Positions 1 to 64,000 of a stretch of 64,000 bases of DNA are shown here, piece after piece. The stretch's first letter is position 1. Every line of letters starts with the position of its first letter. Origin of the DNA: Desulfobacterales bacterium (GTDB lineage Bacteria > Desulfobacterota > Desulfobacteria > Desulfobacterales > JAHDSC01); contig JAFGES010000095.1 of NCBI GenBank assembly GCA_016931455.1, positions 12,487 to 76,486 on the forward strand, in the 5' to 3' direction. A program made the translations under genes and the position numbers. The notes beneath the pieces are model-generated. The model was not told where the DNA came from. It searched no databases and saw only the letters and a program-made list of their open reading frames with translations.

Positions 1-1
1 T

Positions 2-580
2 GTGCTTCGTGCAGGTGCGCTTCCGGCACCGGTTAAAATTCTTGAGGAGCGAACCGTGGGACCTTCTCTGGGGACCGATTCCATACGCAAAGGACTTATC
101 TCTATGTGTGTCGGCGGCATCCTTGTAATCTTGTTTATGTTTATCTATTATAAGTTTTCCGGCCTTATCGCGGACTTTGCACTGATTCTCAATATTATTT
201 TGATAGCTGCGGGATTAGCCGGTCTCCAGGCGACTTTAACGTTACCGGGAATTGCCGGGATTATTCTGACCATCGGAATGGCTGTAGATGCCAATGTACT
301 TATTTTCGAACGTATTAGAGAAGAGATACAGATCGGCAAGACTCCATTTGCCGCGGTGGATGCCGGTTACAGCAGGGCCACACTGACTATTCTTGATGCC
401 AATGTAACAACGTTGATTGCCGCACTGGTCCTATTTCAGTTTGGTACGGGCCCTGTTAAAGGATTTGCTGTAACACTGAGTCTGGGGGTTCTCTCTAGTT
501 TGTTTACAGCACTTATCGTGACACGATTAATATTTGATTTTTTTATGTTAAAACGACGAAATAAAAGTTTAAGCATATAA
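2..580 (+). CDS. secD: Protein translocase subunit SecD, C-terminal part (5' end outside window)
   Basis: ORF is open to the window edge. Translation shows the SecD/SecF membrane domain ([26 protein letters not shown]). secF follows 17 nt downstream. Confidence 0.85.
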
Positions 581-597
581 TTGTGAGAGGCAAATAA

Positions 598-1644
598 ATG
601 CAATTCATAAAACCTGACATAAATATAGATTTTATCGGCAAAAGAATGGTTGCTTTCATGATATCTTCTGTAATGATCCTTATAAGTATCGGTTCCTTGA
701 TTCTCCATAAGGGCCCTCAGTATGGAATCGATTTTGCCGGGGGTACATTGATACAGGTAAGATTTCTTTCGCAGGTGCGCATCGACAAAATAAAAGAGGG
801 TCTTAAAACTGCCGGTCTTGATAATTTTTCCGTGCAAGTTTTCGGGGACCTAAAAAATTTTGAATATCTGATTCGAACCGACAAATCCGTTATGACCGAA
901 GAAGGATTTTCTCATCTAATTGAAGATGCCTTAAAATCGTCAACAGGAGAGGAAGTGGAACTGCGTCGGGTTGAAGTGGTAGGCCCGCAGGTCGGCAAGG
1001 ACCTCAGGGAAAAAGCTTTGTTTGCCATGTTCTATGCTCTACTTTTCATCACAATATATATATCCGGTCGTTTCGAATTGAAGTGGATCCTAAGCGGAGT
1101 TATGGCGGCAGCATTGATGGGAGCCGTTTATTTTCTTTCGCTTTTCAACGTCAGCATTCCCTTTCTGATTACTGCGGCAGTTATCGTAAGCCTGATTCTT
1201 TTTTGGTTTCTTGGACTTAAATATGCAATGGGGGCTATTGTGGCCCTGATTCATGATGTCACGATTACCGTTGGAATCTTTTCTGTTTTTGGAAAAGAAT
1301 TTACCCTTCCGATTATAGCGGCACTGCTTACAATTATCGGCTATTCGCTGAATGATACAATTATTGTCTTTGACCGTATCCGTGAAAATATCAGGAAATA
1401 TCATAAAAACCCGTTGGAAATGATTGTCAATAGAAGCATTAATGAGACCCTGAGCCGTACCATATTAACTTCTTTGACAACACTTATTGTGCTTATAGCA
1501 CTTTTTATCCTGGGAGGCGGAATTATTCATGATTTTGCTTTTGCAATGATTGTCGGGGTATTGATCGGTACTTATTCTTCAATATATGTGGCAAGCCCGA
1601 TACTCGTTGTGTGGCAAAGTAGGTTTAAAAAGAAAAACATATAA
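598..1644 (+). CDS. secF: Protein translocase subunit SecF
   Basis: 348-aa ORF with multiple hydrophobic helices and the motif GYSLNDTIIVFDRIREN. Sits in secD-secF synteny. Confidence 0.85.
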   Translation: MQFIKPDINIDFIGKRMVAFMISSVMILISIGSLILHKGPQYGIDFAGGTLIQVRFLSQVRIDKIKEGLKTAGLDNFSVQVFGDLKNFEYLIRTDKSVMTEEGFSHLIEDALKSSTGEEVELRRVEVVGPQVGKDLREKALFAMFYALLFITIYISGRFELKWILSGVMAAALMGAVYFLSLFNVSIPFLITAAVIVSLILFWFLGLKYAMGAIVALIHDVTITVGIFSVFGKEFTLPIIAALLTIIGYSLNDTIIVFDRIRENIRKYHKNPLEMIVNRSINETLSRTILTSLTTLIVLIALFILGGGIIHDFAFAMIVGVLIGTYSSIYVASPILVVWQSRFKKKNI

Positions 1645-1689
1645 AGAGAATTTGGAATCGCACTTACACTTTGAAAATTTAAGATCGAA

Positions 1690-2334
1690 ATGTTTATAAA
1701 ATTTATCACAGCAATACTTATAGCTGTTTTTCTGCCTGCATGCGCAGTGAAACAAACAAAACCGGATTTTGATATTTCTATCTTGCAAAAGCAGATCGAT
1801 GAAGTTGATCAAAAAGTTGAAGATCTTCTTAAGACAGTATCTGTTATTCAAACTAGAGCGGATGAGCAGGAAAGGATTATTAATGATTTAAAAAATGGGA
1901 TGAAAAATGAAAATGAAAAAGATCTATCACCATCTGATTCTTCTCCTTTATTGAAATCGGCTGAAGAATTGTACAATCAGGCTTTTGTGTTTTATAAAGA
2001 CAAAAGTTATGAAGAAGCACATTCGCTTTTTATTTCAATCAGTAGTAATTATCCGAAACACAAGTTGGCTGATAACGCCCTTTATTGGGCCGGTGAATGC
2101 CTGTATGATCAAAAAAAATTTTCTGATGCCTTATTTTTTTTCGAGAAGGTGATAAAAGACTATCCGGAAAGCGATAAGGTGGCTGATTCACTTTTAAAGA
2201 TTGGATACACCTATATGGCATTAGGAGATCCCGCTAGTGCACGTATTTATTTAATAAAAGTGGTCAGGAATCATCCGTTTAGTCCGAGTGGAGCGAAGGC
2301 TGAGGAAAAATTGAAGAATATGAAAATGGATTAG
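1690..2334 (+). CDS. YbgF/CpoB-like TPR lipoprotein (Tol-Pal associated family)
   Basis: Signal peptide with lipobox-like LPAC, then a coiled-coil N-terminal half. C-terminal TPR-like region (YWAGECLYDQKKFSDALFFFEKVIKDYPESDKVADSLLKIG) is typical of YbgF. Confidence 0.6.
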   Translation: MFIKFITAILIAVFLPACAVKQTKPDFDISILQKQIDEVDQKVEDLLKTVSVIQTRADEQERIINDLKNGMKNENEKDLSPSDSSPLLKSAEELYNQAFVFYKDKSYEEAHSLFISISSNYPKHKLADNALYWAGECLYDQKKFSDALFFFEKVIKDYPESDKVADSLLKIGYTYMALGDPASARIYLIKVVRNHPFSPSGAKAEEKLKNMKMD

Positions 2335-2388
2335 TTGGATTATTTTGCTTTTGTTAAGCAAATTAGGTTTTTAAAATTATTTTTGTGC

Positions 2389-3504
2389 ATGGAAAAAATT
2401 CTACCTTGGTTTATATTAAAAAGTGTTCCCGGAATAGGGAATCTTCTTTTCAAGCGCCTTCTTGATCGCTTCAAATCGCCGCAATCCGTTCTAGAGGCTT
2501 CACATAAAGATCTTCTTCAAGTTGATGGTATTTCTCAACGATTGGCAGTAGCGATTCGACAGCACAAAATTACTGAAGGAGTTGAAAAAGACCTGGACCG
2601 AGTGATGCAAAAAGGTTATCAAATAGTAACCTTATCGGATGCTGATTATCCGCCCCTTTTGCTTCAAATATTCGATCCACCCCCATTTTTATATGTTTAT
2701 GGAAATTTGCCCCGATCCATAAAAAATATAGCGGTGGTGGGATCCAGAAATGCGACAAACTATGGAATATCGACAACTAAGCGGCTTTGTAATGAGCTGG
2801 CTTCCTATGAAATTACGGTTGTCAGTGGTATGGCCCGAGGCGTCGATACAGCTGCTCATATAGGTGCGATAACCGGTGAAGGAAAAACGATTGCCGTGCT
2901 TGGGAGTGGTCTTGCAAAGATATATCCACCTGAGAACACAAAGCTTTTTTATAAGATTGCCGAAGAAGGAGCTGTTATTTCTGAATTTCCGGTCATGGCG
3001 GAGCCGGAAGCTCATAATTTTCCAATACGAAACAGAATTATTAGTGGAATTTGCCTCGGCACCGTTATTGTCGAAGCAACCCGAAAGAGCGGTTCGCTCA
3101 TTACTGCTCGCCTTGCTACCGATCAGGGCAGGGAGGTATTTGCCGTGCCGGGTAGTATCCATTCAATTAAAAGTACAGGAACACACGGTCTGATAAAGGA
3201 AGGGGCAAAACTGGTTGAAAATGTGCAGGATATTATAGAAGAAATCTCACATGTCATCAAAAATAATGTTCCAAATGAAAATATAAAAAAACATAACCTA
3301 TTGGATAAACTGCCGCAGTTGTCAGATGAGGAATGGCAGGTCGTGAAAGCACTCGGGATATATCCGGTTCATATCGACGATATAGGACGCAATCTCGGTA
3401 TTGAACCCGGTAGACTTTCAAGCATATTGCTTCGACTTGAATTAAAAAAAATTGTACAGCAATCACCGGGTAATCTGTTTAGTATCGTGGAAAGAATCTC
3501 ATAA
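2389..3504 (+). CDS. dprA: DNA processing protein DprA
   Basis: Rossmann-like DprA core (VVGSRNATNYG, VVSGMARGVDTAAH, GSLITARLATDQGREVFAVPG). I prefer the ATG at 2389 over the TTG at 2335 given in the ORF track. dprA-topA synteny. Confidence 0.85.
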   Translation: MEKILPWFILKSVPGIGNLLFKRLLDRFKSPQSVLEASHKDLLQVDGISQRLAVAIRQHKITEGVEKDLDRVMQKGYQIVTLSDADYPPLLLQIFDPPPFLYVYGNLPRSIKNIAVVGSRNATNYGISTTKRLCNELASYEITVVSGMARGVDTAAHIGAITGEGKTIAVLGSGLAKIYPPENTKLFYKIAEEGAVISEFPVMAEPEAHNFPIRNRIISGICLGTVIVEATRKSGSLITARLATDQGREVFAVPGSIHSIKSTGTHGLIKEGAKLVENVQDIIEEISHVIKNNVPNENIKKHNLLDKLPQLSDEEWQVVKALGIYPVHIDDIGRNLGIEPGRLSSILLRLELKKIVQQSPGNLFSIVERIS

Positions 3505-3573
3505 TTACAATGAATAATTTTTGAATCAGTCATTTTTGAAAAGAACGATTAAAATATAGGTAAAGATGTAAAT

Positions 3574-5850
3574 ATGGTGGAAAAACCACTTGTTGTTGTC
3601 GAATCACCGACTAAGGTTAAGACGATTAAAAAATATCTGGGCAGAGATTATAATGTAGCGGCAACTGTCGGTCATATAAAAGATCTACCTACAAAAGAAA
3701 TGGGTATTGATGTCGAGGGAGGTTTTAAACCTCAGTATGAAAACATCCCAGGTAAACAGAAAGTTATATCGGCTTTAAAAAAAGCTGCGGGCAATGCTCT
3801 TGAGATTTACCTTGCTCCTGACCCTGATCGCGAAGGTGAAGCAATTGCATGGCATACCGCAGAGGTTTTGAAAAAAAAAGGGAGAAGATTCCACCGAGTC
3901 CTTTTTCATGAACTCACGGAAAAAGCCATTAATGAAGCAATTATTGCCCCGTTGACTCTCGACCGGCATAAATATGAAGCTCAGCAGGCGCGTAGAATTC
4001 TGGATAGACTGGTAGGATACCAAATATCTCCTTTGCTGTGGCGCAAAGTAAAACGCGGTCTTAGCGCAGGGCGAGTACAATCTGTTGCCGTAAGGATCAT
4101 CTGTGAACGAGAACGGGCCATACAGGCATTTGAGCCGGAGGAATACTGGTCCATAACCGCTTATCTGGAAAGTGATTCTCCTCCCCCATTTACAGCAAAA
4201 TTGGCGAAAAAGAACGGGAAAAAGATTAAGATTCCCGATCAAAATAGCGTTGATGCTATTTTAAATGAGTTGTTGAAAAATGACTTGGTAGTTGAAAAAG
4301 TCATTAAAAAAACGATAAGAAGAAACCCTTTACCTCCTTTTACGACAAGTAAACTTCAGCAGGAGGCAATTCGGAAATTAAAATTTTCCGCTAAAAAGAC
4401 AATGATTGTGGCTCAACAGCTTTATGAAGGCATTGAATTGGGACCGGGTGGACCCGTTGGCCTTATTACTTATATGCGGACGGATTCCACACGAATTGCA
4501 AATGAAGCGGCGGAAGAGGCTTATCGATTGATTCAAGAACATTTCGGGCAGAACTATGCGCTCGAAAAACCAAGATTCTTCAAAAACCGCAAAAAGGTCC
4601 AAGATGCGCATGAAGCTATTCGACCAACATCGGTGTTTAATACTCCTGAAAAGGTTGCACCTTATCTTGCCAAGGAACAGTTGAATTTATATCGTCTCAT
4701 TTGGCAGCGGTTTGTTGCATCTCAGATGGCTCAAGCCTTAATTGATCAGGTTGTAGTATCAATCAAGGCAGGGGCTTATTTATTCAATGCTAGCGGATCA
4801 TCTCTCAAATTTCCTGGTTTTATGAGGCTTTACCTATCTGCCGATCAAGAAATTGAAAGTGAAAATAGAAAAGACAATCTTCCTGAACTTTCGATAGGCA
4901 TGCAGCTAAAACTTAATCGTTATGAACCGAAACAACATTTTACCACCCCACCCCCCAGATTTTCAGAGGCATCCTTGGTAAAAGAGCTGGAAGAAAATGG
5001 AATCGGCCGTCCTAGTACATATGCCGCCATCCTATCGAATATTAGGGGAAAAGGTTATGTGGATCTTATAAAAGGATATTTTAGACCGAGTGAGCTGGGA
5101 TTTATTGTTAACGATCTGTTGGTAAAGAATTTTCCGGATATACTTGATGTTGATTTTACTTCAAAGATGGAGGATGATTTAGATCGTCTAGAGTCCGGCG
5201 ATATTGATTCTTTAAATGTTATCAGCCGATTGTATAATCCTTTTAAAAAAGAATTAGACGCTGCATCAGAAGGCATGTTAAGCATAAAGGGTGTAGGCTT
5301 CCCGACAGATCTTGTATGCCCGGTATGTAATGGGCGGCTTCATATTAAAGTGGGTAAAAATGGACCCTTTCTCGCATGCAACGGCTATCCGGAATGTACC
5401 TACACACGCGATTATATCCGTGATGAAAAAGGCAATGTTCAACCGATCGAATCATCTTATGATGAAATTTCAGACCATAATTGTACAAAATGCGGTCGGC
5501 CGATGGTTATTAAGCAGGGAAGATATGGCGCCTTTCTAGCTTGTAGCGGTTATCCGGACTGCAAGAATACTCAATCACTCAATTTAAATGAAACGTCTCA
5601 GGAAACTGGTGTAGATTGCCCCGAGGAAAGTTGTGGCGGTAAATTGGTTCAAAAAAAATCCAAGCGAGGAAAAATATTTTATGGGTGTAGCCGGTTCCCG
5701 GATTGTAAATTTGCAGTTTGGGATAAGCCGGTCCCAAAAGAATGCCCCATTTGTGGGGCTAAATTCCTCGTAGAAAAAAAGACCAAAAAGGACGGCACAG
5801 TTATAACCTGCTTGACAAAAGAATGTGGATTTAGAGAAATCCCAGATTAA
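3574..5850 (+). CDS. topA: DNA topoisomerase I with C-terminal Zn-ribbon repeats
   Basis: Toprim N-terminus (LVVVESPTKVKTIKKYLG), active-site region (GLITYMRTDS) and four CxxC...C C-terminal zinc-finger repeats. Confidence 0.95.
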   Translation: MVEKPLVVVESPTKVKTIKKYLGRDYNVAATVGHIKDLPTKEMGIDVEGGFKPQYENIPGKQKVISALKKAAGNALEIYLAPDPDREGEAIAWHTAEVLKKKGRRFHRVLFHELTEKAINEAIIAPLTLDRHKYEAQQARRILDRLVGYQISPLLWRKVKRGLSAGRVQSVAVRIICERERAIQAFEPEEYWSITAYLESDSPPPFTAKLAKKNGKKIKIPDQNSVDAILNELLKNDLVVEKVIKKTIRRNPLPPFTTSKLQQEAIRKLKFSAKKTMIVAQQLYEGIELGPGGPVGLITYMRTDSTRIANEAAEEAYRLIQEHFGQNYALEKPRFFKNRKKVQDAHEAIRPTSVFNTPEKVAPYLAKEQLNLYRLIWQRFVASQMAQALIDQVVVSIKAGAYLFNASGSSLKFPGFMRLYLSADQEIESENRKDNLPELSIGMQLKLNRYEPKQHFTTPPPRFSEASLVKELEENGIGRPSTYAAILSNIRGKGYVDLIKGYFRPSELGFIVNDLLVKNFPDILDVDFTSKMEDDLDRLESGDIDSLNVISRLYNPFKKELDAASEGMLSIKGVGFPTDLVCPVCNGRLHIKVGKNGPFLACNGYPECTYTRDYIRDEKGNVQPIESSYDEISDHNCTKCGRPMVIKQGRYGAFLACSGYPDCKNTQSLNLNETSQETGVDCPEESCGGKLVQKKSKRGKIFYGCSRFPDCKFAVWDKPVPKECPICGAKFLVEKKTKKDGTVITCLTKECGFREIPD

Positions 5851-5863
5851 GATACTTAATCAA

Positions 5864-6946
5864 TCAATCCGGATGAATTTCGTTTACGATTTTTTCAATC
5901 AATTCATAAACTTCTATTTTGATGTGGTCCACGTCCTCATCTTGAAGATTCAAAAATTCCATTGTTTTTTTGTCTATTTGATTCTGTAAGGTATCATCGA
6001 TGTTTGCTCCTATACCAGTCATTATGGCGATTGAATTAGCCATGTTCAGGATATATGACAATTCATTTTCTTGTGATAAGCATGGCTCATGGTGATATTT
6101 TATAGCAATTGATAATGATTCAGGTATATTCCATTTCATGCAGAACTCGGATGCGATCTCTGCGTGATCAAACCCCAATATTTTTTTTTCAGCACTTTGC
6201 AACGTCTTTTGATGATTTTTAATCTGTTCATGAAACACTTCCTTATTTTCGAACAGATACGGGTCGAGAATGATTTTGCCTGCATCATGAAAGAGTCCAG
6301 CTGAAAAGGCGTCGTTTGCTAATTTAGGATTTCTTCTGCCGGCAATGATTTTGGAACCATAGGCCACAGCTAATGAATGACGCCAAAGATCTCCTGCTCC
6401 CATGCCGTATCCCTTCAATTTTTTGCCTAGGAAGTTTGAAGTACCAGCCAAAGTGATAATTTCTCCTAATTTTTCATGCCCAAGCACAACAGCGGCATGT
6501 TGAATGGAAGAGACCATTCCGCTCAGACCATAATATGCTGAATTCGCAAGTTTCAAAACCCTGGCGGCAATGGCCTGATCGGTTTCAAGGACGCTTCCTA
6601 TCTCTTTAAAGCTTGAATGGGATCGTGCCATGACCTCCCTAGCTTTAGATAAAATTTGAGGCATAGGAGGTAAATCGGTTAAGGTTTTTAAGATTTCCTT
6701 TTTTAAACTATCTCCGTGTATTTTTTTTTCGTTGGATGGTAAAGATGGGTTGGTTTCCTCATCCTTCATTTTTTCAGAAGTATGTGAATGGGAAGAGGTA
6801 TCATCCTCAGGTTCTGACTTTGATCGGAGATCAAGACAGATCCGGCCTTTGCAGGCTGGGCAAGGAAAGGAAATTTTTTTTCCTTTTGGGATTCGTTCGT
6901 CCGGTATGTTATACAATTTACTGCAATTTTGGCATTCTACGCGCAT
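5864..6946 (-). CDS. HDOD-domain protein with N-terminal zinc ribbon
   Basis: N-terminus has CxxC...CPxC (MRVECQNCSKLY...FPCPACKG), then a Ser/Glu-rich linker. HDOD-like region follows (AARVLKLANSAYYGLSGMVSSIQHAAVVLG ... FHDAGK). Last gene on the che-operon strand. Confidence 0.75.
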   Translation of the reverse strand: MRVECQNCSKLYNIPDERIPKGKKISFPCPACKGRICLDLRSKSEPEDDTSSHSHTSEKMKDEETNPSLPSNEKKIHGDSLKKEILKTLTDLPPMPQILSKAREVMARSHSSFKEIGSVLETDQAIAARVLKLANSAYYGLSGMVSSIQHAAVVLGHEKLGEIITLAGTSNFLGKKLKGYGMGAGDLWRHSLAVAYGSKIIAGRRNPKLANDAFSAGLFHDAGKIILDPYLFENKEVFHEQIKNHQKTLQSAEKKILGFDHAEIASEFCMKWNIPESLSIAIKYHHEPCLSQENELSYILNMANSIAIMTGIGANIDDTLQNQIDKKTMEFLNLQDEDVDHIKIEVYELIEKIVNEIHPD

Positions 6947-7082
6947 TGTGAAATTCTCTTTTTATTCATTTTTAATTGAAATTTGATTCATTAAATAGCA
7001 CATCGACACGTTCGAGCGATTATGTCCAAACCGGAAAGTAAAAATGTTTTTACTTAAAAGATTTGAGAGGCTGAGTTAATCG

Positions 7083-9260
7083 CTAATAATTTTTTTGTAG
7101 AATTTCAAATAAACCGGCTATGTCCAGTATCAGACCGACCTTGCCATCGCCCAAGATAGCACCGCCGGCCATACCTTTTATGTTTTTAAGGGCTTCCCCT
7201 AAGCTTTTGATCACGACTTCTTCCTGTCCTAGCAATTCATCCAAAAGCAGACCTCTTTTTTCATTTTTGTTCTCTACCACGACTACAAGACCGTCCCAAG
7301 GGTTTTTAGAGTCTCCCTGCACACCAAACATGCGATCCAGACGAATCAGCGGCGTCAAATCTCCCCTGACCATCACCATTTCGCCTTTACCTTTTATGGT
7401 ATAATAATCGTGCTTCCGAGGCTTAAATGATTCAAGAATTGCCATTGTCGGTAAAATATATCTTTGCGTTCCGACTCTTACGATCATCCCTTCAATAATG
7501 GCAAGGGTCAGTGGCAAACTGATGACAACCGTTGAACCCTGCCCAGGTGCTGAACGAATATCCAGGCGCCCGCGCAACTTTTCAATTCCCTTTTTGACAA
7601 CATCCATTCCTACACCCCGGCCGGAGACTGCAGTAATTTTTGCCGCCGTTGAAAATCCGGGATGAAAAATCAGATCATAAATTTCGGCTTCTGATAATTT
7701 TGCATCTTTGCTAATCAAATGGATTGCAATCGCCTTCTCAAGAATTCTCTCTTTATTTAGCCCCCTGCCATCATCTTCGATTTCTATGACGATATTACCG
7801 CCTTTATGATAAGCACGCAGCCGGATAATACCTTTTGCCTCTTTTTCCGCCTTTAACCGTTCTTGGGGAAGTTCAATTCCGTGATCAACGGCATTTCGAA
7901 TCATATGAACCAACGGTTCATAAAGTTCCTCGACCACATTTCTGTCGATTTCCGTATCTTCCCCAACCATTTCTAGTCCCACTTCTTTACCGGAGTTTCG
8001 GGCAAGATCCCGTACTAGCCGAACCATCTTATGAAAAGTGCTCTTGATGGGAACCATCCGCATAGACATGGCGATCTTCTGAAGCCCTGATACAATCTGA
8101 GTCAGTTGATTTAAATTCTGGTAAAGCTGTTGATCATTTAATGACTTAATCAAATTATTTTGCCTTAGCATTGCTTGAGATATGACCAGTTCACCGGTCA
8201 GGTCCACCAGGTTGTCCAGTTTGGCGGTATCCACTTTGACCTGGCGCTCCAAGAGACGCTGGTTTCCTTTTTGATCCCGCAATGCGGATATAACTTCCTT
8301 GGGCTTTGCTTTCTTTTTTTCAATCAGGATTTCACCGATTTTTTTATCGGGCATCGTTTCCTGTTTTTTTAACACTTGATTAAGCTCTTCTTCCTTGAGC
8401 GTACCTTTTCCAACCAGAATTTCACCCAACCGTTTTCCTGCTTTGTCGGCATGCCGAATCGTCGCTTCTATTTTGTTAATCAGCGGCTCAATGTCGCTGT
8501 TTTTCTCTAGTTCTTTCTCACCGGATGCCAATGCTTTCTCGACCCCGTGAATAAGCTGTTTAAGCGTATCGACCGATTCAAGAACGATATCAATGACGGC
8601 ATTCGTGATTCTGCATTCGCCTTGGCGAGCACTGTCAAGTAGATTCTCAGTGCTATGAGCCAGCCGGTTGATGTGGTTCAAATTTAGGAAACCCGATACC
8701 CCTTTGATGGTATGAAAGGGACGGAAAATGGCATTAATGGTTTCTTGGTCATCAGGATCCTGTTCAAGATTGATCAGGTGAATTTCAATTTGTTCTAGAT
8801 TTTCAAGTGCTTCGATGACAAAATCCTTCAGGATTTGAATGTCTTCCTGTGTCCATTCATCTTTTGCCGGCTGTTGGATAGCCCTTTCCGTTTGGTTTGG
8901 TGCGGATTTTCCTGCTTCTTCATTCTGAAAAAACCCCAGCCGTTTTAAAATGTGAGTCGTATCGAAGCTGTACGTTTCATTATTATTTATAGCACGCCAA
9001 ATAGTTTGTAGTGTAGTAATGCCGTCTTCAAGCGGACCCATATCACCTGTTTCCGCTAAAATAATTTTTTCCAGATATACCTTTTGGCTGTGGGTAATAT
9101 TTAAAAATGTTTGGTCTTCCAAGCGTTCGGCTTTTTCTTCAAGGGCTGAGAATGCGTTGAGCATTTCCCCCATGGCCGGAATATCTCCCGGTTCCAATGT
9201 AACCACCTGCAAGGCAAGCTTTTCCAGGTCTACTTTAATTTGTTCCATCATACCTTCCAC
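7083..9260 (-). CDS. cheA: Chemotaxis histidine kinase CheA (module 1)
   Basis: Hpt motif (FHTIKGVSGF), P3 dimerisation region, HATPase (NAVDHGIE, DDGRGL, GRGVGMDVV) and a C-terminal CheW-like domain. Carries a roughly 150-aa N-terminal extension before the Hpt. Confidence 0.95.
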   Translation of the reverse strand: MEGMMEQIKVDLEKLALQVVTLEPGDIPAMGEMLNAFSALEEKAERLEDQTFLNITHSQKVYLEKIILAETGDMGPLEDGITTLQTIWRAINNNETYSFDTTHILKRLGFFQNEEAGKSAPNQTERAIQQPAKDEWTQEDIQILKDFVIEALENLEQIEIHLINLEQDPDDQETINAIFRPFHTIKGVSGFLNLNHINRLAHSTENLLDSARQGECRITNAVIDIVLESVDTLKQLIHGVEKALASGEKELEKNSDIEPLINKIEATIRHADKAGKRLGEILVGKGTLKEEELNQVLKKQETMPDKKIGEILIEKKKAKPKEVISALRDQKGNQRLLERQVKVDTAKLDNLVDLTGELVISQAMLRQNNLIKSLNDQQLYQNLNQLTQIVSGLQKIAMSMRMVPIKSTFHKMVRLVRDLARNSGKEVGLEMVGEDTEIDRNVVEELYEPLVHMIRNAVDHGIELPQERLKAEKEAKGIIRLRAYHKGGNIVIEIEDDGRGLNKERILEKAIAIHLISKDAKLSEAEIYDLIFHPGFSTAAKITAVSGRGVGMDVVKKGIEKLRGRLDIRSAPGQGSTVVISLPLTLAIIEGMIVRVGTQRYILPTMAILESFKPRKHDYYTIKGKGEMVMVRGDLTPLIRLDRMFGVQGDSKNPWDGLVVVVENKNEKRGLLLDELLGQEEVVIKSLGEALKNIKGMAGGAILGDGKVGLILDIAGLFEILQKNY

Positions 9261-9281
9261 CTTATGGTGCCACGGCTTTAA

Positions 9282-9665
9282 TTAATGCAAAATTTTTTCT
9301 AATTTTTCAGATATTGCCTCAGCAGTGAATGGTTTTACCACGTAATTTGATACGCCTGCCTGGACAGCTTCAATTACATTCTGTTTTTGAGCCTCAGCGG
9401 TAACCATCAGAAACGGAATACTCTTTAAATCGTTGTTACTGCGAACAGCTTTAAGCAATTCAATGCCGGGCATATTGGGCATATTCCAATCCGAAATGAT
9501 TAAATCGAATTTTTTCTTCTTAAGTTCACTCATCGCTGTTGTTCCGTCATCAGCCTCAATTATATTCGTAAAACCGATTTGTTTTAAGATATTCTTCATT
9601 ATTCGGCGCATTGTTGCAAAATCGTCTACAACCAAGATATTAATGGACAGATCCATATGTGCCAT
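9282..9665 (-). CDS. cheY: Chemotaxis response regulator CheY
   Basis: Single receiver domain with VVDDF, ISDWNMP, MVTAE and VVKPF (the acidic pocket, T and K residues are all present). Confidence 0.9.
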   Translation of the reverse strand: MAHMDLSINILVVDDFATMRRIMKNILKQIGFTNIIEADDGTTAMSELKKKKFDLIISDWNMPNMPGIELLKAVRSNNDLKSIPFLMVTAEAQKQNVIEAVQAGVSNYVVKPFTAEAISEKLEKILH

Positions 9666-9701
9666 CCTTATTTTATATAGTGATGAATTTGCAAAAATAA
9701 A

Positions 9702-10163
9702 TTAATTTTCTAAACAAACTTCAATTGTAAAATTGCCCTCATCAATAGAAAAAGGAATTGCAATCTGAGGCCCTTTTGCAATATGAGCAATGCCATGATT
9801 TTTGCCGGTTATTACAGAGGGAATGGCTGCTTCAAATATCTTGCCGGATTCTGCCAGTTCTCTTCTGGCTTGACCAGATATCATATTGGTTAATTCACCA
9901 ACGGCATCAGCCACCTCACCATTTAACTCTTTCATTTCCTCCCCAAACATATTGGAAACAATTTTTAAAATACTGTTTTCATCAAAGGTGACGGAAATAG
10001 TCCCGTTTGTTTGACCCGTAATCCCAATAACACCTGTCACATCTCCTTTTGCAATATTGTCCTTTTTTAAATAAGGCGTACCTGCTTTGGATTTTACAAA
10101 AGCCATGGTTTCGAGAACATTCACAGTTGCATTGATAAAAGGATTAATCAGCATTGCATCCAT
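9702..10163 (-). CDS. cheX: CheX/CheC-family CheY-P phosphatase
   Basis: CheC/CheX-like sequence with GELTNMISGQA. The ATG at 10163 is preceded by AGGAGG 8 nt upstream, so I prefer it to the ORF-track start at 10223. Confidence 0.7.
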   Translation of the reverse strand: MDAMLINPFINATVNVLETMAFVKSKAGTPYLKKDNIAKGDVTGVIGITGQTNGTISVTFDENSILKIVSNMFGEEMKELNGEVADAVGELTNMISGQARRELAESGKIFEAAIPSVITGKNHGIAHIAKGPQIAIPFSIDEGNFTIEVCLEN

Positions 10164-10351
10164 TGATGTATTCCTCCTTTGGCGATAAGCAATATCTGCG
10201 TATCGATCGGCTTTTTTTGCCAATTGTGTTTAATTGATGTTTTACTTAAAATACTCAAATAATCCATGAAAAGTTTTATTGGCTTACATTAATAGATAAT
10301 ATCGGCCATAGGAAGTCGATTCCTAAGATTATAGTTGTAGAAAATTTGTCT

Positions 10352-10843
10352 TTATGCAGCTTCTTCGACAATTGCGATTTCTTGAGTGTTTAACACCCGA
10401 TCGATATCAAGTAGGATTTTAATACCTTCTTCCGTCTTGCCGATGCCTAATATATATTCGGTATTTAATTGGATTCCAAATGTGGGGGTCTCCTCGATAT
10501 CTTCAGCCTTGATGTTTAAGACTTCTGAAACCGAATCGACCACCAGCCCCATCATGATGGTACCTTCTTGACCGGCCACTTCAACCACAATGACACAGTT
10601 ACGCTCTGTATAATCAGTGGTTGCCATTTCAAATTTCAATCTAAGATCAATAACCGGTATGACTTTTCCGCGAAGGTTAATTACGCCTTTTACAAATTCG
10701 GGTACCTGCGGGACAGGCGTAATCGGCATCATACCAATAATTTCTTTTACTCTGAGGATGGCAATCCCATATTCCTCAGCTGCCAATGAAAAAGTAAGAT
10801 ATTTACCAGCCTTGTTTTTCACATTTTTTTCTAATTCAACCAC
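10352..10843 (-). CDS. cheW: Chemotaxis coupling protein CheW
   Basis: 163-aa CheW domain (YLTFSLAAEEYGIAILRVKEI ... GVINLRGKVIPVIDLR). Confidence 0.9.
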   Translation of the reverse strand: MVELEKNVKNKAGKYLTFSLAAEEYGIAILRVKEIIGMMPITPVPQVPEFVKGVINLRGKVIPVIDLRLKFEMATTDYTERNCVIVVEVAGQEGTIMMGLVVDSVSEVLNIKAEDIEETPTFGIQLNTEYILGIGKTEEGIKILLDIDRVLNTQEIAIVEEAA

Positions 10844-10902
10844 AGCATTTTTCTCCTTTGGATTTCATTATCCCAAAACGACACAAGCAATATTTCATGT
10901 AC

Positions 10903-11985
10903 TTATTTCGAACCCTCACGTAAAACCGTACCCGCAATAGCTTCAAGCGGTAGAATCCGTTTAACCGCTTCTCGTTTAATTGCCTCATGAGGCATTCCAA
11001 ATACGACACAAGATGCTTCATCTTGAGCAATGGTAAAAGCACCGGCTTCCTTCATTTCAAGTAAGCCACGGGCACCATCATCTCCCATGCCAGTCAGGAT
11101 GACTCCCACTGCATTGGAACCTGCATAGCGGGCAGCCGACCGAAAAAGGACATCAACCGAGGGTCGATGCCTGCAAACCAAAGGGCCTTCTTTGATTTCG
11201 ACATAATATCTTGCTCCGGATCGTTTCAAAAGTATATGCCGATTTCCCGGCCCGATAAGTGCTTGACCGCGCAGAACCCTATCCTCATTCGCTGCTTCTT
11301 TGACCTCAATCTGACATAGATCGTTAATTCGTTTTGCAAAGGCCTTTGTAAAATTTTCCGGCATATGCTGAACAATTACAATGCCCGGACTGTCATGGGG
11401 AAGAGCTTCCAAAAGCAGACGTAACGCTTCCGTTCCACCTGTAGATGCGCCGACAACGACAATTCGATCCGTTGTACGTGCCATCGCTTTTCCAGTAGGC
11501 GGGGCTATAACTGCATCAGCCGTTAGTTTTTTAGTTATTTTGTTCCGTTTGTAAGAAATCGGTTTAACACGCGCCTTTGCCGCGGCTTTAACAGCATCAC
11601 AGATACGTATCTGTGATTCTTGAAAGAAATTTTTAACATCGACTCGGGGTTTTTGAATGATATCGACCGCACCATACTCCAGAGCTTTGAGGGTGGTTTC
11701 ACATCCCTTTTCGGTAAGGCTTGAACACATCACCACGGGTATCGGATGTTGAGACATGATTCGTTTCAGAAAAGTAATGCCGTCCATACGTGGCATTTCT
11801 ACATCAAGAGTGATAACATCAGGTATCTCATTTTTAATTTTATGGGCTGCGATAAACGGATCTGTTGCTGTCGCCATTACTTCGACTTCGGGATCTGATG
11901 ATAGAATTTGTTCTAGAGTCTGACGAACAACCGCTGAATCATCTACGATCAAGACTTTGATTTTTCTCTTCATTTTATAATTCAT
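10903..11985 (-). CDS. cheB: Protein-glutamate methylesterase CheB (receiver + esterase)
   Basis: N-terminal receiver (VLIVDDS, LDVEMP). C-terminal methylesterase ([18 protein letters not shown]). Confidence 0.95.
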
Positions 11986-12861
11986 TTATATGGGTTTTCG
12001 GTATACGGAAATTGCTACGGTTACAAACTGATCATTAATTCCATTTAGTGTTTCTGAATGGCCGATGAATAAATATCCCCCTGGAATTAATTGATTATAA
12101 AATTTTTTAAACAATTTAATTTGTGTCTGTCGGTCAAAATAAATTATGACGTTTCGACAAAAAATAATATCCATTATCGTTTTTATTCCGAAAACGTTGC
12201 CTTCAATAAGGTTAAGGCGTTCAAATCTCACACGATTTCGTAGTTCCGGAACTATACGAAAGAGCCCCTTTTGAGAATTTTTGCCTCGCATCAGAAATTT
12301 GTGTTTAAAATTCGGGGGGATCGGCAGGACAATTTTTTCTGGATAAATCCCACGTTCGGCGGTTTCTAATACGCGCGTGGAGATATCCGTCGCCAATATA
12401 GAAAAGTCTCCAATCCGTTGCTTTGAAAAAAACTCTTTTAAGACCATGGCAATTGTGTAAGGTTCTTCTCCACTGGAGCAACCTGCGCTCCAAACATTTA
12501 GCCGTTTAAGAAGATTCATTGGTTTGGATTGGAAAAGGTCGGGCAAGCAATTTTTTAATAGAAAATCTAAATGCTTTGGTTCACGAAAAAAATCTGTTTT
12601 ATTTGTTGTGACCACATTGATCATGTGAACGAGTTCTTTGGATCGGCCTTGCCGACTGGTGACGTAATCGTAATATTCACTAAATGAAGTTATATCCTGA
12701 AGGCGTAACCGTTTCGTCAACCGAGAAGTCAACATCGTTTTTTTTGTCGATGAGATTTTGACACCGCATTCTTCATAAATCAAATTGCTAAAACGCCGGA
12801 AATCATGTTCCGACATACTTGGATTTTTTTGTTTTGATAAGTTGTAACTACTATTTTGCAT
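11986..12861 (-). CDS. cheR: Chemotaxis methyltransferase CheR (full length)
   Basis: N-terminal helical domain plus SAM-binding domain (VWSAGCSSGEEPYTIAM, IFCRNVIIYFD). The stop abuts the cheB start with 0 nt spacing. Confidence 0.9.
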   Translation of the reverse strand: MQNSSYNLSKQKNPSMSEHDFRRFSNLIYEECGVKISSTKKTMLTSRLTKRLRLQDITSFSEYYDYVTSRQGRSKELVHMINVVTTNKTDFFREPKHLDFLLKNCLPDLFQSKPMNLLKRLNVWSAGCSSGEEPYTIAMVLKEFFSKQRIGDFSILATDISTRVLETAERGIYPEKIVLPIPPNFKHKFLMRGKNSQKGLFRIVPELRNRVRFERLNLIEGNVFGIKTIMDIIFCRNVIIYFDRQTQIKLFKKFYNQLIPGGYLFIGHSETLNGINDQFVTVAISVYRKPI

Positions 12862-12890
12862 ATAAATTTATTCATGTTTGAATTGAATTG

Positions 12891-12941
12891 GAACACGGAT
12901 GATTTTGCGTAAAGAGTTTTCTCGCAGCCTCATCCGTGTTC
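12891..12941 (-). other. Long perfect stem-loop in the cheW-cheR intercistronic region
   Basis: GAACACGGATGA (12891-12902) and TCATCCGTGTTC (12930-12941) form a perfect 12-bp inverted repeat with a 27-nt loop. A T-run follows only on the + strand. Confidence 0.6.
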
Positions 12942-13004
12942 TATGTTTTTTAAATCAAAACTTAGGCTTTTCTACAGTGCTAAACGATAAGCTCGGCAAA
13001 TCTA

Positions 13005-13535
13005 CTATGCCGCATTTTCAGAAAGCATTATTTCTGAGTCGGTTTCCGAATTATTTTCGATTATCTGCGCGGCGGTGTATTCATTCGCCGTAAGGATACG
13101 ATCGATATCGAGAATAATTAGAAATTTTTCATCTTGTTTGCCCATACCCTTAATAAATTCATTTTTGAGTTTGGTTCCTATCCGCGGTGCTGGTGCGATT
13201 TGAGCCGGGTCAAGATCGATGACTTCTTTCACCGAATCGGCCAGAGCCCCCATCTGCATGATTTCGCCATCCATTTCGATTTCAACGATTACAATACAGG
13301 TATCAACTGTTTTCTGAATAGCACTCATGCCGAGTTTAAGCCGTAAGTCAATTACCGGTACGACATTGCCGCGCAGGTTGATAACGCCCCTGAGATACTC
13401 CGGCATGCGGGGTACTTTCGTGATGGTGGTATAGTCGAGTACCTCTCGCACCTTTGCAATTTCAAGTGCAAAATCCTCTTGACCCAGAGTAAATGTAAAA
13501 TATTGAGTTGCTTTGGTTATTTCGCCTGAACTCAT
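13005..13535 (-). CDS. cheW: Chemotaxis coupling protein CheW (second copy)
   Basis: 176-aa CheW domain (YFTFTLGQEDFALEIAKVREV ... GVINLRGNVVPVIDLR). Confidence 0.85.
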   Translation of the reverse strand: MSSGEITKATQYFTFTLGQEDFALEIAKVREVLDYTTITKVPRMPEYLRGVINLRGNVVPVIDLRLKLGMSAIQKTVDTCIVIVEIEMDGEIMQMGALADSVKEVIDLDPAQIAPAPRIGTKLKNEFIKGMGKQDEKFLIILDIDRILTANEYTAAQIIENNSETDSEIMLSENAA

Positions 13536-13645
13536 TTGATATCCTCCTGATGTTTTCAGTTTGCTTCAGATTGCATTTGCATCGGATCATATTGACAAAA
13601 AGCCGAAGGCTATTATGATGTTAGACAAAAAATTTTTTTTATTAT

Positions 13646-16462
13646 CTAGAAGCGTTCAAATTCATTATCATCATGGTCACTTAAATCCAAAGCAACTCCT
13701 TGTTCCGATGCTGCTGCTGCTGATGTGTAGGTTTTCTTGAACGTGTGTTTCGGCGCTGGTTTATTAGGTGCTGCGCCCGAATGCCTGACTTTTTTCAAAC
13801 CACCGTTAATCGCTTGAAAGGCTCGTTTTGACTGACGATGAATTGATTTTTGGTGTGATTGGTTATCAACTTTGAAAAATTCGGCTGTATTTTTAAGTTG
13901 CTCGGCTTGGCCGGAGAGTTCTTCGCTGGTGGAAGCCATTTCTTCGGTCGCGCTGGCATTTTGCTGAATTACCTGATCTAATTGTTCGATGGCCTTTGTA
14001 ATCTGCTGAATTCCATCGGCTTGTTCGGCGCTGGATGCATTGATTTCCATTACCAGTTCAGCGTTTTTCTGGATAGCCGGTACCATATCTGATATCAGCA
14101 TGCCCGCTTTTTCGGCAATTTCAACACTAGTGCTGGACAAATTACCAATCTCCTGTGCAGCAGTTTGGCTGCGTTCAGCCAATTTGCGAACCTCAGATGC
14201 AACGACCGCAAAACCTTTGCCGTGTTCGCCGGCACGAGCCGCTTCAATGGCTGCGTTAAGTGCCAGCATGTTTGTCTGGCGAGCAATTTCTTCGATGATG
14301 CCGATCTTAGCGGCAATACTCTTCATGGCCTGAACGGTTTCGGTTACGGATGCCCCGCCTTTTTTTGCATCTTCAGCTGCTTTTTCAGCAATTGATGCGG
14401 TTTCTTTCGCATTATCGGCGTTTTGGGTAACGGTGCTGTTCATTTCCTCCATCGAACTGGAGACCTCTTCGACACTTGCAGATTGTTCGGTGGCTCCTTG
14501 TGACATTTGCTGGGCGGCGGAGCTGATTTGCTGGCTGCCGGAGGCAACCTGCTCGGCTGCGGTTTGTACGTTTACTGCAATTGAGGTAAGTTCTTTAACC
14601 ATCTTCTGTAATGCTTCCATGAGCATATCTTGCTCGGACCTCTTTTCGACTTTGACCATGAGGTTTCCATCGGCAATTTCCTGGGAAAGTGCGACTACGT
14701 CGTTTGTGTTTTCCATCATCTGGATCAATGACGGCATAATTTTATCGTTTTCCGAGCGTCGACCGATTTTTTTATATTCCGCTAAATCCTTCAGGTCACC
14801 TACTGCGATGTTGTTCACCGTATCGGTTATATGCAGAAGAACATCTCTGACATGATTGACAGCCTCTCCCACTTCGGCAAAGAGTCCTTCGTATTGGCCC
14901 TTTATGCTTTTTGTATGGTCGTTTACCGCCATTCGTTGAAGAACGGCATTGGCTTCGACCAGGCCTCCAAGTCCGTCAATACATTGATTGATATTGTTTT
15001 TGATTTCGTTAAAGTCACCTTTGTACTCATCTGTAATTTTATCAGGAATATCGCCTTTACTGATGCGGTCTACGTACTCCGCTGCTACATTAAGCGGTCC
15101 GATCACCGCATCCAGTGTGTCGTTGACGCCTTTGACGATTTTGGCATAGTCACCAGCGAAACTGGTCGCATCGCCGCGGATATCGAGTTTGCCTTCAACG
15201 GCAGCCTGAGTTAAAGTATTGATCTCATCTCCCAAGCCCTTAATATTTTCCATCATTTCGATGATAGCCGGAATAATTTTATCGTTTTCGGAACGTCTGC
15301 CGATTTCTTTATAATTTGCTAAATCACTTAAGTCACCGACGGCAATATCATTTACTGTATCCGTGATGTGCAGCAGTCTCTGCCTGACATCGTTTGTCGC
15401 TTTTCCAACTTCGGCAAAGATCCCTTCATATTGTCCTTCGACCTTCATTGTATGGTCATTAACGGCCATTCGCTGGAGAACGGCATTAGCTTCGACCAAA
15501 CCTCCAAGCCCGTCAATACACTGATTGATATTATTTTTGATTTCGTTAAAGTCACCTTTGTACTCATCTATTATTTTTTCGGGAATATCCCCCTTGCTGA
15601 TCCGATCCACATATTCGGCCGCTACATTCAGGGGGCCGATTACCGCATCCAGTGTTTCATTAACACCTTGTACAACTTTACCGAAATCACCACTAAACTT
15701 GGAAGCATCTGCTCTTATATCCAACTTGCCTTCAAGCGCTTCCTGGGTTAACCCGTTGATTTCATCCCCCAATCCCTTGATTGTTTCCATCATTTCAATA
15801 TAAGCGGATACGATTTTATCGTTATCGGACAATCGGGCCTTGCCACCGCCGATTTGCCTGTAAGCTTCTAAATCACTGAGATCCCCTTGCGCAATTTTGT
15901 TAGCCGTAATTGTCACTTGCAGCAGCACACGCCGGACAAGGTTTATGGCCTTTCCAATTTCACCATAGATCCCCGTATATTTGCCTTGCATTTTCATTGT
16001 GTGATCGTTAAAGGCCATGCGTTGCAAAACGGAATTGGCTTCCACAAGTCCTTGGAGGGAGTCAATACAGTCATTAATACTGTTTTCAGTATCATTCAGA
16101 GCGCCTTTATATTCAGCTGTAATTTTTTTTGGGATATCGCCTTGGGTAATACACTCAATAAATTCTTTAGCAGTTTCCAAAGGGTTGGTTACGGTATCAA
16201 TTATTTGATTGATACCTTCAAGTATTTCTCTTTCCGTACCACTTGTGTCGCGGCAATCTGCACGGGCATCCAACTGCCCGGCCATAATGGCTTCAAGCAA
16301 TCTATTAAATTCTTTGAGCATACTTTTACTCCTCATTTTTCCATTAGAATTATTTAATTTTTTTTCATTCGCTATGGTTTGAATTTCTTCTTCTACAGGC
16401 GGCCCTTTTGCAGATGAAGGAAAAGTTTCTTCTTTAATGTTTTTAGCTTTTTTGCCTGCCAT
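13646..16462 (-). CDS. Soluble methyl-accepting chemotaxis protein with three tandem sensor-like repeats
   Basis: Canonical MCP tip ([35 protein letters not shown]). I could find no hydrophobic transmembrane segment. Three 179-183-aa repeats span aa 58-598. C-terminus reads EFERF. Confidence 0.9.
14669..16291 (-). repeat. Intragenic tandem repeat, 3 units of about 537 nt
   Basis: Protein repeats lie at aa 58-240, 241-419 and 420-598. Units 2 and 3 are near-identical over long stretches ([61 protein letters not shown]). The 127-aa antisense shadow ORFs at 14831 and 15368 are offset by exactly 537 nt. Confidence 0.9.
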
Positions 16463-16577
16463 TACTTACCCTCCATTTTTCAATTTGTTGGAATAAATAT
16501 GATTTCCGTTATAAATTCATTTGCTTATCGTTTCTGACGATAATTGATAAGAGTTTTAAATGATTCAAGATAGATAT

Positions 16578-17177
16578 TTATTTTTTTAGTCCCTTTCTTG
16601 CATTGTTTAATGATGTGTAGAGTGTTTTTTTTAAATTGCCTTGTAAGGGCTTTCCATGCCCGCAATAGATTGATTGAATATTTTTGCAGCAAAGCTTTTC
16701 CATCGCACGAACAAAACCGGTTTCATAAGTGCCGCCGGGCGTCTTGATAAAAATAGGGGTGTCACCTGAGAACAGGACACCTTCTTTATCACAGTAAAGA
16801 CATATAGAATCGATGCTGTGACCTGGTGTATGGTGGACTTCAAATATTCTGTCGCCGATTTTTAAAGTTTCTTTATCTTTCAATCGGCAGTCAACCCCCT
16901 CTAGTGAAGCAGAAAAAGCATAAATGACAGGATTAAAAGCTTTTTTGATTTGAGGTAAAAGACCGGTGTGGTCATAATGACTATGAGTTAGAATAACCTG
17001 ATCTATTTTATGTTTGCCGACACCTGTTGGAATATTATTAATTTTTTCAATCACCGATGGATCCCGGCCGACGTCTATTAGGGTGTTCACATCTCCAAAG
17101 GCATTCCATGTGCCGGTAATCAGATAAACATTGGAAGTATAGATCTTACTGTCTGTGGTAAGATTTAATATTTTCAA
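16578..17177 (-). CDS. Metallo-beta-lactamase-fold hydrolase (199 aa)
   Basis: HxHxDH motif (LTHSHYDHTG) with downstream His and Asp ligands (HHTPGHS, CGH). Lies 12 nt downstream of the short cheR-like gene. Confidence 0.8.
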   Translation of the reverse strand: MKILNLTTDSKIYTSNVYLITGTWNAFGDVNTLIDVGRDPSVIEKINNIPTGVGKHKIDQVILTHSHYDHTGLLPQIKKAFNPVIYAFSASLEGVDCRLKDKETLKIGDRIFEVHHTPGHSIDSICLYCDKEGVLFSGDTPIFIKTPGGTYETGFVRAMEKLCCKNIQSIYCGHGKPLQGNLKKTLYTSLNNARKGLKK

Positions 17178-17189
17178 ACAACGATTCCT

Positions 17190-17795
17190 TTATTCAAGTT
17201 TTTGGAAAACCTGTGCATTCGAAACGATGGGGTCGAACATTGTCTGAACCTGGCCCGGCAATTTTTGAGTCTGTTCCATTACAAAAAAACCACCGTCTAC
17301 AAGTGAATCATGGAACATTTTTATAACCTTGATCCGTTGTTCCAGTTGAAAGTGTAGAAGTACGTTTTTACAAATAATCAGGTCAAAATTTTTTCTCACA
17401 GGTCTGAGCGTCAATAGATCGTGTTTCTGAAATGTGATACACTTGCGGATTTCTGTAACCACTCTAAAATGATCGGGTTTGTCGGTGGGCTCAAAGTATT
17501 TGGTGAAAATATCTTTTGGAATCCTTGCAACTTGATTTTTGGGATATAAACCGTTTTTTATAATTTCTCCGAATAGGTTGCTACCGTCAATATCCGTGCT
17601 ATAAATTTTAACGTTTCTAAAAATCATTTTGCCCATATTTTCCCGTAAAATCATAGCAATCGAATAAGGTTCCGGTCCCATGGCACATCCCGCATCCCAA
17701 ATGTTGATGTACCGACGAGCTCTCAAAGATGGAATAATATGGTCACGAATCATATCCAAGGTTTGCATGTCTCTGAAAAAATAGGTAAAAGCCAT
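17190..17795 (-). CDS. CheR-type SAM-dependent methyltransferase, catalytic domain only
   Basis: FFRD...IWDAGCAMGPEPYSIAM and ICKNVLLHF match the CheR SAM-binding domain. The roughly 80-aa N-terminal helical domain present in the CheR at 11986-12861 is absent. Confidence 0.75.
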   Translation of the reverse strand: MAFTYFFRDMQTLDMIRDHIIPSLRARRYINIWDAGCAMGPEPYSIAMILRENMGKMIFRNVKIYSTDIDGSNLFGEIIKNGLYPKNQVARIPKDIFTKYFEPTDKPDHFRVVTEIRKCITFQKHDLLTLRPVRKNFDLIICKNVLLHFQLEQRIKVIKMFHDSLVDGGFFVMEQTQKLPGQVQTMFDPIVSNAQVFQKLE

Positions 17796-17816
17796 CTATA
17801 TGTTTCTATTTTCCAC

Positions 17817-19967
17817 TTAATTTATTTTAGAAGTAAGTGCTCTTGCTTCTTCCTGTTCAGCACATCGGATAACTTTAATTGCATCAAGAATAAGCGCTAT
17901 ACCGCCATCGCCAAGAATGGTCGCACCGGAGATCCCTTCGGCGTCAGCGTATATTCTTCCAAGGGACTTGATAACGGTTTGGTGATCACCCATTATTTCA
18001 TCAACAACAATGCCGAATCGCTGATTTTCAAGTCTAACAATGGCAATATGTTCTCGACCCGGTCTATCGCCGAGTATATTAAATATCTCTCGTAAGCGAA
18101 CATATGGAATCCATTCACCCCTTACATCTATCATATATCGGTTGTGAGCCTTAGTAAGATCGTTTTGTGAAAGTTCGACACATTCTTCCACCATGGAAAG
18201 AGGCAAAACGAATCGGTTTGTATTTACTTTCACTAGAAGGCCGTCGATTATGGCAAGTGTCAGCGGCAAGTTGATGGTAATGGTCGTGCCGCAGCCTTGT
18301 TTACTAGAAATTTCAATCGTTCCACGCATTGCATCAATTTCACGTTTTACTACATCCATTCCAACTCCCCGGCCTGAAATACTAGTAACATTTTGGGCGG
18401 TTGAAAAACCGGGTTCAAAGATCAGGTTAAGAATTTCGTTTTCATCTAAATCCGAATCGGATTGAATCAATCCTTTTTCAATTGCTTTGGCTTTGATGGT
18501 TTCAAGTTTGATGCCGGCACCATCATCAGAAACGGTAATAACGACGCTGGCCCCAACATGTGCAGCGCTTAAGCAAATCTTTCCTCGGCGTGATTTACCG
18601 ATGGCCTTACGGTTTTCCGGCGCTTCTATTCCATGATCAATACTGTTGCGTATTAAGTGAACCAGTGGATCATTGAGGCTTTCTATGATAGTTTTATCCA
18701 GCTCGGTATCTCCGCCCTCCGTCACCAAATCAATCTCTTTTTGCAGCTCAATAGACAGGTCACGTACAAGTCGCTTAAATGTGCTGAAAGTCGTTCCAAT
18801 GGGCAGCATCCGAATATTGAGAACACAATCTCGCAGTTCACTTGTTAGACGCTCAATTTCTTCAGCCGTGTTATTTAATTCGGCAGCATTTACTTCTGAA
18901 GTAATCTGAGTAAGCCTTGCCTGAGTAATGACTAATTCTCCAACAAGATTGATAAGTCGATCAAGTCGTTCAGCAGGTACCCGTACACCGGCGACTTTGG
19001 GAGTCTTTTTTTGTCTCTTGAGGAATTGTTGCTCGGTTAGTGCGGATTTTATTTTTTCTTTCGATACGCTTCCGGACTCGATCAATAAATTACCGATTGG
19101 TTTTTGGCCGGCAAGCACCTCGTTTAACTCAAGCAGAGTGACGTCTCCCCGATCAACCAGTATTTCACCTATCCGTTTGTGTGCTACATTCAAATTGGTT
19201 TTAAAATCCGCAATTTCTTGTATTGAAATGTCACTATCCTCTTGAATAAAAATAAAAACGTCTTTAATCGCATTAATATCTTTTTCTGTTGTGAGTATGA
19301 TATCCCAGAAAAGGTAGCAATTTTCAGGAATTAAGTTTAAAAGTACCGGAATTTCTTCCGTTTGGGATATTATTGCACATTCGCCAAGACTGCGCAGTTC
19401 ATCTAAAATTAAGATAGGATCCATTCCGGATGCAAAAATACCGGCTTCAGGATTAAATCTGATTCGATAGGTATGATCACTTTTTTCTTTATGATCCAAC
19501 TGGATATATTTGTTCTCTTCTATTGAAGGAATCGAAACCGGATTAGCCTGAGTGGGTAAAAGAGCTTTCAAATCAGAGATGATTTTTTGAGAATTCAAAT
19601 TATTTTCCGAACTTTTTAAGGTTATTTTTTTCCCTTCTACGGATTGAAGCATGGTGCTGATCTCATCCCGTGCTCTGAGAATTAAATCAATGAGTTCTTG
19701 ACTAATGGGTATGGTTCCGTCTCTGACTTTATCCAGCACAGTTTCGACGTGATGGGTAAAAGCGGCGATCTCATCAAATCCAAACATAGCACCTGAACCT
19801 TTGATGGTATGTATAGCACGAAATAGACGGTTAATCGTTTCAGCATCATCAGGATTCTTCTCAAGATCCAATACGGTTTCTTCAATATCTTGGAGAAGCT
19901 CTTCTGCCTCCTGGCGGTAAGCATTACTATGATCATTTGATTCGTTCATCATTGCATATTCCTTCAA
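17817..19967 (-). CDS. cheA: Chemotaxis-type histidine kinase CheA (module 2)
   Basis: Hpt (AIHTIKGSGAMFG), P3 region, HATPase (NSIDHGIE, DDGAGI, GRGVGMDVV) and a C-terminal CheW-like domain. Confidence 0.9.
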   Translation of the reverse strand: MKEYAMMNESNDHSNAYRQEAEELLQDIEETVLDLEKNPDDAETINRLFRAIHTIKGSGAMFGFDEIAAFTHHVETVLDKVRDGTIPISQELIDLILRARDEISTMLQSVEGKKITLKSSENNLNSQKIISDLKALLPTQANPVSIPSIEENKYIQLDHKEKSDHTYRIRFNPEAGIFASGMDPILILDELRSLGECAIISQTEEIPVLLNLIPENCYLFWDIILTTEKDINAIKDVFIFIQEDSDISIQEIADFKTNLNVAHKRIGEILVDRGDVTLLELNEVLAGQKPIGNLLIESGSVSKEKIKSALTEQQFLKRQKKTPKVAGVRVPAERLDRLINLVGELVITQARLTQITSEVNAAELNNTAEEIERLTSELRDCVLNIRMLPIGTTFSTFKRLVRDLSIELQKEIDLVTEGGDTELDKTIIESLNDPLVHLIRNSIDHGIEAPENRKAIGKSRRGKICLSAAHVGASVVITVSDDGAGIKLETIKAKAIEKGLIQSDSDLDENEILNLIFEPGFSTAQNVTSISGRGVGMDVVKREIDAMRGTIEISSKQGCGTTITINLPLTLAIIDGLLVKVNTNRFVLPLSMVEECVELSQNDLTKAHNRYMIDVRGEWIPYVRLREIFNILGDRPGREHIAIVRLENQRFGIVVDEIMGDHQTVIKSLGRIYADAEGISGATILGDGGIALILDAIKVIRCAEQEEARALTSKIN

Positions 19968-19977
19968 TTCGCCCGGT

Positions 19978-20343
19978 TCAACGAAGCACTTTTTTAATTA
20001 CTGCCAACAGTTGTTCAGGATTAAAAGGTTTGACGATCCATCCTGTGGCACCGGCAGCCTTACCTTCCGCCTTTTTTTCTTCTTGGGATTCGGTTGTCAG
20101 CATGATAATGGGCATGAATTTATATCGGGATTCAGCGCGAACCTTCTTAATTAATCCAATTCCATCTAAATTCGGCATATTAAGATCGGTTATCAACATA
20201 TTTACCTGATTAGCAGTGAGCTTATTTAAAGCATCTTGCCCATCCACCGATTCTAAAACATCGTAACCCGCCTGCTTCAGGGTGAAGCTGACCATTTGCC
20301 TGACACTGGCCGAGTCATCGACTGTCAAGATTACTTTTGACAT
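19978..20343 (-). CDS. cheY: CheY-like single-domain response regulator (module 2)
   Basis: Receiver residues are present (TVDDS, ITDLNMP, LTTES, VKPF). Confidence 0.85.
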   Translation of the reverse strand: MSKVILTVDDSASVRQMVSFTLKQAGYDVLESVDGQDALNKLTANQVNMLITDLNMPNLDGIGLIKKVRAESRYKFMPIIMLTTESQEEKKAEGKAAGATGWIVKPFNPEQLLAVIKKVLR

Positions 20344-20354
20344 TTGGCGCCTCT

Positions 20355-20660
20355 TTAAACAAAGTTTAATGTATTTTCAGTATCTAGACCAATAAGGGAT
20401 GCAGCCTCATAAAAGCATTTGGAAACATTGGTGATTTTTAAAGTTTTACCTGTTTGCTTTGCTGTTTTTTGAGCTGAACAAATAAGCTGAATTCCGGCCG
20501 TATCCAAATCGTTTGTGTTGCTGAGATCAAGGACCAAATCATTATAATTTTCAAAACACATCAGCAACTCATGTCGAAGGGAGGCAACCTCATATATGGT
20601 TAAAGCACCTTCGATTTTTAGGAGTGCTTGTTCGTTTTTTTCCTCTAATGTGAAACCCAT
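20355..20660 (-). CDS. STAS-domain protein (anti-sigma-factor-antagonist fold)
   Basis: 101 aa with SpoIIAA/RsbV-like layout (LKIEGALTIYEVASLRHELL ... LVLDLSNTNDLDTAGIQLI ... LKITNVS). Confidence 0.75.
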   Translation of the reverse strand: MGFTLEEKNEQALLKIEGALTIYEVASLRHELLMCFENYNDLVLDLSNTNDLDTAGIQLICSAQKTAKQTGKTLKITNVSKCFYEAASLIGLDTENTLNFV

Positions 20661-20822
20661 CAGTTCCCTCTTTTCCTATCTTTAAAATGTTGATGACAAA
20701 CTTCTGAAAAATTTTCATCGGTCATGATTATAATTTGGGTTATAAATGTGTGAACACAAGGTTCGTCCCTATTGGAAATCGGAGAGCCTTCATTCTACAA
20801 TTCATAATGGATAGGGCGCTGT

Positions 20823-22808
20823 TCAGAAGAGTTCAACGTTGTCTCCTAGGTCATCATCTTCTTGAGCATTTTCAAAAAGGGTCTTTGATTGCACGCCCGA
20901 ATTTCTATCTAAAGTATTTTTTGCTTTGGAGGATGTATGGCAGCAGTTTGTCTCATCCGACACCATTGATTCGTTTGTTTCTTTAAGTATTCGATTGTGG
21001 ATGCTGCGCTCACTTTGCATCGTGTATCTATGCGATGCGAGATCGATTTCATTTTGAATTTTCAAATCTTTTTGGGCCGACCATGTCTCTAACAACTTTG
21101 CCATCCCGTTGATCTGATTAAGGCATTTTTTCAGCCGGTCATTTAACTCAGTAAAAAAACAAAGATCCGATCTGATATGTTCTATTGTTTTCTTCACGGT
21201 ATATGACTGTTGCAGGGTTGTTGTAGAATTCATTCGTAACTTTTTGTAAGCTGTGGAAATTTGATCAATCCCAATCTGAAGGGGCGTTTTGGATTTTTTA
21301 TCTTTCGACATCTGTGTTCTTTTTTCCCAAGACTGATTTTTTAAATTCCGGGCCAAAGCATTGATCGATTGGAGAATTTCCACTACTTGATTTACGAATA
21401 TCTCTGATTCATTTGAAATTTTTGTTACCTCTTGCGCAAGAACATCAAGTGTTTTGCCTTTATCATTTAAGTGTGCCGTCTTAACAATGGCATTTAGGGC
21501 TTTAAGGTGAAGATCTATACTGATTCCGCGAACTTGATTGACATATTGCGAAAGATGGGATGCGGTTTTGGATGTTTGTATCGCGGTTTGAATCATTTGA
21601 CAGCCAAGCTCGTTTCCTTGAATACTTAGTTGATCGAGATGTTCAAGGTTGGCTTTTAGCGTTTTAAGCGGTATTTCGATTTGACTTTTTGTGGTTCCCT
21701 GAAGGGTTTGTGCCGACATGTTGTTTGCCAGTAAGTCGGCTTCACTCTCAATATCTTCAAATGCGGAATTTATTTTTTGATGTGCCCCATTGATTTCAGC
21801 GATAACATGTTCTAATTGAGCTGCTTGGAGACTTAAAATTGAATATGCTCGACCTAAAACAGCATCCGGATCGAGGTTAGGGATTTTTTCATTACAAATA
21901 CTTTCCAAATCCCGGAGAGATGACACAATATGCTCGATCTTTTGTTTAGCGATGTCTTGGAATTGGATTGCCATCACGATTTCGCTGATCTGATTCGAAA
22001 TGTTTTGTGAATGGAAACCGGCCTTTTTGAATACTTCCACCAAGAGCTCCATAAGATGGGATATTTCACGGATTGAATTTTTTACAGTCTTATCGGCATC
22101 ATCCTTGAGTTTGCATAAATGGGCGATGCCTTCGGATACCTGATTGTGGGCCAGCATCTGATGAGATCGTTCCGAATAGGCGTGATCACGGATGTTTTGC
22201 GAAATTTCAAGAATATTTATGGTAATCTCTCTGATTTCTTGAATAAAAACTGTGAACATTTTTAAAGATTGCCTTGAGCGTGAGCTTTCAACCGCAATAT
22301 TAAAGCCGATGACATTAAGTGACATGGCTGTTTTTTCAATTATTTTGCATAGGTTATATAAATTTTTTAGATGTTCCGAACCATCCTTTATGCTTTGCAT
22401 GCAATTTGATAATCGGGATTCACAGCTCTGAAGTTCGGATAGAGCCTCTCCGACAATTCCTGAGATATTGTTCAAAATATTATCTTCAGATTTCCCACCC
22501 AGCATTTGTGCGGTTTCAACTGTTTGTCGGGCCAATTCATGACTATCGGAATAAACGGATTGGAGATCTTGACCGAGCTGCAAAAATTTTGGTTCGGCAT
22601 GTTTAATGCTTGCTTGAAGAAAGTCAATAAGCTCCGGCAGCTTAGATGATGTTTCATCAATTAAGGGGAATGCTTTATTGAAAGCAAAAAAAAATTTATT
22701 TTTTCTACGATTCCGGGGAAAAATATGGAATTTTTTTCTTATCTTTAACTTAGTATAATTTGTAAGCCAATTCACCATAATCTCCATCAAACGATTTGTA
22801 TTTTTCAA
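20823..22808 (-). CDS. Cytoplasmic MCP-like protein with two degenerate signalling-tip motifs
   Basis: aa 164-196 (LNVIGFNIAVESSRSRQSLKMFTVFIQEIREIT) and aa 435-465 (LKALNAIVKTAHLNDKGKTLDVLAQEVTKIS) both align position-by-position with the MCP tip [30 protein letters not shown]. An IQFQDIAKQKIEHI motif follows the first. No transmembrane segment. Start is uncertain (TTG at 22808 or ATG at 22787). Confidence 0.55.
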   Translation of the reverse strand: MKNTNRLMEIMVNWLTNYTKLKIRKKFHIFPRNRRKNKFFFAFNKAFPLIDETSSKLPELIDFLQASIKHAEPKFLQLGQDLQSVYSDSHELARQTVETAQMLGGKSEDNILNNISGIVGEALSELQSCESRLSNCMQSIKDGSEHLKNLYNLCKIIEKTAMSLNVIGFNIAVESSRSRQSLKMFTVFIQEIREITINILEISQNIRDHAYSERSHQMLAHNQVSEGIAHLCKLKDDADKTVKNSIREISHLMELLVEVFKKAGFHSQNISNQISEIVMAIQFQDIAKQKIEHIVSSLRDLESICNEKIPNLDPDAVLGRAYSILSLQAAQLEHVIAEINGAHQKINSAFEDIESEADLLANNMSAQTLQGTTKSQIEIPLKTLKANLEHLDQLSIQGNELGCQMIQTAIQTSKTASHLSQYVNQVRGISIDLHLKALNAIVKTAHLNDKGKTLDVLAQEVTKISNESEIFVNQVVEILQSINALARNLKNQSWEKRTQMSKDKKSKTPLQIGIDQISTAYKKLRMNSTTTLQQSYTVKKTIEHIRSDLCFFTELNDRLKKCLNQINGMAKLLETWSAQKDLKIQNEIDLASHRYTMQSERSIHNRILKETNESMVSDETNCCHTSSKAKNTLDRNSGVQSKTLFENAQEDDDLGDNVELF

Positions 22809-22837
22809 GACCGCTTTAACCCCATTTTAAACAGCTG

Positions 22838-22872
22838 ATTCATAATTATATTTTATACTGAATTCATAATTA
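22838..22872. repeat. 11-nt perfect direct repeat ATTCATAATTA x2 upstream of the receptor-like gene
   Basis: Copies lie at 22838-22848 and 22862-22872, 24 nt start-to-start. Each is preceded by TGA. They sit 30-65 nt upstream of the putative start. Confidence 0.35.
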
Positions 22873-23150
22873 CTTTTATCGGCCTGATGTTTTTTTTCTT
22901 TAATGATATAAGTAAAATACATTGTGACCGTAAAATTTTAACAATAAAAAAGCCAAAACCTTTTGCAATCTGGCTGAATCGAATTATATTTTATGCAGTT
23001 TTCAATTATTGCAATTTTGTATATTGTTTTTACAAAGTTTTGGTCATATCAGGATGGCGATATAAAATGGGGGACTTTTGAGATAAACTGATATATGTGT
23101 CAAGCTTTAGACTGCTGACATATAGTAGTGGGATTAAAGGAATTATATTT

Positions 23151-23993
23151 ATGATATTTGGTAAATACGAATGCTTTTCATTAGAGGTCGGCAGTTTTGC
23201 TTTAGATGGGGGAGCAATGTTCGGTATTGTGCCGAAAGTATTGTGGGAAAAGAAAATAAGCGCAGATGATCAAAATCGTATTCGATTGAAGTCTAGATCC
23301 CTTTTAATTAAAGGGAAAACAAGAAATATACTTATTGATACCGGTTTGGGGAGTAAATTGCCTTCGAAAATTAAAAAATTATATTCCGTCGATGATAACT
23401 CCGTTAAGATCGAACGATCATTATCAAAACATGGATTAAGCCTTAGTGATATTACCGATGTTGTTTTGACCCATCTTCATTTTGATCATGCAGGCGGATC
23501 TACACTTATCAAAAACGGTAAAGTTGTTCCGACGTTTCCGACTGCTAGACATTATGTGCAAAAAGACCAGTGGGCGGCGGCGATTAACCCTTCTTTAAGA
23601 GATAAAGCAAGTTATCGTAGAGAGGATTTTATTCCTCTCATGGAATCAAATCTTTTGGAGCTTGTTGATGGACCGACTGAACTGTTTCAAGGTATAGAAC
23701 TTATGGTAACAAATGGGCATACGCCTGGACAGCAGCATCCACTTATCAAAGGTAAAGATAGTTCACTTTTTTACTGTGCCGATCTTATCCCAACTTCCGC
23801 TCATCTTCCCATACTTTGGCATATGGCTTTTGATCATCTTTCCTCAACGATCATAAAAGAAAAAGAAAAAATTTTTATCAGAGCTTTGAAAGAAAATTGG
23901 GTTCTATTTTTTGAACATGATCCCAATTTTCCCGCCGCCCGAATTAAAACCGATAATAACAAGCTAAAGATTGATGAAGTGGTTTGGATTTGA
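23151..23993 (+). CDS. Metallo-beta-lactamase-fold hydrolase (lactonase-like HLHFDHAGG motif)
   Basis: VLTHLHFDHAGG plus downstream HTPGH. The ATG at 23151 has AAAGGAA 9 nt upstream, so I prefer it to the GTG at 23097. Confidence 0.75.
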   Translation: MIFGKYECFSLEVGSFALDGGAMFGIVPKVLWEKKISADDQNRIRLKSRSLLIKGKTRNILIDTGLGSKLPSKIKKLYSVDDNSVKIERSLSKHGLSLSDITDVVLTHLHFDHAGGSTLIKNGKVVPTFPTARHYVQKDQWAAAINPSLRDKASYRREDFIPLMESNLLELVDGPTELFQGIELMVTNGHTPGQQHPLIKGKDSSLFYCADLIPTSAHLPILWHMAFDHLSSTIIKEKEKIFIRALKENWVLFFEHDPNFPAARIKTDNNKLKIDEVVWI

Positions 23994-24026
23994 GGCGTAT
24001 AACGGTTTATCAAAAAAATAAAAAAG

Positions 24027-24055
24027 TTGACAATATTTTTGTAAGCTGCTAAAAG
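24027..24055 (+). promoter_or_regulatory. Candidate sigma70-type promoter for the ilv leader
   Basis: TTGACA (24027-24032), a 17-nt spacer, then TAAAAG (24050-24055). Lies about 30 nt upstream of the leader ATG. Confidence 0.35.
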
Positions 24056-24083
24056 TAATCAAAATTTAATTTGGGTCATATAA

Positions 24084-24173
24084 ATGAAAAAATTTGCCGC
24101 CATTAACATCCTTGTTAGCCTTATTCTTGTCCTCGTAGCAAAAATACTTATCTGCTGCGAGGAAGAGGGTTGA
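24084..24173 (+). CDS. ilv operon leader peptide (29 aa, Ile/Leu/Val-rich)
   Basis: MKKFAAINILVSLILVLVAKILICCEEEG has 15 of 29 residues as I, L or V. The stop codon is embedded in a segment complementary to the 5' arm of the downstream terminator. The SD is weak. Confidence 0.6.
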   Translation: MKKFAAINILVSLILVLVAKILICCEEEG

Positions 24174-24208
24174 TAATGGCTTAATTTTAATATCTTAGAA
24201 GAAAAAAA

Positions 24209-24248
24209 ATCCGTTATCAGCCCTAAAAAGTTGATAACGGATTTTTTT
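24209..24248 (+). terminator. Rho-independent terminator (ilv attenuator)
   Basis: ATCCGTTATCA (24209-24219) pairs with TGATAACGGAT (24232-24242) across a 12-nt loop, followed by T7. Located between the leader peptide and ilvD. Confidence 0.7.
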
Positions 24249-24267
24249 ATTTATGGAGATTATGCGA

Positions 24268-25938
24268 ATGAAAAGCGATATTGCCAAAAAAGGTATTGAA
24301 AGGGCTCCGCACCGCTCACTTTTTAAAGCAATGGGATATACGGATGAAGAGATCCGGAAACCTTTGATTGGGATTGCCAATTCGGTTAACAGCATTGTTC
24401 CCGGCCATATTCATCTGGATAAAATAACGGAAGCGGTCAAAGCCGGTGTTTATATGGCCGGTGGTACTCCCATTGAATTTGGAACCATCGGTATCTGCGA
24501 TGGAATTGCAATGAACCATGTGGGCATGAAATATTCGCTTGCAAGTCGGGAGCTAATCGCCGACTCAATTGAAGTGATGGCCGTTGCGCATGCCTTCGAT
24601 GCCCTAGTGATGGTACCGAATTGCGATAAAATTATTCCCGGTATGTTGATGGCTGCTGCACGCTTGGACTTACCAACGATTCTTATTAGCGGAGGCCCAA
24701 TGTTAGCTGGAAATTACCCTGGAAAAGCAGGTGAAGAGAAAATCGACCTGATTACAGTCTTTGAATCCGTCGGCGCCGTGATTTCCGGTAAGATGACGGA
24801 AGAAGAGCTTAATTTAATCGAAGATGCTGCTTGCCCAACCTGTGGATCCTGTGCCGGGATGTTTACGGCCAACTCTATGAATTGTTTAACCGAAGCGATC
24901 GGCATGGGACTGCCCGGAAACGGAACAATTCCGGCGGTGATGTCGGCTCGTATCCGTTTGGCCAAGAAAGCAGGGATGCAAGTTATGGATCTTCTCAATA
25001 AAAATATAACTCCCAGAAAAATTATGACCGACCAGGCTTTTAAAAATGCACTGACGGTTGATATGGCACTCGGCTGTTCAACAAATACAGTTCTGCATTT
25101 AACCGCTATCGCAAAAGAAGCTCAGGTTCCGATAGATCTTAGACAGATCAATGCGATCAGCCGGAAGACGCCACATCTGTGTTCACTTAGCCCCGGCGGC
25201 AAACACCATCTGGAAGATTTAAATCGTGCAGGGGGTATTTCCGCAGTTATTAAAGAGCTGGCCCGATTAGGGCTTATTCATGAGTCGTGCCTGACGGTAA
25301 CCGGTAAAACCGTCCGGGAAAACATATCAGAAGCATGGATTTTGGATGCCGATGTTATTCGATCTTTAGATCATCCCTATCATCAAGAGGGCGGTTTGGC
25401 GATTCTTTTCGGAAATCTTGCTCCTCAAGGATGTGTGGTCAAACAATCTGCTGTTTTGGATGAAATGTTGTGTCATGAGGGACCTGCCAGGATATTTGAT
25501 TCGGAAGAAGATGCAAGCCGGGCGATTATGGATGGTAAAATTAATAAGGGTGATGTCGTCGTTATTCGTTATGAGGGGCCGATGGGTGGACCCGGAATGC
25601 GGGAGATGTTGACCCCGACTTCAGCTATTGCCGGCATGCAACTGGATGCTCATGTCGCCTTGCTTACAGACGGTCGTTTTTCAGGGGGAACCCGGGGGGC
25701 ATCCATTGGACATATTTCGCCCGAAGCGATGCAAGGGGGACCGATTGCAATTGTAGCCGAGGGAGATTTGATATCCATCGATATCCCTGCAAAAAAAATT
25801 ACACTCAAGCTTTCTGATGAGGAAATCAAAAAAAGGTTATCAAAGTGGTCTCCACCGGTACCGAAGATAACGCATGGCTATATGGCCAGATATTCTCGTA
25901 TGGTTTCTTCCGCCAGTGACGGCGCGGTAGTAAAATAG
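24268..25938 (+). CDS. ilvD: Dihydroxy-acid dehydratase
   Basis: IlvD/Edd family sequence ([33 protein letters not shown]). GGAGA lies 8 nt upstream of the ATG at 24268. The ORF-track start at 24253 sits inside the terminator tail. Confidence 0.95.
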
Positions 25939-26013
25939 GTGAATCTGTTTTCCGAAATTTTTAAAATATTATCAAGCTATTATATAACCTAAAGAAATAA
26001 CGAAGGATTTTTC

Positions 26014-27699
26014 ATGAAGCTCACAGGCGCACAAATCCTGATGGAGGTTCTTAAAGATGAAGGCGTTGAACTAATCTTTGGATATCCGGGGGCAGCGGCG
26101 ATTGATATTTATGATGAACTTGCAAAAACCGATATCCGCCATATATTGGTCCGCCATGAACAGGGGGCGGTTCATGCGGCTGATGGTTATGCCAGAGCCA
26201 GTGGCCAAGTAGGCGTCTGCCTGGTAACTTCCGGACCGGGGGCAACCAATACGGTTACTGGAATTGCATCGGCATATATGGATTCCATTCCTATTGTCGT
26301 TATCAGCGGCCAAGTTCCGACGCATCTTATTGGTAACGATGCTTTTCAGGAAGTAGATATTGTCGGCATTACAAGGCCATGTACCAAACACAACTATTTG
26401 GTCAAACATGCCGAGGATCTTGCAAGAATTATTAAAGAAGCTTTTTATATCGCTCGTTCCGGCCGTCCGGGTCCGGTTTTGGTTGATATACCCAAGGATG
26501 TTGCCAGAAAAAGAGTCAATTACAAAAATCAGATTGATGTGAAGATTAGGTCCTATAGTCCGACCTATAATCCGAATTTAAAGCAACTAAAAAAAATTAT
26601 AAATTTAATCAAAAGTTCTGAGAGACCCGTTATTTTTGCGGGTGGAGGTGTTATTTTATCAAAGTCTTCGAAAGATCTTACGGAATTTGCCCGTAAAACC
26701 TGTATTCCAGTGACAACTTCTCTGATGGGATTAGGGGCCTTTCCGGGAACGGATCCATTATCACTTGGAATGATCGGTATGCATGGTACCTATCGGGCGA
26801 ATAAATCCACCGGTGCTTGCGATCTGTTGATTGCCGTAGGCACTCGTTTTGATGACCGTGTCACCGGCAAGACTGCGGCTTTTGCTTCTCAGGCAAAAAT
26901 TGTTCATATTGATATTGATCCAACTTCAATCCGTAAAAATGTGCCGGTGACAATACCGGTTGTCGGCGATTGTAAAATTACCTTAGAGCATCTCAATCGC
27001 CTTATTGATGAAGTTGATTTTGGGGATATCAAACAAAAACAGAAAAAATGGCTGGATGAGATTGAACATTGGAAGAGCACAAAACCACTGGCCTATGTCC
27101 AAAGAGAATTGATTAAACCGCAATTTGTCGTTGAGAAACTTTACGAACTGACAAGGGGCGAAGCCATTATTACAACCGAGGTGGGCCAAAACCAAATGTG
27201 GACGGCTCAGTATTATCATTTTGATAAACCCGATCATTTCATTACATCAGGTGGCTTAGGCTGTATGGGATTCGGCCTGCCGGCTGCAATTGGTGCGCAA
27301 TTGGCCAAACCTGATAAAGTCGTCGTCGATGTTGCCGGTGACGGCAGCATTCAGATGAACATTCAGGAAATGGCGACTGCGGTCCAATACTGTCTTCCGA
27401 TCAAAGTCGTCATTTTGAATAATGGTTATCTGGGTATGGTCAGACAATGGCAGGAACTGTTTTATGAAAAACGCTATGCCTGCACAAGTATGGATCATAC
27501 ACCTGATTTTGTAAAACTGGCTGAGGCCTATGGGGCAGTCGGATTAAGAGCTACTAAACCGCAGGATGTTGAATCCGTTCTATCGGAAGGACTGTTAACC
27601 CCTAAGACCGTCATTATGGATTTTGTGGTTGATCCGGAAGAATGTGTTTATCCCATGGTTCCTGCAGGAGCTCCCATTACGGAAATGCTTCTGGTTTAA
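26014..27699 (+). CDS. ilvB: Acetolactate synthase large (catalytic) subunit
   Basis: ThDP-enzyme signature (GYPGAAAIDIYD, TSGPGATN, GLGCMGFGLPAAIGA, GDGSIQMNIQE). Confidence 0.9.
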   Translation: MKLTGAQILMEVLKDEGVELIFGYPGAAAIDIYDELAKTDIRHILVRHEQGAVHAADGYARASGQVGVCLVTSGPGATNTVTGIASAYMDSIPIVVISGQVPTHLIGNDAFQEVDIVGITRPCTKHNYLVKHAEDLARIIKEAFYIARSGRPGPVLVDIPKDVARKRVNYKNQIDVKIRSYSPTYNPNLKQLKKIINLIKSSERPVIFAGGGVILSKSSKDLTEFARKTCIPVTTSLMGLGAFPGTDPLSLGMIGMHGTYRANKSTGACDLLIAVGTRFDDRVTGKTAAFASQAKIVHIDIDPTSIRKNVPVTIPVVGDCKITLEHLNRLIDEVDFGDIKQKQKKWLDEIEHWKSTKPLAYVQRELIKPQFVVEKLYELTRGEAIITTEVGQNQMWTAQYYHFDKPDHFITSGGLGCMGFGLPAAIGAQLAKPDKVVVDVAGDGSIQMNIQEMATAVQYCLPIKVVILNNGYLGMVRQWQELFYEKRYACTSMDHTPDFVKLAEAYGAVGLRATKPQDVESVLSEGLLTPKTVIMDFVVDPEECVYPMVPAGAPITEMLLV

Positions 27700-27715
27700 A
27701 TAAAGGATTTTGAAC

Positions 27716-28210
27716 ATGTCGGAAGAAAAGAATATTCTTTCAATTCTGGTTGATAACGAGCCCGGCGTGCTGAGCCGGATCGTGGGGTTATTCAGCGGCA
27801 GAGGATATAACATTGAAAGTCTATGCGTCGCTGAAACCATGGATCCTCTCGTGTCCCGGATTACGATTACGACCATGGCCAATTTGCCTCTTGTCGAGCA
27901 AATAAAAAAGCAGCTCAATAAGCTTGTCAATGTGATCAAGGTACATGAACTCACCGGTACAAAGTTTGTTCAGAGGGAGCTGGTACTGATCAAGGTAAAA
28001 GCCAGACCTGAGCACCGCGCTGAAATTTTAAGAATTGTGGATATATTTAGGTGCAAAGTCATTGATGTCGGGTTGGAGCATTATACACTTGAAATAACCG
28101 GCGACGAAGACAAGCTGTCTGCGATATTAAGTCTTCTGAAACCGATAGGTATCAAAGAAATTGCCAGGACCGGCATTATTGCTATGTTCCGGGAACCGAA
28201 AAATAACTGA
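27716..28210 (+). CDS. ilvN: Acetolactate synthase small (regulatory) subunit
   Basis: ACT domain (ILSILVDNEPGVLSRIVGLFSGRGYNIESL). AAAGGA lies 8 nt upstream of the ATG at 27716. Confidence 0.9.
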   Translation: MSEEKNILSILVDNEPGVLSRIVGLFSGRGYNIESLCVAETMDPLVSRITITTMANLPLVEQIKKQLNKLVNVIKVHELTGTKFVQRELVLIKVKARPEHRAEILRIVDIFRCKVIDVGLEHYTLEITGDEDKLSAILSLLKPIGIKEIARTGIIAMFREPKNN

Positions 28211-28249
28211 CATATTTAATTTTTTAGCGATAGAATAAAGGAGAAAAAG

Positions 28250-29305
28250 ATGGCAAAAATTGATTTTGGCGGTGTTCTAGAAGAAGTGATCACCTCTGAA
28301 GAATTTTCACTTGAAAAAGCAAGGAAAGTCCTCAAAGATGAAAAAATTACGATACTCGGTTACGGTGTTCAAGGACCCGCTCAGGCTTTAAACCTCAAGG
28401 ATAATGGTTTTGAGGTGATCGTGGGACAACTTGAAGGGGATCAATACTGGAATCGAGCTGTTGCTGATGGATTTATCCCCGGTCAAACCCTTTTTCCGAT
28501 TGCGGAGGCTGCACGCAGGGGCACCGTTATTCAGTATCTTCTTTCAGATGCAGGACAGGTTGCAACCTGGCCGGAGGTTAAAAAATGTTTGAACCCGGGT
28601 GACGCACTTTACTTTTCACACGGATTTTCAATTGTTTACAAAGATCAAACCGGTATTGTACCGCCTGATAATGTTGATGTCATTTTGGTCGCGCCAAAAG
28701 GATCGGGACGAACGGTACGTTCCAATTTTTTAGATGGTAGCGGTATCAATTCAAGTTTTGCCGTACACCAGGATTTTACCGGTAAAGCAAGAGAGCGCAC
28801 ACTTGCCCTGGGTATCGGTATCGGATCGGGTTATCTTTTTCCGACTACTTTTGAAAAAGAGGTTTTCAGCGATCTAACCGGTGAGCGAGGCGTTTTAATG
28901 GGATGCTTGGCAGGTGTGATGGAAGCTCAGTATAATTTATTGCGAAAGCATGGGCATAGTCCAAGTGAAGCCTTTAATGAGACGGTTGAAGAACTGACTC
29001 AGAGTCTTATCCGTCTAGTTGCTGAAAATGGTATGGACTGGATGTTTTCAAACTGCAGCACCACTGCTCAACGAGGGGCATTGGATTGGGCTCCGAGATT
29101 TAGGGACGCGGTTGTACCTCTGTTTGACGAACTCTATGAAAGCGTTATGAGTGGAAAAGAAACAAAAAGGGTTATTGAAGCCAATAGTGCTCCTGATTAT
29201 CTGATAAAGTTACAAAAGGAACTCGATACGATTAAGAATTCGGAAATGTGGAAAGCCGGTGCCGCAGTTCGGGCCTTAAGACCGGAAAACCGCAATAAAA
29301 AATAA
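28250..29305 (+). CDS. ilvC: Ketol-acid reductoisomerase
   Basis: ILGYGVQGPAQALNLKDNG Rossmann motif and IlvC C-terminal knotted-domain sequence. Confidence 0.95.
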   Translation: MAKIDFGGVLEEVITSEEFSLEKARKVLKDEKITILGYGVQGPAQALNLKDNGFEVIVGQLEGDQYWNRAVADGFIPGQTLFPIAEAARRGTVIQYLLSDAGQVATWPEVKKCLNPGDALYFSHGFSIVYKDQTGIVPPDNVDVILVAPKGSGRTVRSNFLDGSGINSSFAVHQDFTGKARERTLALGIGIGSGYLFPTTFEKEVFSDLTGERGVLMGCLAGVMEAQYNLLRKHGHSPSEAFNETVEELTQSLIRLVAENGMDWMFSNCSTTAQRGALDWAPRFRDAVVPLFDELYESVMSGKETKRVIEANSAPDYLIKLQKELDTIKNSEMWKAGAAVRALRPENRNKK

Positions 29306-29325
29306 AACTCTGAGGCAGTCACGTA

Positions 29326-29352
29326 CAAGGCTGGAAATGAAAACCAGCCTTG
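29326..29352 (+). other. Intercistronic stem-loop between ilvC and cimA
   Basis: CAAGGCTGG (29326-29334) pairs with CCAGCCTTG (29344-29352), a perfect 9-bp stem with a 9-nt loop. No U-tract follows. Confidence 0.5.
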
Positions 29353-29415
29353 CACGCCAATACTGCTTTGAAATACAGCAAGAAGAAAGTTTTTATTGAT
29401 AGGAAAGACAATGTA

Positions 29416-31011
29416 ATGGAACCGATAATGTTATACGATACAACCTTAAGAGATGGCACCCAAGGCGAAAACATCAGTTTTAGTGCTGAAGAAAAGATTA
29501 AAATTGCACAAAGACTCGATGACCTTGGAATACATTATATTGAGGGGGGGTGGCCCGGTTCCAATCCTAGGGATATGCATTTTTTTGATTTGGCGCGGCA
29601 GATAGAATTTAAAACCGCCCGGTTAACCGCCTTTGGCGCGACGCACCGACCCGGCATTGACCCTGCTGAAGATGAAAATTTAAAAGCGCTGATTGATAGT
29701 GGAGCCTCTTCGGTTACAATTTTCGGCAAGAGTTGGGATCTTCATGTGGAACAGGTCATGCATATTAATTTGGAAACAAATTTGTCAATGATATATGAAA
29801 CCATTGCATATCTAAAAACATATCATCGCGAGGTGATCTATGATGCCGAGCATTTTTTTGATGGTTATAAGGAAAATAGTGAATATGCAATAAAGACTCT
29901 GATGGCAGCTTTAAAAGGTGGCGCAGATATGATTGTTCTCTGTGACACAAATGGTGGAAGCCTTCCGTTGGAGGTGGAATCGATGGTTCGTGAAGTCCGC
30001 AAGATATTTTCGGAGAAATATGCTTCGATAACAAAAGAAATGTCGCTTAAACTCGGCATTCACGCTCATAACGACTGTGGGTTGGCGGTTGCTAATTCAC
30101 TATCGGCGGTAAATGCCGGCGTGGTGATGGTTCAGGGGACGATTAACGGATATGGAGAACGATGTGGGAATACGGATCTCACCTCAATTATTCCAATTAT
30201 TTGCCTTAAGATGAACTTTCCATGTATTTCCAAAAAAAATCTTAAAAAACTAAAAAAAATTTCAAGATTCGTCAGTGAAACGGCCAACATGATTCCCTTA
30301 AATACTCGGCCTTTTGTCGGTAAAAGCGCTTTTGCTCATAAAGGGGGTATCCATGTGAGTGCAATTATGAAAACACCTAGAACATACGAACATATGGCTC
30401 CTGAGCTTGTGGGAAATGAACGCCGCGTTTTGGTGTCTGATTTATCCGGTAAAAGCAATGTTGAATTCAAAGCCAAGGAATTAGGGGTTGAACTTGGATT
30501 TAATGGTTTTGACAGCCGTAGAATTGTTAACGAAATTAAAAACTTGGAACAGCAAGGATATCAGTTTGACGTTGCGGATGGATCATTCAAGATCCTGATA
30601 GAAAAATTTACTGAACAGTTCAAACCTCTATTTGAACTGGAATCTTTTAGGGTAACAATCGAGAAAGACAAAGATTTACCGTGTTCCGCCCATGCGACCA
30701 TAAAAATATCAGTGGGGGACCAAAAAGAGATCACCGCCGCTGAAGGGCATGGGCCGGTTAGTGCATTGGATAATGCATTGCGCAAAGCGCTGAATAAATT
30801 TTTTCCGGATCTGGATTCCATGCGCCTCGTTGATTTTAAGGTTCGTGTTATCGATGGGCGTGAAGGCACAGCAGCTAGAGTTCGAGTTTTCATAGAATCA
30901 AGGGACCATGATCACATTTGGAGCACAATTGGTGTTTCAGAAGATATCATCGAAGCTAGTTGGCAGGCACTTGCCGATAGCTTTCAGTATAAATTGTCAA
31001 AGGAAAGATAG
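29416..31011 (+). CDS. cimA: Citramalate synthase-type LeuA/CimA family enzyme
   Basis: MLYDTTLRDGTQGENISFS, HAHNDCGLAVANS and a long C-terminal regulatory domain, as in the Geobacter-type CimA subfamily. AGGAAAG lies 9 nt upstream of the ATG at 29416. Confidence 0.7.
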   Translation: MEPIMLYDTTLRDGTQGENISFSAEEKIKIAQRLDDLGIHYIEGGWPGSNPRDMHFFDLARQIEFKTARLTAFGATHRPGIDPAEDENLKALIDSGASSVTIFGKSWDLHVEQVMHINLETNLSMIYETIAYLKTYHREVIYDAEHFFDGYKENSEYAIKTLMAALKGGADMIVLCDTNGGSLPLEVESMVREVRKIFSEKYASITKEMSLKLGIHAHNDCGLAVANSLSAVNAGVVMVQGTINGYGERCGNTDLTSIIPIICLKMNFPCISKKNLKKLKKISRFVSETANMIPLNTRPFVGKSAFAHKGGIHVSAIMKTPRTYEHMAPELVGNERRVLVSDLSGKSNVEFKAKELGVELGFNGFDSRRIVNEIKNLEQQGYQFDVADGSFKILIEKFTEQFKPLFELESFRVTIEKDKDLPCSAHATIKISVGDQKEITAAEGHGPVSALDNALRKALNKFFPDLDSMRLVDFKVRVIDGREGTAARVRVFIESRDHDHIWSTIGVSEDIIEASWQALADSFQYKLSKER

Positions 31012-31290
31012 TCTCCAAGGTTCCTTTAATATACCATTTCTTATATACGAAGCGGTCTGAAATAAATCAAAATTATAGAATAAAAGAAAGAAGGTATCTC
31101 TTGAACAGGGGGAGAAAGAAAAATGCCGCGGGGCAAAATTTTGATACTGTCCCGCGGCCGATGCTTACTTTGATTTTGCTCACTGAATTGCGGTAATTTG
31201 TAGTCGGTTAAGGGATCGTATGGACTAACGACGGTAATGATTCATTAATCGATTAAGATGTTATAATTTTATAAAATATGGAGCGAAATC

Positions 31291-32829
31291 ATGAAAGAAT
31301 GCGTCATTATTTTTGATACCACTTTAAGGGATGGTGAGCAATCTCCGGGTGCCAGCATGAATACGGGTGAAAAAATGCGATTGGCCACCCAATTGGAAAA
31401 TCTGGGTGTTGATGTATTGGAAGCGGGGTTTCCTGCAGCATCTGAAGGTGATTTTGAGGCTGTTTCACAAATAGCAGGAAAATTAAAACATACCGAAGTG
31501 GCTGCGCTGGCACGAACTACTAAAAGTGATATCGATTGTGCTTGGAAAGCCATCGAACATGCAGCAAAGCCCAGAATACATACTTTTATAGCCACCTCTG
31601 ATATCCATATGGATTATAAACTGAATATGTCAAGAGATGAGGTGGTAAAAGCGGCTGTCGAAGCAGTTAAATATGCAAAGTCTTTTACGGACAACGTTGA
31701 ATTTTCTGCTGAGGATGGATCCCGTAGTGATCGAGATTTTCTGTGCAGAATTTTTGAAGCTGCCATTGAGGCCGGCGCCACAACCGTTAATCTGCCCGAT
31801 ACAGTCGGCTATGCGATTCCTCAGGAATTCGGCGATCTCGTGAGATATATCATGACCCACACGTCAAACATCCATAAGGCGGTTTTGAGCGTTCATTGTC
31901 ATAACGATCTTGGCCTTGCAACAGCCAATACGATTGCAGCAATTAGTGCCGGCGCAAGGCAGGCCGAAGTCACGATTAACGGAATCGGAGAAAGGGCCGG
32001 CAATACCTCTTTGGAAGAAGTCGTAATGGCATTGCATACGAGACCTAATTTTTTGCCGGTAACTACCCATATCAAAACCAATCATATCTATCCGGTCAGC
32101 CGGCAGGTCAGTATGATAACCGGTATCATGGTTCAACCCAACAAGGCGATTGTGGGGGCTAATGCATTTGCCCACGAGGCGGGTATTCATCAGGACGGCA
32201 TGCTGAAAAATCCCATGACATATGAGATTATGAAGCCGGAAACCATCGGTCTGAGCGAAAATAAACTTGTCTTGGGTAAACATTCGGGCAGACATGCTCT
32301 TCGGGCACATTTAAAGGATTTAGGTTATGATTTGAGTGATGAAGAATTAAAGATTGTTTTTTCAAAATTCAAGGAGCTGGCGGACAAGAAGAAAATTGTA
32401 GTGGATGAGGATTTAGAAGTGATTGTGACGGAAGGTGTCTTGCGGACTGCCGAGGTTTTTTCTTTGGAATACTTGAATGTGATCAGCGGCACAACGGTCC
32501 TACCCATGGCAAGTGTCAAAATGAAGGTCAATGGAAGATTGGTCCAAGGCGCTCGCTATGGAAACGGTCCCATCGATGCCACTTTTAACACCATCGCAGA
32601 TCTGACGGGCGAGAAGGCTGAACTGCTTCGGTTTTCAATTGCCGCGCTGACCGGTGGTACGGATGCTCAAGGGGAGGTTACGGTTCGATTGAGAGAAAAT
32701 GGTTTGATCGCACTCGGCAGGGGAGCTGATCCGGATATTATTACAGCCAGTGCTAAAGCCTATCTAAATGGATTAAACCGACTGGAATACTTGAAAGCCC
32801 ATCCGATCAAATCGATGGAAACCTTGTAA
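31291..32829 (+). CDS. leuA: 2-isopropylmalate synthase
   Basis: IFDTTLRDGEQSPG, HCHNDLGLATANT and a LeuA dimerisation/regulatory C-terminal domain. Confidence 0.9.
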   Translation: MKECVIIFDTTLRDGEQSPGASMNTGEKMRLATQLENLGVDVLEAGFPAASEGDFEAVSQIAGKLKHTEVAALARTTKSDIDCAWKAIEHAAKPRIHTFIATSDIHMDYKLNMSRDEVVKAAVEAVKYAKSFTDNVEFSAEDGSRSDRDFLCRIFEAAIEAGATTVNLPDTVGYAIPQEFGDLVRYIMTHTSNIHKAVLSVHCHNDLGLATANTIAAISAGARQAEVTINGIGERAGNTSLEEVVMALHTRPNFLPVTTHIKTNHIYPVSRQVSMITGIMVQPNKAIVGANAFAHEAGIHQDGMLKNPMTYEIMKPETIGLSENKLVLGKHSGRHALRAHLKDLGYDLSDEELKIVFSKFKELADKKKIVVDEDLEVIVTEGVLRTAEVFSLEYLNVISGTTVLPMASVKMKVNGRLVQGARYGNGPIDATFNTIADLTGEKAELLRFSIAALTGGTDAQGEVTVRLRENGLIALGRGADPDIITASAKAYLNGLNRLEYLKAHPIKSMETL

Positions 32830-32851
32830 GCGGTTCATTTAATGATAAAGC

Positions 32852-32872
32852 GGGCGGGGGTAAACCCCGCCC
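32852..32872. terminator. GC-rich hairpin between convergent leuA and pyrD
   Basis: GGGCGGGG (32852-32859) pairs with CCCCGCCC (32865-32872) across the loop GTAAA. No clear U-tract on either strand. Confidence 0.45.
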
Positions 32873-32883
32873 ATAGACGGATG

Positions 32884-33819
32884 TTACTGAGAAAAGGTTC
32901 CGATGATATCCGTTAAACAGGTGATTTTTTTTTCAATTAGGTATTTTTTTATTCCTTCAAGAATATCGATTGTGGTATGCGGGTTTATAAAATTGGCCGT
33001 TCCGACCTGAATTGCCGCCGCACCGGCTATCAAAAATTCAAGGGCATCTTCTGCCGTCATGATGCCGCCGACACCGATAACCGGAATTTTTACTTTCTGA
33101 ACCACCTGCCATACCATGCGCAGGGCAATCGGTTTGATTGCCGGACCCGAAAGCCCACCGGTGATGTTGGCGAGTTTTGAGCGTCGAGTCTCAATGTCAA
33201 TGACCATGCCGGTTAGTGTATTAATCAACGAAAGCGAATCCGCGCCGGCAGCCTCCACACGCGCTGCAATTTCCGTGATATCGGTTACGTTGGGAGATAG
33301 TTTGACCATAAGTGGTCGCGTGATTTTTTGTCTGATCGCCTTGACCACTTTGTATGCGGATTCAGGATCGACACCGAATGCTATTCCACCTGCCTTTACG
33401 TTAGGACATGAGATGTTTACCTCAATACCGGCTATCCCTTCAGTCGTGTTCAGACTTAGCGCCAATTCTTCATATTCTTCGATACTTTTTCCATAAATAT
33501 TGACAAAGATCGGTGTTGAGAGGGTTTTTAAAAATGGAAGCTTTTCGTTGACAAATGTTTCTAAGCCGACGTTTTCGAGTCCGATGGCGTTTAACATACC
33601 ACAAGCGGTTTCAACAATTCGTGGTGGCGGATTTCCTTTGGTAGGCTTCAGTGAAAGGCCTTTGACAATAATAGCGCCAAGACGATTTAAATCAATTAGT
33701 TTTTTAAATTCATCGGCATATCCGAACGTTCCGGATGCGGTCATGACAGGATTTTTTAGCTCTATTCCACCGATATTCGTCCTTAAGTCAGGACCATTCT
33801 GATCGCTCATGTAGCTCAT
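32884..33819 (-). CDS. pyrD: Dihydroorotate dehydrogenase, class 1 catalytic subunit
   Basis: NPVMTASGTFGY, NISCPNV and GGLSGPAIKPIALR motifs. No pyrK-like partner is adjacent. Confidence 0.85.
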   Translation of the reverse strand: MSYMSDQNGPDLRTNIGGIELKNPVMTASGTFGYADEFKKLIDLNRLGAIIVKGLSLKPTKGNPPPRIVETACGMLNAIGLENVGLETFVNEKLPFLKTLSTPIFVNIYGKSIEEYEELALSLNTTEGIAGIEVNISCPNVKAGGIAFGVDPESAYKVVKAIRQKITRPLMVKLSPNVTDITEIAARVEAAGADSLSLINTLTGMVIDIETRRSKLANITGGLSGPAIKPIALRMVWQVVQKVKIPVIGVGGIMTAEDALEFLIAGAAAIQVGTANFINPHTTIDILEGIKKYLIEKKITCLTDIIGTFSQ

Positions 33820-33939
33820 ACTTTAAATTATTACAAAATCAACGTTGCTTTAAATAAGTACAAAAAAAATCCAATTGGGTATAAAACTTCCTCTCTTTTT
33901 ACTCTATAGCTTCCAAGGCGGCTGCGTCAACTCAGAATT

Positions 33940-34746
33940 TCAAACGGAAGTCGTTTTTGTTGAACATTTCAACCGGTGAACTTTTTCCGCAAGAATTGTC
34001 GGCAGATTCGGTTGATCCAGGTTTATTTCAATCAACCGTTCAAAAGCACTTCCGACAACAACACCATCGGCAAAACTAGCGATGGACTTCACATCAGCAG
34101 CCGTGGAAATCCCAAACCCGACACAGACCGGAAGCTGGGTGATCGAGTGCAATGTTTTTATCTTATCGTCGATTTCTTTTGAATCGAGTCCATCACTTCC
34201 GGTTACTCCGGTTTTAGAAACAAAATATAGAAAACCGGAGGCGGATTGGGCAATCCGGGCCATTCGTTCAGTGGGGGTAGTCGGAGCGATCAGTCGAATG
34301 AGGGATAGTTCATTTGTAGACCAACAGGATGTCATTTCCATCGATTCTTCCGGTGGAAGATCCACGACCAACATTCCATCCACCTCTGATGCAAGTGCAT
34401 CGTTATAAAAAGCAGATATACCGTAGGAAAAAATAGGATTATAATAACTAAATACAATGATAGGGATATCCGTTTTTTTTCTTAGCTTGCGAGTCATCTC
34501 AAATACAACTGCAATATTTACACCCTGTTTCAACGTCCTTGCGGATGAACGTTGAATGACCGGACCGTCCGCCGTCGGATCTGAAAATGGAACACCCAAT
34601 TCCAAGATGTCAAGGCCGGCATCTATCATTGCTTCAATAATACGCAATGACTCCTCAATGTTGGGGTCACCGGCGGTCACAAATCCAACCAATGCTTTTT
34701 CTTTTTTCTTTTTAAGCGTTTTAAATGTGCTATCAATACGATTCAT
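33940..34746 (-). CDS. trpA: Tryptophan synthase alpha chain
   Basis: LGVPFSDPTADGPVIQ, GFGIS. Last gene of the trp operon. Confidence 0.9.
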   Translation of the reverse strand: MNRIDSTFKTLKKKKEKALVGFVTAGDPNIEESLRIIEAMIDAGLDILELGVPFSDPTADGPVIQRSSARTLKQGVNIAVVFEMTRKLRKKTDIPIIVFSYYNPIFSYGISAFYNDALASEVDGMLVVDLPPEESMEMTSCWSTNELSLIRLIAPTTPTERMARIAQSASGFLYFVSKTGVTGSDGLDSKEIDDKIKTLHSITQLPVCVGFGISTAADVKSIASFADGVVVGSAFERLIEINLDQPNLPTILAEKVHRLKCSTKTTSV

Positions 34747-34754
34747 TTGCGTTT

Positions 34755-35966
34755 TTACTCCTTTTTCCCCTTGTTTTCTTCGGATAAGATAATATTCAGA
34801 TCCTTGTCGCCTCTTCCGGAAAGGTTTACTACGATAATATCTGTTGCAGGTCGGCGTCGAGCTTCAATCATAGCTTGAGCAACGGCGTGTGCGCTTTCAA
34901 GAGCCGGAATGATGCCTTCCAGCTTGCAGAGCTTGTGAAAGGCTTCAATTGCCTGATTGTCATCGACGGCAACATAATGAACTCTTCCCAAATCTTTTAA
35001 CAGCGCATGTTCAGGTCCAACCCCGGGGTAGTCCAAACCGGCTGAGATTGAATGGGCCTCTAAAATTTGTCCGTTAGCATCCTGCAGAACGTATGATTTA
35101 GAACCATGTAAAACGCCTAAGGATCCTGCAGTCAACGTTGCGGCATGCTTTCCGGTCTCGATGCCTTTACCTGCGGCTTCAACGCCTACCATTTCAATGG
35201 AATCTTCCATGAAGGGGTAAAAAAGTCCCATTGCATTGCTTCCGCCTCCCACGCAGGCGATCAACATATTCGGAAGGTTGCCGGTTAGTTCAAGAATTTG
35301 TCTGCGCGCTTCAATACCGATTATCTTTTGAAAATTTCGAACCATCAAGGGGTAAGGGTGGGGCCCGGCAACCGAACCAATCACATAAAAGGTGTCTCGA
35401 ACCGCTCCGACCCAGAAACGCATTGCTTCATTCATCGCATCCTTGAGCGTTCCGGAGCCCGAATCAACCGGCATAACCTCGGCTCCCAGAAGCTTCATGC
35501 GCTGAACGTTGGCCGCTTGACGCCGAATATCTTCCAGCCCCATAAAAATTCGACATTCCATACCCAGTAATGCCGCCGCTGTTGCCGTTGCCACGCCATG
35601 CTGTCCGGCGCCGGTTTCGGCAATAAGTTTTTGCTTTCCCATATGCCTAGCAAGTAAGGCTTGTCCTAATGTATTGTTGATTTTATGGGCACCACTATGA
35701 GCCAGATCTTCACGCTTAAGGAAAATAGAAGCTCCTTTCACATGATTGCCCAACCTTTTTGCGTGAAAAAGAGGTGTGGGGCGGCCGACATAATGACGTA
35801 GTAGTTTTTGAAATTCTGATTGAAAAGCCTGTTCATTTCCAATTTGATTGTAGGCCTCTTCTAGTTCCAATATGGCGGGCATGAGTGTTTCGGCGACATA
35901 ACGACCTCCGTATGGACCAAAATGGCCTTTTGAATCCGGGTAAGACCCTATCGTAAATGTATTCAT
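34755..35966 (-). CDS. trpB: Tryptophan synthase beta chain
   Basis: [22 protein letters not shown] (PLP lysine), GGGSNAMG. Confidence 0.95.
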
Positions 35967-36661
35967 TAAAAAATTCTCCTTGATTTTTTATTAAATTCTC
36001 CTTGAAAAACCGCCTGGGTAAAGGACTTAACTTTTTCTAAGTCTTTTCGGCCCGGTATCCGCTCGACACCTGAGCTGACATCCACAGCGTCGGGGTTACT
36101 GACCTTTATAGCAGCGGTGATATTATTAGGAGTAAGTCCCCCGGCAAGAATGAGCGGATATTTTTTGCCGAAATCTTTAACAACTTCCCAATTCCATATT
36201 AATGCATTACCGCCGGGAAGCGGGCCTTTGCCGTATTCAAGCAAATAAGCGGAGGCCTCATAATTTGAAACATCTTTCAAAGACGGTTTGCTCTTGACAA
36301 ATAATGCCTTAATGACAATAAGATTTTCTTTACGAAGGCGCTGCACGAGTTCGGGAGATTCCTGTCCGTGCAGCTGAACGGCATCAAGTAGGCAGCCTTC
36401 AACTATTTGCATAATTTCAGAATAGGTGTGATTGACAAAAACGCCGACTGATTTCACATTTGGTGGAACGGCCTGACAAATTTCCTTGGCTTGGTATTGA
36501 GTCACATACCGGGGACTTTTGGGATAAAATACAAACCCCACCGCATCCACCCCAAGTGATGCGCATGCCAACATTTCATCCACAAGGGTCAGCCCGCATA
36601 CTTTTATCTGTATCTGAGATTTTATTGCCATTTTCCCCAACAAATTTTGATTGTAATTCAT
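35966..36661 (-). CDS. trpF: Phosphoribosylanthranilate isomerase
   Basis: IKVCGLT...DAVGFVF and LAGGL motifs. An ATGA start/stop overlap with trpC lies at 36658-36661. Confidence 0.85.
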
Positions 36662-37482
36662 TCGTTTTTGAACCCCATGAGGTTTTTAAGAAAAATTTGT
36701 GAATTTGGAGCCGTAACCAGACTTTCTCCAATCAGAAAATTGTGGATTCCCGCTTCTTTAATTTTTTCGATATCTGCTCGAGTATGAATTCCGCTTTCCG
36801 CGACGGCAATTTGATTTGGTTCAATTAGGGGTGCCATGTTAACGGCGGTTTCAATATGGGTTTCAAAAGAATGCAAATTGCGGTTATTGATGCCGATAAG
36901 ATATGCGCCGGCTTCAGTAGCGGATTTTAGATCTTCTTCCGAATGTATTTCTACCAGAGCATCCAGTTCAAGCTCGGAACAAAGGCTTAAATAATCCCGG
37001 AGTTGTGCCTGCGTAAGAAGTCCGGCGATTAAAAGAACTGCGTCCGTTTCTATTAATGACGATTCGTAAATTTGATAGGAAGAAATTAGAAAATCTTTTC
37101 TAAGGACCGGCAGCGATGTGGCCTGCCGCGCCGTTTTTAAGTCTTTGACACTGCCTTGAAAGAAAGTTTGATCGGTCAGAATGGAAAGCGCGGCCGCTCC
37201 TCCTTTTTCATATTTTTTGGCATATTGGGCTGGATCCAATGCCGAATTTAAAATTCCTTTAGAGGGAGATGCGCGTTTGATTTCAGCGATAATATTGATT
37301 CCGGATGGTCCGGGTTCTGAAAGTATTTTTAAAAAAGGACGTCGTTTCCCGAACGTATATGCTTGCGCTCGTAGATGACTTTCGGGTAAAGTTTTTCGAG
37401 CTGTTGCGATCTCTTCTTTTTTATGTTCAACAATTTTTTCCAAAATACCGGCTATCATATTTGTAAATTCCTTTTCAGCCAT
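36658..37482 (-). CDS. trpC: Indole-3-glycerol phosphate synthase
   Basis: IIAEIKRASPSKG, LRKDF, IGINNRNL. Confidence 0.9.
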   Translation of the reverse strand: MAEKEFTNMIAGILEKIVEHKKEEIATARKTLPESHLRAQAYTFGKRRPFLKILSEPGPSGINIIAEIKRASPSKGILNSALDPAQYAKKYEKGGAAALSILTDQTFFQGSVKDLKTARQATSLPVLRKDFLISSYQIYESSLIETDAVLLIAGLLTQAQLRDYLSLCSELELDALVEIHSEEDLKSATEAGAYLIGINNRNLHSFETHIETAVNMAPLIEPNQIAVAESGIHTRADIEKIKEAGIHNFLIGESLVTAPNSQIFLKNLMGFKNE

Positions 37483-38491
37483 TTTCTCTGGTAAAGCGGA
37501 TTAGCGCGTCCAATTTTTTAGCGGCAGTGCCTTCATCAATGCAAGTTTCTGCTTGGTGAATCCCTTCCGTTAAATTTTTTGCTTTTCCAGCCGCTACCAG
37601 AGCTGCTGCAGAATTCAACACTACCACATTGCGTTTGGGCCCCTTTTCGCCACTGAAAATTCGATCGGTTATTTCTGCGTTTTTTTCGGCATCTCCGCCT
37701 ATTAGTTCTTCAGGATTAGCTATTTCTCCAAAAAATTGCTCCGGAAATATATCATAGGTGCGTATAAGCCCATCTTGAAGTTCGCTGACACGTGTCGGTG
37801 CGCACACTGAAATTTCATCTAGTCCGTCATGTCCATGAACGACAATGGCTCTTCGGGTACCCAAGAGTCGGAGCGCTTGAGCAAACATCTCCGTTAATTC
37901 CGGAGTATAAACCCCCAGAAGTTGACAATTGGCTCCAGCTGGATTGGTAAGCGGCCCAAGCATATTGAAAATACTACGAATACCCACTTCTTTTCTGGCC
38001 TTGGCCGCATATCGCATCGCACTATGATAAAGAGGCGCAAAAAGGAAGCCGATACCGATGACTTGAATTGCTTCTTCAACAATTTCAGGATCGGTATCCA
38101 ATTTCATGCCCATAATCTCTAAGAGATCAGCACTGCCGCATCGGCTCGAAACGGAACGATTGCCATGCTTGGCAACGGTAATACCACAACCTGATACAAC
38201 GAAGGCGGTCGTGGTGGAAATATTAAATGTTTGTATTCCGTCGCCACCTGTGCCGCATGTGTCTACCACAGTTGAAGCCGAAGTTTGAATTCGTAAAGCG
38301 CTACGGCGCATGGCTCGGGCTGCGCCGGCCAATTCTTCAAAGGTTTCCCCTTTTGTGGAAAGAGCGCCCATAAACGCTCCGATTTGAGCGTCATTAATTT
38401 TACCTGTAAAAATTTCAGTCATCATTTGGGCCATTTCCGTTTCATTTAAATTTATTTTTTGGACAATTTTACTAAGATTTTTCCGAAACAT
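37475..38491 (-). CDS. trpD: Anthranilate phosphoribosyltransferase
   Basis: DTCGTGGDG, KHGNRSVSS, GPLTNPA. Confidence 0.9.
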   Translation of the reverse strand: MFRKNLSKIVQKINLNETEMAQMMTEIFTGKINDAQIGAFMGALSTKGETFEELAGAARAMRRSALRIQTSASTVVDTCGTGGDGIQTFNISTTTAFVVSGCGITVAKHGNRSVSSRCGSADLLEIMGMKLDTDPEIVEEAIQVIGIGFLFAPLYHSAMRYAAKARKEVGIRSIFNMLGPLTNPAGANCQLLGVYTPELTEMFAQALRLLGTRRAIVVHGHDGLDEISVCAPTRVSELQDGLIRTYDIFPEQFFGEIANPEELIGGDAEKNAEITDRIFSGEKGPKRNVVVLNSAAALVAAGKAKNLTEGIHQAETCIDEGTAAKKLDALIRFTRENG

Positions 38492-38542
38492 GTTAAATAT
38501 TCCTTTCTCTCTAAATTCAATCAGACTCTAATCAAATTAAAA

Positions 38543-39118
38543 TCAATTGACTTGGGTGCTGCGCAAAAAGTTTCGCAACAGACGTTTACCTATCGGAGTC
38601 ATAATCGATTCAGGATGAAATTGAATGCCTTCCGTTAGGTATTTTCGGTGCCGAATTCCCATAATTTCCCCATCTTCTGCTTCTGAGCTGATTTCAAGGC
38701 ATTGCGGAAAATTTTCTCTTGAAACAGCCAGTGAATGATAGCGCATCGCCTGAAATGGTTTGCCGATACCCTGATAAAGCGTTTTTCCATCTGCATGTAC
38801 CGCTGAAGTTTTTCCATGCATCAGCTTTTTGGCGGATACCACGAAACCACCGAATGCAACGGCGATGGCTTGATGACCGAGGCAGACCCCCAGAATCGGA
38901 ATTTGTTCGCAAAAGTGTTGGATGATGGAAAGTGATAAACCCGCGGATTCAGGGCGTCCGGGTCCCGGAGATATGACAATCCCGTCAGGCTGTAAACGTT
39001 GCAGCTTGGAAACGGTGATGGCATCATTTCGAAAGACCTTGACCGGAAATCCAAGCTGTTCGATGTATTGTACAAGGTTATACGTAAACGAATCATAATT
39101 GTCTATCATTACGATCAT
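38543..39118 (-). CDS. trpG: Anthranilate synthase component II (glutamine amidotransferase)
   Basis: IDNYDSFTYNLVQY, GVCLGHQ (catalytic Cys), FHPES. Confidence 0.9.
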   Translation of the reverse strand: MIVMIDNYDSFTYNLVQYIEQLGFPVKVFRNDAITVSKLQRLQPDGIVISPGPGRPESAGLSLSIIQHFCEQIPILGVCLGHQAIAVAFGGFVVSAKKLMHGKTSAVHADGKTLYQGIGKPFQAMRYHSLAVSRENFPQCLEISSEAEDGEIMGIRHRKYLTEGIQFHPESIMTPIGKRLLRNFLRSTQVN

Positions 39119-39140
39119 GGTGATTCCTCCTTAATCGAAT

Positions 39141-40613
39141 TTATTGGATAAGTTCGAGTGCTCTTTGGATAGCCATCGCTTTATTGATCGTTTCGATCCG
39201 CTCTTTTTCAGGATCGGAATCAGAGACGATTCCGGCCCCCGCACGAACGGTCATCTGTCCCTTTTCAATGCAAGCGGTCCGGATTGTGATGGCCATATCC
39301 ATATTTCCGTCAAACGAGACATAGCCGACAGCTCCACCATAAGGACCTCGGGGTTGTTTTTCAATTTCAGCGATAATTTCCATGGCTCTTATTTTGGGAG
39401 CTCCTGATAAAGTCCCGGCCGGAAATGTAGCTGCAAGCAAATCCCAAGCATTGTAATCGGATTTTAGATCACAGCTGATATTTGAAACCAGATGCATAAC
39501 ATGCGAGTAACGTTCGACGATCATCAAGTCCGTCACCTGTACCGTGCCGACTGTTGCCACACGTCCCAAGTCGTTGCGTCCTAAATCGACGAGCATGAGA
39601 TGTTCGGCACGTTCTTTCTCATCGCTTAGTAGTTCATCGGCAAGCATCCGGTCTTCCTGTTCGTCTTTTCCTCTGGGACGGGTGCCGGCGATTGGGCGGA
39701 GTGTCGCAATACCGTTTTCCAATCTTACCATTGTTTCCGGAGATGAACCTACAAGCGCAACGTCATCCAGTTGCAGGAAATAAAGATAAGGAGAGGGGTT
39801 AATGTATCGTTGTGCCCGGTAGAGTTGCAATAAATCAGGAGTAGGACTGTATACAAAGGCTTGAGAAATAACGGCTTGGATGATTTCTCCGGCCTGGATA
39901 TATTCTTTTACCTTTTTAACACTGTTTCTAAAACTGTCGGCTGAAACGGTTGTTTGCATTTTAAAATCCGTTTGAGGCTCATAAATTTCAGCTACCGGTC
40001 TGTATTGACTTATTGTTTGAAGTAGAGATTCAATTCGGCTTGTTGCTGAATGGTAAACCCGAGCGGTGTCGTCCTTTCCTTCAGGAAAACTGATGACGAC
40101 GATTTGCAATGTGTGCCGGATATTGTCAAAGATCAGTACTTCATCCGGTATGATAAAATGCGCGAGGGGTTTATCTTTCGGCAACTGATTGGGAATCGAT
40201 TCAAAAAAGGAAACCATTTCATAGGTTAAATAACCGATCATACCTCCGCAAAATCTCGGTAGCCCAGGTATTTGGGCGAGATGATATTGATCCATAAAAG
40301 TCCTCAGGACAGCAAGTGGGTCACTATTATGGGGAATTTGCCTACATCCGCTTTTTTCTTGAAATTCGACGAAATCCGTAAATATGCGAATATGAGAGCG
40401 TGCCGAACTCCCCAGGAAACTGTATCTTCCCCATCTTTCGCCCCCTTCGACGCTTTCGAAGAGAAAGATGGGACCCTGATTTTTGTATAGCTTTTTCAAA
40501 AGTGAAACCGGTGTTTCCATGTCGGCTAAAATTTCGACACCAATAGGGATCACGTTGTGGTCCTGCGCTAATCGGTGAAATTCATCTTTGTCCGGAAATT
40601 GTTTTATATGCAT
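39141..40613 (-). CDS. trpE: Anthranilate synthase component I
   Basis: Chorismate-binding family (LESVEGGE, GSSPE, AGTLSGAPKIRAMEII, GGAVGY). Confidence 0.95.
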   Translation of the reverse strand: MHIKQFPDKDEFHRLAQDHNVIPIGVEILADMETPVSLLKKLYKNQGPIFLFESVEGGERWGRYSFLGSSARSHIRIFTDFVEFQEKSGCRQIPHNSDPLAVLRTFMDQYHLAQIPGLPRFCGGMIGYLTYEMVSFFESIPNQLPKDKPLAHFIIPDEVLIFDNIRHTLQIVVISFPEGKDDTARVYHSATSRIESLLQTISQYRPVAEIYEPQTDFKMQTTVSADSFRNSVKKVKEYIQAGEIIQAVISQAFVYSPTPDLLQLYRAQRYINPSPYLYFLQLDDVALVGSSPETMVRLENGIATLRPIAGTRPRGKDEQEDRMLADELLSDEKERAEHLMLVDLGRNDLGRVATVGTVQVTDLMIVERYSHVMHLVSNISCDLKSDYNAWDLLAATFPAGTLSGAPKIRAMEIIAEIEKQPRGPYGGAVGYVSFDGNMDMAITIRTACIEKGQMTVRAGAGIVSDSDPEKERIETINKAMAIQRALELIQ

Positions 40614-40648
40614 AAATATTCCTTTTTCATGATGGATGATTTTTCATA

Positions 40649-40683
40649 CAAAAAAAGGCCGTGGAAATTTCCACGGCCTTTTT
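40649..40683 (-). terminator. Rho-independent terminator 2 in the trpE leader region
   Basis: On the minus-strand RNA, GGCCGUGG pairs with CCACGGCC (plus coordinates 40657-40664 and 40671-40678). The stem is extended by A/U pairs and followed by U7. Confidence 0.6.
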
Positions 40684-40691
40684 CAATTTCG

Positions 40692-40729
40692 AAATAAAAA
40701 AGACCGCGGGCTTTGGCTTGCCCGCGGTC
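40692..40729 (-). terminator. Rho-independent terminator 1 (trp attenuator)
   Basis: On the minus-strand RNA, GACCGCGGGC pairs with GCCCGCGGUC (plus coordinates 40720-40729 and 40702-40711) across an 8-nt loop. UUUUUUAUUU follows. Lies 27 nt after the leader stop. Confidence 0.65.
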
Positions 40730-40756
40730 TTTAGATTATCGTTTTTAAGTTATATT

Positions 40757-40858
40757 TCAGAATACTGCGATCGCGTCGGCAAACCTTTGGCTATAGGCCT
40801 GCCACCACCACTTATTACGGTCACATGTTTTTAAAATTGTTTGCTTTGTTTTTTTCAT
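40757..40858 (-). CDS. trp operon leader peptide (33 aa) with three consecutive Trp codons
   Basis: MKKTKQTILKTCDRNKWWWQAYSQRFADAIAVF. TGG TGG TGG sits at 40802-40810. Located between ydbL and trpE and followed by two terminators. No clear SD. Confidence 0.7.
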   Translation of the reverse strand: MKKTKQTILKTCDRNKWWWQAYSQRFADAIAVF

Positions 40859-40888
40859 ATGGATTTTATAAAAATAAATTTTTAATTG

Positions 40889-40917
40889 ATTATAAATTAC
40901 ATGGTTTTCATTGTACT
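40889..40917 (-). promoter_or_regulatory. Candidate promoter for the trp leader
   Basis: Perfect TATAAT on the minus strand (40889-40894), 30 nt upstream of the leader ATG. The -35 is weak (AGTACA, 17-nt spacing). Confidence 0.3.
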
Positions 40918-40919
40918 TG

Positions 40920-41297
40920 TCAATATTTTTTTTGGTACCATTTTCCATTTGCATCCTGAAGCCATTCACCGGATTCGGCCTTTTCTTCAATTTGTGCCGC
41001 GCGATGAATCTCGACAACCTCAATTTTTGTTCCTTGCTGCTGTGCAATCGCCGAATAAATGGTTCTACGATCCTGGTTTTCAGCTTTCACCACATCTTCT
41101 TTGTCTTTATCGGCAATAAATTCTAAATATCCTTTATTATTTTCTCCAATAATGCCATTTTTTTTAAGAGCTTTAATAATCGGTAGGCGAGCCTTCATGC
41201 GAGATTTTATACTTGTCGTATCCGCGGCAACAGGCATTGAAAATATTACTGAAAGAAAAATCGAAATGCATAGCATGAAGCGTTTATTTTTCATCAT
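40920..41297 (-). CDS. YdbL-like periplasmic protein (DUF1318 family)
   Basis: Signal peptide. Resembles E. coli YdbL (GIIGENNKGYLE..., ENQDRRTIYSAIAQQQG, GEWLQDANGKWYQK). Confidence 0.6.
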   Translation of the reverse strand: MMKNKRFMLCISIFLSVIFSMPVAADTTSIKSRMKARLPIIKALKKNGIIGENNKGYLEFIADKDKEDVVKAENQDRRTIYSAIAQQQGTKIEVVEIHRAAQIEEKAESGEWLQDANGKWYQKKY

Positions 41298-41338
41298 TTA
41301 ATTTCCTTATTCTTAGGGGATTTTTAATTTCCAAAACG

Positions 41339-41548
41339 TTAAGGCTTTGTTTGAATATTTTCTTCTTCCTCATCAATATCACTAAAAAAATCGTCCAACG
41401 CTTTTTCCACGCGAACGTTTACATCAATGGTGATATGAATCGGTTTTATCTCCACCGGCGCAACTTCCACCGCATGGTGGGTATTGCAGGACGGGGTCAG
41501 CAAACAAAATAAAACTACCCAGAAAAGTATTATATTTTTAAATATCAT
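41339..41548 (-). CDS. YnbE-like small lipoprotein
   Basis: Lipobox LLTPSC. VEVAPVEIKPIHITIDVNVRVE resembles the E. coli YnbE core. Confidence 0.6.
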   Translation of the reverse strand: MIFKNIILFWVVLFCLLTPSCNTHHAVEVAPVEIKPIHITIDVNVRVEKALDDFFSDIDEEEENIQTKP

Positions 41549-41560
41549 TTTACCCCTTTT

Positions 41561-43987
41561 TTATTGAATCTTTTGATAAATTTCTTTATACTGTAAAATT
41601 TCGTTGAGCGGAAGCTTGAAATTTACATCCAGACTGATTCCCTGGAAAGTTGAGCCCTTGGCACCGCTTTCCACTCTAACAAATCCACCAACCTCTTTTT
41701 TATAGATAAACGGTAATGGCTTTGAGGGCTTGCCGTCAAGTTGCAGTCGTAAAATTAAATCTTTATCTTTCGTCAATACTCTAACTTTTGCCCAGTTATA
41801 ATGAAAATCCTTTAATGCCTCACGAGCTAAATCAATTTGCATATATTGAGGTGTTTGTTTAGCGATCCCGGCGTTTGGCATCTGCGTGCCGGGTAGATGA
41901 ATAGTTCCGCCGCTGCCGGGTGTGGAAAACAAAAAACCGTCTTCAAAGATTAATTTATTATTTTTTAATCTCAGCGGTATCCTGCCGTTAACCGTACCTT
42001 CACCTTCCGCCTCTGCGATACCGAATTGTTGCAGGACACTAGCAAGGTTTAGCCGATCGCAATAGAGAACTACATGGTAATCTTCAACTGCCGGTGAAAT
42101 TCGTAGTGCCTGGCCAAACACTTTGCCGCCGCACCAGTCAAAGCTGCTTTTTTCTATAAATAAGCTTCGGTCCGGCTCTACCTGAAATTCAATCCGGCCG
42201 CCATCGGAATTCAGCTTGCTAAATGAAGCTGTTTTAAAACTGAATTGCTGCACGGGTGCACGACATATTTGAAATAGATCAGGAATTAAAATAGAAAGAT
42301 TTATTCCTTCAACTGAGATTTCTTTTTTTTTATTCCATATGCTTACATCTTTAAGCTCGGAATTTAGATAAAATTTTATACCTTCTTTACGGTCGATAGT
42401 CAAACTTGCGTCTGTTTTAAATCCGCCGGCAAATTTAAAACCCATTGCTATTGGTAAAAATTTTCCCAAATCAATAATCGTATCTGTAGGATTATATAAA
42501 AGTTCAAACCGGATATCGGTTTGCGGGTTATGGAATGACGATATGTCGAATTTTCCCTGAAGATTCGGTATAAGCTCCGAAATAAGTTTGTTTTTAAGAT
42601 CGGCTTTAAAAATAAAACCTGATCCTTTTTGTTGAACGAACCCTTGGAGAGATCCTATATCCATATTCTGCCATTTGATCTCCTTAACAGCGATCTTGCC
42701 TTCGCGGCCTAAATCCTGAGAAGGCCATGTTAATGGAATATTTAGACTGATGCCGGTTAAAGTCGTTTTTGATTCCGAATCTGTAATCGTAGCGTCTTCT
42801 AAATTTGAGACTCCGGTCAAGCGAAAGATACCGCTTTTATTGTTTTCTGATTTTACATTATTCATTTTTTCCGGCTCATCGAATTCAACCTTGCCTTTAA
42901 AGGATATAAATGGTGAATATATCACTGCAGATTGTATCTTCATTTTTAAAGCTGGAATAATAAGGTCATATTCAACGTTTCCCTTTGACCCCCTCCCATT
43001 TCCGGAAATATGAATTCGTGGTGTCTTTGACGCAATATCTAAATCACGAATTTTAAATTTTAAATTTTTCGCCATAGACCCGAAACGGTTATCATTCGTG
43101 TGGGTAAGCTTGAATTCCCATTTGCCTTCTTTCGATAATTTCGATGTGAAAATTGCATGTATAGGGATAGACTCTATTATTTCCAAAGGATTTGAGGGGT
43201 TGTTATTTGATTTTTTTAAATCAATAATAAAATTTAAGGCACTTTCGATGGTGTTCTGTGAAATTTTAAAAGAAGATTTTATTTGAGAAAACTTTATAGA
43301 TATAGGGGAATCAATGGTTATCGGCTCTAAGGCCAAGGAAACAGTATGTTTAGTTAAATCAATTTCGGCGGTGCAAAGAATTTTCCGGCCTCGTAAATAT
43401 AAATGCAAGGCGCAGTGTAATAGATCCCCTTTAGTATTTTTAGTATTGATTTTAAACTCAAAGGGAAACAGGAAGTAATTGCCTTCCCAGTTCAAAGCCA
43501 GAAGGGCATTGAGGATTTGTAAATTTCCAATCGGAATTTTTGGGGAAAGATTTGCTGACGAAAATGGTTTTTGAGAATCAGATTGAAAATGCTTTAAAAA
43601 TCGGTTCAACTCAAGCCCGTGAATTAACAATTTCCCATTGATAATTTCAATGAAAATTTCGATGGCGTTTAATTCTATTCTTTTTATATACCTTTCAAAA
43701 AAAAGAGCTTTGGGTGAATAGTCAATCGCTAAAGATCCGATTGTTAATGCTTTTTGCTTACTATCACCGATAGCTATCGAACCAAAATCCGCACCGGTTA
43801 GCCCGATGCGACGAACATCGCATTTGAAATTCTCAAATCCAAATTTTTCAGTAATTTTAGGCAGAAACCGAGATTCTATATAATTTGGAAGGTAAAAAAT
43901 AAAACCGACCACAACACAAAAGAGAATAATAATGAGAAGTATAAATGTTAGAAGAAGAGCAAAATTGAATTTACGTTTTAGCGGCAT
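41561..43987 (-). CDS. YdbH-like AsmA-family intermembrane transport protein
   Basis: 808 aa with one N-terminal transmembrane anchor and a long beta-rich body. Operon context with ynbE-like and ydbL-like genes mirrors E. coli ydbH-ynbE-ydbL. Confidence 0.55.
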   Translation of the reverse strand: MPLKRKFNFALLLTFILLIIILFCVVVGFIFYLPNYIESRFLPKITEKFGFENFKCDVRRIGLTGADFGSIAIGDSKQKALTIGSLAIDYSPKALFFERYIKRIELNAIEIFIEIINGKLLIHGLELNRFLKHFQSDSQKPFSSANLSPKIPIGNLQILNALLALNWEGNYFLFPFEFKINTKNTKGDLLHCALHLYLRGRKILCTAEIDLTKHTVSLALEPITIDSPISIKFSQIKSSFKISQNTIESALNFIIDLKKSNNNPSNPLEIIESIPIHAIFTSKLSKEGKWEFKLTHTNDNRFGSMAKNLKFKIRDLDIASKTPRIHISGNGRGSKGNVEYDLIIPALKMKIQSAVIYSPFISFKGKVEFDEPEKMNNVKSENNKSGIFRLTGVSNLEDATITDSESKTTLTGISLNIPLTWPSQDLGREGKIAVKEIKWQNMDIGSLQGFVQQKGSGFIFKADLKNKLISELIPNLQGKFDISSFHNPQTDIRFELLYNPTDTIIDLGKFLPIAMGFKFAGGFKTDASLTIDRKEGIKFYLNSELKDVSIWNKKKEISVEGINLSILIPDLFQICRAPVQQFSFKTASFSKLNSDGGRIEFQVEPDRSLFIEKSSFDWCGGKVFGQALRISPAVEDYHVVLYCDRLNLASVLQQFGIAEAEGEGTVNGRIPLRLKNNKLIFEDGFLFSTPGSGGTIHLPGTQMPNAGIAKQTPQYMQIDLAREALKDFHYNWAKVRVLTKDKDLILRLQLDGKPSKPLPFIYKKEVGGFVRVESGAKGSTFQGISLDVNFKLPLNEILQYKEIYQKIQ

Positions 43988-44049
43988 GCCGACACAGTTT
44001 TAAAATTGATAAAAAAAGTGTGGAAAAACGTAGGGCGTATGACCGGAAA

Positions 44050-44838
44050 CTAACCCCAAAACCGAAAATACCAAAAAATAAGATCGGAACCAAAGAAGAT
44101 ATAAACAATGGCTCCCAGGGATAAAAAGGGGCCGAACGGGACGGCCAACTTTAAATTTTTGCCGCTTCCCAGCATGATAATGATTCCAATGAGGGCGCCG
44201 ACGGCAGATGAGACAAAAAGTGTAAAGAGCACGCTTTTCCATCCCAAAAAGGCCCCGATCATTGCGAGTAGTTTAATATCGCCGCCTCCCATGCCGTCTT
44301 TTTTAGTTAATAGGTAATAGATCGAGGCCACAACAAAAAGACTTCCTCCGCCTGCCAACAAGCCTAAGATAGAATCTTTGTAAGTTATTGTCGGGATAAT
44401 GAACGAAACTAAAAAACCAATGACGATGCCCGGAAGCGTGATAACATCCGGAATGATTCTATGATCCATATCAATGAAGGTAATCACGATCAGTGATGTA
44501 ATAAAGGTAAAATAAATTAGGGCTTCAAATGTCAGTCCGAACTTGATCCAAACGCTGAGTGCAAAAAAGCCGCCTATTATTTCAACCAGCAGATAACGAA
44601 TGGGGATCGGCATCTTACAGTGACGGCATTTTGCTCGGAGCCACAGATAACTTAAAATAGGGATATTGTCATAAAATGCGATTGAAGTATTGCAATTCGG
44701 GCACGTTGATCCCGGATAAACGATTGATTGTGATGCCGGCAGCCTATATATACAGACATTTAGAAAGCTGCCGATACACATGCCGAATATAAAAGAAAGC
44801 ACTCCTATTAGATAATTCACCATTTGTCTCACTAACAC
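44050..44838 (-). CDS. pilD: Prepilin peptidase (A24 family)
   Basis: GSFLNVCIYRLP, CPNC...CRHC, polytopic membrane protein with GGGDIKL. Confidence 0.85.
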   Translation of the reverse strand: MLVRQMVNYLIGVLSFIFGMCIGSFLNVCIYRLPASQSIVYPGSTCPNCNTSIAFYDNIPILSYLWLRAKCRHCKMPIPIRYLLVEIIGGFFALSVWIKFGLTFEALIYFTFITSLIVITFIDMDHRIIPDVITLPGIVIGFLVSFIIPTITYKDSILGLLAGGGSLFVVASIYYLLTKKDGMGGGDIKLLAMIGAFLGWKSVLFTLFVSSAVGALIGIIIMLGSGKNLKLAVPFGPFLSLGAIVYIFFGSDLIFWYFRFWG

Positions 44839-45149
44839 AGTTTTTAAGCGTTTGCATGCAATTCCATTGAATAATTAGGGAATGGTCATCTGATTGATGT
44901 TAGAACTAATTTCCAATAATTAAGATATCGTCATTTTAGAAAATATAATAAAATAAAGATTTTCACTTTACTCTAACTTAGAGATGTTGCATAAAAAAAT
45001 CAAGGTTGATATTGTCAAAATAAGATTCTGTCTTATATTACTGAATTTGAAACTAATCTTTTCTTGCCTGTGAATGATGCGGATAAGAGTCTGAATCTTG
45101 ATCAATGCGCTTGCAGGAAGAGTTACAATAATTAAAACCAGGAGAAACA

Positions 45150-47546
45150 ATGGCCGAAACCGATAAAGACGATCTGATAAGCATTATTGAAGAAGATGAA
45201 AAGGATATCGATATACCTAAAATTCTCCCTTTAATGCCGCTGCGTGATGTAGTGATTTTTACCGACATGCTCCTGCCCCTTTTTGTTGGACGTGAAAAGT
45301 CGGTCCGTGCAGTGGAAGAGGCTGTGACAAAAGACCGATTTTTGTTTGTCGTTACACAAAAGGATCCGGGTATCGAGAATCCCATTCCTGAAGAAATTTA
45401 CAATGTCGGCACCGTAAGTCGTATATTACGTATGCTCAAATTGCCCGATGGTCGCGTTAAAGCGCTGGTTCAAGGTATTGTTAAGGCGAAGATTGTCGAA
45501 TATGTCAGGAAGAGATCTTTATATCGGGTAAAAATTGAAACAATACTTGAAGAACCTGTTAAGGAAATCAGCATCGAGATAGAAGCCCTGATGCGTAATG
45601 TCCGTGAACATTCCGAGAAAATTATGGCGCTTCGCGGGGAATGGACCAATGATGTCAGTGCCATTTTGGATAGTATCGAAGATCCCGGCAAACTTGCCGA
45701 TCTTGTAGCTTCCAATTTGAAATTAAAAATTGAGGAGTCTCAGGCTCTGATGGAACTCTTTGATCCTATAGATCGTCTGCGAAAAGTCAACGATTTGCTT
45801 TCCCGCGAAGTTGAACTTTCATCCATGCAGGCTAAGATACAGTCTAACGTCAAAGATGAAATTTCAAAGAGCCAGCGGGATTATTTCTTGAGAGAACAAA
45901 TGCGGGCGATCCATAAGGAGCTGGGTGAACTCGATGAAAAAGCTCAAGAGATTAGTGATTACAAGAAAAAGATAAAACGTGCCAGAATGACTAAAGAAGC
46001 CGATAAGGAAGCTCAAAAACAGTTGAAGCGTTTAGAGCAGATGCATCCTGATTCGGCAGAGTCTTCCGTTGTTCGAATATATCTGGACTGGCTGGTTGAA
46101 TTGCCCTGGAGTAAGCCTACCAAAGATATAATAGATATTAAAAAAGCAAAAAAAATCCTGGATGCGGATCATTACGCACTCGATAAAGTCAAAGATCGTG
46201 TATTGGAATACTTGAGTATCCGTAAACTTAACGCAAAGATGAAGGGGCCGATTCTCTGTTTTGTCGGTCCGCCCGGGGTGGGAAAAACTTCTTTAGGCAA
46301 GTCGATTGCCCGTGCAATGAATCGAAAATTTGTTCGTATTTCTTTGGGAGGCATCCATGATGAAGCTGAAATCAGGGGACATCGCCGCACTTACATTGGA
46401 GCCATGCCGGGTCGTATATTACAGGGATTGAAACAGTGCGGCAGCAACAATCCTGTTTTTATGATGGACGAAATTGATAAATTAGGGGCTGATTTTCGCG
46501 GGGATCCTTCATCTGCTTTATTAGAAGCTCTTGATCCGGAACAGAATTCAGCTTTTAGTGATCATTACCTAAACTTGCCATTCGATCTTTCCAAGGTGAT
46601 GTTTATTCTTACCGCCAATCTGACGGATACGATACCATCGGCCTTGCTTGATCGGATGGAAGTCATTACACTTTCAGGATATACGGAGGAAGAAAAACAA
46701 ATTATTGCCGAAACCTATCTTCTCCCTCGTCAGATCAAGGAAAACGGATTAAAACCCAAATCGGTATCGATTAGTGCGAAGGCAATGCGTCAAATAATTA
46801 CTGAATATACTTCTGAAGCCGGGTTAAGGAATCTAGAACGTGAAATCGGGACGGTTTGCCGCAAACTCGCGCGTAAAGTTGCTGAGACTGGAAGTGGGCC
46901 TTTTCAGATTACAAGAAATAATCTGCAAAATTATCTGGGTATTCCTAAGTATTATCCTGAAATGGACCAAGAAGAAAGCCAAGTCGGTCTGGCAACCGGT
47001 CTTGCTTGGACTCAAGTGGGCGGTGAAGTACTGTATGTTGAGGCCTCTTTGATCGGAGGTAAGGGAGAATTGATTATTACCGGGCAGCTTGGGGATGTAA
47101 TGCAGGAATCTGCACGTGCCGCGGTCAGTTATGCTCGCGCCAATTTAAAATCTTTTGGAGTTGATGAAAATTTTTTTGAAAATATAGATGTACATATTCA
47201 TGTCCCTGCCGGGGCTATACCCAAAGATGGCCCTTCCGCGGGCATTGTTATGGCTACTGCTCTTATTTCAGTTTTAACCGATAAGCCGGTCAACAAGGAT
47301 ATCGCAATGACCGGTGAAATCACATTAAGGGGCAGGGTTCTACCCATCGGAGGCCTTAAAGAAAAAGCATTGGGAGCTTTAAGAGCCGGTATTCACACCA
47401 TAATAATTCCTGATAAGAACAAGAGGGACTTGACGGAAATTCCGAAAAATTTAAAACGCAAAATTAAATTCATCCCAGTTAAACATATGGATGAAGTTTT
47501 GTCGATTGCAATCGGAAACGGACTGTTTAAAGATGAGAATCCATGA
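45150..47546 (+). CDS. lon: ATP-dependent Lon protease
   Basis: LON N-terminal domain, Walker A (GPPGVGKTS), and protease domain with catalytic Ser (PKDGPSAGI). Confidence 0.95.
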   Translation: MAETDKDDLISIIEEDEKDIDIPKILPLMPLRDVVIFTDMLLPLFVGREKSVRAVEEAVTKDRFLFVVTQKDPGIENPIPEEIYNVGTVSRILRMLKLPDGRVKALVQGIVKAKIVEYVRKRSLYRVKIETILEEPVKEISIEIEALMRNVREHSEKIMALRGEWTNDVSAILDSIEDPGKLADLVASNLKLKIEESQALMELFDPIDRLRKVNDLLSREVELSSMQAKIQSNVKDEISKSQRDYFLREQMRAIHKELGELDEKAQEISDYKKKIKRARMTKEADKEAQKQLKRLEQMHPDSAESSVVRIYLDWLVELPWSKPTKDIIDIKKAKKILDADHYALDKVKDRVLEYLSIRKLNAKMKGPILCFVGPPGVGKTSLGKSIARAMNRKFVRISLGGIHDEAEIRGHRRTYIGAMPGRILQGLKQCGSNNPVFMMDEIDKLGADFRGDPSSALLEALDPEQNSAFSDHYLNLPFDLSKVMFILTANLTDTIPSALLDRMEVITLSGYTEEEKQIIAETYLLPRQIKENGLKPKSVSISAKAMRQIITEYTSEAGLRNLEREIGTVCRKLARKVAETGSGPFQITRNNLQNYLGIPKYYPEMDQEESQVGLATGLAWTQVGGEVLYVEASLIGGKGELIITGQLGDVMQESARAAVSYARANLKSFGVDENFFENIDVHIHVPAGAIPKDGPSAGIVMATALISVLTDKPVNKDIAMTGEITLRGRVLPIGGLKEKALGALRAGIHTIIIPDKNKRDLTEIPKNLKRKIKFIPVKHMDEVLSIAIGNGLFKDENP

Positions 47547-47585
47547 TACGGAATTTATGTTGTTTAACAATCATAAGAGCAGCTT

Positions 47586-48275
47586 ATGAAGATTCTTGCC
47601 GTTGACACCGCCACGGAAAGCTGTAGTGTTGCAATTGTTAATGATGGATTTCCGGTAGCGGAACTAACCATTGTAAGCAGTCGGATGCAATCAAAACATT
47701 TGATGGAAATGATCCGGACGGTAGTAAATATGTCTGCGTTGAGCGTTTCTGATTTAGACGGATTTGCCGTAACCCAGGGACCCGGTAGCTTTACCGGCCT
47801 TCGCATCGGTATTAGTACGATTAAAGGGTTGGCTGCAGCATCCGGTAAGCCCTTGGTGGGTATCTCAAGCCTTGAGGCCCTTGCCGCGCAGGTGAGCAAA
47901 TGCTCAAACCATCTGATTTGCCCCTTTCTGGATGCACGCAAGAAAGAGGTCTATTTTTCCCTTTACAGATTTGAAAGCGGGGTTTTGAAAAGACAGATAG
48001 CTGAGCAAGTTTTGCCGCCCAATAGGGCATTTGATGCCATCGCAGAACCATGCCTGTTTATAGGCAACGGCGTTAGGCTTTATCAAAAAATGATTTCCGA
48101 TAAATTGGGGAAGGCGGCATACTTTGCCTCACCTCACCAAAATACGATTCGAGCAGCTACAATTGCGTACCTCAGTATGGAAAAATTTAAAAAAAATGAT
48201 ACGGATGATATCAGTCGCTTTATTCCACATTATATTCGTAAATCTGATGCAGAATTAACCAAAGAAGTAATTTAG
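47586..48275 (+). CDS. tsaB: tRNA t6A37 biosynthesis protein TsaB
   Basis: MKILAVDTATESCSVAI and GPGSFTGLRIG, as in YeaZ/TsaB. Confidence 0.85.
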   Translation: MKILAVDTATESCSVAIVNDGFPVAELTIVSSRMQSKHLMEMIRTVVNMSALSVSDLDGFAVTQGPGSFTGLRIGISTIKGLAAASGKPLVGISSLEALAAQVSKCSNHLICPFLDARKKEVYFSLYRFESGVLKRQIAEQVLPPNRAFDAIAEPCLFIGNGVRLYQKMISDKLGKAAYFASPHQNTIRAATIAYLSMEKFKKNDTDDISRFIPHYIRKSDAELTKEVI

Positions 48276-48381
48276 CACCAACGTTGGGGTTAAATTAAAT
48301 AAAAGTTAAAATTTTCGGAATATTGAGGGCTGCAATGAGTTGAATGATACTATTAATTGCATTCTGAGCTTGCGGTTGACA

Positions 48382-48410
48382 TTGACAGCCATGTTTAATT
48401 CTGATAAATA
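48382..48410 (+). promoter_or_regulatory. Candidate sigma70-type promoter upstream of psd-pssA
   Basis: Tandem TTGACATTGACA (48376-48387). A 17-nt spacer separates it from TAAATA (48405-48410). Confidence 0.3.
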
Positions 48411-48485
48411 TTTAAGAATTTTAGTATGAATTTGTGTTTCTTAGAGCTTCATTTAATTTGATTAAATATTAATAGGACAATTTGA

Positions 48486-49157
48486 ATGCATAAGTTTTCT
48501 TGGCCCGACATACCGAGTCAGGTATCTTTTCCAGTAGCAAAAGCCGGATATCCGTTGATATTTACTTTTGCCTTTATAACAGCTGTATTTGCACTTTTGC
48601 AGTTTAAAATTCTAACCCTGATTACACTTTCAACGACCTTATTTATATGCTATTTTTTCAGAGATCCGGATCGTGTGGTTCCAAATGCGGAAGCGGCAAT
48701 AGTATCGCCAGCAGATGGCAAGGTGGTTGCGACGGAGAAGTTGGAAAGCAGTTCTTTTTATGAAGGCCCCTGTAGAAAAATAAGTATTTTTATGTCGGTG
48801 TTTAATGTCCATGTCAATCGAATTCCCCATGAGGGACGCGTTACAGGAATCAGTTATCACCCGGGAAAGTTTTTTTCCGCCAACCTGGATAAAGCATCTG
48901 CGTCGAATGAGCGCAATGCGGTTTTTCTCGAAACGGCAGAAGGAAAAAAAATCTGTGTGGTCCAGATTGCCGGCTTGATTGCAAGGCGAATTATCTGTAA
49001 GGTGCAGGCAGGTGACATGGTTATTCGTGGACAGAGATTCGGCATGATCTGTTTCGGATCACGCCTCGATGTGTATCTTCCGGTGAATTCAAAAATTTAT
49101 GTATCGGTTGGAGATAAAGTCAAAGCAGGCACTTCTGTTTTGGGAGATTTGACATGA
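48486..49157 (+). CDS. psd: Phosphatidylserine decarboxylase (short form proenzyme)
   Basis: N-terminal membrane anchor, FGSRLDVYLP self-cleavage-type motif, 4-nt overlap with pssA. Confidence 0.8.
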   Translation: MHKFSWPDIPSQVSFPVAKAGYPLIFTFAFITAVFALLQFKILTLITLSTTLFICYFFRDPDRVVPNAEAAIVSPADGKVVATEKLESSSFYEGPCRKISIFMSVFNVHVNRIPHEGRVTGISYHPGKFFSANLDKASASNERNAVFLETAEGKKICVVQIAGLIARRIICKVQAGDMVIRGQRFGMICFGSRLDVYLPVNSKIYVSVGDKVKAGTSVLGDLT

Positions 49158-49939
49158 AAAGAAAACAACAATATGAAAAAAAGAGGCTGCGTCGCGGGAT
49201 TTATATTTTGCCGAATATATTTACTTCGCTTAATATTTTTTGCGGTTTCTATTCAGTTATATCTTCCATAGAAGGCAAATTTACTAGTGCGGCGATATCA
49301 ATTTTAGTTGCAGTACTGTTCGATGTGCTGGACGGTAAAATTGCAAGAGCAACCCGCACGACCAGTAAATTCGGTGTTGAATACGATAGCTTGGCAGATC
49401 TTATTTCTTTTGGGCTTGCTCCGGGTTTGATGATGTATTTGTGGGCCCTTAAGCCGCTCGGAAGATTAGGTTGGTTGGCTGCGTTCCTCTTCATGGCCTG
49501 TGGCGCTTTACGGTTGGCACGTTTTAACACTCAGGTGGGCTCGATCAGTAGCGATTACTTTATTGGTCTGCCGATACCCGCCGGGGCCGGTATGAATGCA
49601 ACGACTGTTTTGCTTTACCATCGGTTTAGTATCGGGGGGGATATCTATCCGGCTTTAATTCTGATTATGCTTTATATCCTTTCATTTTTAATGGTAAGTA
49701 CTGTAAAATATAATAGTTTCAAGAAACCGGAATTGTTTCGAAAGATGAATTTCAATGTTCTTGTTGCAGCTGTTCTGATTTTGATTTTTATTGCCGCACA
49801 GCCGCCTATCGCCTTGTTTGTTTTAGGATCAGCCTATATTGTTTCAGGTCCCATCAACACCATCCGGCTACATAAAATTATAAGGCAAGAAGAAACAGAA
49901 ACCCGCGAAATAAACGAGCATAGATCAAGTCCTATTTAA
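49154..49939 (+). CDS. pssA: CDP-diacylglycerol--serine O-phosphatidyltransferase
   Basis: CDP-alcohol phosphatidyltransferase motif (DVLDGKIARATRTTSKFGVEYDSLADLISF). Confidence 0.85.
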   Translation: MKRKQQYEKKRLRRGIYILPNIFTSLNIFCGFYSVISSIEGKFTSAAISILVAVLFDVLDGKIARATRTTSKFGVEYDSLADLISFGLAPGLMMYLWALKPLGRLGWLAAFLFMACGALRLARFNTQVGSISSDYFIGLPIPAGAGMNATTVLLYHRFSIGGDIYPALILIMLYILSFLMVSTVKYNSFKKPELFRKMNFNVLVAAVLILIFIAAQPPIALFVLGSAYIVSGPINTIRLHKIIRQEETETREINEHRSSPI

Positions 49940-50122
49940 ATATAAAATAAATTCTTATTCATTTGATGGGATAATTCATATTTTTTCACCTCATTCGTAC
50001 ATGATTCACTATTGAGAATGAATCCTTTCATCGGTGAATAATTTCAATTTCTTGTATTTTTTTACTTAAGCCAGTTTAAATTGTTGCGAAGGGATCATAA
50101 GAGGCAAAGGGAGAGAGTGATT

Positions 50123-51145
50123 ATGCCTGAAAAGAAATTTAATGTTGCGGTTGCCGGTGCGACGGGAGCTGTCGGAAATCAGATGATCGCATGCCTGGAA
50201 GAAAGGGAGTTTCCGGTTAAATCTATTAAACTTTTGGCTTCTCATCGTTCAGCTGGACGAAAGCAGCGTTTCAAAGGGGATTGGGTTGTTGTCGAAAATT
50301 TAAAAGAAAGCTCTTTTAATGGTGTCGACATCGCCATTTTTTCAGCCGGGGGTGATGCTAGTAAAAAATATGCACCTTTTGCCGCAAAGGCTGGATGTGT
50401 GGTTGTTGACAATTCAAGTGCGTGGCGGATGGATCCGGAGGTGCCCTTGGTTGTTCCGGAAGTAAACCCGCATGCAGTTGCCGACTATACAAATAAAGGA
50501 ATTATTGCGAATCCGAATTGCTCTACCATACAGATGGTGGTTCCGTTGAAACCCATTTATGATAAATATGGTATCAAGCGTATTATAGTTTCAACCTACC
50601 AGGCCGTATCCGGAACCGGTATAAAAGCGATGGATGAGCTTTCCGATCAGACACGCTGCCTGATTCATTCCGAGAAATGTAAGATAAATGTATATCCGCA
50701 TCAAATCGCATTTAACTGTTTACCGCATATTGATGTATTTTTGGATAACGGATATACCAAAGAAGAAATGAAGATGGTCAATGAGACGAAAAAAATTCTT
50801 GAAGACGATAGTATTGGAGTGACGGCAACAACGGTTCGTGTACCCGTCTTTATCGGCCATTCCGAATCAATTAATATCGAGACAAAAAAACATGTAACGG
50901 CAGATGAAGTGAGAGTGCTGCTGGAGACCGCAGCCGGTGTTAAGGTAGTGGATAATCCAAAAGAAAATATTTATCCGCTTGCCATTGATGCGGCGGGTCA
51001 GGACTTGACATTTGTGGGCCGTATTCGAGAAGATGAATCGATTCCAAACGGTATCAATATGTGGGTTGTGGCTGATAATATCCGGAAAGGGGCTGCCACC
51101 AACGCTGTCCAGATAGCTGAGATTCTGGCAAAGGAATACTTATGA
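50123..51145 (+). CDS. asd: Aspartate-semialdehyde dehydrogenase
   Basis: VAVAGATGAVG, NPNCSTI (catalytic Cys). GGGAGAGAG lies upstream of the ATG at 50123. Confidence 0.9.
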   Translation: MPEKKFNVAVAGATGAVGNQMIACLEEREFPVKSIKLLASHRSAGRKQRFKGDWVVVENLKESSFNGVDIAIFSAGGDASKKYAPFAAKAGCVVVDNSSAWRMDPEVPLVVPEVNPHAVADYTNKGIIANPNCSTIQMVVPLKPIYDKYGIKRIIVSTYQAVSGTGIKAMDELSDQTRCLIHSEKCKINVYPHQIAFNCLPHIDVFLDNGYTKEEMKMVNETKKILEDDSIGVTATTVRVPVFIGHSESINIETKKHVTADEVRVLLETAAGVKVVDNPKENIYPLAIDAAGQDLTFVGRIREDESIPNGINMWVVADNIRKGAATNAVQIAEILAKEYL

Positions 51146-51195
51146 ATATATTTTTGACCATAAGTCGGCTAAATTAAGATATCAGGAGTATAAAT

Positions 51196-51663
51196 TTGGA
51201 GCGAGTACCAATTACCAAAGATGGTTATGAAAAACTAAAAAGCGAACTTGCTTATTTAAAGTCAGTTGAACGACCTCAAAATATCAAAGCAATAGAAGAG
51301 GCACGTGCCCATGGTGACCTTTCGGAAAATGCCGAGTTCGAAGCGGCCAAAGATCGGCAGGGCTTTATTGAAATGCGGATCAGTGAGTTGGAATACAAAC
51401 TGGCCAATGCCGATATCATTGATACGGATGAACTTCCCAAGGATCGGGTTGTATTTGGCTGTAGAGTTGCGCTTGAAAATTTAGATAATTCAAAATCTGT
51501 AAAATATCAGCTTGTGGGACCCGATGAATCGGATATTGAGCAAGGCCGCATTTCTGTAACCTCGCCCCTTGGTAAAGCAATTCTAGGCAAAAAAACAGGC
51601 GACGAGATTGTTCTGCAGGCCCCAGGCGGCAAAAGATGCTATGAGCTGGTGGAAATATTGTAA
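51196..51663 (+). CDS. greA: Transcription elongation factor GreA
   Basis: PITKDGYEKLKSEL...HGDLSENAEFEAAK. TTG start. Confidence 0.9.
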   Translation: MERVPITKDGYEKLKSELAYLKSVERPQNIKAIEEARAHGDLSENAEFEAAKDRQGFIEMRISELEYKLANADIIDTDELPKDRVVFGCRVALENLDNSKSVKYQLVGPDESDIEQGRISVTSPLGKAILGKKTGDEIVLQAPGGKRCYELVEIL

Positions 51664-51732
51664 TTAAGAGGACTTAATCAAGCAAGTAGAGCTGATTAAG
51701 CTAATCCTAAAAAGTATGATGGAGGTTTTGCC

Positions 51733-51954
51733 TTGGCACGAATTACAGTAGAAGATTGCCTGAAACGGGTGCATAACCGTTTTTTGCTAGTTCACATGGC
51801 AGCAAAGCGTGTTAGACAAATTCGCGAGGGGTCTGAATATTTGGTAAGTTCACCTAAAAATGAGGATATTGTTGTTGCCCTGCGAGAGATCGCTGCAGGT
51901 AAGATAACTGCTATCCAAAACGAAAAGAAAGAGAAAACAAAAGAAAAAGAATAA
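51733..51954 (+). CDS. rpoZ: RNA polymerase omega subunit
   Basis: MARITVEDCL...NRFLLVHMAAKRVRQI. TTG start with GGAGG upstream. Confidence 0.85.
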   Translation: MARITVEDCLKRVHNRFLLVHMAAKRVRQIREGSEYLVSSPKNEDIVVALREIAAGKITAIQNEKKEKTKEKE

Positions 51955-51972
51955 GAGACCGATAAAATTTGT

Positions 51973-52704
51973 TTGCCGAAATACAGTAATACATATAAAC
52001 AGCTGAATAAAGCTGTGGGCAAGGCCATGCACCGTTATGATATGATTTCTGACGGTGATCGAATTGTGGTCGGCCTTTCAGGCGGTAAAGATAGCCTTAC
52101 CCTAATGTGGATGTTAAAGGAACGTCAGACCCGTATTCCCATTAAATATGATATTTTTGCTATTTATTTAGATCCCGGTTTTGAGGGAGGATTCAGTGGG
52201 GCCCTGCAACGTTATTGCGAAAAAATGGGGTATAATCTCCGGGTTGAAGAAACCAATTATGGAGTTTTAGGGCATAATCCTCAAAATCGGGAAAATCCCT
52301 GCTTTCTATGTTCACGGCTAAGGAGAAAACGGTTTTTTGAGATTGCAGCTGAACTTGGATGTAATAAACTGGCTCTCGGGCATAACAAGGATGATATCAT
52401 TGAGACTTTGTTTTTAAATATTTGTTATGCCGGAGAAATCAGTACCATGCTGCCGGCCCAGTCTTTTTTCCAGGAAAGGTTCACTATCATAAGACCTTTA
52501 GCTTTTGCAGATGAGAGTTTGATCCAACGTTTTGCAAAAAATGAGGGTTTCCCAAGATTTATCAATCCCTGCCCAACCGCAAAAGTTTCTAAGCGAAAAG
52601 AAATTAAGATCCTTCTCCAAAATCTTTATAATAGTAATAGAAAAGTTAAAGGAAATATTTTCAAGGCAATGAGCCATGTGAAAACGGATTATCTGTTAAA
52701 ATAG
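51973..52704 (+). CDS. ttcA: TtcA-family tRNA 2-thiocytidine biosynthesis PP-loop ATPase
   Basis: PP-loop SGGKDS, CFLCSRLRR cysteine motif, NPC. Confidence 0.8.
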   Translation: MPKYSNTYKQLNKAVGKAMHRYDMISDGDRIVVGLSGGKDSLTLMWMLKERQTRIPIKYDIFAIYLDPGFEGGFSGALQRYCEKMGYNLRVEETNYGVLGHNPQNRENPCFLCSRLRRKRFFEIAAELGCNKLALGHNKDDIIETLFLNICYAGEISTMLPAQSFFQERFTIIRPLAFADESLIQRFAKNEGFPRFINPCPTAKVSKRKEIKILLQNLYNSNRKVKGNIFKAMSHVKTDYLLK

Positions 52705-52773
52705 ATAATTGGCATTCAATTAATAAAATCTAAACAAAAAATAAATTATATTAAGATTTTATTCATAAGAAAT

Positions 52774-53565
52774 ATGAAAGATATTCAGAATCAACGCGAT
52801 TATCGCAATATGCCGATTAATAAGGTCGGTATCAAAAATCTGCGCTATCCTATAACAGTTCTTGACCGCCGGAACGGTTTTCAGCATACGGTGGCCTCAA
52901 TAAATATGTATGTGGATTTACCCCATAAATACAAAGGGACACACATGAGCCGATTTGTGGAAATGCTGCATACATTTCGTTTTGAGTTGTCACTGAAAAA
53001 GTTTTCTGCGATTCTAGATCAGATGAAAAAGCATTTAAATGCTGCTTCAGCCCATATTGAAGTTATTTTTCCCTATTTTATCGAAAAGAGATCACCGGTA
53101 AGCAACTCTCCGGGACTTATGGATTATACTTGCCGGATAATCGGATCAAGTAATGCGGATGGTAAGGTCGATCTTATATCGGAGGTCATTGTTCCGATTT
53201 CTTCAGTTTGCCCATGCTCAAAAGAAATAAGCGATGCGGGCGCCCATAACCAGCGCGGAGAAGTTCGGATGCGTACCCGGTTTAAAAAATTTATATGGAT
53301 AGAAGATATGATTGACCTGGTAGAGAGTGCGGCGTCATGTGAAGTCTATTCGGTCTTAAAACGGATTGATGAGAAACATGTTACCGAGAAGGCATTCAGT
53401 AATCCCAAATTTGTTGAGGATATTGTCCGGGATATCGCCAACAAACTAAAAAATGATAAAAATATAACCTGGTTTGCTGTCAGTGCGGAAAATTTCGAGT
53501 CGATCCATAACCATAATGCCTATGCATACATCACGAGTGGATCAGAAGAAGAATTTTATCTATAA
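52774..53565 (+). CDS. folE2: GTP cyclohydrolase I type 2 (FolE2/MptA family)
   Basis: NMPINKVGIKNLRYPI, MYVDLPHKYKGTHMSRF, CPCSKEIS. Confidence 0.8.
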   Translation: MKDIQNQRDYRNMPINKVGIKNLRYPITVLDRRNGFQHTVASINMYVDLPHKYKGTHMSRFVEMLHTFRFELSLKKFSAILDQMKKHLNAASAHIEVIFPYFIEKRSPVSNSPGLMDYTCRIIGSSNADGKVDLISEVIVPISSVCPCSKEISDAGAHNQRGEVRMRTRFKKFIWIEDMIDLVESAASCEVYSVLKRIDEKHVTEKAFSNPKFVEDIVRDIANKLKNDKNITWFAVSAENFESIHNHNAYAYITSGSEEEFYL

Positions 53566-54748
53566 TTTGTTTTGTGTTTTTAGAAGCGGAATTGATAAGC
53601 AGGACAAAGCGATTCAATTCACCTCTTCCATTTTTGATATAACCGACCCGGGTTGTTATGCCTTTAAGGGTTCCTGTTTTAAAAAATTCATTTCCCATTC
53701 GGCGCATCAGTAGATGGTAAGGTTCAAATGCTGCGAGGATCTGATGCATGGCGTTTGCTGAAATCCGATTCGCTCTCGATATTCCGGAACCTTCCACAAA
53801 GCGGATATCTTGCAAATTAAGAACATTTTGGGCGTAGCTTAAGGCAGCGCGAACACCTTTGTCTAAAGTTGCGGGAGGACCGTAGACTTTTGCGCCTGCG
53901 GCAATCAATAGTTGGTTGGCCATAAAGTTGTTTGAATATTCAAGAAGTTTGGAGATAACCTGTGGTAACGAAAACTTGGAATGATAAGTAAAAATGAGGG
54001 TATCGTTTTCTTCTTGGATTCTACCGATTAATACCTTGCCATTTGAATGTAGACCTTCTTGTTGTAAAAAATATTTTAAAAGATAGCCGGTATATAATGT
54101 AATTTCGTTTTTCTGGTGAGAAAGGACGATTCTGCCCTGATTCAGGCTAGATTTCGTAATTCGGTCGAGTGAAAATGACAGCAGCGGTGTTTGGTCTTCA
54201 GCGCTAATGTAGGTCCCGTTGCTTTTAAGCTTAAAAAAAATCGTATTGAAATTGGTACACAGGGCGCCATTGGGGGCATCATAGGGTTCGAATGACGAGG
54301 TGATACCGGGAATTTTTAAAGGGTTTTCAAAATATGAATCATCTAAAATCAGATCCCTGAATTTATTAACCTTTAAGCTTAAGGTCTTGGCGATTTTCGG
54401 TAAAATCTCGGAAATAAAAAGAGGATCGCCATATCCTTTTACTTTTAGGTTTGAGTCCTTATCGATATAAAATTCGGTTGCAAAACGATATTCCGGTCCC
54501 AGATAATGCATAGCGACCAGAGCGGTTAAGATTTTTAAAGTTGAAGCCGGGATGAGCTTCTTATCAGCGTTTTTGGAAATGAGGGTCCGGCCGCGTGAAT
54601 CTGTAACCAGAACAGCATCCCGACTTCCGATAAGATTATCGATATCCTTTATTCTTGCTGCCTGAAGAGGTTGAAGCGTTCCAACACTAAATAGGCAAAA
54701 AAATATTAAGCTTTTATAAGTATAATTTTTCATTCCTATCTGCTTCAA
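53531..54748 (-). CDS. PBP4-like D-alanyl-D-alanine carboxypeptidase/endopeptidase (S13 family)
   Basis: Signal peptide, SxxK motif (PASTLKILTA), SNN-like YSNNFMAN, KTGT (FKTGTL). The start could be the second Met at 54733. Confidence 0.65.
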   Translation of the reverse strand: MKQIGMKNYTYKSLIFFCLFSVGTLQPLQAARIKDIDNLIGSRDAVLVTDSRGRTLISKNADKKLIPASTLKILTALVAMHYLGPEYRFATEFYIDKDSNLKVKGYGDPLFISEILPKIAKTLSLKVNKFRDLILDDSYFENPLKIPGITSSFEPYDAPNGALCTNFNTIFFKLKSNGTYISAEDQTPLLSFSLDRITKSSLNQGRIVLSHQKNEITLYTGYLLKYFLQQEGLHSNGKVLIGRIQEENDTLIFTYHSKFSLPQVISKLLEYSNNFMANQLLIAAGAKVYGPPATLDKGVRAALSYAQNVLNLQDIRFVEGSGISRANRISANAMHQILAAFEPYHLLMRRMGNEFFKTGTLKGITTRVGYIKNGRGELNRFVLLINSASKNTKQIIDKILLLIHS

Positions 54749-56156
54749 AAAAGGCTTTGTAAGCCTTATAGGTCATGAAAAGATCTGCTTTACTGGAAAT
54801 TTCAAAAGGCGAATGCATTGAAAGAATTGCTGTGCCGCAGTCTATGATTTCCATACCATAGACAGCCAGAAATTTGGCGATGGTGCCGCCACCGCCTTGA
54901 TCGACTTTGCCTAGTTCGCCTGTCTGCCAAACTACATTGTTTTCATTGAAAATTCTGCGTATCATGCCGACGTATTCTGCGCTGGCATCACTAGAGCCGG
55001 ATTTTCCACCGGAGCCGGTAAATTTGGTAATACAGACACCATATCCTAGACGGGCGGCGTTCCGTTTCTCATGGACGTCTTGGTAATCCGGATCAAGAGC
55101 ACCATTAACATCGGCAGAAATAGCCACGGAATTCATTAGTGTTTTGCGCAGAGCATTTCCAGTGTCTTTGGTGCCGGTTGCGTCGATCAATTCAGCGATG
55201 AATTCTTCTAAAAATCGAGATTTTGCGCCGGTATTGCCTTCACTTCCGATTTCTTCTTTATCAAAAAAGAAGGCGACTGCTGTTTTTTCTGTTTCAGATA
55301 ATGCTAAAATCGATTCAAGAGCTGCGAAAGCGCATATTCGGTCATCTTGACCGTAGGCTCCGATTAGACTGCGATCTAAACCGATATCACGGGCTTTTCC
55401 GGCAGGTACAATTTCGATTTCGGCACTGGTAAAGTCTTCCTCGACAATTCCATATTTTTCATTGAGATATTTCAAAATATTTAGTTTGAAACGGTCATCT
55501 GCTTTGTCTTTGTTGATAGGCATACTGCCGATCAATACATTGAGCTTTTCGCCTTCAAAGACTTCTGACAGCTTTTTATCTTCTTGCAGCTTTCGAGCTA
55601 GATGGGGAAGTAGATCGGCAACTGTAAAAACCGGATCGTTTTCTGTTTCACCGATTTGAATATCAATGGGACTGCCGTCTTTTTTGATGATTTTACCATG
55701 AATGGCAAGGGGTCTTGCAAGCCAGTGATACTTGCGTATTCCACCATAATAATGGGTTTTTAAAAACGCTAAATCGACTTCCTCATAAAGAGGATTCTGT
55801 TTGATATCTAATCGAGGGGAATCGATATGCGCGGCGATGATGTTTATACCGGACATCAACGGTTTTTTACCTATAACCGCAAGGGCGATACATTTATTGC
55901 GATGGATTTTATAGAATTTATGGGAACCTGCCGTATCTTTTATATTTTTAAATCCGTTTTTTATTGCTTTATCCAAAATGTTCGAAACGGCCGCCCGTTC
56001 AGTTTTGGCATGATCCAAAAAAAGTTTGTATTGTTCCGCCAATTCAAAAACACTATTTTTATCATTTTCACTGATAACATCCCATACCAGAGAGGGAACG
56101 CGTGCAAGGCGTTTGCGAAGATCATCCATTTCATTTTTATTGATATTATTCTGCAT
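54714..56156 (-). CDS. M18-family aminopeptidase
   Basis: IAAHIDSPRL, DKEEIGSEG, IDCGTAILSMHSP. GAGG lies 7 nt upstream of the ATG at 56156. The ORF-track start is 56174. Confidence 0.75.
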   Translation of the reverse strand: MQNNINKNEMDDLRKRLARVPSLVWDVISENDKNSVFELAEQYKLFLDHAKTERAAVSNILDKAIKNGFKNIKDTAGSHKFYKIHRNKCIALAVIGKKPLMSGINIIAAHIDSPRLDIKQNPLYEEVDLAFLKTHYYGGIRKYHWLARPLAIHGKIIKKDGSPIDIQIGETENDPVFTVADLLPHLARKLQEDKKLSEVFEGEKLNVLIGSMPINKDKADDRFKLNILKYLNEKYGIVEEDFTSAEIEIVPAGKARDIGLDRSLIGAYGQDDRICAFAALESILALSETEKTAVAFFFDKEEIGSEGNTGAKSRFLEEFIAELIDATGTKDTGNALRKTLMNSVAISADVNGALDPDYQDVHEKRNAARLGYGVCITKFTGSGGKSGSSDASAEYVGMIRRIFNENNVVWQTGELGKVDQGGGGTIAKFLAVYGMEIIDCGTAILSMHSPFEISSKADLFMTYKAYKAFFEADRNEKLYL

Positions 56157-56265
56157 TGCTTTACCTCGAATCATTATTCCACTAAGTGGCCTATCTATTG
56201 AGTTTGGAACCTGCTAAACAAAACGTCGCATAACTATTTATGAGTTCGGTTGCATACGATTTAAT

Positions 56266-56706
56266 TTATTTGCTCTCTACAATTAAAGTGACCGGTCCGT
56301 CATTAATTAACATTACATCCATCATCGCACCAAATTGTCCGGTTTGGACTGAGATTCCTTTTTGCTGCACCTGGTTGACAAAATATTCGTAAAGTTCCTT
56401 GGCATGATCCGGCGGTGCAGCTTTTACAAATGAAGGTCGTCTACCTTTAAGGCAATCTCCAAGCAAAGTAAATTGTGACACTACCAGCATCTGTGCCCCA
56501 ATATCAAGCAGAGATCGATTCATCTTGCCGTTATCATCTTCAAAGATACGCAAGCCTGTAATTTTATTTGCTAAATAGTCAGCATTACGTCTGGTGTCTT
56601 CTTGAGCGACGCCTAATAGAACCAGAAGGCCGCTGTTTATTCTACTGATCTGCTTTTTGTCGACCGTCACACTGCTTTCTTTTACTCTTTGTATTACTGC
56701 ACGCAT
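56266..56706 (-). CDS. dtd: D-aminoacyl-tRNA deacylase
   Basis: MRAVIQRV...SQFTL...GRRPSF motifs. The start at 56706 removes the overlap with tex. Confidence 0.9.
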
Positions 56707-56716
56707 AATTTGATTC

Positions 56717-58960
56717 TTACTTAAAAAGATCTGCAAACGGGTTGTTAAACGGCTTGCTCTTTGTCTTTGACCTTATTGTCTTGGTTTTTTGCGCTGTTGG
56801 TTTTTTTTGATGTTGATCGGATTTGCCGGGAGCTGTTTTCATAGAAAGAGATATTCTGCTTCTTAGCAAATCAACATCGATGACCTTTACCATGACTTTT
56901 TGTTGTACCTTGACAAAATCCGTAGGCTCTTTCACATACGTATCTGATAGTTCGCTGATGTGAACCAGACCGTCTTGATGTACGCCTATATCCACAAAAG
57001 CGCCAAAGGCGGTCACATTGGTAACAATTCCCGGAAGTCGCATGCCGGGCTTAAGATCTTCCATCTTTTCAACACCGTCCGAAAAAGAAAAAAGCTCGAA
57101 GGTTTCACGCGGATCACGGCCGGGTTTAGCCAGTTCTGAAAGGATGTCTTTGAGTGTCGGTAACCCCGTTGTATCTGTAACATATTTGCAAATATCGATT
57201 TTTTCCCTAAGTGTCGGTATGGACATTAAGTCCTTAATATTGCAATTGAGGTCATTGGCCATGGCGTCGACAATGTAATAGCTTTCAGGGTGAACGGCAC
57301 TGGCATCCAATGGATTTTCTCCATCTCGTATCCTCAAAAACCCGGCTGACTGTTCAAATACCTTCGGACCGAGACGCTGAACATTAAACAGCTCCTTTCT
57401 GTTGCTGAAAGGTCCGTTTTCATTCCGGTAGGCTACAATATTCTTGGCAAGTTGAGGCCCCAAACCGGACACATAAGTGAGAAGCTGAACACTTGCTCGA
57501 TTCAGATCAACACCGACTCCGTTTACACAACTGATGACGATATCATCCAATGAATTCTTAAGGTCCGTCTGATCGACATCGTGTTGATATTGACCGACTC
57601 CAATAGATTTTGGATCTATTTTTACCATTTCCGAAAGAGGATCCATCAAACGCCGAGCGATTGATACGGCACCGCGAACGGTGAGATCAAGATCAGGAAA
57701 CTCTTCACGCGCAATCTCTGATGCTGAATAGATCGAAGCACCGCTTTCATTGACTAGAAATACCGGAATATCTCTTGAGAAAGAAAGATTTTTGACAAAT
57801 GTTTCCGTTTCTCTTCCGGCCGTGCCGTTACCGACGGCAATGGCCTCTATCTCATAGCGATCGCATAGCTTTAGGACAACTTCACCTGTTTTAATGTTGT
57901 TTTTTTGGTTCAGATGAAGAAATAGAGTATCATGGTACAGGAGTTTTCCTTGTCTATCCACGCAAACGAGTTTGCAACCGGTTCGGAATCCGGGATCGAT
58001 TCCCATAATTCTTTTGGGTCCCAGAGGCGGAGCCAGCAGGAGTTGGCGCAGGTTGGCGGCAAATACGCGGATCGCTTCACTATCGGCTCTTTGTTTGATT
58101 GATAATCTTAATTCCGTTTCCATGGACCTTGAAAGAAGCCTCTTGTAGCTGTCTTTAATAGCTATTTTGACCTGCTTGGAATCTTGCCCCTCTCCCTTTA
58201 AAAAAAAATCTTCAAGTACTTGGATGGCCTCTTCTTCCGGCGGTGCGATGTTGAGGTTTAAGATGTCTTCCCTTTCTCCACGGCGCATGGCCAATATACG
58301 GTGGGACGGTGCGGATGCAGCCGATTCCATCCAATCAAAATAATCTTTATATTTTGTGCCTTTCGTTTCCACATCAGCGGCAACCCGGCTACGGATCAAG
58401 CCTTTGACAGTGAAAAGATTTCGCAGTTCGGCACGTGCTTGCGGGTCTTCATTGATCATTTCGGCAATGATATCTCTTGCTCCGGATAATGCATCTTCAA
58501 CTGAATTTACTTCTTTGGCGGGGTCAAGGTAAGATTCTGCAGATTGATAGGGATCAATGCCGTTTTGAGTGAAAATAAGCTGGGCGAGTGGCTCTAGACC
58601 CTTGTCCTTGGCTATGGTGGCCTTTGTGCGACGTTTCGGCCGATATGGTAGATAAATATCTTCCAGGACAGCAAGGGTGGGTGCGTTTAGAACTTTTTTT
58701 TGTAATTCATCAGTGAGTCGACCCTGCTGTTGAAGAGATTTCAAAATAGAATCCTTACGCTTATCAAGTTCTTCAAGCTGATTTAACCGGTCTCGGATGG
58801 ATGCTATTTTAACTTCATCTAAGCTGCCGGTGGCTTCCTTTCTATATCGTGCAATAAAAGGAATGGTGGCGCCGTCTTCGAGCAGGGTTGAAACCGCTTG
58901 AACCTGCAATCTTTTAAGATTGAGTTCGGTCGCTATTGCTGATATGTGTAAATTATTCAT
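56717..58960 (-). CDS. tex: Tex-like transcription accessory protein with C-terminal S1 domain
   Basis: Tex N-terminus ([12 protein letters not shown]), YqgF-like and HhH regions, and an S1 domain ([27 protein letters not shown]). Confidence 0.9.
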
Positions 58961-59197
58961 GATACACCTTAATACGGTTAAGAAATCTTATTGAGCATTT
59001 AGGAAGCTCGGTAACCGGAGCTTAATAGTGGCTAAAATTTTTAAAATATCTTTATTTTAAATTTGGATCAATATATAAATAATAATGTTCATTAAAATTT
59101 TTTTCTGAAACTCTGAACAGTTTACAATCCTGCATTCGTTCTTTGCTACTGAGGTTGGAGCATTTTTAGGTATTCAATGGATCTGAGGAGGTTTAAA

Positions 59198-59728
59198 ATG
59201 GATAAAAATTTACGAAAAAAATTTTTTGACAGTGGTAAAACCATAATTTTTATTACTTTTGTATTATTATGTATTTCTAATGTTGCTTCGGGAGCGTCAT
59301 ATCAAACGCTTTTTCCATATCTGATCGATTTACCGGGATGGTCCGGAAGCGAACCGGAGGGGATGAATATGGAAATGTCGGGAATGACTATGGTGAATGC
59401 AACTCGAAGCTATACTAAGGGAGATAAAGAACTGACGGCCGTCATCATGATCGGAAACCAGGCTTTTGGTCTAAATCCTGCCGCTGCAGGCGGTATGAAA
59501 GTGGAAACTTCACAAGGGAAAATGGATTTCAAGACCATTGACGGATTTCAAGTCCAGACTGTCTATGATAAAGAAGATAATTCAGGAGCCGTGAACGTCA
59601 TTCTTCAAGACGCCGGTGGAGCCCTTTTTACATTGACCTTTGAAGGGCTCAAAGCAGAAGAGGCTTTTAATCTTGTTCGGAAGTTTGATTGGGAAAAAAT
59701 TCAAAAAGCAGCCAAATCAATCAAATAA
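59198..59728 (+). CDS. Hypothetical secreted or membrane-anchored protein
   Basis: GAGGAGG SD before the ATG at 59198. N-terminal hydrophobic segment ends in VASGAS. I recognise no family. Confidence 0.5.
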   Translation: MDKNLRKKFFDSGKTIIFITFVLLCISNVASGASYQTLFPYLIDLPGWSGSEPEGMNMEMSGMTMVNATRSYTKGDKELTAVIMIGNQAFGLNPAAAGGMKVETSQGKMDFKTIDGFQVQTVYDKEDNSGAVNVILQDAGGALFTLTFEGLKAEEAFNLVRKFDWEKIQKAAKSIK

Positions 59729-59785
59729 TCAGGAAATCTATCTTAATAGTTCAGATTCAGTACAAAGAGCCGATCATTATTTGTT

Positions 59786-60493
59786 TTATGATTTAGATGG
59801 GATTTTTATCAGCATCGTTTCAGGATCTAATTGAAAATCAGGATGATTGGGATAAGTCGACTTTCCCTTTAAAATTTTTACATGGATTTCTTCGCCGGCC
59901 GGCTGAAGTTGAACAACAACTTCAAATAGATTTCCAATTTTAACTAATGGTAAAGGTATACCGTCCGGGCCGAGTTCTTCATATCGGTGGGCGCGGACGG
60001 TAAACCAGTTATGGAATTCATGCTTTTTAGCAAGAGCTTTTAATTCATAAAGGGTTTTTGGGGTCGCCTTATCAAATGGAAGTCCATCAATCAGGATTGT
60101 CTGCGGAAAAAAAATATTTTGTTCGGTAAGATCTGTCAGCCTTTCTTCAAGTTTGGGTACACTAAATCCCTCAACCCTGAAGGTCATAATAAACCGATGG
60201 GGTAGTATGGTTTCCCAAAGTTGATGAATCTCATTCAAATTGGATTGAGCGGCAATGTTGCTGAAGATTTCTTCGTACCACAGAGAAACCTTTTTAACGG
60301 GATCATCCAGGCTGATATGAAGAACGTTTTTACCCTTCAATAGGGCAGCTAAGGCGAATTGTACCATCAGAGATGTTTTGCCCACGCCGGCACGAGCAAT
60401 TATAGCGCCGAACCCTCCTTTGGGAAGTGCATCTTCAGTCTCACGAGCCATGAGCATCAAAGGATTTTGTAAGAGAAGATCCTTTTTAAGCAT
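59786..60493 (-). CDS. RecA/KaiC-superfamily P-loop ATPase-like protein of unknown function
   Basis: Walker A-like ARAGVGKTS and Walker B-like TILIDGL. The ATG at 60493 has AGGAA upstream. The alternative TTG at 60586 would overlap the EF-G stop. Confidence 0.5.
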   Translation of the reverse strand: MLKKDLLLQNPLMLMARETEDALPKGGFGAIIARAGVGKTSLMVQFALAALLKGKNVLHISLDDPVKKVSLWYEEIFSNIAAQSNLNEIHQLWETILPHRFIMTFRVEGFSVPKLEERLTDLTEQNIFFPQTILIDGLPFDKATPKTLYELKALAKKHEFHNWFTVRAHRYEELGPDGIPLPLVKIGNLFEVVVQLQPAGEEIHVKILKGKSTYPNHPDFQLDPETMLIKIPSKS

Positions 60494-60578
60494 TTTGAGA
60501 TTCCTTTCTTTCAAGAAAATAACTTTTGCTTGGAGTGAATTTTGAGTTCTATTTTTCAGTTTTTGGATAGAGATGGTT

Positions 60579-62663
60579 TTATGCAACCTTCTTTTTTCCT
60601 TCAGCCGCTTTTTTCATCAGTTCCTCGGCTATGGATTGCGGTACCTGTTTATAGGTAACAAATTCCATCGTAAACTGAGCCTTTCCTTGTGTCGATGATC
60701 TCAATACCGTCGAATAGCCGAACATCTCTGCAAGAGGGACTTGGGCTTCAATAACACACAAATGGCCTTCGTCCTGTGAACCGACAATAATTCCTCGGCG
60801 CTGATTCAATGAACCCATTACAGTGCCTTGAAATTCCGTCGGTGTTTCCACAACCACTTTCATAATCGGTTCATGAATAACAGGCTTGGCTTTGGCATAA
60901 CCTTGAAGAAACGCTCCACGGGCAGCTGCCTGAAATGCCATATCAGAAGAATCCACTGCATGGGAGCTTCCATCGTTGATCACAATCCGAATACCGGTGA
61001 CGGGAAATTCCATACGTGGCCCTTTGGCTAAGCATTTTCTGAATCCCTTTTCACATGCCGGAATGTATTGTGTCGGGATGGAACCGCCGACAATTTTGTT
61101 TTCAAATATAAAGTCTTCTTCGGTCGTGGGCTCCATGTAACCTGCCACTCGACCAAACTGACCGGCACCCCCGGTTTGTTTTTTATGAATATAATTAAAT
61201 TCGGCCTTTTGAGTGATCGTTTCACGGTACGCTACTCGCGGCATGCCGGTTGTGACGTCGCTGTCGTATTCGCGTCGCATTCTTTCGAGATAGACTTCGA
61301 GGTGTAATTCTCCCATGCCGGATATGATTGTTTCACCGGTTTCTTCATTTACGTAGGATTTAAACGTGGGATCCTCTTTAGTGAAACGATTTAGGGCCTT
61401 AGACATTTTGCCTTCAGATACTTTATCTTTGGGTACAATGGCAAGGGAAATAACGGGTTCAGGAACGTGCATGGATGTCATCGTCACATGGGTACCCGGT
61501 GTCACAAAAGTGTCGCCGGAAGCACAATCGATACCAAAAAGGGCTCCGATATAGCCGGCGGAAATCAATTCAATATCTTCCATTTGATCTGCATGCATGC
61601 GAACAAGTCGTCCGACCTTAACCTTTTTACCGGTCCGGACATTTAGGATCGCATCTCCTTTGGTAAGGGTGCCCTGATATACGCGAATGTAAGTCAGTTG
61701 GCCATATTGTCCGTCTTCCAGTTTAAATGCAAGCGCAACAAGAGGTTTGTTTGGATTAGTTGAAAGTATGATCGGCTCTTCATTGTTTTTTGGGTCAAGG
61801 GCATAGTTGTCTATATCCGCTGGACATGGCAATAGTGTTGTCACCGCATTCAGAAGGGGCTGAACCCCCTTGTTTTTATAAGCCGATCCCATGAAAACCG
61901 GTGTTATTTTACGGGCAAGAGTTGCCTGACGGATAGCTGAAATAATTAGATTTTCAGTAACTCTATCCTCAAGTGCTGCTTCAGTCAATTCATCGGAAAA
62001 CATTGAGGCGGCATCAATAAGCATTTCGCGTCGCTGCATGGCTTGCGGTAAGAGATCTTTTGGTATTTCTTCCACTCGAGGCATTTCCCCATTATCACCG
62101 TCAAAATAAATTGCTTTGAAGCTGACAAGGTCAACTATTCCTGACAGATCGGCTTCAAGGCCGATGGGTATCTGCATCGCCACGGCATTATGGCCCAATT
62201 TTTTATTGAGTTGCTCAATAACCCGAAATGGGTTTGCGCCGCTCCGATCACATTTATTGATAAAAGCAATGCAGGGAACTTTATATCGGGTCATTTGCTG
62301 GTCTACTGTAATAGACTGAGATTGAACTCCGCCTACAGAGCATAGAATCAAAATAGCGCCGTCAAGTACGCGTAAAGATCTTTCCACCTCTATTGTAAAA
62401 TCGACATGGCCGGGAGTATCGATAATATTGATCTCATGATTTTGCCATTGAGTATGTGTCGCAGCCGAAGTGATGGTGATACCACGCTCTTTTTCGAGCT
62501 CCATAAAATCCATTGTTGCCCCGACACCGTCTTTTCCCTTGATATCATGGATGGTATGAATGCGGTTTGTGAAAAAGAGAATTCTTTCGGTAAGCGTTGT
62601 CTTGCCTGCGTCGATATGAGCGCTGATACCGATATTTCTAACTTTTTGAATGTTATTTGCCAC
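60579..62663 (-). CDS. Elongation factor G paralogue
   Basis: GTPase G1-G4 motifs ([21 protein letters not shown]) and EF-G domains [22 protein letters not shown] resembles mitochondrial/spd-type EF-G. GTG start with GAGGGAAAA upstream. Not in an str (rpsL-rpsG-fusA-tuf) context. Confidence 0.85.
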
Positions 62664-62716
62664 CTTATTTTCCCTCTAATTGATTCTATATTTTTAAGTT
62701 GATCGAATTATTTTTT

Positions 62717-62762
62717 AAATAAAAAAATCCCTCATTTGGAAACGATATGCCAGATGGGGGAT
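62717..62762 (-). terminator. Candidate rho-independent terminator downstream of elbB
   Basis: 13-bp imperfect stem (plus 62727-62739 with 62750-62762, two mismatches on the minus-strand RNA). UUUUUUUAUUU follows on the minus strand. Confidence 0.45.
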
Positions 62763-62936
62763 CTTCCGTTGATGAGTATATTAATTAAAATCCTATATAA
62801 ATATACAATTAATATTTATTTGTCAATATATTTATTTATAATAAGTAAAATAATGAGGATGGGATGGCGTTTTTTTTACCCCCACCCGCGTATATAGTGT
62901 TTTTAAAATACAAGGGTAGGGGAGGGATTGGTGCAT

Positions 62937-63590
62937 TTAAACAAGTTCTATAACTTGTTTAACAAGTTTTTCGATACCGATTGCAACATCCTTTATGCTG
63001 GGGCCCAGCATATATGCCGGTGTAGTAACCAGTTTATTTTTATTATCCAAATGAATCATATCGACGGTGCAGACTTTATGCCGACCTCCCATAGCCTCAA
63101 TAGCTTCAGCAGTACCCGGATCGTTTCCGATGGTTACTTCCGGATTTTTATTTCCTAAGGCCTTTGTCAACGTAGCGGGTGCAATACATATTGCTCCGAT
63201 GGGTTTATTTGCAGCTGCCATTTCATTTATAAGTCTCTTAGTTTGCTCATTTACGGCTGAATCTTTGCCTTTGATTGCAAAATTACTTAAATTTTTTGCC
63301 GCTCCAAAGCCGCCGGGTATAATCAGCCCATCTATATCGGAAGCTTTAACATCTTGTATGTCCTTGATATCTCCTCTCGCAATCCGAGCAGATTCAATAA
63401 GTACATTTCTTTTTTCATCTGTTGGTCGGCCGTTTAAGTGGTTGACAACATCATATTGATCCACATTCGGGGCCATGCAGATGATGTCGGCACCCGCCCG
63501 ATCAAGTTCAAGCATCGTAATAACAGCTTCGTGGATTTCGGTGCCGTCATATACTCCACAACCGGAAAGTAATACTCCTATTTTCGGCAT
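62937..63590 (-). CDS. elbB: ElbB-like DJ-1/PfpI-family protein
   Basis: MPKIGVLLSGCGVYDGTEIHE...ICIAP (nucleophile-elbow Cys). Confidence 0.8.
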   Translation of the reverse strand: MPKIGVLLSGCGVYDGTEIHEAVITMLELDRAGADIICMAPNVDQYDVVNHLNGRPTDEKRNVLIESARIARGDIKDIQDVKASDIDGLIIPGGFGAAKNLSNFAIKGKDSAVNEQTKRLINEMAAANKPIGAICIAPATLTKALGNKNPEVTIGNDPGTAEAIEAMGGRHKVCTVDMIHLDNKNKLVTTPAYMLGPSIKDVAIGIEKLVKQVIELV

Positions 63591-63691
63591 GTGTCTCTCC
63601 TTTCCTTTTTTTCGTCCTGATGTCTTTTGGTTAATTCTGATAATGGAGCTATCTATACTTAATTGTAGGTGTACAGACGCATTTATATTTC

Positions 63692-64000
63692 TTATGGGGA
63701 TCTTTTTATCTTTCTAAAACGTTTGGTCAGCGGTCTATGGCGCAATAAAACATAGGTACCCCCTGTACCTCCGTCGCAGGGTCTTGCACTTGTATAGGCG
63801 ATAACCCATTTACGCCAGGGTCCCCGGGTTAGCCACTGAATAACTTTTGCTTTTAAAACCGGTTTTGAAGGTGAAGAGAGCCCGCGGCCATGAACGATCA
63901 AAACAGCCCTTTTACCCGTTATTATTGCCTCTTTTATAAATCTTTCAAAAGTGTTCTGTGCATCTCCCGCATTCAGCCCGTGAAGATCAATGTGAGTCTG
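63692..64000 (-). CDS. Smr-domain protein, C-terminal part (5' end outside window)
   Basis: Reading frame is open to the window edge. IDLHGL...AVLIVHGRG matches the Smr motif. Confidence 0.7.
   Translation of the reverse strand, partial: QTHIDLHGLNAGDAQNTFERFIKEAIITGKRAVLIVHGRGLSSPSKPVLKAKVIQWLTRGPWRKWVIAYTSARPCDGGTGGTYVLLRHRPLTKRFRKIKRSP

Follow-up and report, generated by a model that had tools for sequence, protein, structure and literature searches.

How transcription enters the tryptophan operon is the question raised by the DNA in front of trpE in the window (the whole 64-kb stretch of Desulfobacterales DNA analysed here), in which a small ORF with three consecutive Trp codons is followed by two hairpins, each with its own U tract. 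The original prediction proposed a trp attenuator at this site without accounting for the second terminator. The evidence gathered here suggests that this second terminator is under the same ribosome signal as the first, through a bridging helix. The favoured reading, held at a probability of roughly 65%, is that the element is a ribosome-mediated leader-peptide transcription attenuator of trpEGDCFBA, organized as a chain of six segments in which the middle and the last hairpins are both intrinsic terminators. Table 1 summarizes the features of the region.

Table 1. Features of the trp leader region and its surroundings; a pair of numbers such as 1:2 denotes pairing between two of the six segments of the leader transcript
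Feature	Position	Strand	Description
Upstream ORF	40920-41297	minus	DUF1318/YdbL protein
-35 element, leader's own promoter	40923-40918	minus	TTGACA; overlaps the ydbL stop codon TGA (40922-40920)
Candidate -10 element	40899-40894	minus	TAATTT; 18 nt past the -35 element; assignment uncertain
Leader ORF, trpL-like	40858 to 40757	minus	33 codons and stop; translation MKKTKQTILKTCDRNKWWWQAYSQRFADAIAVF, then stop
Trp sensor codons, UGG UGG UGG	40810-40802	minus	Read in the sequence
Hairpin 1:2 (predicted anti-antiterminator)	40803-40778	minus	GGCAGGCCU (40803-40795) pairs with AGGUUUGCC (40786-40778)
Region 2, 5' strand of the antiterminator	40786-40772	minus	GGUUUGCC-GA-CGCG (40785-40772) pairs with CGCG-GGCAAGCC (40726-40715)
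Terminator 1 (T1, 3:4)	40732-40692	minus	13-bp stem AAAGACCGCGGGC / GCCCGCGGUCUUU (40732-40699); U tract to 40692
Bridging helix 4:5	40709-40671	minus	CCGCGGUCUUUUUUA (40709-40695) pairs with UGAAAAAGGCCGUGG (40685-40671); predicted to keep T2 from forming
Terminator 2 (T2, 5:6)	40685-40650	minus	15-bp stem GAAAAAGGCCGUGGA / UCCACGGCCUUUUUU; U7 at 40656-40650
trpE	39141-40613	minus	ATG at 40613; from translation
trpEGDCFBA operon	33940-40613	minus	Order trpE, trpG, trpD, trpC, trpF, trpB, trpA

The proposed start of trpE was confirmed, and the encoded TrpE is 100% identical to a protein of a Desulfobacterales MAG. The genes trpG, trpD, trpC and trpF were identified by Pfam matches; trpB (ORF of 403 aa, 34755-35966) and trpA (ORF of 268 aa, 33940-34746) were assigned by position and size only. 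The distance from the end of T2 to the trpE start is 37 nt in the window (median 20 nt among relatives), and apart from the U tract and the Shine-Dalgarno sequence this gap is not conserved. The idea that trpE has a promoter of its own downstream of T2 was rejected, the gap being short and otherwise unconserved. Since there is no room for another promoter, expression of trpE requires polymerase to pass T2.

The leader ORF with its three UGG codons was found on the minus strand as proposed, and the mechanical ORF list does contain the 96-aa TTG ORF (40757-41047) that was said to be spurious and to hide the leader. A single copy of the motif TGGTGGTGG is present in 64 kb (0.23 expected), and 19 of 100 shuffles contain one or more, which is weak evidence on its own; the real evidence for an element beyond chance is conservation before trpE in relatives. 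No Shine-Dalgarno sequence was found upstream of the leader ORF in the window; relatives carry GGAG or AAGG at this place. All tandem genome loci and about 96 of 102 metagenome loci have an equivalent ORF, with two to four Trp codons followed by Q, H, N or Y. The leader stop codon, UGA at 40759-40757, lies 13 nt past segment 2 in the window, and in relatives it falls within or just past region 2.

A promoter of the leader's own is indicated by a TTGAC motif that precedes the Trp codons by 84-125 nt in all 82 relatives with enough upstream DNA; in these 82 related sequences its presence is independent of the identity of the upstream gene. TTGACA-N17-GTAATTTA is common to the window and its closest look-alikes, L131 and L140, and the Syntrophales group carries TTGACA-N17-TATAAG-like hexamers with TGn in front. 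TAATTT is probably the -10 element, rather than the TATAAT at 40894-40889 put forward earlier. The latter hexamer does exist, but its distance of 23 nt from the conserved TTGACA is too large, and it is not present in L131 or L140, so that its promoter role was not upheld. AGTACA, 17 nt upstream of TATAAT, is a weak -35 sequence with which TATAAT may still serve as a -10 element. A simple promoter scan called no site at the -35/-10 region of the leader. Between ydbL and the leader no terminator was detected by reading of the sequence or by terminator scan, in agreement with the earlier claim.

Computational folding of the leader, one of the checks suggested with the original prediction, yielded the 1:2, 2:3, T1, 4:5 and T2 helices, and thus all five helices (1:2, 3:4, 5:6, 2:3, 4:5) are found in the window. 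Hairpin 1:2, which had been missed, begins in the last Trp codon, reaches -12.8 kcal/mol when folded alone and is part of the MFE structure of the whole leader; it would sequester the antiterminator strand when no ribosome is stalled. The antiterminator pairing 2:3 was described as 9 bp with a 2-nt bulge and turned out to be longer, 12 bp with the bulge kept. The MFE of the stretch from 40789 to 40712 is -18.5 kcal/mol. Helix 2:3 is mutually exclusive with T1 and is the MFE structure of transcripts that end before segment 4, provided that segment 1 is masked. The antiterminator strand would indeed be free upon stalling, as had been suggested, whereas its supposed coverage by a ribosome at the stop codon is only partly right in this window. 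Judged by the usual ribosome footprint, a ribosome at the UGA covers only the last few bases of region 2, and sequestration here would therefore occur mostly via 1:2.

The first hairpin lies 27 nt after the leader stop with a U tract behind it, as claimed. Its core stem GACCGCGGGC/GCCCGCGGUC is lengthened by A-U pairs to 13 bp and followed by UUUUUUAUUU; it has a folding energy of -25.5 kcal/mol (z = -7.4) and is called by the terminator scan. The second hairpin with U7 before trpE was recovered as well, with a stem of 15 bp and -24.3 kcal/mol (z = -8.4), and T1 and T2 form the sole tandem terminator pair within the 64-kb window. Segment 4 comprises the 3' arm of T1 and its U tract, and segment 5 comprises the A tract and 5' arm of T2. 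In the window, the bridging helix formed by these two segments has 15 bp, a 9-nt loop and -20.0 kcal/mol (z = -5.2).

From these elements, their complementarity, their energies and their conservation, we infer that leader translation would control termination, that both hairpins would be active and that 4:5 would form fast enough. When Trp is plentiful, the ribosome would pass UGG UGG UGG and segment 1 would pair with segment 2; T1 (3:4) would then form and most polymerases would halt there. For polymerases that leak through, the free segment 5 would pair with segment 6 to form T2, a further opportunity for termination. Under a shortage of charged tRNA-Trp, the ribosome would stall on the Trp codons and cover segment 1, and the 2:3 antiterminator would form and block T1. 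The freed segment 4 would pair with segment 5 once the latter is transcribed; T2 therefore could not form, and transcription would enter trpE. One stalled ribosome may in this way disable both terminators through the RNA relay, such that termination would be multiplied in the presence of Trp and expression uncapped in its absence.

The comparison of trpE upstream regions among relatives, likewise suggested as a check, gave clear results. A leader with two to four Trp codons together with both hairpins was present in 14 of 15 Desulfobacterales and Syntrophales loci found through TrpE alone. The carriers include the cultured Desulfonema limicola (on CP061799, just 5' of the trpE start near 2,360,827), Eth-SRB1, HSG MAGs and Syntrophales MAGs. 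The DNA-pattern scan added 102 further loci, with trpE or trpD downstream; only two UGG codons were required in that scan, and a Trp-run ORF nevertheless occurred in about 96 of the 102 matches. The same layout of leader and hairpins precedes trpE even where TrpE identity is only 41-72%. Each of the 14 tandem relatives found via TrpE alone carries the T2 core GGCCGUG..CACGGCC or a variant close to it; GGUCGUGG and AGCCGUG were seen as variants of the segment-5 core in three loci. The U run of T1 has about six U in essentially all aligned sequences, and no conserved motif was found in the T1-T2 spacer (4-28 nt) or the T2 loop of these sequences. Versions with a single terminator occur in L003, which is a close relative, and in two Lentisphaerae loci (L003, L005 and L009 are listed). 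For the closest relative, L164, with a TrpE 90% identical, the sequence begins 44 nt upstream of trpE and the leader lies outside it. An uptake-sequence-like or REP-like repeat as the origin of the hairpins was rejected: the core GCCGTG is not enriched (15 copies in 64 kb against 16.5 expected), and the window has only one tandem hairpin pair. The core of the attenuator, consisting of the WWW leader, an antiterminator over the 5' arm of T1 and two terminators, is supported by anatomy, folding and more than 100 loci.

Maintenance of the pairings was then compared across relatives, and since the aligned sequences are related, the shuffle counts given below are not probabilities. Helix 1:2 is 83.8% paired in 26 Desulfobacterales-type relatives, compared with at most 47% in slid registers, and its covariation is modest, being reached by 3 of 500 shuffles in the same 26. 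In the family, the 2:3 register is 76.9% paired (at most 46% when slid); no covariation was detected for it across the family, only conservation. Among 89 sequences, 8 of the 13 pairs of the T1 stem have changed on both sides, indicating covariation, and the T2 stem is 95.1% paired. Helix 4:5 is unbroken over 8-18 bp in all 84 sequences, with a mean length of 12.2 bp that is comparable to those of the true stems 3:4 (11.6 bp) and 5:6 (13.0 bp), and its pairing of 87.6% (at most 57.7% slid) was matched by none of 500 shuffles. In 84 of the 89 aligned sequences the search pattern itself fixed the segment-5 core, and variation there is one-sided by design. Outside the search pattern lies the pair of columns 41-78, which reads U-A in 69 sequences, C-G in 10, U.G in 8 and other in 2, and each C on the segment-4 side faces a G on the segment-5 side.

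The mirror pairing 3:6 served as a control. It averages 7.0 bp and is shorter than 4:5 in 82 of 84 sequences; 3:6 did no better than shuffles (111 of 500), with two positions mismatched in 57% and 36%, although 79% of its cells are nonetheless paired. The view that 4:5 complementarity is a mere by-product of a duplicated hairpin was partly rejected, since the 3:6 control is not maintained, with a caveat from wobble geometry. A G in segment 5 accepts U or C in segment 4, whereas a C in segment 6 rejects A in segment 3, and part of the asymmetry between 4:5 and 3:6 is due to this G.U geometry.

Thermodynamic folding along the transcript was performed with a stall mask, in which segment 1 is excluded as if it lay beneath a stalled ribosome. 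In the window, the transcript from 40789 to 40671, ending just after segment 5, has 2:3 plus 4:5 as its unconstrained MFE structure (-38.5 kcal/mol). With the mask, the MFE structure is T1 for a transcript ending after the T1 stem, and T1 plus T2 at full length (-57.2 kcal/mol). Across the family, masked transcripts ending after segment 5 have 2:3 plus 4:5 as the MFE structure in 62 of 84 cases, and 21 of 84 relatives lack it; without a ribosome, T1 is formed in 69 of 84 and 4:5 in only 7 of 84. In masked transcripts that stop short of segment 4, segment 3 has an upstream partner in nearly all sequences. At both decision points the terminators are more stable (T1 at -25.5 against 2:3 at -18.5 kcal/mol, and T1 plus T2 at full length), so read-through requires kinetic trapping. 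There may be time, before segment 5 emerges, for segment 4 to displace segment 2. In the trp attenuator of E. coli the terminator is also more stable than the antiterminator, and control in the element described here would likewise have to be kinetic.

Several other explanations have to be weighed against this reading. A classical attenuator may act at T1 only, with T2 outside ribosome control and 4:5 a by-product of shared cores near A and U tracts; T2 would then be a constant partial terminator, a bidirectional one, or a hairpin at the 5' end of the trpE mRNA that affects its stability or processing. We regard this as unlikely. Cross-complementarity is partly automatic, as T1 and T2 share the core CCGYGG/CCRCGG and 3:6 also retains much of its pairing, but 4:5 is without a break in every sequence and exceeds 3:6 in all but two, and the C-G/U-A exchange lies outside the shared core. 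Each hairpin is flanked by an A tract on its upstream and a U tract on its downstream side, and each scores as a plus-strand terminator too; however, there is no plus-strand gene for a bidirectional terminator to serve. The existence of one-terminator versions is consistent with control at T1 only, as is the thermodynamic preference for T1 and T2 at full length, whereas the stall mask flips the MFE structure to 2:3 plus 4:5 in most of the family. Moreover, an unregulated T2 of this strength with U7, about 20-40 nt before trpE, would cap expression during starvation, and a weaker promoter would give the same effect.

It is also conceivable, although quite improbable, that T2 works as a second checkpoint of its own, at which a protein or small RNA acting in trans would recognise the GGCCGUG hairpin and integrate a signal other than stalling. 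The T2 stem is unusually conserved for a plain terminator, given TrpE divergence down to 41% identity, and it stays constant while loop and spacer vary; but this constancy is already accounted for by the pairing chain (UGG codons, CCGCC-type segment 2, GCCGUGG, CCACGGC, GGCCGUG, CACGGCC). The lack of a conserved motif in the T1-T2 spacer and T2 loop, of TRAP-like (G/U)AG repeats, of a T-box core and of any Rfam match at the gathering threshold also argues against a trans-acting factor. Finally, the hairpins might end the ydbH-ynbE-ydbL unit, with the WWW ORF present by chance, and there would be no attenuator at all. This is very improbable. In its favour, the stretch from ydbL to the leader has no terminator, TGGTGGTGG is statistically unremarkable by itself and the window leader lacks a Shine-Dalgarno sequence. 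Yet leader and hairpins always accompany trpE (or trpD) and not ydbL, which contradicts a role solely as terminators of the upstream operon, a possibility raised with the original prediction. In relatives the upstream gene encodes EamA, a methyltransferase, a periplasmic binding protein or DAHP synthase and often lies on the opposite strand; Trp-run ORFs are frequent in the pattern matches despite the two-UGG requirement, and trpE would be left without its own promoter.

Having been preferred over these alternatives, the six-segment attenuator can be set beside known systems. The element belongs to no curated Rfam family and is absent from Rfam 15. No family reached its gathering score anywhere in the 64-kb window, and the Trp_leader model RF00513 matched 40694-40787 with 22.1 bits against a gathering score of 41, which is below membership; at permissive thresholds, many unrelated sRNA models match both hairpins as generic terminators. 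T-box control is characterized by a T-box core and specifier loop, and TRAP control by about 9-11 (G/U)AG repeats spaced 2-3 nt. Both were rejected, as the 317-nt leader region contains one (G/U)AG triplet, no T-box core and no Rfam T-box match. The E. coli/Salmonella trp attenuator (trpL, RF00513) is alike in its consecutive Trp codons, its 1:2, 2:3, 3:4 order and its position directly 5' of trpE. It differs in having two Trp codons instead of three or four, whereas the element described here has a 45-nt loop in 2:3, a stop codon beyond segment 2 in the window, and a second terminator with the bridging 4:5. There is no detectable homology between the two, and the hosts are Desulfobacterales (phylum Desulfobacterota/Thermodesulfobacteriota) and Gammaproteobacteria, respectively.

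For the his attenuator of Salmonella and E. coli, a six-segment model with A:B, C:D and E:F against B:C and D:E was reportedly put forward by Johnston and colleagues in 1980. The same odd/even relay runs there from ribosome position via an intermediate hairpin to a distal terminator. In his, only E:F terminates and C:D is a relay stem, whereas in the leader described here a U tract follows the middle hairpin, which is terminator-like, so there would be two termination points under one sensor, unlike his; the amino acid is different and the sequences are not related. In tandem riboswitches and tandem T-boxes, the response is made sharper or deeper by two terminators that follow each other within a leader. 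Such leaders have two sensors, one per terminator; the element described here has a single sensor, the Trp codons, whose signal an RNA relay would pass on to the second terminator.

Trp attenuators in Actinobacteria (Corynebacterium, Streptomyces) have triple-UGG leaders and GC-rich terminators with poly-U, with one terminator each, and their gGCC-rGCy-GGCC triples are short motifs that serve several alternative helices and are conserved over long distances (PMC1262725). The repeated motif here is CCGYGG/CCRCGG, and phylum, motif and number of terminators all differ. The rimP-leader has a second tandem terminator in some Gammaproteobacteria, with stem motifs that are related or inverse and a potential antiterminator (PMC2965389); no leader peptide or amino-acid sensor is described for it, the genes are others and no bridging helix is mentioned in the passages compared. 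PMC4833913 cites a 2010 survey by Lopatovskaya et al. for 'chains of RNA helices' in attenuators. In the literature compared, no trp leader of Desulfobacterota and no tandem terminators under a leader peptide were found.

The element extends leader-peptide trp attenuation to Desulfobacterota, for which no earlier description was found in the literature compared and no Rfam model exists. More than 100 family members suffice for a covariance model, which would better annotate metagenomes from sediments and anaerobic digesters. The relay would also explain why terminator stems, usually free to drift, have stayed fixed here: every arm would have two different partners to pair with, and the UGG codons would be the anchor of the chain. 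If the relay is true, it would bear on the design of synthetic attenuators and riboregulators, representing a natural series of one sensor and two terminators operated by RNA strand exchange alone and a simple widening of dynamic range. With slightly more than an even chance, in our estimate, such a 'double-lock', in which one stall would switch off two consecutive terminators via five mutually exclusive helices, with the leak being the product of two failures and induction complete, may be the standard trp control in at least the Desulfobacterales and Syntrophales of the Desulfobacterota.

The 300-nt gap on the minus strand between the DUF1318/ydbL gene (40920-41297) and trpE (ATG at 40613) contains the parts that the original prediction had read there, namely a WWW leader ORF, a terminator hairpin with a U tract (T1) and a second one with U7 (T2), all before trpE. 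The leader RNA can be described as a chain of six segments, in which 1:2 is an anti-antiterminator hairpin, 2:3 the antiterminator, 3:4 T1, 5:6 T2 and 4:5 a bridging helix. In the window, T1 folds with -25.5 kcal/mol (z = -7.4) and T2 with -24.3 kcal/mol (z = -8.4), and the tandem hairpin pair is unique within the 64 kb, whose G+C is 41%. No Shine-Dalgarno sequence precedes the window leader ORF. The leader is followed by trpE, G, D, C and F and by two ORFs sized like trpB and trpA; the window TrpE is identical to a protein of a Desulfobacterales MAG.

Features of the trp leader in the window
Feature	Position	Strand	Description
TTGACA	40923-40918	minus	overlaps ydbL stop codon
Leader ORF	40858-40757	minus	MKKTKQTILKTCDRNKWWWQAYSQRFADAIAVF, then stop
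Trp codons of leader ORF	40810-40802	minus	UGG UGG UGG
1:2 hairpin	40803-40795 x 40786-40778	minus	GGCAGGCCU (starts within last Trp codon) x AGGUUUGCC
Antiterminator 2:3	40785-40772 x 40726-40715	minus	GGUUUGCC-GA-CGCG x CGCG-GGCAAGCC
T1 (3:4)	40732-40699	minus	13-bp GC-rich hairpin AAAGACCGCGGGC/GCCCGCGGUCUUU, then U tract
T2 (5:6)	40684-40651	minus	hairpin GAAAAAGGCCGUGGA/UCCACGGCCUUUUUU and U7
Helix 4:5	40709-40695 x 40685-40671	minus	CCGCGGUCUUUUUUA x UGAAAAAGGCCGUGG; 15 bp, 9-nt loop

The minimum free energy (MFE) fold of the whole leader includes a 9-bp hairpin (-12.8 kcal/mol), which is the classical 1:2 element and had been overlooked. In 26 Desulfobacterales-type sequences it is 83.8% paired versus at most 47% with the partner slid, and its covariation was reached by 3/500 shuffles. 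The proposed antiterminator pairing exists and is the MFE with segment 1 masked and segment 4 not yet made, but it extends to 12 bp (-18.5 kcal/mol), beyond the extent first given. Across relatives 2:3 is 76.9% paired versus at most 46% slid and no covariation was found among them; the support for this helix is complementarity and conservation. The antiterminator strand had also been expected to be covered by a ribosome at the stop codon. In the window this stop lies 13 nt past segment 2 and, given the general size of a ribosome footprint, such a ribosome would cover the end of segment 2 but not the remainder. Therefore, 1:2 must do most of the sequestering here.

About 20-40 nt separate the end of T2 from the trpE start; only the U tract and the ribosome-binding site are conserved there, so that T2 must be read through for trpE expression. 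T1 and T2 have the core CCGYGG/CCRCGG in common, which makes the T1 3' arm and U tract (segment 4) complementary to the T2 A tract and 5' arm (segment 5). The resulting 4:5 helix (-20.0 kcal/mol, z = -5.2 in the window) is unbroken in 84/84 unique sequences, at 8-18 bp and a mean of 12.2, and is thus as long as 3:4 (mean 11.6 bp) and 5:6 (13.0 bp). Among 89 sequences aligned with MAFFT its pairing amounts to 87.6%, versus at most 57.7% with the partner slid, and none of 500 shuffles reached either its pairing or its covariation score. At one position outside the search pattern, U-A occurs 69 times, C-G 10, U.G 8 and other combinations twice, the segment-4 C standing opposite a segment-5 G in 10/10. 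T1 and T2 together are 92% paired, with 11/26 pairs changed on both sides and a covariation score reached by 0/500 shuffles. Were one terminator simply a duplicate of the other, 3:6 as the mirror pairing should be as good as 4:5; instead it averages 7.0 bp, is shorter than 4:5 in 82/84 sequences and has two positions mismatched in 57% and 36%, an asymmetry that partly comes from G.U wobble geometry. Pairing of 3:6 was not above shuffles either (111/500). The count of the core hexamer also ruled out a genome-wide repeat. The single copy of TGGTGGTGG in the window (expected 0.23; at least one in 19/100 shuffles) is, taken alone, not significant. In Desulfonema limicola CP061799 (L165:695-773) and a second fetched trp locus (L168:694-774), the T2 3' arm reads CCCCGG and not CCACGG. 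This introduces a U.C mismatch into T2 but leaves segment 5 (GGCCGUGG) and its pairing with segment 4 intact, consistent with a stronger constraint on segment 5 than on the other arm.

To mimic a stalled ribosome, segment 1 was left out of the folding. So masked, the window transcript from 40789 to 40671, just past segment 5, has 2:3 plus 4:5 as its unconstrained MFE (-38.5 kcal/mol), whereas a transcript stopping behind the T1 stem folds into T1 and the entire leader into T1 plus T2 (-57.2 kcal/mol). In the family, the mask gave 2:3 plus 4:5 in 62/84 sequences, and folding with no ribosome gave T1 in 69/84 and 4:5 in 7/84. Hence ribosome position flips the preferred fold at the transcript length critical for T2. 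At both termination points stability favors the terminators, so the alternative helix must have formed first if read-through is to occur, as is the case for the E. coli trp attenuator.

Scanning species-representative genomes with TrpE led to Desulfobacterales MAGs (TrpE 64-72% identical), four of which combine a WW(W)-Q leader with two hairpins. In another (L003:2860-2990), a WWWW leader is followed by just one terminator, the stem still being GCCGUG..CACGGC, and two Lentisphaerae MAGs (L005, L009) have a WW/WWW Trp leader and a single terminator upstream of position 3001, indicating that the second terminator is an add-on or was lost. A DNA pattern of UGGUGGCA combined with the T2 core retrieved 102 metagenome loci (84 unique sequences), in about 96 of which the leader ORF is complete, starts with ATG and carries W3-W4. 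Together with four genome loci also matching the pattern, 80/106 have a TrpE match (41-72% identity) 6-190 nt downstream (median 20 nt), the remainder being mostly truncated contigs; Syntrophales form a large group at about 51% identity. Ten further loci were fetched by TrpE homologues alone, free of pattern bias, including Desulfonema limicola, Eth-SRB1, two HSG MAGs and five Syntrophales-type contigs. The Trp leader and both hairpins occur in 10/10 with enough upstream DNA. Relatives sampled without pattern bias have a Trp-codon leader, in 14/15 with tandem terminators. The Syntrophales-type L170-L174 read WWWW then N (UGGUGGAAC) and were missed by a pattern demanding UGGUGGCA; the family is therefore larger than 102 loci. 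At four loci (L083, L099, L149, L159) T2 lies 340-370 nt from the trpE start versus the usual 20-40 or so, the insert containing a GC-rich patch and no obvious gene.

The stems are nearly fixed in the alignment, in contrast to the free variation of loops, spacers and peptide sequences. Within the Syntrophales group, CCGCCGC at the leader end (..FVRR and stop) is complementary to the Trp codons themselves (UGGUGG) and pairs with them, the adjacent UCCGC pairing with GUGGA in the T1 5' arm, and in the window's group segment 2 UGCC-NN-CGG pairs with T1 CCG-YG-GGCA. The pairing chain would thus run from the UGG codons through segment 2, the T1 5' and 3' arms and the T2 5' arm to the T2 3' arm. Two partners per arm would leave the stems nearly frozen, though stems usually drift. 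Motifs engaged in several alternative helices are conserved in other attenuators as well (PMC1262725).

A TTGAC motif lies 84-125 nt before the Trp codons in 82/82 sequences with enough upstream DNA, whatever the upstream gene, which argues that the leader has its own promoter. As the original prediction had stated for ydbL, there is no terminator between ydbH-ynbE-ydbL and this promoter. Upstream of ydbL (41339-43987, minus) are a YdbH-like protein of 808 aa and an ORF of 69 aa without a Pfam match; this Desulfobacterales MAG thus has the ydbH-ynbE-ydbL gene arrangement that is familiar from Enterobacteria. Past the T2 U tract and ahead of the ribosome-binding site of trpE lies a 6-codon mini-ORF (AUG AAA AAU CAU CCA UCA UGA, 40626-40646, minus). 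Its counterpart in L164 (TrpE 90% identical to the window's) is ATGAAAAATCATTCATCATAA, a likeness that may be meaningless at so short an evolutionary distance. On the plus strand (40654-40729), both hairpins also score as a tandem terminator pair antisense to the leader, because A tracts precede them as U tracts follow; no plus-strand gene ends there.

With 22 bits against Rfam Trp_leader (gathering score 41), the window leader is not a member of that family, and no T-box or TRAP features were found in it. The Salmonella his attenuator has six segments, with A:B, C:D and E:F against B:C and D:E. The six-segment logic is the same here, except that the middle hairpin is itself a predicted terminator. 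Tandem terminators within one leader appear in the rimP-leader of some Gammaproteobacteria, for which no leader peptide is described, unlike the Desulfobacterales trp leader (PMC2965389). Our literature search returned neither a Desulfobacterota trp leader nor a one-sensor, two-terminator relay, though prior accounts of either are possible, since a 2010 survey is cited on attenuators for "chains of RNA helices". Anatomy, folding and relatives support the trp-attenuator interpretation with refinements, and the element very likely functions as a classical ribosome-mediated trp attenuator. A relay, in which one stall on the Trp codons would disarm T1 and, through 4:5, also T2, is the best explanation and somewhat favored; from sequence, folding and comparative evidence, attenuator and relay combined are given a probability of about 0.65. 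At L087, L097 and L101, a WWW-H leader with T1 and T2 stands before trpD (anthranilate phosphoribosyltransferase) and not trpE, the L087 ORF beginning about 70 nt past T2, so in some split-trp-operon lineages the element would control another first gene.
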